DNA from: Antechinus flavipes
Taxonomy: Eukaryota
Length of the DNA: 64,000 nt
Assembly: GCF_016432865.1 (NCBI RefSeq)
Contig: NC_067401.1
Coordinates: forward strand, 868,001 to 932,000
Reading direction: 5' to 3'
In this document: piece by piece, positions 1 to 64,000 of the stretch
How positions within the stretch are numbered: position 1 is the stretch's first letter
How the letters are laid out: every line of letters starts with the position of its first letter
Position numbers and translations under genes: made by a program
Notes under the pieces: model-generated
What the model was told of the DNA's origin: nothing
The model's input: the letters and a program-made list of their open reading frames with translations, nothing else
Database searches by the model: none

Positions 1-538
1 ATGGTTTGTGGAATCGCTCCCCAATGCGGGATAAGCGGGGGCAGCTCTCCATTAACAGCTGGCAGGTGGGGGCCTCCCCGGAGGCTCCCTGAGGAAGGGA
101 CAGCTGTCCCTCTGTCACCCACTTTGGCTCCCTCCCTTCAGGTCTCAGCCATACTCCACTTACAGCCGAGGGTCCCATCTGCACCCTAGCCGGGTGTGCT
201 GTGTGCCTGCCACTTCCCCCATTACTTAGAGGGCTCCTTGGGGCCCCCGAGCTTGGTGCAGGACCGGGCACACAATGCTAACCTGGGCTCCCACCGCAGG
301 GCCTCTGCCCCGCTCCAACCAGAAGTTTCAGAAAGCCTCAGCCAAAGCCCTCGTGACTTCCTGGAGTCGGAGAAGGAGGGTGGCCAGGGAGGCCGATCAG
401 CGCCCCGTGGGCTCCCAGGACCCAAATACCATCCAGCCATTAGACAGTGGGGGCGGGGGAATCCCGGGGCCACTGAACTCTCTCTGGGCTCGGGACCCTG
501 GCCTTCCGGGCTGGTGGCACTTCTTCCGGGTCACTCAC

Positions 539-679
539 CTGCCAACATGCTCACTACTGAGAGCAGGATCTTCTCCACGCTCTGCACTGGGCTCCAGCGC
601 TCAGCACTGCTCTCGTAACCCATGGGGTCGTCTCCGGGGGCGTGCAGGATGGAGATGCAGACCCGCCCATCCGGGTAAA
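539..679 (-). CDS. UBE2G2: UBE2G2 coding exon 5 (141 nt; contains catalytic Cys89, codon at 659-657)
   Basis: TTTACAG|TTTAC acceptor, GCAG|GTGAGT donor; (I)[46 protein letters not shown]. Confidence 0.97.
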
Positions 680-3600
680 CTGTAAAGGGACCCAAACAGG
701 GGGGCCTTGACCCAAGCTGCAGTCAGAGCACGAGCGCCCGCGGGCAGAAACCGGCTGCTGTTTGCACAGCTGTGGCTGAGCATCCCAGTCACTCCCCGGT
801 GAGGCAGCTGCTGGGACTGGCACTGGCCCAGGCCCAGGGGCCCAGGGTCCCAGCGGGATCATCGCATAAAAAGGGAGTTGACTCGTGGGAGGAACCAGAG
901 CCAGAAAGGATGACATCCACAGAGCCCAGAGCCCCTCAGGACCCTCCCCTGGCCAATTCTACATGGGCCCATCTTGGCCAGAGTGGCTCGGCCCCATCCA
1001 CCTCCTGGGATCACCGGGGGTCACCACACCCAGGATGACCCCCGGAGAAGGGGGACAAAGGACAGGCAGACTGGAAAAATCTGAAAGCAGCTCAGACTGG
1101 GCTTCCTCTGAAATCCACTTGGGGCCCCAGAATGCCTCCCACTGCACTTATGCTGCCCCCAGCAGCCCCGGTCCTGAAAAGGCTGTGTGGGGGTGGCAGT
1201 GGGGAGAAGGGAGAAGGGGACCTGGAAGTCCTGGATTTAAAATCACCCTCTTCCTTAGGCCCCTCTTCTGTAAAATGGAACCCTGTAAGAAAATCGGTTA
1301 TGACATCACCCATTCCTGTAGCTTGAGCCTGAAGAGCATCGGCAACTCTGGGGGATCCCTCCCCACTTACAGCCATTTTGAAAATTTCAAAATAAACGAT
1401 AGCATCATATGTTTTTGTGACAATCGATGCTATTTTCTAGGACAAAAACGAACGAGAAGAGCAGCACGTGTTTCTTCTCCAGTTTTGCCCCTTCCACGTC
1501 TAGTACGGGGGATGCTTGTGTGGCGGGGTCTGCGTTCGATCCCTGCCCTATCACTTTCTGATTGAAGCGGAGAAGAAAAGGTGGGCGAGGGAGCAGCATT
1601 TGCACTGTCAGGTCACCCTCACAGCAGAGTGCAGACCTGGGGCCCAAGGGCCAGAGGCCCCGGCAGGGCCTGTCAAGGGCTGCACCAGGACCAGGCCCTC
1701 TCTCCCATCTCCATGGGGCAGGGGAAGCCCCAAGGCATCACAGTCACAGTTGTCAGAGGAAGGACCGCTATTGAAGGGAGTGCCCACGAGCTCACCAAAG
1801 AATCCACAGGAACCCTGGGACAATGATCGATGGCTCTGAACAAAGAGTCTTCGGGGGAGGGGAGCATTAGGAAAGAAGGCCTGTTTTTGACATGAGGAGA
1901 CCCAGAGCTAAGACGATGACTGTCACTGGAGAAGCCGGTCCTTCAGGCCATGCAGAAGCGGGGCAGGGCAGTTGCTAGCATGCCTTTATGAGGGGAGGGA
2001 GCACGGGGCCGCCCCGCCACTCGCATCGGCGGGGTCCGCTGCCGGCCCAGATCTCTCAGAAGCAGGTTTGGGAGGGCTCCGAGAAAAGAGGTGCAGAATT
2101 TGGGACACTAAAAGCCCCAAAGTCAGCCCGGAGAGACTGGAGAAACTGCTCAGAGCTGAGCACGCNNNNNNNNNNNNNNNNNNNNNNNNNNNNNNNNNNN
2201 NNNNNNNNNNNNNNNNNNNNNNNNNNNNNNNNNNNNNNNNNNNNNNNNNNNNNNNNNNNNNNNNNNNNNNNNNNNNNNNNNNNNNNNNNNNNNNNNNNCT
2301 CTCACAGATATTCTCTGTGCCTCCACAAGGAGGAGCCAGGGGACTCTCCCACGTTCTGACATCCGGCCCCCTGAGGACGGGCTCCGTACCATGAGGAGTT
2401 ACGGTCAATGACAGTATTCTTCTAGAAAGCCTCACTGTAACGGAGGCAGTTCTACACAAAAACAGGCGCCCTAAGGCCCCACTGGCGGAGTTGGGAGCCG
2501 GGCCCATCGTCCAGCCCGGTGGCGCCGCTGGCACGACCCATATCCCAGAGAGCAAAGGAAGCGGCGTCCGGCTGCGGCAGAACATGGTTTTGCCGTAAAA
2601 AATGCCGAGCAGGACAAAGCCGGGAACATGGCCCGCAAGAGGGCAGCAAGGGGAGACGGCCTGGCGCAAATTTACCCTAGCCCGACTCTAACCCCCAGGG
2701 CCTCCAGATGAAAAGGCTGGCCAGCCCCAGGGGAGTGGGCAGGGACCAAAGTGTCTTCTTCCTCTTCCTTTGTTTCCCAGTTTTCGCTACTTGGCCAACA
2801 AGGCAGTGTGTCTGGCAGAATTGAGATTCAATTGTCTTTTCAATGGGTAAGGGGCTAGAGAGAGAGCCTGGGACTGGCTCTGAACACTAAAATTACATCA
2901 CGAGGTGTTTTGGGGGGAGGCGGCTGCTGCCCCCCATTTCTGGTTAGCGAGACTCAGTATCGCCTCAGTTTCCACAGAACAGCAGGAATCCAAGCCCTGT
3001 TTCGAGGCTCCTATCTGGCGCGGGGAGCCCCAAAGGTGCCAGTCCCACCCTGCCCCCAGCCTCCTGCCTGGTCACTTACTGTTTGGGTGGAACATCTCAC
3101 AGGTGAACCTCATCTTCGGGGGGCTGAGTGGGTAGTCCAGGGGAAAGCTCAGGATCGCAGGGAAAACGCCAAACTCAAAACAGGTATCTTCTGGGCCCCT
3201 GCAGAAGAGATTCAAATGAGCCCTGTGGGCCCGACGCCTGGGGCCCCTCCCCCTGCACTCACTGGGACACATCCCCGAGGCAGGGAGCACCCTGTGGAGA
3301 AGCAGCTCCTGGAGAACAGGTGGGGAAAGTGGGCGGCGCAGAGCTCCTCCTCCCTTCGGCCCTATGTGGCCGGCTGTCCGGCCCGGGGTCTGGGCCAGTG
3401 CCCCATGTCCACTGCCATGCCCCTCCCCCCCAAACCAGACCAGGCGTGGGCAAGCTCCCTCCTACCAGGGTGTGCCCCACTCAGCCACTAGGACCACCCA
3501 CTGAGGAGCTCCTCACAGCCTCCCGGGTACGAGACAAACATCAAGGGCTGGCTGGGGTCCGGCCCCAGAAACTTCCTTCTCCCCTCCTCCTGTGCCTGAG

Positions 3601-6600
3601 GAACGGAAATCTCCAGTTCTGGCTCAGGCACCTCCTTCAGGAAGCCCTCCCTGACCCCAGGCACCCAGCATCTTCTCAGATCCCCCCAAGCCTGCGGGGG
3701 CAGGGACCTGCCACTCCCCCTGGCACCAGAAGACACTTAATAGATCCTTTCCCAGGCGCTGAGCCAAGCGCTTGGTGGGGGCAGACTGAGACTGGGGAGG
3801 GGGGGCTGCACCCCACGGGTCAGAAATGACACCCGGACTGATGGTGGGTGGGAGGGGCGCGTTGCAATGTCCCCAGTTACTTTTCAGGACTTCCGAAATG
3901 ATTTTTGCATGAAAGAAACCAAGTGCGCTTGTGAGGGCTGGCCCAGGCCTGGGACAGTCAGCCTTAGCAGAGGCGGGCAAGCCGGGACACGCAGGCCCCA
4001 CGCCAGCCGTGGCAGGCCCGAGAACGCGAGCAGCCACCCGAGAACGCCACCTCTACCTGCCCCGGACTCCTCCCGCCCAGGAGCCCCCCTTCCTGGGAAG
4101 GGTTCCTCCCAAGGCTGCTGGCTGCAACCCCAATGGAACGTCATCTGACCCATCATTTAGCGCAGCGACCAGCATGCACCAGGGCCCTGACAGAAGCACA
4201 CTGACTGGAGACTAGGACAGCCCCCCCAAAGGTGAGGGTGGTGGCTAAGGGAAGAGAGAATCAGGAGATGCCCAAGCTGATGGTGAGGGGACACCCACAT
4301 GGGGCAGCAGGAGCCCCAGGAGGCACCTGGAAGGCAGAAAATCAGGAAGGAGGATGGGGGGAGGGGGGGCATCTGCAGGACCCCCACAGGGTCCCAGGAA
4401 GGGGAGGGCAGTGGGGAAGAGAAGGGGGCATCGGCCTTTACCAGGCCATGCCTTCCCACCCCCTCACTAGACTGTGGGCTCCTGTTTGTTTGCCCAGCTG
4501 GCACACGGCAGGTCCTGGAAGCTTTGGAGAAAGCACCTGGGCTGGAGGGGGGGGTCACCGAGAGATCCTTGGGGGATGGCCCTGAGAAGGGGGCTGAAGG
4601 TGGCATGGGGCATCAGGCTCAGGGAACCTGAGCTGCAGGGGAGGGCAGAAGCAGAGCCCAGCAGGGGGCAGTGAGGGCCAGGCTCCCAGCAGCAGCCCAC
4701 TGCGCCCGAAGGCTCCTGGACCGGAGGCTCGCTCACAAGGAGAGCCCAGGCCTCAGGAGACCTGAGCCATCTCTGCTCTGCCAGCCCAGGCTCTCCCTCC
4801 TCCAAGCGGCAGCGGCACAGGCCTGGCCACAGTCCGGGAACGCCCCTACGGATGGCGCAGGAACATGGGCGAAGCCCACGGATACGATGCCCAGCACAGG
4901 GTCAGCCTGGGCAGGTGGACGGAGGGCAGGGGGCCACGGGAAGCCACCAGTCCCCACGTGAGCAGCTCGGGTCACTGAGACGGGGGCCTCGGACAGAGCC
5001 CAGTACTTGATGCAGCCCTGGAGACCCTCTGGTGACAGCTGGGCACTCTCAGGAAAATGGCACCTGCCTCCCAGGAGACAATCCTGTAAATCACAGCCCT
5101 TCCCTGGCCCTTGCCAGTCACGCCTGCAATAATCTGTGAGGGTCCCGAGGGACAGGCCGACCAGCACCCAGACGCCGGCGGCCCCGCTACCGGAGAGGTG
5201 GTCAGCGCGCCATTCAGCCTGGACGTCCCCGGGACCCTTTGGTGCAGAATGTGCGGCCCCTGGCCCAGCAGCTGCACACGGGGAGCCCCCCCGTACCCCA
5301 ACCAGCCAGTCAGGATGCGCTGACACACTCTGGAGAAAAGGGCCTGGGAGGGGCTCCCAGAGAGCACCAGGGTTTTCGGAAGGAGCACCGTGGGGTCATA
5401 ACAGCTCTTTGCATCAGCAAACAGTCTTTTCTTTTTGCCCTGATGCCCGGGGAGCCGATCCAGCGCCACCCGAGCCCCCCGACCCACAGCGTGTCAGACC
5501 CTGCCCACAGCATCGGGGGCCAGCTGCCAAAGTGCTCCGATGCCCAAGGAGGCGGCCAGGGAGGCCCCGCGTGTGCAGCAGCATGCCCGCCTCAAGCACG
5601 CCCACCCGCTCCGCCGCCTAAAAAACGGGCTCAGGCGGCCTCCAAGAGCAGCTCCCCAAGGCTTCGGCACATCTGCGCCGCCATCAGGGCCCCTCGGGAC
5701 GTGGAAATGGCCAAGATGCCATCCCCAGCACCCAGGCACCCTCAGCCCGGAGGTCCTGCTGGGGCCCGGCACACAGCAAGAGCCTCCTAATGCTGACAAA
5801 CTGCCAGATGCTCCTCTCTGCCCCCCCAAGAACCCCCCAGAACTCTGCAGACCAGCACAGGCAGCGGAACAGGGCCATGACTGTGAGGAGTCCACAAGTG
5901 CCCTGAGTGGGGCCCGGGGCTCAGCTCGGACCCAGAGCTCTTTCCCCAACAGAGCCTGCACCCTGAGAAAACAACACAGAGCGCACTGCAGGTCACGTGG
6001 GGGGAGGGGGGAGCACTTGGGCTGAGCCTGATCGAACGCTCGGAGGACGAGAAGGGCCTCCCAGGCACGGGGCACGGCCTGCACAAGGGCTCAGGGGCGG
6101 GAGATGAGATGTTTGCCTGCAATGAAGAGGACACGGGGACAGAGAGATGAGGAAAAGTCCAGAAAAGCGGAGGATCCAGATGATGATGATGATGGCGGAG
6201 GCCACGGGGGGCGGGGAGCATGCCAGCCCACTGGCCAACAACTCTCCGGGGTCTTGGGCACCACGAGCCTGGGGCACAGCTGGCTGGGGGAGAAGGGGGG
6301 GGGCGGGGTCCAGGGAGTATTTCTGCTGCTGTTTTCCTTCGCCCATGGCGAACTGTCTCAACTCTGCTCGGTAGAGACAGGCCGGGCTTCTTCCTGCGTC
6401 GGGTTTTACCAACTCCTCGTTGTCCGAGTCCAGCTCCCACAAGAGACCGAGCTCGTTCGGCCTCGAGGGCACTGCCCGCCCCCTGCCTGACCCTCTGCTC
6501 AAAGGGCACGGCCGGCTTCGGTCAGTCTCAGCCTCCACAGGAAATTGCTTTTAACACAAGCTTCTCAAAACCAGGAGGAAATTTCAGACAAAGCGGAGGC

Positions 6601-9600
6601 TCGGTGGGCCCGCGAGGTCCCCGTCTCCCACGCACAGAGTTTCAGGGATCACTGGGTCTCCCCCAACGCTCCCTCTGCCGCCCGTCACTTTGCTTTCCGT
6701 TGCCCAGTGACTCAGGCCTCCCAAGAGACCCCAATCTCAGGAAAGGGTCTCTACGGCCCAGGCCGAAAAGGTGACATAGAAAGCAGCATCTGGAAGCCCA
6801 TGCTGAATGCCCACAGGAACCTTGCTACTTCAGAGACCGAGTCCTCAAGCAGAACCGCGCAAGAACCACCAGAGCCCAACGAGCTGACGGGGGTCTGGGC
6901 CTTGCGTCTCTGCACCCCCAAAGGGCTGGGCACTCCCATAAAGGTCTCTCCCGAAGGCACCGTTCTCCAAGAGCGTGTGAAGGACGGATCCAGAGCAATG
7001 TCTCCTCCCTCCTCGGCCCCTCTCTCTGAAGCTGTGATTTCAAATGGGCTCAGCCTGGTCTCTCTGGGTCTGTTCTGACCCAAACTTCCAGACTCCTCTT
7101 CTCTTTGCAGCCGCTCAGGGGGCAGCATTGCTTGGACTCATCCCCAGGGAAACACTGACACAGAAGCAAACCTTCCAAGCTGACAGGCCCAGCAGACCCT
7201 GCGCGAGTGATCGCTCCTGCCCACCCGGACTCCATGGCCACCAAGCCTCCCGTCTGACCGGGACACTCCCTTTCTGGAGCCTGCCCGATCCTGATCGAAC
7301 CCTAGGGCTCCTGGGGACGTGGCTCGGTCAGCATCTGCTAAGGGGGGAGCTCTGCTAATAGGGATCTAAGAAGCCCCCCCCAAGCCCAGAGCCCAAGGGG
7401 TTGAGCCCGCCCGTTGGTTCTGCGGGAGTCCATTATATGGCCCGAACATTCCCTGACAGCCTATCTCTGCAGCCTATCTTTCAACACTTGATATGCATTT
7501 GGACAAAGTCCTGGGGAAGGGTGAGGGCGAGAACAGGGTGGGAGGCGGGCCCGGTCAGGCTGACAAAGACAGGGCCAGGAGGCAGGCTGGGCCTGGATGG
7601 GAAGCAAAGAGAGAGGCAGGAGGCAGGGCTCGCTGGGCCGCGGAAAGACAAAGAGAGGGGCTGAGCAGCCTCCAGGTGTCTGTCTGCCAACCAAAATCAG
7701 CGCAAGGACGGTTAATTCCCTAATAGTTGTTTTAAGTGCGTTTGTATTTGTAAAAGAACCTGGAATTCGCCCAAAACCCACACGCTCCCGGGGCGGGCAG
7801 GGGAATTCCGCCCTCACCAAGGCGTCCTCGGGCACCCAGCGCTCTGCCCAAAGCAGGGGAACTGCTTTTCCGAGGAGTCTGTGAAAGGTTGCTTTGACAA
7901 GCTTCCATCCACTTAAGCCCAGTCGTCCTGGCCTTCCCAGGGCTCTGGTGCAGGGATCTCTGGGGACACAGCAGAGGGTTTAACTGGTCCTTCCTCCAGC
8001 TGGGGATGTGGATATGCCAATGGGGAGTCGGTCCCCCGGTCATGGCTGGGCAGCAGAGGTTGGTTTCACAGCTGGAACATTCATAAACATCAAAGGAAAC
8101 GAAATTCCAATTGCCTAAAGTGAAAAGGCTGCTCAGCTTCACCTACAGACCTCCCGGCATGTGGACGGGACTCGCCGGCGCCAAGGCGGGCCGTCCTGAG
8201 GGCCGCAGTCACTTATATAGGCCACGGTGACCCAAAGGCTCCGGGACCCCCGGAGCGTTACCAGCTCTCCCACCCAAGATGACTTCATGCAACACTTACT
8301 AAGCAAGTGCTGGTGAGGTGCTGGGCACCATACAAAGCGCTGGGTTTTAAGGACAAAGGCCGTCCAAAGAAAGAAGATCCAGGGTTTGGGGAAGAAGGAG
8401 AGATCCAAGGGCAGGCCAGGAAGAAAGCCCTGAGGGCAGGGGTGCTGTCCCTCCGTCACTCTAAGCTTTGCTGCTGACAGTCAGGCCTTCGGAAGAGAAA
8501 AGCAGGTTCTACGTGCGAGGGAAATGCCCTGGTCTGGGGCTGCAGGGAAGGTGCATCCCGAGCAGGTGCAGACACTCTCCGAGAGGAGCTCGAGGTTTGG
8601 AGGAGGGGAGTGGCGCGGTCACACCCGGGCTCGCTCAGGACAGTCTGCGCGGAGCCAGGCGATGGTCTGCCGGGAGGGATGTGGCCTGATGTTGAAGACA
8701 CGGGCTGACAAAGGTCGTCCACTGGAGGGTCCAAGCCGACGACTCCTGGTCTGCCACCTTAAACTTGCCACCATGACCAAGCTGGCGACATGTGCGACAC
8801 AACCATCCGCACAAAGCTCGGCGCAAACTGCTGGGTATCCAGGCCAGGGCAATGGGAGGGAGAAATCAGCCGTCCTAAGCAACTTTTTAAATGAAGGTTA
8901 AATGCTTTCTTCACACGTGATTGGGAAAAAATAAATACTATTTTTAAAAAAAAGTCACTATGGTGGCAACTGATTAGAGAGGGAAGGTGGCAGGTGACGC
9001 CCAAGTGTGAGGACTCTGACCAATGCACGACCCACCCTGTCTCTGGAGGGCCCGGGGACAGCGAGACCCATCTATTTGGTCTCACTCACTGTGGCCGCTT
9101 TTGGCTCATTTGTTGCAAAGGGTCTTTTTTCCCCACTTTATCTCCTTGTTTTAACTGGAGGCAGGACGGGGAGCGGGCCACAGTGACGCCCCCAACAGGA
9201 CCAGAAGAGGCGTGAGCGCGGTCTGGGGGAGGGCGCTGACAAAGATGGCGGCCTGCAAAGTTCCATGGGGGCCCGATTGTAGCGTTCTCTAAAATATAAT
9301 CGTTCTCCGGGAGCAGGTCTCTTGGGGAGCTCCTGGAGGCAGCCTTCGTTTCGGTGTAATAACCACCTCAAAGGCAGCCAGGTTTTGTCCTTCCTTGGGC
9401 CCGTTGCTAGTCCTTTGGCTCTTCCAGCTTCAGTCTCTCTTCTCCCGACTCCTTCGTTCTGCCCGGCTGAGTCCTGGCTTCTCAATCTCCGCCACTGACT
9501 CCTGGCTGAGGCTCGTCCTTTTATACGCTCGTTTAGAGGTGCGGACTCAAAGGCCGACTCCTCCTCCAAGAGTGGGATTGTGGGGGCTGTGACTTGTGGA

Positions 9601-12600
9601 TCTCCCAGGGTGCCATCAATTCCCGTGACTCAGCACCTTGTAAGAACCCTAACCCCCGACCACAGCAAGCGGCCGGGAATGGAGGTAACAGCTCCATCTT
9701 CTCTGGGCCATGTGTATGACGGAGATCCAAATAAAAGAACTGAGAGGGAATGGGGGCTGGGAGAAGGGAGGGCGCGTCACAGGAATGAGACTTGAGGGGG
9801 CGAGCAAGGCAAGGGCGGAGGGGCCTGAGGGTGGGAGTTGGTCACTGGGAGGAGGGTGCAGGGTGGAAGACAGCCTGGGACCTGGTGATGGGGGACAGAA
9901 GCTGGGGAGGCTGGATCTCTGGCTGCAGGCAGGGCCCCTCTGCCCAGGGATGGTAACCGAGCCCCAGGAGCTGAGGGGCAGGAACGGGGGGGCCTGGGGC
10001 AGGGGGGGCAGGGGAAAGGGAGAGGGAGAGAGAAAAGGCGGGGAGAGAAGGCACTCTCTTGTCTTTAGCTCTCTCGCTGTCTCTATCCTCTCTCATTTCT
10101 CGCTTTCTCTGTTCTCTCTCCCTTTGCCTCTGCATCTCTCTATCTCTGTCTCCATTCCCCCCCACCCCCAACTTCACAAACCAATTACAAAGCTATGGAA
10201 AATAACGTTTCTCCAAAACCTCAGACTCCACAGAGCAGGGACCAGGATCCGACCTAAGCCTGTGACATCAGAGAAAAGCTTCCCGTGGCCAGTGCTTCCC
10301 TTGGAGACCTGTGGCCCCGGCCCGCCAGGCCCTTCTCCCTCCATCGGCTCCTCAAGTCTGCCCGCACTCACTTCTGCTGCTGCCCCCCTGCCGACCCCCC
10401 CGGCCTCGGGCCCCCCCAGCCACCTTCTCGCTGGGTGGCCGAGGTGCCGACGCTTCAGTGCTCGGCCTTCTGGAGGACGGCCTGACTCTGAGTGCTGACG
10501 GCTCGCATCTCCTTGCTGCCCAGGACTCCCTTACTGCCCGACTCACAACACTCCTGGGGAAACCGTCCCTGTGATCGCCCAGGGTCAGCAAGGCCAGCCT
10601 CCCCACCGAGCCAGAGCAGGGGGAGGCCGGGCGCACCAGCCGCGCCCTCCAAGCCCTTCTCGCCAACTCCCGGCCCCTCAGCCACCACCAGGCCCCGCTG
10701 CCCTCCATCCAGTCCCGTCTCCTTCCTGCCTCTTCTGAACTCCCCCCTCTGCCCCACACCCTTCTGTGGGCTGGAAGTGACTCCCAAAAATGCTCTTCTC
10801 AACGCAGACCCTCCTCGATCCTGAGCTTCCCCCCTTCTCTCCTCCCCAAGGTCTGGGGGCAGGGCTCTCTCGAGCCCCTTTTCTATGCCCAGGCCCAAGG
10901 AGCTGATCTTCCAAAACAGGAGACATGCACCCGCTTTATGCACGAAAACCACCAAATCCAAGTGGAACTAAAGGTGTCGAACACAAGGGAGTTTGGCACC
11001 CGAAGGGGCGGGGCGGGGAGGAGGGGGCAGCCTTGCCCACTGGGGAAGGGAAAGGCAGAGCTCGAGGCTCCAGGGACGGACGGCTCTGCAGAGGCTTCCA
11101 GCTCGGGTGCCCTGCAGCCTCTGCCCAAGTTCCCTGGGTTTCCTTCTCCTCTCTGAGTCTTCAGGACCTGGTGCAGGGAGACAGACACTGCATCCTGTGG
11201 GAGAAGGATGGTCCCCGCAGACAGCCCCAAGCCTAGGGTGCTCCTCAACAACCGTCTGCGGCAACTCTGGCAGGATGGACCCCGGGAGGTCCAGAATGGG
11301 CCTTCCCTCCGAAACCCAGGCTGTCAGCAACGCCCTCATCTTCAGCCGTCAGCAGGTGGCTCATTACCCGACCCGGCTGCAGCCTCCAGTGCTGCTGACC
11401 CCCCTAGCCCCCTTTAAAAGCCCTCCTGGTGGGCAGAATCGCGTAAGGCCCCAAGAGCTTCCAGACACAAAGTCTCACGGAGTTTGGGGCATTTCAGGAA
11501 GTCGGAGCAGGCCGGGCCGCTCCCTTGGCCCATCCTCCGGCCCCGCCAGCAAGCAGTCCAAAGGAGCCAGGCTGGCCCGGGGGGGCTCCTGCCATTGTCC
11601 CGTGACAGGCCTGAGTGAGGAGGGGACCCGGCTGCTCCTGCGAGACTCCAGAGGGCTCAGAACCCGGGGACACAGAGGCACCAGGTGCAGACAGGCTCGC
11701 TGAGAGGGAGGCTGAAGCTACAGGGGGATCTGGAAAAGTGTATGGGGGGGAACCCTTGAGGCTGTCTTGGCAAGGAGAAGGGGGGATGGTGAGGAAGAGG
11801 AGGACCCAGATCCAAGAGGCAGATGGTGAAGATCATGGGGGGGAATCAGGGCCAGAGACACAGCATGAAATGGAGGAAGATGGGGTGGGAGGCAGAAGCT
11901 CAGCCTGATGTCGTCCCTCTGGGGTCGCACGGGAGCCCAGGGCTCAGACCCTTTAAGGAGCCGGGGCTTGCCTTTCCCGGACTCACTCCCCCCCCCCCCT
12001 CCACCCCGGCCGGGCCCCTAACAAGGAAGTCGGAGGCCCCAGGTTAACTCACATGATCAAGGCTTCCCACTCAAAAAAGTTCTCTTCATTCATGGGCCCT
12101 GCAAGAGAAGGAGGGAGACCCCGCTTAGGGCTTCTTAGGGCCGCTCTGAGGTGGGGCAACCACGGGCAAGGAGAGGGTCTCAGGGTTCTTACCTGCCACG
12201 ATGCCCTCCGGGGGATTCAGCGTCAGTTCTACAAAAAGAACAAGAAAAACAGGGTCACTCCCTGCGGGGGCCGCCCAGGCAGCAGCACCTCCGGGGGATC
12301 CAGACCCCTCCCAAGAGGGCTTCCAGGGGTTGGGGTGGTGCCATCTGAGGCCTACCAACCTCCCCGGGCAACTTCGGGCCTTTCAAACACGCAGTGCCTG
12401 GGACTGCGGCATCAAACCCCCAGTCCCAAAGACCAGAGTGTCCCGCTCCCAGCCCCCTCCCCTTTACGCTCTGCCTCTCCCTCTCAAACATGGAAGCCCC
12501 TGTTGTTTCTTCCAAGTATTTGGAATCTTGGTGCTCAGTTAGTGCACAGCCTGGCACACAGAGGGCGTCTGATAAATGCTCTCCCCACTAGACAGATGGT

Positions 12601-15600
12601 GGTGCTGGACATAGAGATCTGAGCATCATCTCATAGAAGCGGTAATTAAGCCCCTCAAGAGAGAGCCAGACTAGACCCTGGGGAATCCCTCTTGGAGGGG
12701 GAGGGGAGGGTGCCCCGTCACTCAGTCAGCCAGCCAGCATTAATTAAGCACCTACTGTACACCTGGCGTGCTAAGGAAGCCAGTCCCTGCCCTCCCCCAG
12801 ATGGCAAGCCAATAGATGTTAAATCCAACATGTGCAAACATTTGTACGATTCTCTTGCTGCACAAAAGAAATCAGATCAAGAAAGAAAAGAAAAGAAATG
12901 AGTAAGAAAACGAAATGCAAGCGAACGACAACCGAGGGAGGGCGAGTGCTGTGTGCGATCCACACGAGTTCCCACCGGCCTCTCCGGGTGAGGGTGGCTC
13001 TCTCCATCACGAGGTCACTGGCCTCCATCACCTCATCACTGCAGAGCGCCACGTCCGCCAGACCCGTCCTCGCCCCTGGTCCTGCTCCCTTCCCTCAGCA
13101 CCAGCTCCGACACAGAACGCGAGTGTCCCGTCACATTCACAGACCACAGCTGGTCCAGCTGCTCAGTTCCTGCCACTACGAAAACGGCCCCACAGACCCT
13201 TGTGCGCGCCTGGGTCCCTCTCCCTCCCGCAGGCCCTCTGGGATGCAGGCCCCGGAGGAACACGCTGGCCAAGGGCACGCAGTGGGAGAGCCCCCCGGGC
13301 AGGGCCGCTCTCAGGACGGCTGGATCTGCTCACATCCCACCAACAATGGAGCAGTGTCAAGGGGCTTATATTCCAATGGGAGACGAGCGGCAAACATTAC
13401 CGGGAATCACGGCGGGGACGGCCCCCAGGAGGATGGGGGGGGCTAGGTGGGATGTAAAGGAAGCCAGGGAGCTCAGCAGGTGACAAGCAAGAGGAGGGAG
13501 AGCATCAGGGGGCGGCCAGAGCTGAGAGATGGAGGGGTTTGGGGGAGGACCGGCCAGGAGGCCACGCGCTGTCAGAGTCCTGGAGAGGCAGGAAGCGGCG
13601 CTGGGAGAAAGGCTGCCGAGGTGGACCTGACAGGACCGAGGAGTCCCAGACGGCACTGTGGGTGGGGGTTCCCTCCAAAGGAAAAGGCCCGGGGGGAGGG
13701 GAGGGACGGAAGGGTTTGGGAGAGCCCGAGCTCGGTTGGGGAAGGCGCCGCTTCAGATGCCACCGGACAGCCGGCAGGGAGACTCTGGGGCAGGGAAGGC
13801 GGCTTTGAGGGTCATCCAGACAGACGGTCACTGCCACCCCTGAGCTGGCGGGATGCCCGATGTTGGGGAGGAGGCGGCCAAGACGGACAGCAGCGGGGCC
13901 CTCAGTGGGCAGAGCCGGCCCAGCAGCGCCTCCCCAGAACCTTCTGGGGGGGCCCGTGTGCAGAAGAACTGCAGAGAAAACCGGGTGGAAAGCTGTTTTC
14001 AGAGGGAATTGGGAAAAGAGCAAAAGCATCTGCGGGTGGGTCTGGGCCGCCCCACGGACCCCACTCCCGAGGCCTCGGGGGCAAGCGCACCTGGCCAAGC
14101 CTTCATCGCTCCACGGAGGCCCCCTCTCAGCGGCCGGGTAAGGGTTCACTACTGGAGAGAGACAGAGTGGGCGGCAGCGGGCGAATTACGGCCAGACCGC
14201 ACGGCACCCAGAGGGCGGCGGCCCCAGCTCCCTTCTCCCGCCCTCCTTCGCTGACTTGAAGGAGGCTTAAGTGGGACTCGGGGCTGCTCTCGGGCGGGCA
14301 GCTGTCCTGCCCTCGGTCCAGGGGCGCGCTCTGCGGGCTTGATGGCCACGCACGAGCGCCACGACGGACACCCTCCGTGCCCACTCTGCCAAAGGGCAGC
14401 GGGGAGTCCTGGGCTTTCTCCCCGGGGATGGGCCCAGGTGTGGGGGGCTCCTGACATCTCAGCAAGCAGACGGTGACCCTGCAGCTCTCCCATGAAGATC
14501 CGGCCGGGGGCCCAGGAATGCACAGCCCCCAGAGGGGGAAGGCCAGAGGTGGCAGAGGGTACCTGGGTCTCAGGAGCTCAGGCTCGATCCCACAGCACCC
14601 CCTGCTGGCCAAGCACAGATTGCCAGCAAACTCTCCACCCCGGCTCTAAGACATTGGGGTCTTTCAGGGAAGCCCCCGGGGGTGGGTTTGGGGCCTGACC
14701 CCAGGAGGTCAGCATTAAATCAGCAATTCGAGAGAGTTGCTCCTGAGCTGGTGAAATGACCTGCTGACCGTTCGGGCCACCCATCCGGCCGGGCCTGCAG
14801 CTGGACTCCCAGAGCCCAACGGGTCGGGTCGGTGACCCCTCTGAGCAAAGACCAGCCCCAGGCGGGGCTCCCCTCGGCCGTGTGCCGGCGGTCTGGGCCT
14901 GCAGACACTCGGGACCCCCAGATTTCCTGAGGGCGGCCGCTCTCCCCAGTTCCGTGCTCGGCACGCAGGAGGCGATGGAGCTACCTGGAGCAGGGGAAGG
15001 CTCCCCTCCCGCCTGAATCAGGCAGATGTGCCGGGAGACCGAGGCAGGTGCAGGCCGAGGCTGAGCCCCCCAGGCCGGCTGCAGCCTCTGCCCCAACAAG
15101 AACAGCCACAAACCAGGGAGAGGGGGTCTCTTGGCCCACAGGTGTGGGCACGGGACAGGACGTGGGCCTCTGGCGGCCCCAAGCACAGGACCTCGGATCC
15201 GCGGGACCAGCCAGGGGTCTGGGCGGCCCCTGCTCGCCGATCAGAGGAAGGAGCCCGAGCCGCCGTCCTTGGGCTCTGGAGACCTGGCTGCCCGAGGGTC
15301 CCCCTGGATGGCAGAGGCCCGGCCCGTTCTCGATCAGACAGGGTCCAAAAGAAGGAGCTCTCCGAGGGCCCCTCGGGCTCCCAGCACTTCTGGTGCCCCC
15401 ACCGGCCTTGGCGTCTCTGCCACAGCTCTTGGAATTCAAAGGAGGTTCTCGGGGTCAGAGGACCCAAGATTCCACCGGCACGGAAAGTTTTCACACAAAT
15501 TTATTCTCTCTGGGTAAAGTTCTGAATATTAAAATTGTCCATTTTTAATTAAAAACAAAACAAAACCTGGAGTCAGGGAGACCAGCTGTGGGACTAAAAC

Positions 15601-17229
15601 CTCACCCGTCCCCAAACAAGCAGAGACACGTTTCCCTAAGTGTGAGAAGGGGGGAAATTGGGGCTAAGCAGGGGTTGTTCTGAAGACGATCCGAGGGTCC
15701 CCGTGGGCCGGTGTCTGGGAAGGGGATCTCCCCAAACACGGAGGTGACCATCCTCTTGTCTGAAGTGGCTCCTTTGGTTCCAGACACTCTCAGGCAAAAA
15801 GGAGCCGAAGTGCCCAAGAACCCAGACAAGTTGGATGCTGAGAAATGCCCCTGCTCCCTGGGCTTTATGGACCACCTACTGTGTGCTGGGCACGAAACCT
15901 CCCGGAGCCACTGGAGGCTTGGCTGCAGGGGGCAAGGGCTTCCTCCTTTCCCTGCACCAAGAAGGGCTGGGGGGGAGGGGAGGAACTGACTTGTTGCATC
16001 TCAGTTAGGGGCACCTTGGGCCGGGGAACCCCCTCTGCCACCATTCAGATGGCATTTCCTGCTTCTAGAATTACCAGAGAAGGTGCCTGGGCCCCACGGG
16101 TGCAGGAGCCCCTGTTTGGGGCCGTGATTAGGCCCCTCCCTTTGCCGGTCTTGCCCGCATCCTTCCCGGGGGCGGTTTCAGACTTCAATAACTGCCGGAG
16201 GGTTTCTCAGGGTCCCTCGGAAGCCCTCCGCCCCATCTCCCATCGGGAGACGCGGCCCCCACAGCCACGGGGCACTGAGGCCATCGGTTCCTCGGCCGTG
16301 GGCATCTCGAGGCCCGGGGTGGCCCCTCCCCCGTTTACCGCAGCACGGCAAACAGCAAGCGCTCTATTAATGCTTCTCCCCCCTCCGCCCCGCGGATGCT
16401 CGCACTCCCCTCCTCCGCCACTCCTGGGGGCTGCTAGGACATGCTCGCGGAGGTCGAGCTCGGGACCCCATGCAGGCTGGCCCGAGCCCAAACTGACCCT
16501 CTGGACCAGCGGAACACCCGGCTCCGCCTCGCCCACGCCCCTTCCTACAGACCCTGGCCCTGGGGAGGGAGCGAATCCTGCCAAAACCTCCTCACTGGGT
16601 CGTGCCCTGTCAGAGACCTCGGGCTTCCGAAGCAGGGGCACCTTGGGACCCCGCCCACATGCTGCTACGCCCCGCCCCCGGGGCCCGCCCACTCAGTACT
16701 CAGGCCTTTCCTTGTAGCCCCAAAGAGCAGGGTAGGAGGTATCTAATCAGTCACTGTCCTTCCGGGGCTGGAGCCAAAACTGACTAGACCAAAGCAAGGG
16801 TCTCACACCCCAGCCCCAGCCCTCTCGCCCTCGGGGCTGAGGAGAAGGGCGACCCCCTCCTCCCGGAGCGTCCGGACGCCGGGGGCTCCACTTCGCCTTC
16901 AGCTTCTGTTCAAGGGACACGGGGACTAATAGCATGAAGAGGTGCTCAGCGGCCTTGTTAGTCTGAGACTGGTGTAGACGGCCCCTGCCCTGCCCTGCCC
17001 CCCCTTCCAACATACTAAGGCTCCCGCCACAAGCCAGCCCATGTCCAGCCTCCGGGCCCTTGCCCAGGCCGTGCTGCCCGCGCAGACGCAGAGGGGCGGG
17101 AATCGCACCGCCTGCGCAGGCGCACTATCCTCATCCCCGGCAGACTAGCCAGAGCCTATTTCCCCGCCCGGCCCGGCCGTACTCACGTTTGTACTCGGCC
17201 ATAAGCCGCTTGAGCGCCGTTCCCGCCAT
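539..17229 (-). CDS. UBE2G2: Ubiquitin-conjugating enzyme E2 G2 (ERAD E2), spliced gene span; last coding exon lies outside the window
   Basis: Exons 17229-17187, 12228-12193, 12098-12053, 3198-3080, 679-539 join in phase to [128 protein letters not shown], the UBE2G2 sequence as I recall it; all introns GT-AG. Confidence 0.98.
1371..1436 (-). other. UBE2G2: Candidate poison (premature-stop) cassette exon of UBE2G2
   Basis: Acceptor CTCTTCTCGTTCGTTTTTGTCCTAG|, donor GCT|GTAAGT; 66 nt; in the phase of exon 4 it reads [10 protein letters not shown] then TGA (1407-1405). Confidence 0.6.
2166..2298. other. Assembly gap (N run)
   Basis: Run of N in UBE2G2 intron 4. Confidence 0.99.
3080..3198 (-). 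CDS. UBE2G2: UBE2G2 coding exon 4 (119 nt)
   Basis: CTGCAG|GGGCCC acceptor, AACA|GTAAGT donor; [39 protein letters not shown]. Confidence 0.97.
9241..9253 (+). promoter_or_regulatory. YY1 consensus site (AAAGATGGCGGCC)
   Basis: Exact match to the YY1 consensus AAGATGGCGGC, 25 bp from the 3' end of the solo LTR. Confidence 0.4.
9278..9664 (-). mobile_element. Probable ERV solo LTR (~387 bp), sense to UBE2G2, in intron 3
   Basis: Minus strand starts TGTGG and ends GCTACA; TATAAAAG at 9525-9518; 3' end CTGCTCCCGGAGAACGATTATATTTTAGAG resembles marsupial LTRs from memory; no target-site duplication and no primer-binding site seen. Confidence 0.55.
12053..12098 (-). CDS. UBE2G2: UBE2G2 coding exon 3 (46 nt)
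   Basis: TTGCAG|GGCCC acceptor, TCAT|GTGAGT donor; [16 protein letters not shown]. Confidence 0.97.
12193..12228 (-). CDS. UBE2G2: UBE2G2 coding exon 2 (36 nt)
   Basis: TTTTTGTAG|AACTG acceptor, GCAG|GTAAGA donor; [12 protein letters not shown]. Confidence 0.97.
12530..12780. mobile_element. Short L2/MIR-type ancient repeat fragments
   Basis: GCACAGCCTGGCACACAGAGGGCGTCTGATAAATGCT (~12545-12590) and CATTAATTAAGCACCTACTGTAC (~12738-12760) resemble L2 3' termini. Confidence 0.45.
12780..13375 (-). mobile_element. LINE-1 3' fragment (ORF2 C-terminus and 3'UTR), heavily decayed
   Basis: Minus translation [10 protein letters not shown]...[12 protein letters not shown]...[11 protein letters not shown] resembles L1 ORF2 C-terminus (MFVAALFVVARNW...LNKLWYMNVMEY...ELMLSEMSRTR). 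Confidence 0.7.
17113..17124. promoter_or_regulatory. NRF1-type site TGCGCAGGCGCA at the start of UBE2G2 intron 1
   Basis: Match to the TGCGCANGCGCA palindrome; a second site ACGCATGCGC lies at ~17418-17428. Confidence 0.45.
17187..17229 (-). CDS. UBE2G2: UBE2G2 coding exon 1 (43 nt coding)
   Basis: AGGATGGCG start context; [14 protein letters not shown]; donor AAAC|GTGAGT. Confidence 0.97.
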
Positions 17230-17620
17230 CCTGGCCCGACAGCCGCCGCTCTCTCTACCTCCTCCTCCTCCAGCTGCGCCGGCCCTGCCGGCCCGCCGCC
17301 GACAGCTTCCGAGTCGACGCGGCCCCGCCCCAACCTCTTCCGGGTTTACGTCATCGCATCATATTCACGTGGGCGAGCGCGTCCCCACCCAGACGCTGCG
17401 CCGTCGACCTAGAGCTTACGCATGCGCAGAAAGAGGGCGCTATAGCTACAGGGAGGTGAGGAACCCGGCAGAAAGAGGGCGTGGCGCCTAGTTTAGCGTA
17501 AGGGAGCCGCTCAAATTCGAGGCGCCCCCTAGTGTCCCAGGCAGCAGCTGCATAGGAAAGCGTAAGTGATTGGCTCAGTGGCCACGTGGCACGACGTTTC
17601 CAGGGGAGGGCCCTGGGCGG
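17230..17620 (-). promoter_or_regulatory. UBE2G2: UBE2G2 CpG-rich promoter and 5'UTR
   Basis: Dense CpG; ETS CTTCCGG (~17338), CRE-like TTACGTCA (~17347), CACGTG (~17366), CTCF-like GCGCCCCCTAGTGT (17522-17535), ATTGG (17569), palindrome GCCACGTGGC (17581-17590). Confidence 0.75.
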
Positions 17621-18743
17621 GGTCACACTCTTGTCAGTGACTTCAGCCGCCAAGCTAAAACCCCAAGGGCCTGCCCGGAGCCCCTGCCCCGCCCCCCACC
17701 AGCCGGGCCAGCCCGAGTTCAGTGAGCCTCCTACCCGGGGGAGAAGAGCCCGGGCCAGACAGGGCCAGTCCGGGAGCCAAGACCCATGTTGGGGCTGCAG
17801 GGGCATTCCCCTCCACAGGGGGGCCCCCAGACACAGCAGGATGGGCCTCCTCGGGGAACCTCCCAGTCCCCCAAGCTGCCCTGACTGCCCTGCTGGCCTT
17901 AGGTCAGGAGCCCCCGGGGCCAGAGGGGGGAAGGGCCCTTCATCTCCCTGGCTTCCCTTCCCAAGGCCCAGTCCCCCGGCCTCGGCTTCTGCAGGGGGAG
18001 CTGGGGGTCGCCCTCCCAAGCCCGATCTGGCGGGGGAGAATACAACGGCGGAACACAAGCCAAGAGCCAGAGTACCAAACTATATTTACTGTGTACAGTA
18101 GTAAAGGACAACAAAGGACGTACAAATCAGAAGAGACAGGCCCGAGCCACAGACGCAGAGTGCCCACGGAAAGCCCCCTTAGCAGGCAGGGTCACACAGC
18201 AGAGACGCCTCGAGATGGGAACGGCCCCCAGGGCCCGCTGGGGCGCCCACGACCCCCCAGGGTCCCCAAGCAGGGCGCTGGGCAGCTGGGGGCAGGGGGG
18301 CGGCCCGCGCGCCCGGGCAGGGCCCCGGCCTCCTCCCAGGAGCCGATGGATCAGCGATTTGCCATGATCGGGCTGATGGCCACCCGCCGCCCCCCCCCTC
18401 CCCCCCTGCCATGACTAGACTGGAGTATTTACATGATTAGACGATTCAGCCCAGAAAGCATCCCAAGCGCGGGGGCCGGCACCCGGGCCCCCAAAGCAAA
18501 GGGGGGAGAGAAGGAAGGAAAGTGAAGACAAACAAGCAAGAATCTTTTACTTCAGCAAAGAGAACATTCCACATGGGCCCAATTAGAGGTGTGGTGGCGT
18601 CCCCGCGAGGGTCGTCACGAGTCACGAGGACGACACCCGCTGAGTCAGAGAGAGCCAAGTTTGGATCCGGGTCCTCCGCAGGGGCGGAAGGATCCCACAA
18701 TTCCCGAGGAAGGGCCGGGAGGGCCCGGCCCCGGCCCCGGCGC

Positions 18744-18806
18744 CTACCACGCTCCCCCCGTCTGCTGCTGGAACACGTCAATCGTGTCTTCGTCCTCCAT
18801 CTCCAG
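18744..18806 (-). CDS. SUMO3: SUMO3 coding exon 4 (diglycine motif, tail AW, TAG)
   Basis: GAGCAG|CTGGAG acceptor; [20 protein letters not shown]. Confidence 0.96.
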
Positions 18807-21800
18807 CTGCTCGGGCACAAAAGAAAGGCGGCTCAGCGGCCGGGCTCCCCCCCCCCCCCCCGCCCGCCGGGCAGGGGGCCTAGGGATGGGCCCCAGCAGA
18901 CAAAAGGCAGGAGATGGCGAGGGGCAAGCCCAGGCAGAGGGAGGCTTCCTGACTGACAGGGGGCCCCTCCCGGGGCCAGCCCAAGGGGCAGAAGCCCATG
19001 GTGGGCAAGGGGCCGGGCTCCTACCTGTGCAGGGGTGTCCGTCTCATTGATTGGTTGTCCATCAAATCGGAACCGAATCTGTCTCATTGACAAGCCCTGA
19101 AATGTAAACCGCCGCCGTGAGGACAGGCTGAGGGGGCCGCCCAGGACCGGGCAGCCCAGACAGACCCTCCTGCCCAGGGTGACGAGGCGGCCTCTCGCTG
19201 GCGCTCCTTTCCCCGGGCCGGACGCCCCCATCGCCAGCCTGACATCCCCCCCAGACCCAACCTTCTTCGGCAAGCTCGGCCCAGGCCGCCCTCCTTGGAG
19301 GATCCCCATCTGCCAGGGAGGGGCCCTGTGCCCTTGGCCGTGACCTTTCTCCAGAAGGGATGTCCAGGTCACCATGGTGGGGAGCCAAGGCCAGCCATCT
19401 CCTGCCTCTCGCAACCCCTTCCCTGGGGCCCCTCGGGCCCATCTCTGTTCATGACAAGGGGGCAGCCCCCAGGAGGGCCCCGGGCCCTTGCAGGGAAAGC
19501 GGCTTTCCCCTACACTGCTTCTGCCTGGGGCAGGGGGCGGGGTCACAGCCCAGCAGGAATCTGGCTCACGACTCAACTCCTTTTTTCCTGAAAACCCAGA
19601 TGGGAATTTTTTGGCAAAACTCTACTCTGAGTGCCTGTGGAGCGAGGGGCAAACCGGGACTTCCTGGAAACGCTTTTGGCTCTGGAAAGGAAGGGGCTGA
19701 GCAGCCAGGCTGGCTTCCCCTCTAATGGAAACCAGATCCTCCCGGGGGAGGTCGGGCCGCCCTCCGCAGCCCCTTCCCCCCTCCCTCTCTCCTGCAGGGT
19801 CCCGCTCCGTCCTAGGGCCGGGCCCGGGGCCTCGTGGCCCCCGAGCCGCGGGACGCTCTTGGGGAAGAAGCTCCCAGCGGTCTCCCTCCTGGCTGGCTGG
19901 GGGTGGGGAGGGCCCCTGGCCGGGCCCATGGCAGCGTGGGGCCGCCCCCGTACCTGTCTCTCACAATAGGCCTTCATTAATTTGTTCAGAGGAGTGTGCC
20001 GCTTAATTTTGAACTGGACCACTGACCCATCCTGCCCGGCTACCTTCAGGTTGATGTGATCGTTCTCAGTTTTCACACCTTCCTGTGGAGAGAAAGCGGA
20101 AAAGCACCGTCTCCAAGAATTCCTCCTGTGCGCCCGAGGGGGCCAGGACGCCCGCCTGCAAAGACTTCCAGAAGTCCGGGCCCCTCTCCCTCTCGTGCCC
20201 CCCCCCACCCCTCCTGAGCTTTCCCGTCTCCCCCATGACTTTGCCCTCCCCCGCCTTCGTCTGCAGGAAGCTTTTGCTGATCTCTCCCGGACCCGCCTGC
20301 TGGGACCCTCCTCCCCAAATTCAGGGGGCGCAGACTTATGGCCCGTCCGAGGTTCGGGCATTTTCCCAACATGGCCTCCCCAGATAGTTACAACCCCCCT
20401 GAGGCAGCTGGGCTGACAGAGGGGGAAACTGAGGCAGGCGGCCCTTCCGTGATCCGCTCCGAATCCTACAATTAGAGTCTGAACTTCAGACTTCCTGACC
20501 CTGGACTCCAGGGACACACGGAAGAGATGGGGGCAAATGCAGGGCAAACCTCAGGCTGCTCCGGGGGGGTGGGTTCTCCCTTCCCAGAGGCCCCCCAGGT
20601 CTTTCCAAGGGTCCCATGGGGAAAGGAAGCCCCCCCACACCCACAAAAAGGCAGGTGATGGAGCAGGGAGAGGCAGAAGCCCCGCCCCCAGCCTTCCCCC
20701 ATCCACTTTTGGCCTGAAGCCTGCTGGGAGTCCCTCGGCGAGCCGTCTCAGCAGCTGCCCACCAAATAAAGGCGAGGGGGAGGCCCCGGGTTCCACCAGG
20801 AGCACGTCCCCGACGGGGCCCAGGAGACAGCCCCAAGGCCGCCCCCCCGCTCCCGGGGGGCCAGGAGCCCGGCCGAGGGCAGAAGTGGAGACAAACTCGG
20901 GCTCTCTGGAAGCCAACCGAAGAAACCAGGCGGAGACGGCTCTGTGGCCCTCGCTGCCGAGGAGCAGAAGCCCCGGGAGAAGGGGCCGAGGACGGCCGCT
21001 CGGGGCGCGCGCCAACAGTGACCCATCTGCCCTTGGCACCCAGGCAGGAATCCAGGCCCGGCCGAGGGGCTTCCGGCCTTCAGGGTCTTCGTGGGCCCGG
21101 CCAGCACCAGGTCCTCAATGACGGCTTCCGGGCTCCCCCATTCTCCAACAGAAGATGCCCCCTGGCTCCCATGAGCCCCGCACCCCCGGCGGGTGCCGGG
21201 GTCGCAGCCTCTCCTTTCAGGGTCCAGAGGAAAAAATGATAAAGCGTCTACCAGGCACCAAGACAAAAGCGGCCGGCCTCTGCCCTCGGGGAGCCGGAGG
21301 AGGGGCCCCGGAAGCAGAGCTGAGGAGCCACCGAGCCGGCCCCCCAAAAGCAGAGGGGGACCCCGGGGGGCCGGACAGGGAGAGGACCGAGGCTAGTCTC
21401 CCAGTGAGGAGGCTCAGAAGCGGGGCTGGAGGGCACAGGAAGCACCCCTTTCCCCCAAAGCTCTCGGGGTGTCCCGGCAGCGCAAGGCGCGAGTCCTTCA
21501 AAAAAGAATGACCTCCCACTGGCTCCCGTTCCCAGGGGCCAAGGGACCCCAGGCCAACCCCTCTGGGGGCCCCCTACTAACAGTAACTCCGAGGATGCTC
21601 CTGGGGGGCAGCCCTGCCCTGGGGTCTCGGGAGCCACCGGAGTTGGGGAGCCGGGGCTCCCCGGAAAAGCTGCACAGACCAAGGCCTCGACCTCTCCCTC
21701 GATGGGGGCCCTGCCAACAAGCAACGGGCCACGGCAGCCCCGGGTCCCGGCCCTGCACCCCATCATCTGGCCTCGGGAAGCGGCCCTCGCGCCCAGGACA

Positions 21801-22598
21801 AGGGCACATGGAGCCCCCCGGCCCCGCACTCTCCCCAGCAGCGCCCTGCGGCGGGGGCTCCTGGGAGACGGGGAGGGAGGCCGTCGGGGGGGCCTTTGTC
21901 AGGCGCCTGCAGCCTCCAAGTGGACAAGAGACCAGGAGCAGAGGAGGGAGGGGGATGAAGAGGGAGAGGAAGAGGGAGGGGGAGGAGGAGATGGAGAAGA
22001 TGGAGGAGATGGAGGAGGAGGTGGAGGGAGGGGGAGGAGGAGGAAAAGGGGGAGGGAGGAGGATGAGATGGAGAGGGAGGAGGATGATTAGGAAAGGGAG
22101 GAGGATGAGCAGGAGAGGGAGAAAGAGAAGAGGGAGGAGGAAAAGGAGGTAGAGGGGGAGGAGATGGAAGAGATCAGGAGAGAAAGGAGAAGGGAGTGGA
22201 AGGGAGGAGGAAGAGGAGCACCACAAGGAACACGGAGAAGATGAGCAAACAGAGAGAACAGAGGGGGAGGGGAGGGGGGGAGGGGCAAGAAAGGAGAAAG
22301 AGGGAAGGGGAAGAAGGCTGGGGGGGAGGAGGAGGAGAAAAAGGATGGAAAGGGGGAGGGGGAAGAATAGGAGGGGGAGGGGAAGGATGAGAAAGAAGGG
22401 GAGGGGCAGGAGAGGAGAGGAGGGGCGGATTCGAGGAGGGGTAGGGGAGGATGGGGGGCCCCCCCAGGCGACCGGAGGAGGCCCAGCGGCCTGCGGGCGG
22501 CAGAGGCGGGCCGGCAGGCCCCAAGCCCCGGGGCCTCCCGGCCAGCCACGACCCCCGCGCCCATCCCACCCTCGCACCTTGGGCTTCTCCTCGGACAT
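18744..22598 (-). CDS. SUMO3: Small ubiquitin-like modifier 3 precursor, 94 aa, spliced gene span
   Basis: Exons 22598-22578, 20082-19954, 19096-19025, 18806-18744 give [94 protein letters not shown]; MSEEKPK N-terminus and position next to UBE2G2 identify SUMO3 rather than SUMO2. Confidence 0.97.
19025..19096 (-). CDS. SUMO3: SUMO3 coding exon 3 (72 nt)
   Basis: TTTCAG|GGCTTG acceptor, CAG|GTAGGA donor; [24 protein letters not shown]. Confidence 0.97.
19954..20082 (-). CDS. SUMO3: SUMO3 coding exon 2 (129 nt; VKTE chain-forming Lys11)
   Basis: CCACAG|GAAGGT acceptor, CAG|GTACGG donor; [43 protein letters not shown]. Confidence 0.97.
21935..22450. repeat. GA-rich low-complexity purine tract in SUMO3 intron 1
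   Basis: About 500 bp made almost entirely of G and A on the plus strand. Confidence 0.9.
22578..22598 (-). CDS. SUMO3: SUMO3 coding exon 1 (21 nt coding)
   Basis: GCCATGTCC Kozak context; MSEEKPK; donor AAG|GTGCGA. Confidence 0.95.
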
Positions 22599-22599
22599 G

Positions 22600-23100
22600 G
22601 CTCGCCGGGGTTGGGGGGATTTCACTCCCTCACTCGCTCGGGTTTTAGGGCTGCTCTAGCCGCACTCGCTCGCTCCCTTCTCTCCCTCCGCTCCCGTCGC
22701 TCCCGCTCCCGCCGCTGCTCGGGGACGCGCTTCCCCCCGCGAATCCCGCCCTTCCCATTGGCCGAAGGCGACATCACGTGACATCGCGCGCTCCCGATGC
22801 GCGCGCCCGCCCACCGCTGTCCCTCGGGCGCGCGCCTCCTGCTCCGGGGCCGCGAGGCCGTTGGAGGGAGATGCGTCACGGCAGGGCACGTGACCAGGCT
22901 CCGCCCCTCCCAACCTCGCGCGGAAGCAAATGTGCGCGCGCGCGCGGCTCCGAGCCACGCCCTCTCATCTTACGTGATCCCACCGGTAGGAGAGGCTTGA
23001 GCCGCGGGTCTAGCCACGGGGTGCTCAGTACGCAGGCGCGCAGCCGCCCTCAATTCCCTAACAGATCCAAAGCGGCTGAGGTAGCCCCGGCAGCGCTCGA
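22600..23100 (-). promoter_or_regulatory. SUMO3: SUMO3 CpG-rich promoter and 5'UTR
   Basis: Dense CpG; GC box (~22745), CCAAT box as ATTGG (~22757), E-boxes ATCACGTGAC (22773-22782) and CACGTG (22887-22892), ETS GCGGAAG (~22920), (GC)n run. Confidence 0.75.
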
Positions 23101-23769
23101 GCGAGACACCCCTCCCCCACCCCAGCTCACCTCCCGCAGTTGGTGCTGAACAAGCTGCGCCACTCGGGAAAGCGTAGGAGAGCGCGTGCGCGTGTTTGTG
23201 AGCGCGTGTTTGCAGATATTCCTGTGTGGATGTAACGTGTGGGCGAGAGCGTGTGTGCGCCTGCGCCTGCCAGGCGTGCGGTCCGAACCGCCGCTGGCCG
23301 CAGGGGGCTCCCCCGCTGCTGGGGCCGGGACCCGGGCCGGGGGGGAAGGAAGGGGCGCGCCTCCCTCAGCCCCTGCGGGCTCCCCTTCTCCGGCGCATTT
23401 CACAGATGGGGAAACTGAGGCAGTCGGGGGGCGGGGCCCTGCCCAGTCACTAAGCTGAGGAGTGTCCGAGGCCGCTCTTCCCCGCAGCCCTCGGTTCCCC
23501 AGGGACCCCCCCAAAGCGACCCCGACACCCTCCTAGCCTCGTTTTCCCTGAATCTTGGATTGTTTGTACAAAGCCTTTTAAAGTGGCCCGAGTTAGCGTT
23601 TCTCACCTCCCTTCCCATCCCTGGTGTGTCCGCCCGTTGTTAGCCTTTCCCCAAGTCGGACAGGTGACACGGTGCCTGTTCGGACGTTTGTTTTCTAACA
23701 GCCCCCTCCACATCTCGGTCGCGTCCCCATTTTTCCCTTGGGAAATGGTGTAAGATACTGGTCTGGGCA

Positions 23770-24415
23770 GGATTTTTGCCAAATTGCTTTCTGACTCTCC
23801 CAACCCTTTTTAAACTAAATAATGAATTCTTGTCCCCAAAGCTTAAATCTTGATACTTGTGGAACACGGGGTTTCAGTCATGGGCTGCTATGTGTGGTGG
23901 GGCTGCTCCTTCCAGTGCGCCACCTTTCTGGTTCTTAGCTCCTAGTTTCGGTAATCACTGCCTTATGCTTCACCCAAGATCTAGTGCTACTAAACCGTCC
24001 TTTACATGTCTTTCATTCACTCTTTGGTTCTTCCAAATGCATTCCGTTATTTTCCTATCTCAGTAAAATAATTTTTTGGGATTTAATCAGTATGACATTG
24101 AACAAGTTAGTTTGGGTAAAACTGTCAAATCGTGGTATTTTCAGTGATAGGCCTTTTATTCTCTCGCTGAGAAACGGTCAAGGATTTGGATATAAACTTT
24201 CAGAGGAAGAAATTCAGGCTATGTGGGAAAAATGCTCCAAATCACTAATAACTGAAGAAGTGCCCGTTGAAACAGCTTCCACCTCATGGCTGTCCAACTG
24301 GCAAAAGAGTAAATGGCAAATGCTGGAGGGGACCGGGGAACAGGCCCTCGATACCTAGCTGCGAACTGCTCCAGCCCTTCGGGAAAGCAGCTTAGAACGG
24401 CACCCAAATGAGGGG
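23770..24415. mobile_element. LINE-1 ORF2 fragment with an internal inversion (minus ~23770-24150, plus ~24170-24415)
   Basis: Minus part resembles MTILPKL...FIWKN...FDKPKD.SFWDKNSLF (here QDLSFGDKNSLF); plus part resembles FSEEEIQA...KKCSKSL...KCWRG (here LSEEEIQAMWEKCSKSLI). Confidence 0.65.
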
Positions 24416-24419
24416 CCCG

Positions 24420-24530
24420 TGAACATTTGTTTATGAAGCACCTACTGTGTGCCAGGTACTGGGGAGGCAAAGTGTAATGAAAAGCTAGTTCTTGCCTTCC
24501 CTCAACTTCACAATCTAATGGGGACAACAA
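24420..24530. mobile_element. L2 3'-end fragment
   Basis: CATTTGTTTATGAAGCACCTACTGTGTGCCAGGTACT is typical of the L2 terminus. Confidence 0.55.
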
Positions 24531-25779
24531 GGAACAAAAGTATCCACAAACCTCCTCCTGTAAGACAAATTGTGGTTCACCTTTCCTTGGGGAGGGTCGG
24601 GGATAGCACAGGGTGGTTCTGGACTCATGGCTGTACTTTAAATGGTAGCGTGGTGCATGAAGCCGTCTCTCGGTCTCCCTGAATCAGTGAAGGTCGGGAG
24701 TCCTGGAAAGGGCCCCCCCCCCCATCAGGAACGCCAAGTCCTCCCTGAACATCCCGCAGGGAGAAGCAGAAAGTCGTGGACAGAAAGGAGGGCTTAGGGA
24801 GGCTGCCTAAGGCGGGACTTCAGACGAGCAGGAGGCCCGGGGAGTGGAGAAGAGGAGGTAGAGGCCGGGAACCGCGCGGCCCTGGGGCAGCGGGGAGGAG
24901 AGACTGAGGCATCCAGAGGGACTGCTGCTCACCAGCCTGGCGGCTGGACGTCCGGTCCGAGAGGTCTAACGGGCTGGGGAGGCGAGATGGGAGGTCAGCC
25001 GAGGCCTGGGGCAGGGAGGGTGTATCTGCCTGAATAGAGATGATGAAATCCCCGAGAGACCCCCAAGGGAAGCAGTCTGGGGAGAAGAGGTCCTTGGGGA
25101 CCCCGAGGTCAGAGGGCCTGGTCTGGGGGAGAAGCCAGCAAAGGAGGCAGAGGATGAGTGGCCAGAGAGGGAGGAGGAGAACCAGGAGGAGAGAGCAGAG
25201 AAGCCATCCTAGCCCAGAGCGCTGGGAGAAAGGCGCCCTGGGGAGCGGAAGGCGGAGAGCCCGCTTTCTCTGCCTCTCACTGGAGAATGACTTCAGTCAT
25301 CCGGCCCCCGCGTTTCTGGAATCATCAGAAGCCGAGGACCAGGCAGAAGCAGTCGGGCATCCCCGGAACCCCGTCTCAGGAGCAGACTTGGGATGGGCGG
25401 GAACGGGGAGGGATCTGGGTTCTCTAAGCCTGAGCCCCCTTTGCCCTGGACTTTCTCTGCACCTGAGGGAGACCTGGTCCCATTTGTTTCTATTATCCCT
25501 GACTGCTTATTATACACCTTAGAAAAGATTCAGTCCACAAACTGAAGCCGGCCTGCCGGATATAAGCATCCGTAGGGGAGCCCACCTGTGGGGGCTCATG
25601 AGCTATTGTGTACATTCATGGGGGGGGGGTTTCTGGTCATATATGGCAGACACATATATGTACGCACACATACATGTACACATTTCTTTGTGAATCATGC
25701 TGGGATTTTTCTATCCCAACATGATTCATATATATATATATAAAGTGAAATGAGCCTGTGTTGCTTCCCCTTCGTTCTC

Positions 25780-26290
25780 CAGCATTTTGAGTGTGTTCAG
25801 ATCCCTTGGCGGTCCCTCCAAGCCTCTACATCCCCTCTCCAGTGCGCTCCTTTTACCCTCCAGCCTCCTCCCCTTCCAGCCCCTCATTCTTTCTCCATCT
25901 CATTCTCCCAGCTCGCCCCCTCCCCACCCGCTCTGACCTCAGCCACCGAATCCGGTGGTTCTAGGACTGAAAGCGAATGTCCGGCCCACCACCTGGCTAC
26001 TTTGCGCCACTTCGTGCACTCTGGGTTCCCGCTGGACCGTCTCCTCCGCTGCCCGCTTCGGTAGCATCTCCCTCCCCCATGACTTGGCTCAGGCTCTGGG
26101 TCTCCTCTGTCTCAGAAGGCTCTTTTCCTCCCTAAGATCATTCACTTATTTGCTGTCTTATACCTGGCTACGGGTTGGATTCTCTTCTTAAAAGGCAATC
26201 TCTAGGAAAGTGACCGTTCCTCATCTTGGCCGTATAGGCCAGGACCACCCCAGGGCTTGCACAGAGTGAGCGTTTGGCTTGGGTGGTCTT
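25780..26290 (+). mobile_element. Decayed L2 fragment
   Basis: Pyrimidine-rich sequence ending in ATTCACTTATTTG...CCCAGGGCTTGCACAGAG resembles an L2 3' region; recognition only. Confidence 0.35.
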
Positions 26291-26309
26291 GGTCATCCTG
26301 CCACTGGGG

Positions 26310-26535
26310 GCGGCTGCGGGCACCGGGGGGGGCCGCGGGCACTGAGCGTGGTCACGGGCACTAGGGGCAGCCACAGACATTGGGGGCAGCTGAGGGCACC
26401 GGGGGAGGCCGCGGGCACCAGGGGTGGCCGAGGGCACTGAGCACGGTCACAGGCACTAGGGGCAGCCACAGACACTGGGGGAGGCCGCGGGCACCAGGGG
26501 AGGCCAAGGGCACTGAGCGCGGTCACGGGCACTGG
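26310..26535. repeat. GC-rich minisatellite built on a ~19-bp GGGCAC-anchored unit
   Basis: Recurring GGGCAC(C/T)...GGCC and CTGAGC..GGTCAC.GGCACT blocks. Confidence 0.8.
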
Positions 26536-26584
26536 AGGAGGTTAAGTCTGGGTGGGCCTTTGGCAGCCTCTTGTTTTTTACAAG

Positions 26585-26695
26585 GCAGTTGGGGTTCAGT
26601 GACTTGCCCGGGGTCACTCAGCTAGTAAGTGTCTAGCATCTGAGGGCGGATTCGAATCCAGGCCCTCCTGACTGAAGGGCCAGCACTCTCTCGCA
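26585..26695 (+). mobile_element. CORE-SINE (MIR/Mar-type) fragment
   Basis: GTGACTTGCCCGGGGTCACTCAGCTAGTAAGTGTCT...GGATTCGAATCCAGGCCCTCCTGACT. Confidence 0.7.
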
Positions 26696-27459
26696 CTCCC
26701 TTCCTTCCTAACTTACATCCAGGCAGCCCCTTCCCCAGTGGCCTCCTCAGGGGCCTGGGTAGGCAGGACTCACTCCTGTGAGCAGCCCCAGAGGCCCCAT
26801 TTCACGGGGTATGAAGGAGGGCAACATCCCCCGCCTCTGAGTCTCTGGGCCTTCCTGGGCCTCGGTCCCTCTGGTCACTACCCTCCCCCTCAGCACAGGG
26901 GCTTGTTCTATGTCACTTGGCTCCTTGGGGAAGAGGGTCAGGGTCAGCTTGTTTTCCTTTTTCCCAAGATGGAGGCAGTGGGGAGGGGAGGGATGAGGGA
27001 GAGATTGCATCACCGGCGACCGTATCTCCCCCACGTGGTGAGGGGTCAGGGGCCGGGGGGGGGGGGGGATTCTCCTGGGAATTCTCCCTGGGACCCAAGG
27101 ACCCTTGCACCCCCTGCAGGCGCCCTCCGTGACCCTGACTCCGCGGCAATTACGTTTCCAAGGAAGGTGCTGCCAAATAAGCCAGAAGGCTCTAGGACCC
27201 TCAGCTCCCTGACCATCTCACCCTGATCTCCCCCCAAGCCGGCAACAGACTCCCCTTCAGGAAGAGTCTCCAAGGGAGCCGCCATCAGCAGGCCCCAAGG
27301 GAACCAGTCCAACGCCCTCAACAGTTAACAAGAAGAAAGTGCCCCCGCCTCCACAAGGAGGAGCCCCCCGAAGGAGCAGGGAAAGGGAGGGGAGGGGACT
27401 TGGGACCCTGAGGAAACTGAGGTGGGGGAGGCACCTCACACAGAGGGAAACTTCCTTTC

Positions 27460-28612
27460 TCTCTTCTACCTTTCTCCCTCCCCCTCCTTTGTCTCTCTTC
27501 CTCTCTTTCCCTCTCTTTTCTTCTCTCCTTTCTCTTTCCCTTCTCTTTTTCCCACTCCCCCTCCTTTCTCTTCTCTTTCCCTCTTTCCCTCCCTTTTCTC
27601 CTTTTTCCCTCTCTCTTCCTCTCCCCCTCCTCTCTCTTTTTCCCTCTCTCCCCCTCCTCTTTTTCCTTCCCCTCCCTCCTCTCTCTTTCCCTCTCCCCCT
27701 CCTCTCTTTCCCTCTCCCCCTCCTCTCTTTCCCTCTCTCCCCTCCCTCCTCCCTCTTTCCCTCTCCTTCTCTCTTCTTTTTCCCTCTTTCCCTCTTTTCC
27801 CTCCTTCTCTTTCTCTCTCTCCCCCTCCTCTTTTTCCTTCTCCCCCTCCTCTCCTCTCTTTCTCTTCTTTTTCTCCTTTTCCTCTCTCCATCCCCTCCCT
27901 CCTCTCTCTTTCCCTCTCCCCCGCCTCTCTCCTTTGTCTCTCTTCCTCTCTTTCCCTCTCTTTTCTTCTCCTTTCTCTTTCCCTTCTTGACTTCTCTTTT
28001 TCCTTCTCCCCCTCCTCTCCTCTCTTTCTCTTCTTTTTCTCCTTTCCCTCTCTCAATCCCCTCCCTCCTCTCTCTTTCTCTCTCCCCCTCCTTCTCTCTT
28101 TCCCTCTCCCCCTCCTCTTCTCTCTCTCCCTTTTCTCCCTTTCCCTCTCTCCATTCCCTCCCTTCACTCCTCTTTCCCTTTGTCCCTTCATTCTCTTTCC
28201 CTCTCCCCCTCCTCTTCTCTCCCTCCCTTTTCTCCCTTTCCCTCTCTCCATTCCCTCCCTTCACTCCTTTCCCTGTCACTTCATTCTCTTTCCCTCCTCT
28301 CTCTCTCTCTCCTTCTCTCTCTCCTCTTTCCCTCTCACCCTCCCCTCCCTCTTCTCTCTTTCCGTCTCCCCCTCCTCTCTCTTTTTCCCTCTCTCCCCTC
28401 CTCTTTTTCCTTCTCCCCCTCCTCTCCTCTCTCTCTCTCTTCTTTTTCTCCTTCTTTCCCTCTCCTTCCCCTCCCTCCTCTCTCTTTCCCTCTCCGCCTC
28501 CTCTCTTTCCCTCTCTCCCCTCCCTCCTCTCTCTTTCCCTCTCCTCTCTTCTTTTTCCCTCTTTCCCTCTCTTCTCTTTCTCTTTCCCTCTCCCCCTTTC
28601 CCAGTCCAGCCA
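27460..28612. repeat. CT-rich polypyrimidine array (~1.15 kb)
   Basis: Almost only C and T; recurring CTCTCCCCCTCCTCTCTTTCC units. Confidence 0.95.
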
Positions 28613-28639
28613 GGTGGGAAGCACAGATCAAAAAGCAAA

Positions 28640-29850
28640 GTCTTTTCGTTAAAACCGCACTAGGTGGACAACCAAGGGCCGCAAGAATTCCCCGAGATCC
28701 CCACAGCATAAAGCCCCACCCCCGTGGGGGCCGCTTTTCCCAACTCACTTGGAAGGTGGCGAGCATGGGCTGGGCCAGGGATCCCTGGGCTGGGAGGAGT
28801 GGCCGGCCATCTCCCGGTCTCCCTTCTCTCCAGAGCCCGGGACCCTGGGCCCCCCAGCCTCACGGCTCTGGCCATCGGCCCCGCGGAATGAGGGGTTCCT
28901 GCCAGCAGTGTCGGGGAGTCAGAAATTCAGGACAAGGAGCTGGAGCTTTGAGGGTGGGGACGCAAAGCTGGCCGGGACACAAGGCTGGCCAGGGGGCACT
29001 AGCCTGGGGGAGGGGGGGAAGGGGCGCTAGGCTGGCCTGGGCACGGCCGGGGGCGCAAAGCTGGCTGGGGGAGGGGCGCTAGGCTGGCCAGGGCGCAAGG
29101 CTCCTCGGGCTTCGGACAATGGAAACCTCATCGGGGAGGGGGCTCGGGTCAAGTGGAGCAGCTCAGTGGAGCCCCGGGCCCGAGAGGCGGGGCTTGTCCC
29201 CATAGGTGACGGGCAGATATCCCCCCTCCCTTCTTTCCCTTCCCCACCTCCCCCACCCCACCCCCGCCTGAACAATTGCCCTCGGGCTCCCCTTGCTTCC
29301 CCGAGCTGCTCCCGGTCCACTCCTGCCCCGGTGTTCCTGCAAGCCTCCCGGTGGTACAGCCGCCATCCTGCAGCCTGTTGCCATGGTCACGGGCTGGGAG
29401 CCGAGATTAAGGATGGCGCGATATGAGGGGGAGTAAACGCGTGCGTGTTGCCCCCCACCCCCCACCCTCGCCCGCACACACCCCGGCTGCTGCCACCCTG
29501 AGCTGGGCAGCGGCTGGCAGGCGGGGGAGGAGGGGTGAGGACTGGGGGGGGGGGGGGCTGGCCCAACTGGCAGAAGCGGGGGGGTGTCCAGGTGGGCCCT
29601 GCCTCCCCTCAGGGGAGCCCCTTCTTGGCAGGAGACCCGGGCAGGTGCTGCCCGCCGACAGGCGGCGGCTCCAGCAGAGCCTCCCCCAGCACAGCGCGCC
29701 CTGTGAGGGGCCGAGGGGGGCAAGATGGCTCCTTTCCCCTCGGCTGAAAATGGGCGAATCTCAGCAGGAGAGCGCTCTGTGTCGGGGCGCGAGGGGAGCT
29801 CCTGGGATCAGGGTCACCCAGCAGGCGTGAAACTAGACCCCACACGGACC
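28640..29850. promoter_or_regulatory. Orphan CpG-rich island with an RFX X-box
   Basis: Visible CpG enrichment; GTTGCCATGGTCAC at 29377-29390 is one mismatch from the X-box; YY1-like CCGCCATC (~29360) and GGATGGCG (~29411). Confidence 0.45.
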
Positions 29851-30764
29851 CTCTCTCTCCCTCCCCTCCCCTTCTTTTCCGCTCCCCCTCCTCTCTCCCT
29901 TCCTTCTCTCCTTCTTTCTCCCTCCTCTCTCCTCTGTCACTCTTCTTCTCTCTTCTTCTCTCTCTTTCCCTCTCCTCCATCTTTTCCCCTTCCTGTCTGG
30001 TTTTTTTCTTTGGCTCTCCCTTCTTCCTCCCCGCTCTGTTTCTCCTCTCTTTTCTTTCTTTCTTTCTCTTCCTCTATCGGTCCCTCCTCCCTCCCTCTCT
30101 GCCTCTCTCTCTTCCTTTCTCTTTTTTGTCTCTGTCTCTCTTCCTCCCTCGTTTTTGTCTCTGTCCCTCTTTCTCTTCCTCCCTCCTTTTGGTCTCTCTC
30201 TTCCTCCCTCCCTTTTTGTCTGTCTCTGCATGTCTGAATCTCTTCCTCCCTCCTTTTTGTCTGTCTCTTTTCCTCCCTCTTTGTTTCTGTTTCCCTTCCT
30301 CCATCCTTTTTGTCTCTCTCTCTTTCTCTCTCCTTTTTGTTTCTGTCTCCCTTCCTCCTTCCTTTTTGTCTCTGTCATTCTTTCCCTTTTCCCTTTTTGT
30401 CTCTGTCCCTCTTTCTCTTCCTCCCTCCCTTTTTGTCTCTCTCTGTGTCTCTCTCTTCCTCCCTCCTTTTTGTCTCTCTCTTCCTCCTTCCTTTTTGTGT
30501 ATCACTCTCTTCCTCCCTCCCTTTTTGTCTCTGTCTCTGCATGTCTGAATCTCTTCCTCCCTCCTTTTTGTCTCAGTCCCTCTTCCTCCCTCCTTTTTGT
30601 TTTTGTCTCCCTTCCTCCTTCCTTTTTGTCTCTCTCTCTCTTCCTTCCTCCCTTTTTGTCTCTCTCTTCCTTCTTTTTGTCTGTCTCTCTTTCTCCCTCC
30701 TTTTTGTCTCTGTCCCTCTTCCTCCCTCCTTTTTGTTTCTGTCTCCCTTCCTTCTTCCTTTTTG

Positions 30765-30822
<58 letters not shown>

Positions 30823-32530
30823 TTCCTCCCTTTTTGTCTCTCTCTTCCTCCCTTCTTTTTGTCTGTCTCTCTTCCTCCCTCCTTTTTGTCTCTGTCCCTC
30901 TTCCTCCCTCCTTTTTGTTTCGGTCTCCCTTCCTCCTTCCTTTTTGTCTCTCTCTCTTCCTTCCTCCCTTTTTGTCTCTGTCTCTCTCCCTCCTTTTTGT
31001 CTCTTTCTTCCTCCCTCCTTTTTGTCTGTCACTTTCTCTTCCTCACTTTCTTTTTGTCTCTCTGTATGTCTGAATCTCTTCCTCCCTCCTTTTTGTCTAT
31101 CTCTCTTCCTCCCTCCTTTTTGTCTGTGTCCCTCTTCCTCCTTTTTGTTTCTGTCTCCCTTCCTCCTTCCTTTTTGTCTCTCTTTCTCTTCCTTCCTCCC
31201 TTTTTGTCTCTGTCTCTCTCTTCCTCCCTCCTTTGTGTCTTTCTCTTCCTCCCTCCTTTTTGTCTGTCACTCTTTCTCTTCCTCCCTCCTTTTTGTTTCT
31301 GTCTCCCTCCTTCCTTCCTTTTTGTCTCTCTCTTCCTTCCTCCCTTTTTGTCTCTGTGTCTCTCTCTTTCTCCCTCATTTTTATCTCTCTTCCTCCCTCC
31401 TTTTTGTCTGTCACTCTTTCTCTTCCTCACTCTCTGTTTGTCTCTGTCTCTGTATGTCTGAATCTCTTCCTCCCTCCTTTTTGTCTGTCTCTCTTCCTCC
31501 CTCCCTTTTTGTCTCTCTCTTCTTCCTTTTTGTCCGTCTTGCTTCCCACCTCCTTTTTTGTCTCTGTCACTCTTTCTCTTCCTTCCTCCCTTTTTGTCTC
31601 TCTGTGTCTCTCTCTTCCTCCCTCCTTTTTGTCTCTCTCTTCCTCCTTCCTTTTTGTCTGTCACTCTTTCTCTTCCTCCCTCCCTTTTTGTCTCTGTCTC
31701 TGCATGTCTGAATCTCTTCCTTCCTCCTTTTTGTCTGTCTCTCTTCCTGCCTTTTTGTCTCTGTCCCTCTTCCTCCCTCCTTTTTGTTTCTGTCTCCCTC
31801 CTTCCTTTTTGTCTCTCTCTTCCTTCCTCCCTTTTTGTCTGTCTCTCTCTTCCTCCCTCCTTTTTGTGTGTCTCTCTTCCTCCCTCCTTTTTGTCTCAGT
31901 CCCTCTTCCTCCCTCCTTTTTGTTTCTGTCTCCCTTCCTCCTTCCTTTTTGTCTCTCTCTCTCTTCCTTCCTCCCTTTTTGTCTCTCTCTGTGTCTCTCT
32001 CTTCCTCCCTTCTTTTTGTCTGTCTCTTCCTGCCTCCTTTTTGTCTCTGTCCCTCTTCCTCCCTCCTTTTTGTTTCTGTCTCCCTTCCTCCTTCCTTTTT
32101 GTCTCTCTCTCTCTTCCTTCCTCCCTTTTTGTCCGTCTTTTTTCCCCTCCTTTTTGTGTCTCTCTTCCTCCCTCCTTTTTGTCTGTCCCTCTTCCTCCTT
32201 TTTGTTTCTGTCACTCTCCTCTTCCCTTTTTCTCTGCCTCTTTTCCTCCCTCCTTTTTTTTTTGTCTCTGTATGTCTGAATCTCTTCCTCCCTCTTTTTT
32301 GTCTGTCTCTCTTCCTCCTTTTTGTCTGTCACTCTTTCCTTTTTCCCCTTTTGTCTCTGTCCTTCTTCCTTTTTGTCTCTTTCACTCTCTCTTCTTCCCT
32401 CCCCTTTTCTCTGCCTCTCTTTCTCCCTCCTTTTTGTCTGTTTTTCTCTTCCTCCCTCCTTTTTGTCTGTCTCTTTCTCTCCTCCCCCTCCCTGTTCCTG
32501 CACGGTTTCTGTTTTTCCCTTTTTCTTTCG
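29850..32530. repeat. Complex CT/GT minisatellite array (~2.7 kb)
   Basis: Units such as CTTCCTCCCTCCTTTTTGTCTCTGTC; landmark ATGTCTGAATC recurs near 30231, 30541, 31066, 31454, 31705, 32272. Confidence 0.95.
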
Positions 32531-32717
32531 GTTATTCTCTCCTTCTCTAGCTCCATCTCTCCTCTGCTTGAGTGCTGGGCTGGGACATGTCTTCCCCCAA
32601 AGTTCTTCTCAGCAGGTTCTCCATCCACTCAGTCTGTACAATGCTCACACGTTAATGATCCGGACATACTAAAAGCAGACAAGTTCCAAAGGCCGGGGGT
32701 GGGGATTCGGTCCAAGA

Positions 32718-32897
32718 GTGACAGACAAAAAGAAGGGAGAGAGACACAGAGACAAAAAGGGAGGAAGGAAGAGAGAGACAAAAAGGAAGGAGGAAGGGAG
32801 ACAGAAACAAAAAGGAGGGAGGAAGAGGGACAGACAAAAAGAAGGGAGGAAGAGAGAGACAAAAAGGAAGGAGGAAAAGGGACAGAGACAAAAAGGA
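32718..32897. repeat. Inverted copy of the adjacent CT/GT minisatellite
   Basis: Reverse complement nearly identical to ~31910-32020 and other array units. Confidence 0.85.
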
Positions 32898-34146
32898 GAC
32901 CACTGGGAGAACAGTGGTCCAGGGTTTTCAGGCCGGGCGCTGGAAGCAATGAGACTTTACTGCCAGCGTTCTTAGACCTTTCCCAACAAGGAAAAGACGA
33001 AACTTCCTCTGCCTGGAGTGTTCTGATGGCCCTGGGCAAGGAAGGAGTTCAGCATCCGTGTTAGGAGAAAAAAGGAGCTGTCTCCTAGGTCCAACTGAGG
33101 CCCTGGGCCACAACCATTCTCTCCTAATCCTCTCCCTTAAATTCAAAGGTCCTCTAGACTCCAGGAGGAGGAGTGAAGGCTTGATCTAAGGGGAGATCGT
33201 GTCCCAGGGAGGTCTCAAGAGACGAAGGAACGAGGAAACCTTTCTTGTGCTCTGAGTTTAAAGTCCTGTGCTAAGCAGGGATTCACATTTTACGGGTACG
33301 GACGCCCCCAGAGCTGAGCTTCTGGAGGCCCTTCACACACGTCCACAGTAACACCACAGTGTTCAGGGAACGGGACCGTGGCTGGTGTCCGGGACTTGAG
33401 GGAGGAGGACTTTCTTCTCCTGCCTTCTGCAGCTGCTGGGGGCTGGGATGGAAACAGGGTTGGGGTCCTGTTTGGGTCTGAGGGAGACAGTACGAGAGGC
33501 TGGCCCACATAGGGGAGAGCTGGGGAAAGGGTGACTCTCCCCAGGAGGGGGGGGGGCCTGCAGAGGAATTCCACTTTTTGTAAAATCCCTGTCAGTGAGC
33601 AGCCAGGAAAAGGGAGGGGGGAGCAACATCCCGAGTTGTGGCTGGCACGGGGACCCTCAAAAGGTTTGCCGAGCCCTGGCCCATCTCACCTCCCGCGTCC
33701 TCTGACAACTCTGGGTGGGGGGCCCCCGTTCTGTACCTGAGCAGATGGAGCCCAGGGAGGGGCGGGCAAGTCTCATCACAAAATATCCATTCCGCGAGGC
33801 AGAGGCAAGATGGGGGGGGGGGGGAGGCCGGGGTTCCCCTGAGCTTCTCCAAAGCCCCCTCCACACCTTAAATAACATCTCAGAATGAATTCTGGACTGG
33901 CAGACCCAAGCAGAAGGCAGGATGAAACGCTATTCCAGCGCAGACCAGCAGAGGGGGCAGGCGGGAGAGGTCCATCTCACTGGGCCCAGAATGGAGGGCA
34001 GTTCGGGGTGGGCACAGCCAGCAGCCCGAGCGCTCAGCCCCCGGACAGTAAGACCAGCTGGGCAACTTCTGAAGCCACGGGGCCCGGGACCAGCCACGGG
34101 GCCTAGGACACACGACCCAGCACGGGTTCGGTTACAATCAACCTTT

Positions 34147-34152
34147 TTTATT
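34147..34152 (-). terminator. PTTG1IP: PTTG1IP polyadenylation signal AATAAA
   Basis: First AATAAA I found downstream of the stop (about 1.3 kb), followed by GT-rich sequence (GTGCTGGGTCGTGTGTCC). Confidence 0.7.
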
Positions 34153-35487
34153 TTGATTTCCCAAAAGTAAGGCACTCCCCAGTGTGAGCATGAGCCTGTG
34201 GCCACAGGCTGGCCTCGTAGAGAAAAAGACAGAAACAGAGCAAGGACACTTAAAAATCTGGGCTCCTCGGACACGGAAGGGATCGGGGCCCAGGACCGCG
34301 TCAGGCGGTCCTGCCCGCCGCGGACCCTCACCGGGCGCACATTCGGGGCTCGCCGCTTCCGGAAAGCCCTTCCTCCGCCGCTGCCTCCCCAAGGGCGCGC
34401 TGTGCTCCGCGCGGGCAGCCGAGGAACCGGGGAGGAAGGGTCCGAGAGGCAGCTTCTGGCAGCCGAGAGTTTCAGCATAGAAAGGTTAATTCACAGTAAG
34501 GCTGTAAAAAGTGTTTTTAAAAAGAGTGCAAGAAGAACGTGGAACGTTTGGAAGATTAAAAGCAGCTGAGTTACACTGCGTGCTAGCTTTGGGGGAGCCC
34601 CTCTGCAGGACGACGCCCAACTTCCACCTCCCTGCGCCCAGGCTGGTCTTGATGGAGCTGGTTCAGCAGCACGAGAAAGGGGGGCCGCCACAATGGTCCC
34701 CACCGACCACCCCGGTCAGCAAGCCCGGCTCACTCCTCCTGCCGCCGCCCACCCCGCAGAGGGAAACAACGACCCTCGGAAGGGGTGGCCAGGGGCTCTG
34801 TCCCCCTCCCAGAGGAACCGGCCAGCTCTGCTCCCTGGGCCCCCACGCCCTGATGGCTCCTGACTTGGAGAAGGCACTTTTTTAGGCTCAGACGGTCGCT
34901 GCTCTTTGTCCCTGGCTTCTGGAGCCAGAGAAATCTAACCCTGTTTCTTAAAAACAGAAGGGTCCGAAGAACCCCCAAACACCCCGACGCTCTAATTCCG
35001 GTGGGCTCGCCCAGTGCCACCTTGGCACTGTACTTCAGGGGGGCAAACGAGCCCACGCCCGCGGCTGGCGGCTCCTCTGGGGAGACGAGCAGGGACGCCC
35101 ACTTTCAGGGTGTCTGATCACAAAGGGTTAGATGGCGAAGGCGACTTCAACCCGAACCGAGGCCTCGGTCCCAAAGAACAAACAGGAAGCCGAGAAAGGC
35201 GCCGGAGCCAGCGGGTGGGGGGGAGGGGGGCGGCCCGACCCCTTCTGTGAGCGCGGCTGATCCAGGAGACAAAGGGGCCCGGGGGGTCGGAGCCGCGTCC
35301 ACCGGGCCAAGGAGGAGGGCTTCTCTCAGAGTGTTTCATGGGCTACAAGAATTCGCCAAGGGCTATTGAACACAAGGCTCTTTACTGAAAGCATCGCGTT
35401 AATGGCGGCCGGGGCGGGCTTTCCTCGGCGTCTGCGGGGCTCGTCTGGGCAGAGCAGGTCGGGCCGCCCGCGGGGGCTCCACGGAGG

Positions 35488-35531
35488 CTAGTTCTCGAAT
35501 CTGGCGTAAGGGTTCTGTTCTTTAAACAGGC
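35488..35531 (-). CDS. PTTG1IP: PTTG1IP last coding exon (GLFKEQNPYARFEN*)
   Basis: TTTCCAG|GC acceptor; YxxPhi endocytosis motif; TAG. Confidence 0.95.
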
Positions 35532-38500
35532 CTGGAAACGAGATGTTCAGAGCACAGCCCGGTGACCCAAGGGGCAGAGAAACAGCTTCCCAGCTCTCAG
35601 GGAGGGGGGGGGCCCAGACCCCCTCCGGCTCCAACCTGACTGGGGGACCCACCGCCCACGACAGGAAGCCCCCCCCCCTTCACAGGGCCTGAGCCCTTCC
35701 TGTTCCTCCCTATGGCCCCCAGAGACAGGGCTCCGGCCCTGGGGCCCAGCACCCCCTCCTAGGGAAGGGTGGGAGCAGTGGGAAAAGTCAGGACGTCGTG
35801 GGCCACCGGGTCGGAGGAGGTGCCCAGACAAGGCCGGGTCCTCGCCCTTGGTACCCCCAGGCCCAGACCAGCGGCTTCTCCCAAAGCTTCACACACGATG
35901 ACAGGGAAGAGGGTCTCCTGCCAGCTTCCCCCAGCTTGCGAAGGCCGCATCCTGCTCGCGGACGGGGGAGTGCGGGCAGGGCCGCGTGTGTCGGGCCCAG
36001 CGGGCCTCTGGGACACCTCCCGGACAAAGCGCCCTCCCCGCGGGGCACCGCCCATGTGGCTGAGGCCGCACGCAGACCAACAAAAGGCTCTCACCATATT
36101 TTTTCCTGATTTCTTCGTGTCTGGACTTCATCTCCGCTCTCCTGCAAGAAGGAAATCCGGTCACACACCGAGAGGACCCGACTGTCCCTTTCCGTTTGCA
36201 CGCCCCGGGAGCGGACGCTGGCACGCTGACCCCAAGGCTGGCTGCCCGGCGCCTCCTCTCACCCGGAGCCTCGAGACTCCTGAACTCCCAGGGGGAGACG
36301 CAGCGACCACAGCAGCCTCCTGGCCGCGAGCACGCGCCCTCACCATGGGCAGACCCCTGACGGCCTGCGCTCCCGCCCTCCCTGGCCGGCTCTTCCCCGA
36401 CGTCCCCCTCCTGCGTCCCACGTCCAGCTAGAGATTCCCCGGCAGCCGCCCAGGCCCCGAGGCAGCAGGCAGGCGTCTGCCCCTCCCCTCCTAGGCCTCT
36501 GTGGTCTCCATTCTCCCCAGCCCGGCCTCCGGGCACTGCCAGGCTGGACGCTGGCTCCACACGCCCGCGTCCTGGACTCCCTCCGAGGCTCATTCCTCAG
36601 CATCCCCGGCCAGTCTCACCGCCCCCCCCCCTTCCTTTTGCTGATCCCACACCCCAGACCCTCCTTGGCTCGGGCCGGCTGCCCTTCTAGCCTTGGGCTC
36701 CAGCATGGGCCGGCCCTCAGAACCAGCAAAGAGAACGGCGTGATTCAGATGCAGCACAAATGCAGCACAGAGGCTGAGGCTGGAGGCCCGAGTCAGCCCC
36801 CGGAAGCCCGAGTCAGCTCCCGGAGGCCCGAGTCAGCCCCCGGAGGCCCGAGCCACCCCCAAAGACCCAAGTCAGCCCCCAGAGGCCAGAGTCAGCCCCC
36901 GGAGGCCCGAGCCACCCCCAAAGACCCAAGTCAGCTCCCGGAGGCCCGAGTCAGCTCCCTGAGGCCCGAGTCAGCCCCCGGAGGCCCGAGTCAGCCCCCG
37001 GAGGCCCGAGCCACCCCCAAAGACCCAAGTCAGCCCCCAGAGGCCAGAGTCAGCCCCCGGAGGCCCGAGCCACCCCCAGAAGCCCGGCCTGAGCCGAGCC
37101 TGGAGATCCAAGTCGGGCCCTGGAGGCCCGAGCGGGCGGGGCGCCCTCACCTCTCCTCCTGCCGAACTCTTCTCTCTTCTCTCTCCCTGGCAGCGCGCTC
37201 CTCCTCTTTGTCGGACCTGCCAAGACCAAGAGTCACCGGTCAGTGGCCGCAGCTGCGGGCCCGGGCCCTGCCCCAGGCGCCCCCCGAGGCTCACCTGGGG
37301 TGTTTCTTTTTCCGGCAGCAGCAGCAGCAGCAGATGGTGATACCCAGGAGGAGGGCACCTCCCACCACCGACATGGCGATGATCAGGGCTTCGAAGTTCA
37401 CTGGGACACGAGGACGAGCAAAGTGAAGGTGGCCCCAGGCAGCAGGACCCCCCCCCCCGGGGTGCATACTGCAGCCTCCCGGCCGTGAGCGCCCCCTCTG
37501 CATGGGGGTCTAACCCCATCTGGCCTTTCCTACGGGAACGCTCCCCCCTCCTCACGGCAGGACCTCCCCCGCTCACCATTCCCTCTTGTTTCAGAGGACA
37601 AGGTCCCTGAGCACAAGGCCCGGCCCCTCACAGTCGGTCCCCGTGCGGAGCACTCCTAGTGCCCAGGAGCCAGGAGGACCCCCCCACACACACCACGAGG
37701 GCCCAAGGCCAGCCTTCGATGGGGACTGCGGCCCCGCGGGCAGCAGGAGGGAGGGAGCACTTACCCCAGCACACGCCCCATCGGGCAGAGCTCAGCTGGC
37801 AGAGCGAGCTGGGCGGCAGGATCTTCCGGACCGGATAGTCCAGGCAGGCGTTATTCGTATAGCACCAGAAGCACTGAAACGGGAGGGAATCAGAGCTGAG
37901 CGGCCCTCGGCCTCCCCTCACGGGGACGTGCCTGGGAACGGGGGACGGGGAGCACACGAGCAGGGGAGGAGGAGGAGGGAGCCAGGGGCACCGTCCTGTG
38001 GCTGGCGGGCCTGGCCCTGACTGGCCCCCTACTGAGGGGCGCTCCCCTCCCTCAGGAAAGCAGGAGCCTCTTCTCCCGGCAGATTCATGAGCCCAAAAGG
38101 CCTGAGGGCAGCGCTCAGCCAGGTGGCAACAACGGGAAGACTACCTCAGCCCTCCTAAGTCTCAGAGGCTCTGGTCTGGCCCCGGGGAGGTCTGGGGTAT
38201 CCCAGGAAAATCAGCACACTTGGCACAGACGCTCCAGGATGGGCCTAAACGTCGGGCCTCGGTCCAGCAAAACTGGCCTGCAGGACCAGCCCGGAGCACA
38301 ATTCTGCCCCGAGGGCCTGGAAGTGCCCGGGAGCACCACCCTCCTCCCAGAAAGAGCAGCCCCAGGGGTCCCCCCCATCCGGAACCAGACAGGCCCCTGT
38401 CACTCAAACGGGCTCCTTCTGTGTCTGCGTTCAGTCTCACCACCTGGAGTGAATGTCCTCAGGCCACAGGCTGGCCTTGGCACCGGGCCCTGCCCTGGAC

Positions 38501-41500
38501 CCTGCCAGGGGAGGTTCCTGCCAGAGCCAGAGCTTCCAAAGCTCCCCGGGTGCACAAAACCCTCTCTCCTAAGAGAAAACCCCAGCCTGGCTGACCCACC
38601 CGCCCACCCACCCACCAGCAAGCACTTTTCAAAGGCCTGCAGGCCATCGGGCTCCGGGAGGAGCCCCACAGGAGGAGCTGACCAGGAGCGGCCTGGGACG
38701 TGGGGGAGGGCCTGAGCACTTACCGAGACGTTCTTCAGGCACTCGCTGCAGGATTTGTTGGTGTTCTCAGAGCAAGCTGGGGGGAAACAGCCTCCATCAG
38801 ATGCAGAGGAAGAAGGGGCCCACATTTTAATGCCCCCAACTCCCCACAAGGACCTGCTGGCACCAGAAAAGCCTCAACCGGTTGCTCATAGAATCCTGAC
38901 GTTCAGGGCCCTCTGCTTTACAAAGGGGGAAACTGAGGCTCAGAAAGGGGCTGCCTCCAGCCTGGACTCTGCAACAAGCCTTGCATGAGTTTTCTCTTTC
39001 CCAACGGACACAATCTGCCATATTCCCCCTTCCCCTCACATCCCCATGGAGAAAAAAGAGAAATGAGACTCTAACAAAGGTACAAAACCAACATCCCGAC
39101 CTGCTGCAAAGCCTTGAGCCAGGACGAGCCAGGATATCCCCAGACATCCCCAGGATGAACCAGGACAAGGCGGGCCATCCCCAGGACGAGCCAGGACAAG
39201 GTCGGCCATCCCCAGGATGAGCCAGGACGAGCCAGGACATCCCCAGGATGAGCCAGGATATCCCCAGACATCCCCAGGATGAGCCAGGACAAGGCGGGCC
39301 ATCCCCAGGACGAGCCAGGACAAGGTCGGCCATCCCCAAGGTGAGCCAGGACGAGCCAGGCCATCCTCAGGACGAGCCAGGACGAGCCAGCACGAGCCAA
39401 AACATCCCCAGGATGAGCCAGGATATCCCCAGACATCCCCAGGACGAGCCAGGACAAGCCAGGACGAGCCAGCACGAGCCAAAACATCCCCAGGATGAGC
39501 CAGGATATCCCCAGACATCCCCAGGACGAGCCAGGACAAGGTCAGCCATCCCCAAGGTGAGCCAGGACGAGCCAGGACATCCCCAGGATGAGCCAGGACA
39601 AGGCAGGCCATCCCCAGGACGGGCCAGGACAAGGTTGGCATCCCCAGGACGAGCCAGAACATCCCCAGGATGAGCCAGGACAAGGCGGGCCATCCCCAGG
39701 ACGGGCCAGGACAAGGTTGGAATCCCCAGGACGAGCCAGGACGAGCCAGGACATCCCCAGGATGAGCCAGGATATCCCCAGACATCCCCAGGACGAGCCA
39801 GGACAAGGTCAGCCATCCCCAAGGTGAGCCAGGACAAGCCAGGACATCCCCAGGATGAGCCAGGATATCCCCAGATATCCCCAGGACGAGCCAGGACAAG
39901 GCGGGCCATTCCCCAGGACGAGCCAGGACATCCCCAGGATGAGCCAGGATATCCCCAGGACAAGCCAGGACAAGGTTGGCATCCCCAGGACGAGCCAGAA
40001 CATCCCCAGGATGAGCCAGGACAAGGCGGGCCATCCCCAGGACGGGCCAGGACAAGGTTGGAATCCCCAGGACGAGCCAGGACGAGCCAGGACATCCCCA
40101 GGATGAGCCAGGATATCCCCAGACATCCCCAGGACGAGCCAGGACAAGGTCAGCCATCCCCAAGGTGAGCCAGGACGAGCCAGGACGAGCCAGGACATCC
40201 CCAGGATGAGCCAGGATATCCCCAGATATCCCCAGGACGAGCCAGGACAAGGCGGGCCATTCCCCAGGACGAGCCAGGACATCCCCAGGATGAGCCAGGA
40301 TATCCCCAGGACAAGCCAGGACAAGGTTGGCATCCCCAGGACGAGCCAGGACATCCCCAGGATGAGCCAGGATATCCCCAGACATCCCCAGGACGAGCCA
40401 GGACAAGGTCAGCCATCCCCAAGGTGAGCCAGGACGAGCCAGGACATCCCCAGGATGAGCCAGGACAAGGCGGGCCATTCCCCAGGACGAGCCAGGACAT
40501 CCCCAGGATGAGCCAGGATATCCCCAGGACAAGCCAGGACAAGGTTGGCATCCCCAGGACGAGCCAGGACATCCCCAGGATGAGCCAGGATATCCCCAGA
40601 CATCCCCAGGACGAGCCAGGACAAGGTCAGCCATCCCCAAGGTGAGCCAGGACGAGCCAGGACATCCCCAGGATGAGCCAGGACAAGGCGGGCCATTCCC
40701 CAGGATGGGCCAGGACGAGGTTGGTATCCCCAGGACGAGCCAGGATATCCCCAGGATGAGCCAGGACAAGGCGGGCCATTCCCCAGGATGGGCCAGGACA
40801 AGGTTGGTATCCCCAGGACGAGCCAGGACGAGCCAGGACATCCCCAGGACGAGCCAGGATATCCCCAGATATCCCCAGGACGAGCCAGGACAAGGCGGGC
40901 CATTCCCCAGGACGAGCCAGGACGAGCCAGGATGAGCCAGGACAAGGCAGGCCATCCCCAGGACGGGCCAGGACAAGGTTGGCATCCCCAGGACGAGCCA
41001 GGACATCCCCAGGATGAGCCAGGACAAGGCAGGCCATCCCCAGGACGGGCCAGGACAAGGTTGGTATCCCCAGGACAAGCCAGGACTCTGCCTGAGAACT
41101 CTGGGCGGCCCCTGCCCTGCCCAAGCTAGGCCTTCCAAGGCTCTGGGCCTAAGGTCACCAGGCTTCCCCAGGAAGCCAGAATGAGGAAGCGGTGTCCCTC
41201 CCTGCCCCTAGACGATGTGGGCCAGATCAGCCCAGGGCCCGGCTCACAGGCCACATTCCCCTCTGTTTACTGGGTTAGGAGCCCTAGTAGGTGAGGTCCT
41301 GGAGGGCAGCAACGGGCCCTTCCCAGGGCTCGATAAAGGCTCGGGCTGAACATGAGGCGAGTAACTCAGAGCCCCTTTATCAGGACCCAAGACCTCCCCC
41401 AAAGAAAGAAGCACGTGGGGGGGTGAGGGGAAACAGGACCAGAAGCGCCTGTGGGAGGGGGGACCAGGACAAGAACTGCACAAGGAGGGGGGAAGGGAGA

Positions 41501-41967
41501 CAGGACGAGGACTCCAGAAGGACCTTGCAGGTGGGGGGGTTACAACCCCCCCCAAACAATGGCAAACTGGGAGACTCGAGACAAGTCCCGGAAAGCCTCC
41601 GCTCTGGCACCTCCAAAGTCGAAGCGTGATTGGAGGGAGGAGGGGGTGACGCAAAAACCAGGGGAAACCAGGAAGGGGCGCGGTGGGGATGGGTCCTTCC
41701 CGTCGGGACCAGCGCGCCCCGCCCCACTATGCGCAAGCGCAGGTTGCCCCCAGGAGAGCCCGACTCCCCCGCTCTCCTCCCCGCGCAAGCGCAGTGGGCT
41801 CGCCCTCAGCCCAGCTCCCTCCTCGCCCTCCATCCTCCCCCCACTCCGCTCTTACCAGCGGCCGCGCTCTGGGCGGACACGGCCGGCCCGGACGGAGGCA
41901 GGAGTAGCGGCAACAGCAGCAGCAGCGGCCCGAGCAGCGCGGCCCGAGCCGGGCCCCGGGGCTCCAT
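35488..41967 (-). CDS. PTTG1IP: Pituitary tumor-transforming gene 1-interacting protein (PBF), 178 aa, spliced gene span
   Basis: Exons 41967-41856, 38776-38724, 37873-37765, 37400-37295, 37216-37151, 36141-36095, 35531-35488 join in phase: signal peptide, PSI domain (CSENTNKSCSECLKNVSCFWC...), transmembrane helix, CCCCCC cluster, basic/acidic tail, C-terminal YARF motif. Confidence 0.96.
36095..36141 (-). CDS. PTTG1IP: PTTG1IP coding exon 6 (47 nt)
   Basis: TTGCAG|GAGAG acceptor, TATG|GTGAGA donor; RAEMKSRHEEIRKKY. Confidence 0.95.
36782..37090. repeat. 20-bp minisatellite in PTTG1IP intron 5
   Basis: GGAGGCCCGAGTCAGCCCCC tandem units with a variant block (AGCCACCCCCAAAGACCCAA) recurring three times. 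Confidence 0.9.
37151..37216 (-). CDS. PTTG1IP: PTTG1IP coding exon 5 (66 nt)
   Basis: TTGGCAG|GTCC acceptor, GAG|GTGAGG donor; SDKEEERAAREREEKRVRQEE. Confidence 0.93.
37295..37400 (-). CDS. PTTG1IP: PTTG1IP coding exon 4 (106 nt; transmembrane helix and Cys cluster)
   Basis: TCCCAG|TGAAC acceptor, CAG|GTGAGC donor; NFEALIIAMSVVGGALLLGITICCCCCCRKKKHP. Confidence 0.95.
37765..37873 (-). CDS. PTTG1IP: PTTG1IP coding exon 3 (109 nt)
   Basis: TTTCAG|TGC acceptor, GG|GTAAGT donor; CFWCYTNNACLDYPVRKILPPSSLCQLSSARWGVCW. Confidence 0.96.
38724..38776 (-). CDS. PTTG1IP: PTTG1IP coding exon 2 (53 nt)
   Basis: CCCCAG|CTTGC acceptor, TCG|GTAAGT donor; CSENTNKSCSECLKNVS with two N-glycosylation sequons. 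Confidence 0.96.
39115..41085. repeat. ~2-kb VNTR built on 10-11-bp CCAGGA units in PTTG1IP intron 1
   Basis: GAGCCAGGAC / ATCCCCAGGAT units; higher-order landmark CCAAGGTGAGCCAGGAC recurs six times. Confidence 0.97.
41856..41967 (-). CDS. PTTG1IP: PTTG1IP coding exon 1 (signal peptide)
   Basis: MEPRGPARAALLGPLLLLLPLLLPPSGPAVSAQSAAA; donor CTG|GTAAGA; phase 1 fits exon 2. Confidence 0.9.
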
Positions 41968-42300
41968 GAGCAGGCGCTCTGCGGCCCCTGCCGCTCACGG
42001 ACGCGGACGCGGAGCAGCCCCCGGGGACAGAGAGGGACCACGGGCGGCCGCGGAGCTGGTCACCGCTTTCTGAGCCACAGTCCGAGCTCGTGACTGGGCA
42101 GGCGCGGGGCGGGGCCGGGGCGGGGCCGGAGCTGGGGGCGTCACTGCGCAGGCGCCGAACGCTCCCGCGAGAGCCTGCCCGTCCCTAGGGGAGGGGGAAG
42201 AAGGGGCGGAGCGCGATGTTTACTCTCCTCACTCTCCTGGGTCCTGCCCCACCTCGTCTCCCCTCCCGCAGCCCCCGCCGCCCGTTCAGCTCTGGGCTGC
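41968..42300 (-). promoter_or_regulatory. PTTG1IP: PTTG1IP CpG-rich promoter and 5'UTR
   Basis: Tandem GGGGCGGGGC boxes (~42105-42127), NRF1-like TGCGCAGGCGC (~42145). Confidence 0.75.
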
Positions 42301-43184
42301 ATAGGCAGCAGGGGTCCGGGAGGGGCGGGGGGGCCTTTTAGGCCCAGTTTCCTGGTCTCCAGTACGATGGGGGCACCCGCGGTGTCCTGCTGAGCATTCT
42401 CGGGCCGGACAAGCCCAGACTCCCACGGTCCCTGTGGGCACCTGGCGCGAAGGTCCCGGGCTGGGAAGGGGCCCGTGTCACATGGGGCTCACTGCCCTGG
42501 GGTGCGCCGCCCCCGTCACCGCCCTCGCACCCTACTAGGTGAAAGCCTGCGGAAAGGGGGGTCCTCGCTGGCCTGCAGCCCAGGGACTTGTGTGGGTCTG
42601 GGGGTGTCCTAAGGGGGGTCCCGAGCGCCGACATCACTTCATGGCTTCGGAGGCCGGGGCCCACTTGCTCCGCCCTCAGGAGTGGAGGGCACGAGGACAG
42701 AATGTGCCCCAGGGGTCTCCCTGATCTCTCCTCTCTGGGACCCCAGGGCCTGGGCGGAAAGACATTTAATAAACCCAAGTAGCTCCGAGCGGGCCTCTGG
42801 GAGGCAGTGCCGAGAGCTCTGTGGCTGCGGGCAGGGCCCGTGGGATAGACCGGCTCTAAGGCTTGGTTAGGGGCCTGGCAGGAAGGAAGCTCGGTCCAGC
42901 CTCGGGGTCCGCCTGCCGCGGGCGCCCCTTAGGAGCCGGGCCACAAGCTGCTGCCCAAACTCACGAGGGGCAGGGAGGAACTCTTGTTCTGACCCTGAAT
43001 TCGGAGGCGACCGAGCAGAGGAGGATCCCCTCTTAGCAAAAGGGAGGGGACGGTGCCGTCTCAAGAGGGCAGCTGTGCATTCTGGGGAGCGATTCGGAGC
43101 TAGGCCCGAAAGTTACCGCTCTGTGCGTCCCCTTGATCCAGCAGTGTCTCCACTGCTTCTATCCCAAAGGAGGGAAAGGGGCCC

Positions 43185-43850
43185 GTGTGTGCACCAATGT
43201 TTGCGGCTGCCCTGTCTGTAGGGGCCAGAAACTGGAACCTGAGCGGCGCCGTCACTGGGGGAAGGGCTGATAAATTGTGGTCTGTGAATGTTGTGGAATA
43301 TGATTGTTCGGTAAGGAATGACCAGCAGGAGGGTTTCAGAGAGGCCGGAGAGACTCACAGGAACTGAAGCTGAGGGAAGGGAGCAGGGCCAGGAGGTCAT
43401 CATATACCTCACTATGCGCCTCTACAACGATACTGTACGGGGGTGTATTCTGATGGCTCCCCAGCAATGAGAGGAACCAAATCAGTTCCAATGGCGCAGG
43501 AATGCACTGAACCAGCGACGCCCAGCGAGAGAACCCGGGGAGGTGACTAAGAACCACTTCTTGGAATTCCCAGTCCCTCTGTTTTTGTGCGTCTGCATTT
43601 TTTATTTCCTTCTCAGGCTGATCATTCACTATTTCAGAGTCTGGTTCTTTTTGTCCGGCAAAATAACTGTTTGGACTTATGTTGTATTTAACTTACACTT
43701 TAACATATTTAACATGTATTGGTCAACCTGCCATTTGGGGGAGGGGGGGAAGGAGGGGAAAAATTGGAACAAAAGGTTTGGCAACTGTCAATGCTGAAAA
43801 ATTACCCAGGCATGTAACTTGTAAATAAAAGCTATAATTTTTTTAAAAAA
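43185..43850 (+). mobile_element. LINE-1 3' end (ORF2 C-terminus, 3'UTR, AATAAA and A-rich tail)
   Basis: CAPMFAAALSVGARNWNLSG...DKLWSVNVVEYDCSVRNDQQ resembles the L1 ORF2 end; 3'UTR ends GTAAATAAAAGCTATAATTTTTTTAAAAAAA, a dasyurid-type L1 tail from memory. Confidence 0.85.
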
Positions 43851-44008
43851 AGGGGGCAGCTGTGGGTGGGAAGGGGCGTCTGAGGGGCCCAGGCGTGCTC
43901 CAGCTGCCCTGTCAGCCGGCGGTTGGCAGGATGGAGCTTTGCTCTCAAAGGCTCATGGGGGCGGGGGGGGGGGGCTGTAAGAAGTGAGGCTTATCCACCT
44001 GTCGGTAT

Positions 44009-44014
44009 TTTAAT
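44009..44014 (-). terminator. ITGB2: Probable ITGB2 polyadenylation signal ATTAAA
   Basis: Only ATTAAA/AATAAA-type hexamer I found within ~850 nt downstream of the stop; overlaps a plus-strand AATAAA. Confidence 0.55.
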
Positions 44015-44496
44015 AAAAGTGTTTTCACAAACAGAAGCACGGTGAAGTTGACTGGGGCTGTGCGCGTATTTGCTGGTTCCTGCTTTGTCTGGGGCAGGGG
44101 ATGGATCCTGGCACCCGCTGCACTGTGGCCTTGGTGCCCGAGGAGGCCCGAGGCATTCCCGCCCCAACCTGCAAAAGGGCAGCAGGGGCCAAGGGGAGGA
44201 ACGGCCCAGGAGGCTGGGCAACAGGGGGACTAGTGAGCGGATGCCCCGCCATCCCTCCTTCCCCCCACTCATCGGTCCGTCCGTCTACGTCCACCCGTTG
44301 TCAGCATCACCTGGGCTTTCCGGGTGGCTCTGCCACAGGTTTTCCGCTCTCCCAATGGCCTAGATCCCGCTCAGTGTTGGGAGCAGGCGCCAAGTGGAAT
44401 CTGGGGGAGGAAGCCCCTCCCAACTCACTTTGGAGCGGGTTTGGCGGGCAGAGGGACCAAGCAGGAGGAGCGTGGACATCTGGTGTCCGGCCCACA

Positions 44497-44722
44497 GACG
44501 GGCCAGAGACGGGCTGGAGACGGGGGCTGGAGACGGGCCAAAGACAGGACAGAAGATAGGGCTGGAGCCGGGGGCTGGAGACAGGGGCTGGAGACGGGCC
44601 AAAGACAGGACAGAAGATAGGGTTGGAGACGGGGGCTGGAGACGGGGGCTGGAGACGGGCCAAAGACAGGACAGAAGATAGGGTTGGAGACGGGGGCTGG
44701 AGACGGGGGCTGGAGACGGGCC
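44497..44722. repeat. 61-bp minisatellite in the ITGB2 3'UTR
   Basis: GGGCCAAAG at 44535, 44596, 44657 (period 61); each unit contains three ~13-bp GGGGGCTGGAGAC subunits. Confidence 0.92.
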
Positions 44723-44831
44723 GGAATCGCGAGGGTCAAGGCTAGCTCCGGGGCTCGGGAGGCAGGGGGCCGCCACGCCCCAGCCCAGGGTCCGGAGCTC
44801 TCTGCAGCTTTTTGGCGGGACTGGCAGCCCC

Positions 44832-54791
<9,960 letters not shown>

Positions 54792-55904
54792 CGCCTGCGA
54801 GACAGGAGGAGAGCCGGGTTACGAGTGCGGATCCCACAGGAGGGGCAGTGGGGGCGGGGACATGAGAGGGCCAGGCCCCTGAGGGGGGGAGGGGAATTTG
54901 GGATCAAGATCCCGTAATGGGGGGGGCGAGGCTCGGGCCAGCGCAGACGAAATCCCGGTGCCCAGGATGGATGGAAGGCAGAGGTCCGCCAGGGTTCCGC
55001 TTTGTGAGGGGGGGCCGCCCCCCAGCTCCCGAGCTGGGTCTGAGGACCCCGATGCTAGAAAAGGGGAAGTGAGGAGGCAGCCGTCTGGGGCAGCTCGGAG
55101 GAGAAGCCTCGGAGGGACCCTCCAGGGGGCACAACAGGCGCCCCCACCCGGCCCATCCTCCAGCCGAGGGGGGGGAGCGGACGCAGGGACAGCCCGAGCC
55201 CCGGCTCCTTGTGCGAAAAAAGGGCGCGCTCCCAGCCCAGCGCGCCGGGGCTTTTCCTGCCGCCGCCTTTCCAAGTCCGGCAGCGCTGGTGGCGCACACT
55301 GGGAGCGAGCCCCGAGCCTGGGCGGGGAGGGGGGGTCACCGACTGGGGGTCTCACTGCGCCGAGCAGGCCGCTCTCGGGGCAGAAATGAGGGCCGGGAGC
55401 GAGGGCTCCCAAGGGCTACAGTCTCGGCACTCCCCCCCTTCCCAGGAGGCTCCTCGCTTGTGGGGGAGCTTAGTGCCCCAGGAGGGAGGGGTCTCAGAAC
55501 CAAGCCCCCCAAACGGCAAAAAGCCCTTCTGGGCATGTGTGAGCAGGGGAGCCCCGAGAGCAGCACAGGCACAGGCAGGGGGCTCCGCTTTCTGTAACCA
55601 CCGGACTCAACCTGGGCCCCCATAATTAGACCTCCCTACTATGAGACAGAGACAGAGACAGGGAGAGACACAGAGGGAGACACACACACAGAAAGAGAAA
55701 CAGGCCCAGAAGCCGAGCCTGGCAGGCAGGCAGGGCACCCTGGGCCCAAGGACACCCAGCCACAGATTCCCAATGAGACGCTGCAGTGGGAAGCGGGGGG
55801 TGCGTCCCCTGGGCCGGACCCTGATGGCACATGTGGGCACACGGGCACACGCCTCCCTGTCTCACGATGCCCACGTGACCTCCCGGGGCAGACGGCCAGC
55901 CGAG

Positions 55905-55970
55905 CCCCCCTCGCCACTTTACTATCTGTGACCCCAGGCAAGTCGTGCCTCAGTTTCCTCATCTGTTAGT
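55905..55970 (-). mobile_element. MIR core fragment
   Basis: CTGTGACCCCAGGCAAGTCGTGCCTCAGTTTCCTCATCTGT. Confidence 0.6.
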
Positions 55971-56356
55971 GGAACTCAAGGCCCCCCGTCTCTCTGAAGA
56001 CCAGGTTCCTGTGGGCGCCCGCCTCCCTCCCCCTGCCCGGGCGCTTCACGGCCTTCAGGGGCTCCCCACTGCCACGCGGCCAGTTCTCGCCCCAGGAGAG
56101 GACGAAGGCCCCGCCAGCTTCCCCTTTCCCACGGCCTGAGGGCGAGGGGCCTCCTCCTGCCCCCCCCCCAGCTTCCCGGGCTGGTCTCCTGGAGTCTCCG
56201 GCCTCCCTGGGCCAGGAGCGGCCTCAGAGCCCGGCAGCCAGCCTCGAGTTCTCGGGCCGGCCTCGGCCTTGGGGACCTCTCCCGCTCCCTCCTGGGACTC
56301 GGCAGCTGTGCAGGGCAGGGCTAGTGGCCCTCTGGGAAGCTCAGCTTCGCCAGGGG

Positions 56357-56407
56357 TGAGTCACAAGTTCCTCCTCCGGCCAGGCCGGCCTGAAGCAATA
56401 CAGGAAG
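56357..56407. promoter_or_regulatory. AP-1 plus ETS/PU.1 motif cluster in ITGB2 intron 1
   Basis: TGAGTCA (56357-56363), AGTTCCTC = GAGGAACT on minus (56366-56373), CAGGAAG (56401-56407). Confidence 0.4.
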
Positions 56408-56529
56408 GAGAGGTCCTTGCCCTGGAGGCCGGAGGGCTCTGGGGCCAGTGGGAGGGGGGCCCCAGGCAGGGTCTGGCGGCTGGTGCTCCCCCGTCCCCGG
56501 GATCCCTTCCTGCCCCCCGGGTGTCTCCG

Positions 56530-56635
56530 TGACAGGGGTCGCTGCCCAGGAGGCCGAGGGCTGAGATCTGGAGGCTCAGGGCTCACCCAGACAGCAACTG
56601 CTGGAGGCGGGATTCGAACTCGGGCCTTTCTGACT
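56530..56635 (+). mobile_element. CORE-SINE fragment
   Basis: GCTCACCCAG...GGCGGGATTCGAACTCGGGCCTTTCTGACT. Confidence 0.5.
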
Positions 56636-57847
56636 GCGCCCCCTTGGTGGCTGTCCGTTCTCACTCAGCCCGAGGCACAGCCTGGAACCCGGCCGTCCCC
56701 GGCCCCAGATCCGGCCGCCCACAAGCTCCGTTTGCCGTGGCCTTCCCTGGAGTGCGGAGCGGAAGGGCTAAGGCCCAAGAAGCCACGGAGAGGGAGGGAT
56801 TCTGGGCCACGAGCACGAGCCGAGGCTGCATGCCGCTGCTCGGCTGGGGGCCTCAGCCTTCCCATCTGGAAGATGGGCCGGGACAGGGAGTCTCTGAGGT
56901 CATTTCCTGCATCAGCCTTTGGGGTCCACCAAAGGGTACATATTGTTGGCAGCTCTGAGATACTGGGGATCTGGAGCCTCCCAGCCAGGGGGCTGAGAGG
57001 GTGGGAGGAGGCCAGGAGGCTGAGAGGAGGCTGAGGAGCCGGGAGGCCGGGGGGCAGCAGGAGAGGCAGATCTTGCTGAGCAGAGCCTGCCCGTAGCTGC
57101 TCCCCGGACAGCTTCGCACCCCCCAGAGTGGGCCCCAGACGGGGGATCTCCGCTACAGGGGCAGGCAGTGGTCAGAGAAGCCGGGGAGGGCACCGCAGTG
57201 GGCCCCGGGTCAGTGCCCAGGATCCTGCTGCTCGCATCCGGGGGTGACGGCTCTGCCCCTTACTGCCACCCCACCTCTGTCTGGGTGACCTCAGTTGTTC
57301 AACATGTAAAGCCCAAGCTGGGGGTCAGACCGTCCCCAGGATGACCCCCCCCCCGAGATCCGGCGCTCACCCCCTCCCAGACAAGGTCCAGGTTCAGTTT
57401 AATCCTTGTTTGTCCCAAGATCCTCCCTGTGTGAAGGCCCTGGATCCCCCTTCCCCTCCCCTGGCTTCCAGGGCCGTCTCCCATCCAGCCAGTCTCAGAC
57501 TCCCTCCCCAATTGGTGGGGCAGGGCAGAGGCTGGAGGAAGGCTTCACAGGTCCTGGAAGCAGCAGTAGCCCTAGGCTGCCCCTGGGAGGCAAAATGTGG
57601 GGGGGATTCCCATATTTGGGGAGCAGCCGGGCACTCCCCCCCAGCTGGCATCCACCTCCCGCGCTGCCCGCATGGGCTGTGGGCCTCTGAGGGCGAGGGG
57701 AGAGCCCTCCTGCCCTTGCCCTCTCCCCTCCCCGGCCGGTTCTGGAGGCCCCTTCCTGGCTTTCAAGGCCTTCCCTGAGGGCTGGCTCAGGAGGAAGGTG
57801 CCTGGGCTGGGTCCCCAGCCCTCCCCCAAGCCCGGCCCTGGCCCTAC

Positions 57848-58025
57848 CTGGACACCGGCTGCCCCAGGGCAGCCCTCTGGCTGGGACCGGGCTGCTCCAG
57901 CTGCAATCTGGGCCCAGAGGAAGGGCTGCGCTTCAGGGCTCTGCCGAGGGCTGACTTAGTGTTGCCCAAGTGCAGAGGAAGTGGAGCCCAGAAAATGGTG
58001 TGGGCGGGAGAGAAGAGGAAGCGGC
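57848..58025 (-). promoter_or_regulatory. ITGB2: Candidate ITGB2 promoter and non-coding exon 1
   Basis: Donor CAG|GTAGGG at 57848/57847; three GAGGAAG boxes (57916, 57974 as the PU.1 consensus AGAGGAAGTG, ~58015); no TATA box. Confidence 0.5.
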
Positions 58026-58224
58026 CCCCCAGCATTGCGAGAGGGGCGGGGGAGGACGGGCCAGGGCCCCGGGAGTCTTTCGCTCCCCCCCTCGCCCAAG
58101 ATTCGGAGACGAGCCAGGCCCGACCTCCGCAACTGCAGGCCTAAGTACTGCACAGAGTCCCACATCCAGACTGCCTGAATACCCCCCCTGACAGGGAGCG
58201 CACTATCTATAGACAGCCTATTCT

Positions 58225-58535
58225 GCCTCTTAGCAAGATTGTTTGGGCAATACCTGGGCAGTTGTGGTAACCATATTGTTGCAATAGTCATGATGCAAAA
58301 GAAAAATTAGAACAAAAGGAAAAAAACAGGAGAAAGGGGGAAAACCCCCGAAAGGTGAAGATAGTCTGCTTCTCTGTGTATTTAGTCTGCGTAGCTCTCT
58401 CTGGATGTGGATGCTGTTTCCCACAAGTCTACAGGAATTGTCTCGTAGCGGGATGACAATGTTGCCGTTATGGTGTCTGGCGTTCTCCTGATCTTGCTCA
58501 CTTCATCGGCATCAGCTCATGGAAGGAAGACCAGC
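58225..58535 (-). mobile_element. LINE-1 3'UTR fragment
   Basis: Plus strand AAAGGTGAAGATAGT...TCTCTCTGGATGTGGATG...GTTCTCCTGATCTTGCTCACTTCA is the reverse complement of a marsupial-type L1 3' end from memory. Confidence 0.7.
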
Positions 58536-59089
58536 TTTCTCTAGCTCCATATAGAGCTTGCCCGTATAGGCAAGTCCAGTCAAACAACTTAAATGAACAG
58601 GAGAACTAGGAACTGAGGCCCAGATCACACACTAAGTTAGCTGAATGGCTGAACCTAGATCCTCGCACTTGTGGTTCTTGGACCCAGGTGGAGCCAAACT
58701 AGCCCTGAAAGAACCAAAATAAAGAGCCTGCAAAACATGCCAAAGAGAAGTAGATCAAGAAGACAACTATAATCCTACTTTGTCCATTCTCCACACAGAT
58801 GGAAGAAGTAGAAACAGAAAAGCCCAGCACTTGAGATTCTGGCTGAGCTGCCCAGAAAGGGGAAGCCAAACAAGGCTCTCTCTCACCAGTGGGCTCAGCC
58901 CCAGAACTGTGCCGAGAACAGCCCACTAGCACTGGCTGTCCTGGAGGGGCGGAACGAGCCCAGCTCACCGTCAAAGACACCGGCCTCCTCCTGGCCCCTC
59001 AGGCTCCCAACCTAGCAGTCATTCTGCTCTCCTCACCACTCTCCCCCTCACATCCAAGCTGCTGAGGCTGTAGATTTCACCTCTCCTCA

Positions 59090-59430
59090 ATTTCACTTCT
59101 GCAACTCTTGCCTCAATTTCATCTTTGGAACACCTTTTCTTGTTGATTTCACTTCCTCAGTATTTCTTGTCAATGTCAACTCTCTTGGAACATCTCTTGT
59201 CAATGTCAGTGTCAGTCTTGTACCTTCTCTTGTCAATGTCACCCCCAGCAGGATCTCTCATCAGTTTCACCCTCTTGCAGGATCTCTTGTCAATTTCACC
59301 CCTGAAGCCTCTATCAGTTTCACCTTTGGAACCTCCTTCCTTGAATTTGCCTCTGGAACATCCATCCTCCATTTCACCTTTGCAACATATCTCGTCCACA
59401 TCACCTCAGGAACATGTCTCCTCTCCTTTG
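59090..59430. repeat. Degenerate ~27-33-bp tandem repeat
   Basis: CTTGTCAAT at 59166, 59196, 59229, 59286 with (T/G)TCAC and GGAAC/GGATC elements recurring. Confidence 0.75.
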
Positions 59431-59489
59431 ACACTACTGTCATCTCGTGCAGATCCTTATTACTTCATGCCAGGACTAGGGCAATAGCC

Positions 59490-59710
59490 TCTGGGGGAGT
59501 GTCTGCCTCAAATCTCTCCCCGCTCCACTCCATCTTCCAATCAGCCATCAGGTCTGACCATGGCATTCCCCTCCTCAGTAAACTCTAGTGGATTCCTGTC
59601 ACCAACGATCCAGTGCATCCTGGCTGTTCCTTGAACGAGACTTCATCTCTCAGTCATGGGCATTCTCTCTGACTGTTCTCTGGATCTGGAACACTCTTCC
59701 CTCCTCTGTT
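59490..59710 (+). mobile_element. L2 fragment
   Basis: CTCCATCTTCC...TCTGACCATGGCATTCCCCTCCTCAGTAAACTCTAGTGGATTCCT...CTGGAACACTCTTCC. Confidence 0.55.
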
Positions 59711-60099
59711 AAGGACAGATCAATTCTCCGAGAGCCTCCACAGCTGTGGAGCACAGCTCTGAAGGAGCCGCAAGGCAGCCTTTGCCGACACAGGTATTGG
59801 GGACTGGGATCGAGATACATTGGAGGCAGAGGGAAGGTGAGAGAGGTCAGACAAGGAACGCAAAGGCCTCTCAGTCACAGAGTTCAGAGAACAGCAACTG
59901 CCTCTCAGTCTCCTTGTGGCATCCTCTCACAGGAGATCCATTCTGGCTTGGATCTCCAGTAGCCACTGTCAGGTGGCTCCCGTGTATTCAAACACTCCTG
60001 TTTTGACCTCTCTGTTTCCTTTCAATTCATAGTGGAGAGGAACAGAGTAACAGATATAAGTTCTGAACCCCAGATCACAAGGACCAGACCTGGGAAGAT

Positions 60100-60230
60100 C
60101 ATTGAGGTCATAATGTCCAACTTCCTCATTTCACAAATGAGGGAAACTGAGGGCCAAAGGAAAAATGACTTGTCTATAGTCACATAGGCAGAGGCGGAGC
60201 TGGGGTTTCCAGCTAGGTCTTCTCAGGAGG
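60100..60230 (+). mobile_element. MIR fragment
   Basis: CTCATTTCACAAATGAGGGAAACTGAGGCC...TGACTTGTC...GTCACATAG. Confidence 0.7.
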
Positions 60231-61522
60231 GGCAGACCCTGCTAATTGACTAAGTCAGATCATGGTCCTGGAGTTTCCTGAAGGATTTATAAGCACATCC
60301 CTGAACCAGTGTCAGCACTCCTGCAGGCACATATTGAGGTTAGGTCTCAACCCTTGAAAGGAGAGTAACTTGTGATTCGGAACCCATGGCAAACATCATT
60401 ATAGATGAAAACCTTAGAGGTCATTGAGTCATTTTACAAGTTAGGGCAGACCGGGCACCTCACTCATGCAAGGTCAATGAAGAATGAGAGAGCCAGCTCA
60501 GCCGACACCCCCGGCACTCCTCAAGGAGTCCCATGACTCCTTATTTGCGTCACTCTCTTAGTCTCTGTTAACATTTGAAAGCTGGAGAATCTAGAAAACA
60601 GGCTCACTCCCAGCAAGCTCTCTTCCTATGGCAACATCAACTCTGTCATGAAGTGGGGTGGCTGGGGTGCAATGGAAGCCCTGGGACTTTGGGATCTAGG
60701 TCCTGCTATGGGCAGGGCCTGCTCCTGACCATGCTCAGGCTGGGTACCTTCTCTTGTTTCTGCCCGTCACCATCTGTCCTACCCCTAACCCGGCACGCCG
60801 CCCAAGGGCCAGGGCAAGTTCTGTGGCTTGGAGTGGCCAGTTCCCAGAGTAACAGGGGCTCCTGGGGAGCCAGGATGCTCTGGTGTCTGCCTCCAGCTAT
60901 CTCAGTAGGAGGGTAAAGCGTTCAGTAGGACAGGGCCAGTGCAGATCCCTGGGGAGGGCTGCAGACTGTTCTCTCAAGCAACCAGTGAGCACTGCTCTCT
61001 GCAAGTCCCTGCCCTCGAGGAGAGTCCAAACTAGGTGATGTTCTCATAAAGGAGCATACAGAACAAGGTAACGTGGGCAAAGGAACGACTGCATTAGAAA
61101 AGGCTCCCTGTAAACGGCAGGAATAACCTCTTTGGGGAGCCAGGGGTGTCCCTCGGCCTTCCTGTTTGCTCGCCCTTACCACCTGTTAGCCCCGAGGGGG
61201 GCTTGGGTTGGTCCTGGAGAGATGGCCCAGGAGTTGGCCACCACCCTGTTTCGGACTTTTGACATTCTTTATGTCATCCTGGCCTCCCTGCCCCGATTGG
61301 CCAGAATCACATGAGCCTTTGACCACACTGGCTTGCCACACTCTCCTTCCCAATTTCCCCCAGGATCCAAGGTGCCCTTGTAGCTAGGGGGGCGGGGAGC
61401 GGCCTGGGGGGCCATTAGCCCAACAACACAAGTCCAGCAATGGGGTTAGACAGATTGCCCGATGCTGGGGTGAGTCAGGAGGCCAAGTTATCCGGGTAAC
61501 CCTGGGCCAGGGCCCCAGCCTC

Positions 61523-61618
61523 CCTCGGACTGTCACCCGGGCTCCCCGGGCCCCCCTCGGACTGTCACCCGGGCTCCCCGGGCCCGCCTCGGACTGTCAC
61601 CCGGGCTCCCCGGGCCCC
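61523..61618. repeat. 32-bp tandem repeat, three copies
   Basis: CCTCGGACTGTCACCCGGGCTCCCCGGGCCC at 61523, 61555, 61587. Confidence 0.92.
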
Positions 61619-62169
61619 AGGCCTCCCAGGACTTCCAGTCAGTCAGAGGCTTTCCCCCAGACAAAGAGGGAGCTGGGGCAGGACTCTCAAAACTGCTCTT
61701 TCAAATACCCGGCTCCTAGCTGAGCATGGGCAGGAGGCTGGTGTGGGGGGAGGGGAGAGAAGTGGGCGGAGAGCTCTCTTCTGACTGACCTGGGGCCCAG
61801 AGGAGCCCTGCCCCACCCCCGAGCTAGAAGAGGCCTTCATGACCTCTTGGGACAGGGAAGAGCTCTAGGACGCAGGGGCCGGGCCCACTTCTCTTTCCCG
61901 CTTCCCACATCACTAATTTTACAGAACCAGGGCTGGGCTAGACCAGGGGCCAGCGTGGACAAGGAGCTCACGCTCCGGCGTAGGCCAGAAAACTTGACCG
62001 AAAATGGGAACTGCCTCCACCCACTACCCCTTGCAACTGGAGGCTTGTGCAATGGGCCTGGGTGGGAAGCCAGGGAGAAGCTACCTCAAAAGGGCAGCCC
62101 CGGGGTAGGGCTCCTACAAATGAGGGGTCATCAAGTGGACAAAGTGACCCACTTCTTTGGGGCTGCACC

Positions 62170-62700
62170 AATCAGACCCTGAAAAGATGGTCTTTGAGAG
62201 CAAGAAAAAGGGATCAAGAAATCGGGTGGAGGTCCCGAGGATCCAGGGAAGCACGAAAAGCCAGATGCTAAATGACGGAGCGGCCATTGTGAACACACCT
62301 GGGGCAGGTGGGGGGAAAGAGCCACTGGCTGCGACCCAGGGTTTGACAAAGGCGTTCCTGGGACAAGAGCTTCGGGAGCAGCACGGCAGAAACTCACTGT
62401 AGACCAACATCCCACACCACGTACCCAGGCAAGTTTCAAAATGATTCAGGTGGATCCGGGGCCGCCCCGAACAAGTGACCGGAGGGATCCGGGGCCGCCC
62501 CGAACAAGTGACCGGAGGGATCCGGGGCCGCCCCCAACAAGTGACCGGAGGGATCCGGGGCCGCCCTGAACAAGTGAGAGGCTTATGGAAAAAATCACTG
62601 AACAGATCTAAGAACGGGGAGAAGTCATGACCAAGCAAAAGCTGCAGGAGCAACAGAAGGAAACATGGACAGTTTTGATGACCCATAATTAAAACAGATT
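62170..62700 (+). mobile_element. Possible decayed RTE-clade LINE fragment
   Basis: MVFESKKKGSRNRVE loosely resembles the RTE motif FGKK.RKN.DWFE, and downstream GEVMT resembles GEVITD; similarity is weak. Confidence 0.25.
62452..62578. repeat. 33-bp tandem repeat, about four copies
   Basis: GGATCC at 62452, 62485, 62518, 62551; unit GGATCCGGGGCCGCCCCGAACAAGTGACCGGAG. Confidence 0.92.
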
Positions 62701-64000
62701 CAAAGTGACAGAGGAGGCCTCTTAAACTCCCTGGGTCTAAAGCAGAATTCGTGGTCCCTCCCCCTTCCCTATGACTGAGGAGGCGACATCCTCGGGCCTC
62801 CCAATCTGGGGCCCACTACGGCCTCTCCCTGACATCGTTACAGCCCCCTCCCCTCACATTGTATTCTAGCCGGCCTGCCCCGTCCCTGGCCAGTCCCAGT
62901 CTCTCCTCATCCCCCAACCCGGAGGAACGATGCTGTTTCCTGCCCTAGGCTGGTGCCTGGGGACCGCACAGGAAGCGCTTAGGTGAGGTTTGTGGATTCA
63001 TAGATTGGGGCCCGAGGCGGGGGGCGGGTCAGTGTCTGGAGGTGCTGCTCCCCCTTTTCCGGCTCCACACCCCTGCCCCAGCTGGAGGAGTCAGACCATT
63101 TCCTGGTGGAGGGGTCTAGGGACCTCCTTGCCCCTCCCCAGCCAGAGGTTTCCTCCCTGGTTCTGGGGCCGGCTTCCAGCAGGGTCCTGCCCGCAGCCAG
63201 CTCTTCATCCTCAGGGGTTCCGACCCACGGTTCTGGGCCCCAATCCGGGCTCGGGCGACCATCTCCCAGGGTTCCGTGGCCCCTTGCTCCGCTCTGGGTC
63301 TCCCTCTACCCACCTGCTTTCCCCGCCAGACTCGGGCCCGGGCTCCCAGCCTGTCCCACAGCCTCCTGACCTCCTCCCGGCTTGCTGGGAAGCCCAGGCC
63401 TTCCCGAGCCCTCTTAAATCCCTGCGTCTCTAAATCAATTATCTCCTGCTCATCCCGTCAGGAAGGGCTTTGTGGAGGCCTCCTAACCTCCCGAGGGCAG
63501 GGGCTGCCTTCCAGCCTCAGGTTGATTGATTGATTGATGAACTTTCCCAGGCTCCCTCCCTAAGTGGGAGGGGCAAGCTCTAGCCAAGCTCCCATTTACC
63601 CAGCACCGGAGCCAGGGCTCCATCAGCCCCTCCTGGGGGCCAAGGCCTTCCTCGGCCGAGCCCCAGTCTGGCCTGGGCCTCCCGCCCCAGGGGGGAGGAG
63701 GGGAGGGTCCCAACGCTCCCGAAGTTATTCATAGAACAAGTGTCCGGAGAGGCCCCAGCAGGGAGGGAGCACGAGGCCTCCCACCACTCGCATTGTGGGG
63801 GCAGGGGGAGACTCTGGACAAGCTCCTGGATCTGTCTCGGGTCTATAATGGGGGGGGGTCGAGAACAATTATGAGATCGGGGAGAGGGCGTCCCACAGCC
63901 CGCCCAGCTCCCTCTGCAATCTCTGATCAGGAACCGGGGGTCACACCTGGAAAGCCAAGTCCCTTGACCCCAGGCCAGGCCCTCAGCAGCAGCTGCCTCT

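What the first reader, a model, noticed from the sequence alone, without database searches (positions are those of the whole stretch)
1365..1465. Hidden 66-nt poison exon in UBE2G2 intron 4
Seen: an AT-rich island in otherwise very GC-rich intron DNA has, on the UBE2G2 strand, a long pyrimidine tract and acceptor (CTCTTCTCGTTCGTTTTTGTCCTAG, AG at 1438-1437) and a consensus donor (GCT|GTAAGT at 1371/1370). Inclusion after exon 4 (phase 1) reads [13 protein letters not shown]. The stop falls before catalytic Cys89 and ~175 nt upstream of the exon 5/6 junction. Known: such exons trigger nonsense-mediated decay and tune gene dosage. Inference: splicing-coupled control of the ERAD E2 enzyme, with the AT richness suggesting the exon resisted local GC drift through selection.
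Basis: partly seen in the sequence, partly recalled or inferred. Interest (0 to 1): 0.75.

Follow-up and report, generated by a model that had tools for sequence, protein, structure and literature searches.

The report
Candidate unproductive exon in marsupial UBE2G2
A 66-base stretch inside a marsupial copy of the protein-quality-control gene UBE2G2 looks like a hidden exon that would stop the protein early; its upstream splice signal seems to be shared with opossum, but no RNA evidence could be obtained, so its use and any regulatory role remain unproven.

Summary
A long pyrimidine tract ends in AG at 1438-1437. The 66-nt body is 1436-1371. The donor is GCT|GTAAGT with GT at 1370-1369. After exon 4 the frame reads [13 protein letters not shown].

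The motifs alone are weak evidence. In shuffles of this intron, 20-33% contain an equal or better acceptor/donor pair. Any sequence with 27% GC is also likely to carry stop codons.

One comparison favours the acceptor. NCBI's opossum UBE2G2 isoform X2 continues after exon 4 with KNTHDS. When back-translated, that start matches window position 1436 better than any other of 2,340 intron positions. Only 3 of 10,248 AG sites in the whole window score as well. The similarity ends after about 19 nt.

The stretch does not align to intron 4 of elephant or three artiodactyls. No protein ending in the predicted peptide was seen among the cluster representatives the searches listed.

I could not reach DNA from any other marsupial.

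Best reading: an old marsupial alternative acceptor, which here probably gives low-level unproductive splicing. Regulated dosage control is untested. The selection argument from AT richness is not shown.

The parts
3080..3198 (-). UBE2G2 exon 4 (GPEDTCFEF...FHPN, ends in phase 1)
   Evidence: Sequence; translation (ORF 3072..3290); tblastn.
1437..1465 (-). Candidate 3' splice site: pyrimidine tract ctcttctcgttcgtttttgtcct followed by AG (1438-1437)
   Evidence: The weight-matrix score is 7.98 bits, in the top 18 of 5,207 AG sites on this strand and above the real exon 4 and exon 5 acceptors. No YTNAY branch-point motif occurs in the 70 nt upstream.
1371..1436 (-). Candidate 66-nt cassette exon, GC 0.27. 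The first ~19 nt (1436-1418) match the back-translated start of the opossum isoform X2 alternative exon.
   Evidence: The anchored alignment ranks 1436 first of 2,340 intron positions. The alignment is AAAATA-GCATCGATTGTC against ARAAYACNCA-YGAYWSNC. Only 3 of 10,248 AG sites in the window reach the same score.
1405..1407 (-). In-frame TGA, 11th codon after exon 4
   Evidence: ORF 1405..1647 ends ...[10 protein letters not shown] at this stop.
1362..1370 (-). Candidate 5' splice site GTAAGTGGG, preceded by exon-side GCT
   Evidence: The weight-matrix score is 2.49 bits (top 98 of 2,801 GT sites), weaker than the real exon 4 donor (4.36) and exon 5 donor (8.42).
539..679 (-). UBE2G2 exon 5 ([13 protein letters not shown]...SMLA, carries catalytic Cys89)
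1557..1585 (-). Second strong acceptor-like site (ccaccttttcttctccgcttcaatcAG|AAAGTG). Paired with the same donor it would give a 187-nt exon, which also carries a stop.
   Evidence: Listed as pair 1557..1371; sequence.
1240..1290 (-). Decayed MIR-type SINE core (ccattttacagaagaggggcctaagga...) in the intron just downstream of the candidate donor
   Evidence: Four copies of the MIR core motif occur elsewhere in the window. The resemblance is moderate and is my own reading.

Best explanation
The AG at 1438-1437 is most likely a genuine, old marsupial alternative 3' splice site in UBE2G2 intron 4, orthologous to the one NCBI annotates for opossum isoform X2. In this dasyurid, exon definition would pair it with the GTAAGT donor 66 nt downstream. 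The resulting mRNA would carry a TGA 11 codons after exon 4, 175 nt before the last exon junction, and would be degraded by nonsense-mediated decay (NMD).

I think this happens at a low, noise-like level (unproductive splicing) and is not a tuned dosage switch.

Shown: the motifs, the reading frame, the NMD geometry and the statistical match to the start of the opossum exon.

Inferred: that the opossum model rests on RNA evidence, that the acceptor is used in this species, that the donor at 1370 is its partner, and that inclusion is low.
For: - The motifs and reading frame are read directly from the sequence.
- The acceptor scores above the real exon 4 and exon 5 acceptors and sits in the top 0.35% of AG sites.
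- Opossum isoform X2 (P0204) continues after FHPN with KNTHDS, against KNSIDC here.
- The anchored back-translated alignment puts position 1436 first of 2,340 intron positions and first of 146 AG-preceded positions.
- Dropping the shared K and N, the remaining residues still rank 18th of 2,300.
- Across the whole window, only 3 of 10,248 AG sites reach the same score, and among 417 AT-rich AG sites only the candidate does.
- NMD-specific exons that lack deep orthologues are usually young, included at low levels and best explained by noisy splicing (PMC2697156).
Against:
- Shuffled introns contain an equal-or-better motif pair 20-33% of the time.
- The donor has a poor exon side (GCT), and no YTNAY branch-point motif lies within 70 nt of the acceptor.
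- Similarity to opossum stops after about 19 nt. The opossum exon stays open for 70 GC-rich codons, so it gives no support for the 66-nt cassette or its donor.
- The opossum comparison uses a back-translated protein, not DNA. I set it up after noticing the shared 'KN'.
- The word searches listed no product ending [14 protein letters not shown]. Such a short product could be hidden inside a 90% identity cluster.
- The wallaby isoform X2 uses a different alternative exon, which I could not map to the window.
Confidence: 0.45

Rival explanations
1. It is a pure pseudo-exon. A short AT-rich patch in a GC-rich intron produces a T-rich tract plus AG, a GTAAGT and stop codons by composition alone. 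The spliceosome ignores it in this species, and the match to opossum is either coincidence or a shared neutral remnant.
For: - 20-33% of shuffled introns carry an equal or better pair.
- The window holds 15 low-GC patches.
- The donor has a weak exon side and there is no branch-point consensus.
- Nothing aligns in eutherian intron 4.
- No protein product was seen.
- RNA folding of the region is unremarkable, with a z-score of -1.7.
Against: - The opossum exon start matches exactly at this AG, with an empirical frequency of about 3 in 10,248 AG sites.
- At the same score thresholds, several of the pairs found in the window are, or share a splice site with, real UBE2G2 or SUMO3 exons. The signal quality is therefore exon-like.
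Confidence: 0.35
2. It is a regulated poison exon. Inclusion would be controlled, for example by ER stress, to set the level of the endoplasmic-reticulum-associated degradation (ERAD) E2 enzyme through NMD, and the sequence would be kept by selection.
For: - The NMD geometry is correct.
- The acceptor is probably shared with opossum, a split of about 80 million years by my own estimate.
- Real exons in this window are also AT-richer than their flanks. An AT-rich island is therefore compatible with constraint.
- CpG observed/expected is 1.4 in 1365-1465 against 0.24-0.5 in the flanks.
Against: - Similarity to opossum ends inside the exon.
- There is no eutherian counterpart.
- No paper in the searched library holds both 'UBE2G2' and 'poison exon'.
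- The high CpG value rests on only 4 CpGs. A young sequence would explain it equally well.
- Non-conserved NMD exons are mostly noise (PMC2697156).
Confidence: 0.08
3. It is an alternative last exon, as the opossum X2 model may be. The acceptor would be used but the transcript would end inside intron 4. That would give a truncated, catalytically dead E2 fragment of about 90 residues, with no cassette exon and no NMD.
For: The opossum X2 protein is annotated as a 150-residue product with a 70-codon tail after the same junction. Several other mammals have NCBI isoforms that end in intron 4.
Against: There is no AATAAA or ATTAAA anywhere in intron 4 on the gene strand. A consensus donor lies only 66 nt downstream of the acceptor.
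Confidence: 0.07

Closest known systems
Monodelphis domestica UBE2G2 isoform X2 (XP_007486190.1; P0204)
   Same: It has the same upstream exon 4. The alternative exon begins with the same junction codon and the same first residues (K-N, then D at codon 5). The back-translated start matches window 1436-1418. The product lacks the catalytic Cys89 exon.
   Different: The opossum frame stays open for 70 GC-rich codons, with no early stop. There is no sign of a 66-nt cassette or of the GTAAGT donor. I compared only at protein level, because opossum DNA could not be fetched.
NMD-specific 'noisy splicing' exons (Zhang et al. 2009, PMC2697156)
   Same: It is a short intronic exon candidate with a premature stop, with no deep orthologue, in a housekeeping gene that has several annotated minor isoforms.
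   Different: Those exons are defined from observed transcripts, and here no transcript has been seen. The candidate is a multiple of three long, whereas that class tends not to be.
Conserved poison exons of splicing-factor genes (SR and hnRNP genes; from my own knowledge)
   Same: A cassette exon with an in-frame stop located so that it triggers NMD.
   Different: Those exons sit in ultraconserved elements and are autoregulated by the encoded RNA-binding protein. Here nothing aligns to eutherians, and UBE2G2 is not an RNA-binding protein.
Other annotated intron-4 alternative exons of UBE2G2 (wallaby X2 P0203, mandrill X1 P0210, hippopotamus X2/X4, Arvicanthis X3, and human entries that tools listed)
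   Same: They are alternative exons or read-through after exon 4 that replace or interrupt the catalytic half of the enzyme.
   Different: Their peptides are unrelated to this one. The wallaby tail could not be mapped to the window. I did not fetch or compare any human contigs.

Membership tests
Poison (NMD-coupled cassette) exon | Flanked by a usable 3' and 5' splice site | tested here: inconclusive
   Consensus motifs are present. The acceptor is strong, the donor is moderate, and there is no YTNAY branch-point motif. Usability cannot be shown from sequence alone.
Poison (NMD-coupled cassette) exon | Inclusion observed in spliced RNA | not testable with these tools
No matching protein product was listed, which is weak negative evidence only.
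Poison (NMD-coupled cassette) exon | Introduces a stop more than 50-55 nt upstream of the last exon-exon junction | tested here: met
   The TGA is at 1407-1405. It lies 34 nt from the exon end, and exon 5 adds 141 nt, giving 175 nt before the exon 5/6 junction. This assumes exon 6, which lies outside the window, is the last exon.
Poison (NMD-coupled cassette) exon | The isoform is stabilised when NMD is blocked | not testable with these tools
   This needs an experiment.
Conserved regulatory poison exon | Exon and splice sites conserved across distant species | tested here: not met
   There is no blastn hit at the candidate in intron 4 of Elephas or three artiodactyls. Against opossum only the first ~19 nt match, at protein-derived level. 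Other marsupial DNA could not be reached.
Pseudo-exon (unused splice-site pair) | Splice-site-like pair no better than chance and never spliced | tested here: inconclusive
   The chance level is 20-33% per shuffled intron, but the acceptor coincides with the start of an annotated opossum exon. Non-use could not be tested.

The most novel reading that the evidence does not exclude
A marsupial-wide alternative exon in UBE2G2 intron 4, roughly 80 million years old, switches off the ERAD E2 enzyme. It would do so either by NMD, as the 66-nt stop-carrying cassette in this dasyurid, or by producing a fragment without the catalytic cysteine, as in opossum. It would be regulated with ER load.
Probability: 0.08. 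Interest if true: 0.5.

Novelty: new member of a known kind. Interest (0 to 1): 0.25.

Why it matters
If the exon is used, it is one more case of unproductive splicing in a housekeeping ubiquitin-conjugating enzyme. It would add a marsupial example in which the acceptor is old but the exon body has diverged. That would interest people studying how cryptic exons are born and kept.

It would matter more only if inclusion proved to be regulated, because it would then be a post-transcriptional control point for ERAD capacity. As it stands it is a testable candidate, not a finding. One RT-PCR or one RNA-seq junction search would settle it.

Tried and rejected

2. Other explanations for the island. 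I found no tRNA, no Rfam family at E<=1, no second copy in the window and no unusually stable fold (z = -1.7). The small palindromes and an 11-nt flanking direct repeat are at chance level. I rejected snoRNA and miRNA readings.

3. Marsupial DNA.
- The exon-4 and exon-5 ORFs were searched exon by exon, by reference. They returned no close relatives of this species.
- The opossum and wallaby isoforms (P0204, P0203, P0334) are not on record as gene products.
- The canonical marsupial protein never received an id.
- The large representative search with the opossum tail returned only P0204 itself and one low-identity repetitive match.

5. Mapping the full opossum and wallaby tails onto the intron gave scores at the shuffle mean, both by tblastn and by back-translated local alignment. 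A tblastn hint at 1944-1846 (E = 0.1) was not pursued as significant.

6. Human entries appeared in protein lists (P0013, P0329, P0382, P0410, P0414). I did not fetch, save or compare any human contig.

7. The N run at 2175-2297 was left as it is.

Full report
**What is in the sequence.** On the minus strand the window carries UBE2G2. Exon 1 is near 17229-17185, exons 2 and 3 are near 12235-12052, exon 4 is 3198-3080 and exon 5 is 679-539. The last exon lies outside the window. Intron 4 is 3079-680 and contains an N run at 2175-2297, which I left untouched. Earlier notes of this scan call the genome a dasyurid marsupial. I did not verify that myself.

The motifs in the finding are exactly where stated:
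- Acceptor: ctcttctcgttcgtttttgtcctAG, with AG at 1438-1437.
- Body: 66 nt, 1436-1371.
- Donor: GCT|GTAAGT, with GT at 1370-1369.
- Reading after the phase-1 end of exon 4: [13 protein letters not shown], with the stop at 1407-1405.

The stop is 175 nt upstream of the exon 5/6 junction and upstream of Cys89. The geometry for nonsense-mediated decay (NMD) is therefore right.

**Is it more than chance?** I scored splice sites with a weight matrix built from human splice-site frequencies that I recalled from memory, so the values are approximate.
- The acceptor scores 7.98 bits. That is in the top 18 of 5,207 AG sites on that strand and higher than the real exon 4 (7.7) and exon 5 (4.9) acceptors.
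- The donor scores 2.49 bits, in the top 98 of 2,801 GT sites. The intron side GTAAGT is perfect, but the exon side GCT is poor. The real donors score 4.4 and 8.4.
- Ten minus-strand and three plus-strand pairs in the 64-kb window reach both thresholds. Several of the minus-strand pairs are, or share a splice site with, real UBE2G2 or SUMO3 exons.

Shuffling the intron gives at least one equal-or-better pair in 20% of whole-intron dinucleotide shuffles and in 33% of 100-nt block shuffles. The motif pair by itself is therefore not statistically remarkable. No YTNAY branch-point motif lies in the 70 nt upstream of the AG. A stop codon is expected in a 27% GC sequence: two of the three frames have one.

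**The AT-rich island.**
- At 25-nt resolution the AT-rich core is 1376-1450 (GC 0.16-0.36). It nearly coincides with the candidate exon, which has GC 0.27. The immediate flanks are at 0.48-0.64.
- The window has 15 patches with GC <= 0.42 in 150-nt windows, none of which overlaps a UBE2G2 or SUMO3 exon I located.
- Real exons here are also AT-richer than their introns. UBE2G2 exon 3 is 0.48 against 0.67, and SUMO3 exon 2 is 0.48 against 0.63-0.76.
- CpG observed/expected is 1.4 in 1365-1465 against 0.24-0.5 in the flanks. That rests on only four CpGs, and it fits either constraint or a young origin.
- I found no tRNA, no Rfam family, no second copy in the window and no unusually stable fold.
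- Two small perfect palindromes (1375-1393, and 1399-1406 with 1426-1433) are at the level expected in AT-rich sequence.
- A decayed MIR-type SINE core lies just downstream, at about 1290-1240.

As a weak substitute I searched the exon-4 ORF and the exon-5 ORF separately, by reference, and then the N-terminal 80 residues of a marmoset UBE2G2 fragment. None of the retrieved proteins continues FHPN with [10 protein letters not shown]. Short products can be hidden inside 90% identity clusters, so this is weak evidence.

**Comparative evidence.** Loci for three artiodactyls (L001-L003) and an Asian elephant (L004) were fetched. Exons 4 and 5 align at 83-90%. Sensitive blastn of the whole intron 4 finds nothing at the candidate. 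The exon is therefore not a deeply conserved mammalian element.

I could not reach marsupial DNA:
- The encoding index holds only the longest product of each gene.
- The opossum and wallaby isoforms are not on record.
- The canonical marsupial protein never appeared with an id.
- The representative search with the opossum tail returned only P0204 itself and one low-identity repetitive match.

**The opossum lead.** One search returned NCBI isoform X2 of Monodelphis domestica (P0204, XP_007486190.1). After FHPN it continues KNTHDSPASVPV, against [10 protein letters not shown] here.

I back-translated the start of that tail to IUPAC codes and aligned it, anchored at its first base, to every position of intron 4.
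- Position 1436 scores highest of 2,340 positions and highest of the 146 that follow an AG.
- The alignment is AAAATA-GCATCGATTGTC against ARAAYACNCA-YGAYWSNC.
- Without the shared K and N, the remaining eight residues still rank 18th of 2,300.
- Over the whole window, on both strands, only 3 of 10,248 AG-preceded positions reach the candidate's score. Among 417 AT-rich AG sites only the candidate does.

I designed this test after noticing the shared 'KN', and it uses a protein, not DNA. Even so, coincidence at this one site is unlikely, roughly 1 in 1,000 after allowing for the two marsupial isoforms tried.

The similarity ends after about 19 nt. The rest of the opossum tail and the whole wallaby X2 tail (P0203) map nowhere above the shuffle level.

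I conclude that the acceptor is probably orthologous to an annotated opossum alternative acceptor. The 66-nt body, its donor and its stop are not supported by that isoform.

**Interpretation.** I put 0.45 on an old marsupial alternative acceptor that in this species gives low-level unproductive splicing. The most economical product is the 66-nt cassette, cleared by NMD. This fits what is known of NMD-specific exons without deep orthologues (PMC2697156).

I put 0.35 on an unused pseudo-exon, 0.08 on a regulated poison exon as proposed, and 0.07 on an alternative last exon. There is no AATAAA or ATTAAA in the intron.

No paper in the searched library holds both 'UBE2G2' and 'poison exon'. UBE2G2 is only listed among E2 enzyme genes whose cassette exons respond to snRNA knock-down (PMC6771400).

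**Verdict.** It is unproven where it matters, namely inclusion, NMD coupling, regulation and selection. No human contig was fetched or compared.

Noticed in passing
window 18759-20088, minus strand: SUMO3 exons lie just upstream of UBE2G2 exon 1: 20088-19954, part of 19135-19022, and 18815-18759. The gene order matches the sheep locus L001, where a 104-residue SUMO gene sits inside the annotated UBE2G2 range.
   Followed up: partly
proteins P0205, P0206, P0411 (Myotis, Marmota) and P0015 (Logan transcript): NCBI and transcript-derived isoforms remove the catalytic cysteine in frame. One type uses an acceptor inside exon 5 (FHPN|SDDPMGYE, losing the residues around Cys89). The other skips exon 5 entirely (FHPN|KPNDESG). 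Catalytically dead UBE2G2 isoforms therefore recur across mammals.
   Followed up: no
window 539-679, 3080-3198, 12052-12114, 19954-20088: Real coding exons in this very GC-rich region are consistently AT-richer (0.48-0.62) than the 100 nt on either side (0.63-0.76). This is the opposite of the usual contrast between exons and introns.
   Followed up: partly
window 1557-1585, minus strand: A second strong acceptor-like site lies 121 nt upstream of the candidate acceptor. With the same donor it would give a 187-nt exon that also carries a stop.
   Followed up: no
window 1375-1449: Three perfect short inverted repeats are packed into the AT-rich core: ATTTTGAAA/TTTCAAAAT with a 1-nt spacer, ATAGCATC/GATGCTAT, and GTTTTTGT/ACAAAAAC. 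The fold is not significantly stable (z = -1.7).
   Followed up: partly
window 27450-32900, 36760-37100, 39080-41190, 45390-45650, 48360-48720: There are large CT-rich and GA-rich low-complexity arrays, including an inverted pair around 30.2-32.3 kb and 32.7-32.9 kb. There are also several minisatellites with periods of 17, 19-20 and 31 nt.
   Followed up: no
window 2175-2297: A run of 123 N lies inside UBE2G2 intron 4. I left it as it is. The wallaby X2 alternative exon could not be placed anywhere in the readable part of the intron.
   Followed up: no

What the first reader, a model, noticed from the sequence alone, without database searches (positions are those of the whole stretch)
37217..37294. 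Extra 78-nt intron splits PTTG1IP exon 4: candidate rare mammalian intron gain or eutherian loss
Seen: the region from the transmembrane helix to the cytoplasmic tail is encoded by exons of 106 and 66 nt, separated by a 78-nt intron with donor GTGAGC, branch-like CACTGAC and acceptor TTGGCAG. Retention gives an immediate stop (AGG TGA), so it must be spliced. Known from memory: human PTTG1IP has six exons, which requires one 172-nt exon here, and 106+66=172 exactly. Both junctions read CAG|GT, the direct repeat expected from proto-splice-site duplication, although that is also the ordinary splice consensus. Intron gains in mammals are very rare. Retention would give a protein ending right after the Cys cluster, without the basic tail or YARF motif.
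Basis: partly seen in the sequence, partly recalled or inferred. Interest (0 to 1): 0.8.

Follow-up and report, generated by a model that had tools for sequence, protein, structure and literature searches.

The report
Old PTTG1IP intron, lost in placentals
The 78-base interval is a real but ordinary short intron of a marsupial PTTG1IP gene; it is at least as old as jawed vertebrates and was cleanly deleted in the ancestor of placental mammals, so it is a placental intron loss and not a rare marsupial intron gain.

Summary
On the minus strand, a 106-nt exon (37400-37295) and a 66-nt exon (37216-37151) of PTTG1IP are separated by a 78-nt GT-AG, phase-2 intron (37294-37217). Retaining it gives an immediate stop (AGG TGA).

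The headline reading, a mammalian intron gain, is refuted. I mapped annotated proteins onto genomic loci. An intron lies at exactly the same alignment column and phase in:
- Tasmanian devil (84 nt)
- echidna (116 nt)
- pigeon (104 nt)
- spadefoot frog (1057 nt)
- sawfish (1645 nt)

Pig, manatee and tree shrew have one fused exon of 172-175 nt with no indel at the site, and mouse Pbf is published as having six exons. All five other coding introns are shared by all nine genes.

A minor curiosity: frog, pigeon and echidna use a conserved GC donor (GCAAGT), whereas the marsupials use GT.

No RNA run was available. DNA contigs from two individuals and a sister species cover the intron unchanged.

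Verdict: an ordinary feature. The placental loss is a clean, apparently unreported example of a well-known kind of event.

The scan noted a comparable marsupial-intron/placental-absence case in cathepsin W of this genome.

The parts
37217..37294 (-). Intron 4 of PTTG1IP: 78 nt, U2-type GT-AG, phase 2, 76% G+C. It is by far the shortest intron of the gene; the others are 364-3079 nt.
   Evidence: Same column and phase as the introns of devil, echidna, pigeon, frog and sawfish. Covered unchanged by DNA contigs of X1, X2 and X6.
37295..37400 (-). Coding exon 4 (106 nt): transmembrane helix, six-Cys cluster and start of the basic stretch (VNFEAL...CCCCCCRKKKHPR).
37151..37216 (-). Coding exon 5 (66 nt): charged cytoplasmic segment SDKEEERAAREREERRVRQEER. 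It is 66 nt in all six intron-bearing species.
37239..37245 (-). Likely branch site CACTGAC; the branch A at 37240 is 23 nt upstream of the 3' splice site.
   Evidence: Sequence. Devil has GCTGAC at the same place. Inferred, not shown experimentally.
37291..37293 (-). In-frame TGA that would end the protein one codon into the intron if it were retained.
41856..41967 (-). Coding part of exon 1 (ATG at 41967, signal peptide).
38724..38776 (-). Coding exon 2 (53 nt, CSENTNKSCSECLKNVS).
37765..37873 (-). Coding exon 3 (109 nt, PSI-like Cys-rich segment CFWCYTNNACLDYP...ARWGVCW).
36095..36141 (-). Coding exon 6 (47 nt, RAEMKSRHEEIRKKYG).
35488..35531 (-). Coding part of exon 7 (LFKEQNPYARFEN plus stop).

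Best explanation
The interval 37294-37217 (minus strand) is the fourth coding intron of the orthologous PTTG1IP (PBF) gene of a dasyurid marsupial. It is a constitutive U2-type GT-AG intron of near-minimal length. It has to be spliced out to join the transmembrane/Cys-cluster exon to the 66-nt exon and the two last exons, which encode the conserved cytoplasmic tail. The intron is ancestral: it was already present in the common ancestor of jawed vertebrates. It was over 1 kb in sawfish and frog, shrank to about 100 nt in amniotes and is about 80 nt in dasyurids. It was excised exactly, without gain or loss of a single coding base, on the stem lineage of placental mammals, which gave the six-exon gene of pig, manatee, tree shrew and mouse. 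The most likely route is recombination with a reverse-transcribed spliced mRNA; microhomology-mediated repair is the alternative, and this step is inferred. What is shown: the anatomy, the shared position and phase, and the presence/absence pattern. What is inferred: splicing in vivo, a single stem loss, and the mechanism of loss.
For: Anatomy and stop on retention. Complete seven-exon GT-AG model giving a 178-aa protein 97.8% identical to devil PTTG1IP. Orthology: the best protein hits are marsupial PTTG1IP, and the gene order UBE2G2-SUMO3-PTTG1IP-ITGB2 lies on one strand. Intron at alignment column 178, phase 2, in the window, devil (84 nt, GT-AG), echidna (116 nt, GC-AG), pigeon (104 nt, GC-AG), frog (1057 nt, GC-AG) and sawfish (1645 nt, GT-AG). 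No intron and no alignment gap there in pig, manatee (exon of 172 nt = 106+66) and tree shrew. Mouse Pbf has six exons: bioRxiv 10.64898/2026.09.14.751110. The other five introns are shared by all nine genes. The intron is present and unchanged in independent DNA contigs of two individuals and a related species. Precise loss, preferentially in housekeeping (broadly expressed) genes and on the 3' side, is the known pattern in mammals (PMC3652778). Here the lost intron is 71% along the CDS and is the shortest of the gene.
Against: There is no RNA evidence for this species: no RNA run holds the stretch, and the runs laid were DNA contigs without joints. Gene structures in the other species rest on automatic annotations, although each was re-derived here from the genomic DNA. 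Xenarthra and human were not examined. The sawfish gene is labelled 'PTTG1IP-like', so it could be a paralogue. The mechanism of loss cannot be told from the sequences: only one intron was lost, and the junctions also carry short microhomology (2 nt, GC, in echidna and pigeon).
Confidence: 0.93

Rival explanations
1. Lineage-specific intron gain in marsupials: a new intron was inserted into a formerly single 172-nt exon, for example by duplication of an AG|GT proto-splice site.
For: Both junctions read CAG|GT. Placentals have one exon of 172-175 nt.
Against: Echidna, pigeon, frog and sawfish have an intron at the same column and phase, with the same 106/109 + 66 nt exons. A gain would therefore have to have happened at least five times at one nucleotide. 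CAG|GT is ordinary splice consensus and is not shared by the outgroup introns.
Confidence: 0.01
2. The intron is ancestral but was lost several times independently within placentals rather than once on their stem.
For: Short introns of broadly expressed genes are lost recurrently in some groups (background in PMC3652778). Only three placental genomes plus one published mouse structure were examined, and no xenarthran.
Against: Afrotheria (manatee), Laurasiatheria (pig) and Euarchontoglires (tree shrew, mouse) all lack it, with identical fused junctions and no indel. One event is the most parsimonious account.
Confidence: 0.04
3. The interval is not constitutively removed. It would be a regulated retained intron, or the gene copy is decaying, so the main product ends after the Cys cluster.
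For: The intron is near minimal length, has the weakest pyrimidine tract of the gene (tggtcttggcag), and is a multiple of 3 (78 nt). No RNA data exclude retention.
Against: The 66-nt exon and the two last exons are intact, in frame only after splicing, and nearly identical in protein to devil and opossum. This implies selection on the spliced product. Retention gives a stop at the second codon, far upstream of the last junction. The donor GTGAGC and the branch site CTGAC are good.
Confidence: 0.02

Closest known systems
Annotated intron 4 of Tasmanian devil PTTG1IP (NCBI model, protein P0003, locus L005:3782-3865)
   Same: Same gene, codon, phase and GT-AG ends, and the same branch region and acceptor. 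About 92% identity over the intron. Immediate stop on retention.
   Different: 84 nt against 78 nt (a 6-nt GGGCTC-type indel), six substitutions (donor GTAAGC against GTGAGC), and one extra Cys codon in the upstream exon (109 against 106 nt).
Precise intron losses in mammals, explained by the reverse-transcriptase (mRNA-mediated) model (Zhu and Niu 2013, PMC3652778; Coulombe-Huntington and Majewski 2007, from my own knowledge, paper not held)
   Same: Exact excision with no change to flanking codons, the shortest intron of the gene, a position in the 3' half of the CDS, and a single isolated loss, as is usual in mammals.
   Different: This loss is older (placental stem) than the rodent, primate and carnivore losses catalogued in those studies. 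I found no paper that names PTTG1IP together with intron loss. The mechanism is not demonstrable here.
GC-AG introns (rare U2-type class with a GC donor and otherwise perfect consensus)
   Same: The orthologous intron of echidna, pigeon and frog has the donor GCAAGT, conserved across about 350 million years.
   Different: The window and devil have a standard GT donor (GTGAGC, GTAAGC), and so does sawfish (GTAAGT). The window's intron is therefore not a member of the class.
Cathepsin W short intron of the same genome (scan note s1-193722, unchecked)
   Same: A short marsupial intron that placentals no longer have.
   Different: There the intron is reported to have become coding sequence in placentals. 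Here the placental exon is exactly the sum of the two exons, so the intron was deleted, not exonised.

Membership tests
U2-type GT-AG spliceosomal intron | GT at the 5' end and AG at the 3' end, with consensus-like flanks | tested here: met
   CAG|GTGAGC ... TTGGCAG|G
U2-type GT-AG spliceosomal intron | Branch-site consensus (yUnAy) 18-40 nt upstream of the acceptor | tested here: met
   CTGAC with its A at 37240, 23 nt upstream of the 3' splice site. The motif is kept in devil.
U2-type GT-AG spliceosomal intron | Removal restores a conserved open reading frame | tested here: met
   The spliced model gives a 178-aa protein 97.8% identical to devil PTTG1IP. The unspliced form stops at once.
U2-type GT-AG spliceosomal intron | Spliced junction seen in RNA | not testable with these tools
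   No RNA run holds the stretch. The runs laid were DNA contigs with no joints.
U12-type (minor) intron | Donor /RTATCCTT and branch TCCTTAAC | tested here: not met
   The donor is GTGAGCCT and there is no TCCTTAAC.
Lineage-specific intron gain | Intron absent at the homologous site in outgroups | tested here: not met
   Present at the same column and phase in echidna, pigeon, frog and sawfish.
Lineage-specific intron gain | Direct repeat or inserted-element signature at both junctions beyond splice consensus | tested here: inconclusive
   CAG|GT occurs at both ends, but this is the splice consensus and the intron is older than the repeat.
Precise intron loss (placental stem) | Intron present in successive outgroups at identical position and phase | tested here: met
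   Column 178, phase 2, in six non-placental genes.
Precise intron loss (placental stem) | Flanking exons fused without indel in the ingroup | tested here: met
   Manatee exon of 172 nt = 106+66. Pig and tree shrew have 175 nt, which is 109+66 (one extra Cys codon). There is no gap at the site.
Precise intron loss (placental stem) | Absence shared by all major placental clades | tested here: inconclusive
   Afrotheria, Laurasiatheria and Euarchontoglires lack it. Xenarthra and human were not examined.
Precise intron loss (placental stem) | Signature of the reverse-transcriptase route (adjacent introns lost together, 3' bias, retrocopies of the gene) | tested here: inconclusive
   A single intron was lost, at 71% of the CDS. 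Possible bilby retrocopies (P0046, P0060) were not examined.
PTTG1IP (PBF) orthologue | Full-length similarity to named PTTG1IP proteins, with the signal peptide, Cys-rich ectodomain, TM helix, Cys cluster, charged tail and C-terminal NPYARFEN | tested here: met
PTTG1IP (PBF) orthologue | Conserved neighbourhood | tested here: met
   UBE2G2, SUMO3 and ITGB2 peptide motifs flank the gene on the same strand. That this is the order on human 21q22.3 comes from my own knowledge.
PTTG1IP (PBF) orthologue | Match to Pfam PF27838 (PTTG1IP_C) | tested here: inconclusive
   It is precomputed for the homologues, but the local Pfam copy lacks the model and returned nothing relevant.

The most novel reading that the evidence does not exclude
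The tiny intron may be more than a leftover. In tetrapods it kept a weak GC donor (GCAAGT) for hundreds of millions of years, and retention always brings an early stop. It could therefore act as a retention/decay valve that sets the PBF dose. Marsupials hardened it to GT and placentals removed it altogether, so placentals would have lost a layer of post-transcriptional control of a proto-oncogene. Nothing here tests this. Outside the splice signals, the intron sequence is not conserved between echidna, pigeon and marsupials.
Probability: 0.06. Interest if true: 0.45.

Novelty: new member of a known kind. Interest (0 to 1): 0.2.

Why it matters
It removes a false lead: there is no mammalian intron gain here. 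What remains is a clean, datable textbook case. A near-minimal intron, conserved in position from sawfish to marsupials, was excised to the base on the placental stem, while the donor had switched GT, GC, GT along the way. This may serve as one more data point for studies of intron loss and of GC-AG intron turnover. It is also a practical note for PBF/PTTG1IP work: 'exon 4' of mouse and human corresponds to two exons in all other vertebrates examined. It opens no long-standing question.

Tried and rejected
- **RNA confirmation.** The one run search returned no RNA holder. The four runs laid were DNA contigs, so junction use and retention could not be measured.
- **Loci not served.** Sugar-glider isoform X2 is not on record. 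The marsupial sample is therefore only dasyurid.
- **Word-search query.** I could not extend the open frame upstream of the 106-nt exon to get a long enough query; it is only 72 codons long. I used the 170-codon open frame around exon 3 with the region option instead.
- **G-run enrichment.** I asked whether the intron is enriched in G-runs, the intron-definition enhancers of short GC-rich introns. It has four runs, no more than its composition predicts (shuffle P = 0.35), so I make no claim.
- **Conserved element inside the intron.** Only the splice signals align between marsupials, echidna and pigeon.
- **Exonisation.** I rejected conversion of the intron into placental coding sequence, because the placental exon is exactly the sum of the two exons.
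- **Literature.** No paper couples PTTG1IP with intron loss. No statement of the human exon count was found. The 2007 mammalian intron-loss paper is not held.
- **Pfam.** The local Pfam copy lacks PF27838.
- **Big protein search.** I did not use the representative-protein search, because the word search sufficed.

Full report
**1. What is in the sequence**

Read on the minus strand, the stretch has this layout:

- An acceptor gtcccag|TGAAC at 37401/37400.
- A 106-nt exon ending CACCCCAG at 37295.
- A donor gtgagc starting at 37294.
- The motif cactgac at 37245-37239.
- An acceptor ttggcag ending at 37217.
- A 66-nt exon, 37216-37151, followed by gtgagg.

In frame, the two exons read VNFEALIIAMSVVGGALLLGITICCCCCCRKKKHPR and SDKEEERAAREREERRVRQEER. 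The Arg codon is split AG|G, which is phase 2. If the 78 nt are read through, the next codon is TGA.

**2. The gene**

A word search used the open frame around the Cys-rich exon (37873-37765). It returned only PTTG1IP proteins, with marsupials on top: devil 97%, koala 95%, opossum 92%.

Joining seven GT-AG exons gives a 537-nt CDS and a 178-aa protein that is 97.8% identical to devil PTTG1IP. The exons are:

| Exon | Window coordinates (minus strand) |
|---|---|
| 1 (coding part) | 41967-41856 |
| 2 | 38776-38724 |
| 3 | 37873-37765 |
| 4 | 37400-37295 |
| 5 | 37216-37151 |
| 6 | 36141-36095 |
| 7 (coding part) | 35531-35488 |

Peptide motifs of UBE2G2 (about 600), SUMO3 (18.8-20.0 kb) and ITGB2 (47.7-53.2 kb) lie on the same strand. 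As far as I know, this is the gene order of human 21q22.3, so this is the orthologous locus.

Non-coding identity to devil is about 76-83%. The window is therefore a dasyurid-like marsupial other than the devil. An unchecked scan note calls this genome yellow-footed antechinus.

**3. Is the intron real DNA?**

Contigs of three public runs lie across 37130-37666 without a joint and without a single difference inside 37217-37294. The runs represent two individuals of one organism and one related organism. Differences and insertions do occur in the neighbouring intron 3.

These runs are DNA. No RNA run holds the stretch, so splicing in vivo could not be observed. It is inferred from two facts. 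There is an immediate stop on retention. The downstream exons are strongly conserved and are in frame only after removal of the 78 nt.

**4. Gain or loss?**

I fetched genomic loci for annotated PTTG1IP proteins and re-derived every junction. The method was exact matching of the protein to the three-frame translation, followed by a search for GT/GC...AG cuts that reproduce the protein.

| Species (locus) | Upstream exon | Intron | Ends | Downstream exon |
|---|---|---|---|---|
| Window | 106 nt | 78 nt | GT-AG | 66 nt |
| Devil (L005) | 109 nt | 84 nt | GT-AG | 66 nt |
| Echidna (L003) | 106 nt | 116 nt | GC-AG | 66 nt |
| Pigeon (L004) | 106 nt | 104 nt | GC-AG | 66 nt |
| Spadefoot frog (L006) | 106 nt | 1057 nt | GC-AG | 66 nt |
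| Sawfish (L010) | 109 nt | 1645 nt | GT-AG | 66 nt |
| Pig (L001, checked against cDNA contig L002) | single exon, 175 nt | none | | |
| Tree shrew (L008) | single exon, 175 nt | none | | |
| Manatee (L007) | single exon, 172 nt | none | | |

I projected all junctions onto one protein alignment. The six non-placental genes have the intron at the same column and phase (column 178, phase 2). The three placental genes have no intron and no gap there. The five other introns are shared by all nine genes.

The 106 against 109 nt difference is one Cys codon in the TGC run and has nothing to do with the intron. A 2026 preprint describes mouse Pbf as having six exons (10.64898/2026.09.14.751110).

On the accepted vertebrate tree, one loss on the placental stem explains everything. 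That places the loss after the split from marsupials and before Afrotheria and Boreoeutheria diverged. A gain scenario needs at least five insertions at one nucleotide.

**5. How it works and how it was lost**

In the window, the interval is a U2-type intron close to the minimal size for vertebrates:

- The donor and the branch site are good.
- The pyrimidine tract is the weakest of the gene.
- It has four G-runs, but no more than its 76% G+C predicts.

Splicing joins the transmembrane/Cys-cluster exon to the charged tail and, further on, to the C-terminal NPYARFEN. Retention would give a protein ending after the Cys cluster or, more probably, a decay substrate. That last point is inferred.

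The placental loss is exact: manatee 172 = 106+66, with an identical number of residues between the Cys cluster and QEER as in echidna. The lost intron was the shortest of the gene in every amniote examined, and it sits 71% along the CDS.

This fits the pattern described for mammalian intron losses and the reverse-transcriptase model (PMC3652778). A microhomology-mediated deletion cannot be excluded, since GC occurs at both junctions in echidna and pigeon. Conversion of the intron into coding sequence is excluded by the exon lengths.

**6. A side observation**

Frog, pigeon and echidna share a GC donor in the perfect context GCAAGT. Sawfish has GTAAGT, and the two marsupials have GTGAGC and GTAAGC. 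The simplest history has four steps:

1. GT in early jawed vertebrates.
2. GC fixed before the tetrapod radiation and kept for hundreds of millions of years.
3. A return to GT in the marsupial line.
4. Deletion in the placental line.

Outside the splice signals, the intron does not align between marsupials, echidna and pigeon. There is thus no sign of a conserved regulatory element.

**7. Comparison with what is known, and verdict**

The intron itself is already annotated in devil gene models, so the feature in the window is ordinary. The placental loss belongs to a well-known class of events.

I found no paper that links PTTG1IP and intron loss. It therefore counts as a new member of a known kind, not as a surprise.

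The claim that gave the finding its high first-stage score, a rare mammalian intron gain, is wrong.

Open points:
- RNA evidence in this species.
- Xenarthra and human.
- Non-dasyurid marsupials.
- The mechanism of loss.

Noticed in passing
L003:26486-26601, L004:8454-8557, L006:16806-17862: The orthologous intron of echidna, pigeon and spadefoot frog has a GC donor in the identical context GCAAGT. Sawfish and the marsupials have GT. This is a long-conserved GC-AG intron that reverted to GT in marsupials and was deleted in placentals.
   Followed up: partly
window 37315-37332 (minus strand) and homologues: The Cys cluster is a TGC run whose length varies by one codon between species: six Cys in the window, echidna, frog and manatee; seven in devil, pigeon, pig, tree shrew and sawfish. 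Where the added codon lengthens the run (devil, sawfish, pig, tree shrew) this explains the 106 vs 109 nt and 172 vs 175 nt exon lengths; pigeon reaches seven by substitution in a 106-nt exon.
   Followed up: partly
window 39119-41086: A large minisatellite (period about 31 nt, about 63 copies, CCAGGATGAGCCAGGACAAGCC...) fills much of PTTG1IP intron 1. Devil has a shorter related array.
   Followed up: no
window 36782-37086: A 20-nt tandem array (about 15 copies, GGAGGCCCGAGTCAGCCCCC) sits in intron 5, just downstream of the 66-nt exon.
   Followed up: no
window 30106-32483 and 32723-32898: A 2.4-kb pyrimidine-rich (CT) tandem array of about 29-nt units lies between SUMO3 and PTTG1IP, with extreme strand skew. 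It is followed by a short inverted-orientation purine-rich copy.
   Followed up: no
proteins P0046 and P0060 (bilby 'PTTG1IP-like', other chromosomes): Both carry one extra Ser exactly at this exon junction (NQSRPDK / NQSRKDK, against NQRPDK in the main bilby protein P0014), plus scattered substitutions. They may be retrocopies of an mRNA spliced at an alternative acceptor 3 nt upstream. Their DNA was not examined.
   Followed up: no
proteins P0001 (koala X1) and P0024 (sugar glider X1): These annotated isoforms either read from exon 3 into intron 3 (koala) or carry a 50-residue insert between exons 3 and 4 (sugar glider). They are probably intron-retention or extra-exon models.
   Followed up: no
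window 36138-36141 (minus strand): A second AG lies 3 nt inside exon 6. It would give an in-frame variant lacking one Arg (QEERAEMK instead of QEERRAEMK), so this may be a tandem acceptor.
   Followed up: no
window 37447, 37647, 37678, 37949 (intron 3 and upstream): The related organism C (run X6) and a second individual (X2) differ from the window by small insertions (3-21 nt) and by transitions in intron 3 and intron 2, but by nothing in the 78-nt intron or its exons.
   Followed up: partly
window 2166-2298 and 47170-47631: Two runs of N (133 and 462 bases). The second lies inside the ITGB2 region. They were left as they are.
   Followed up: no
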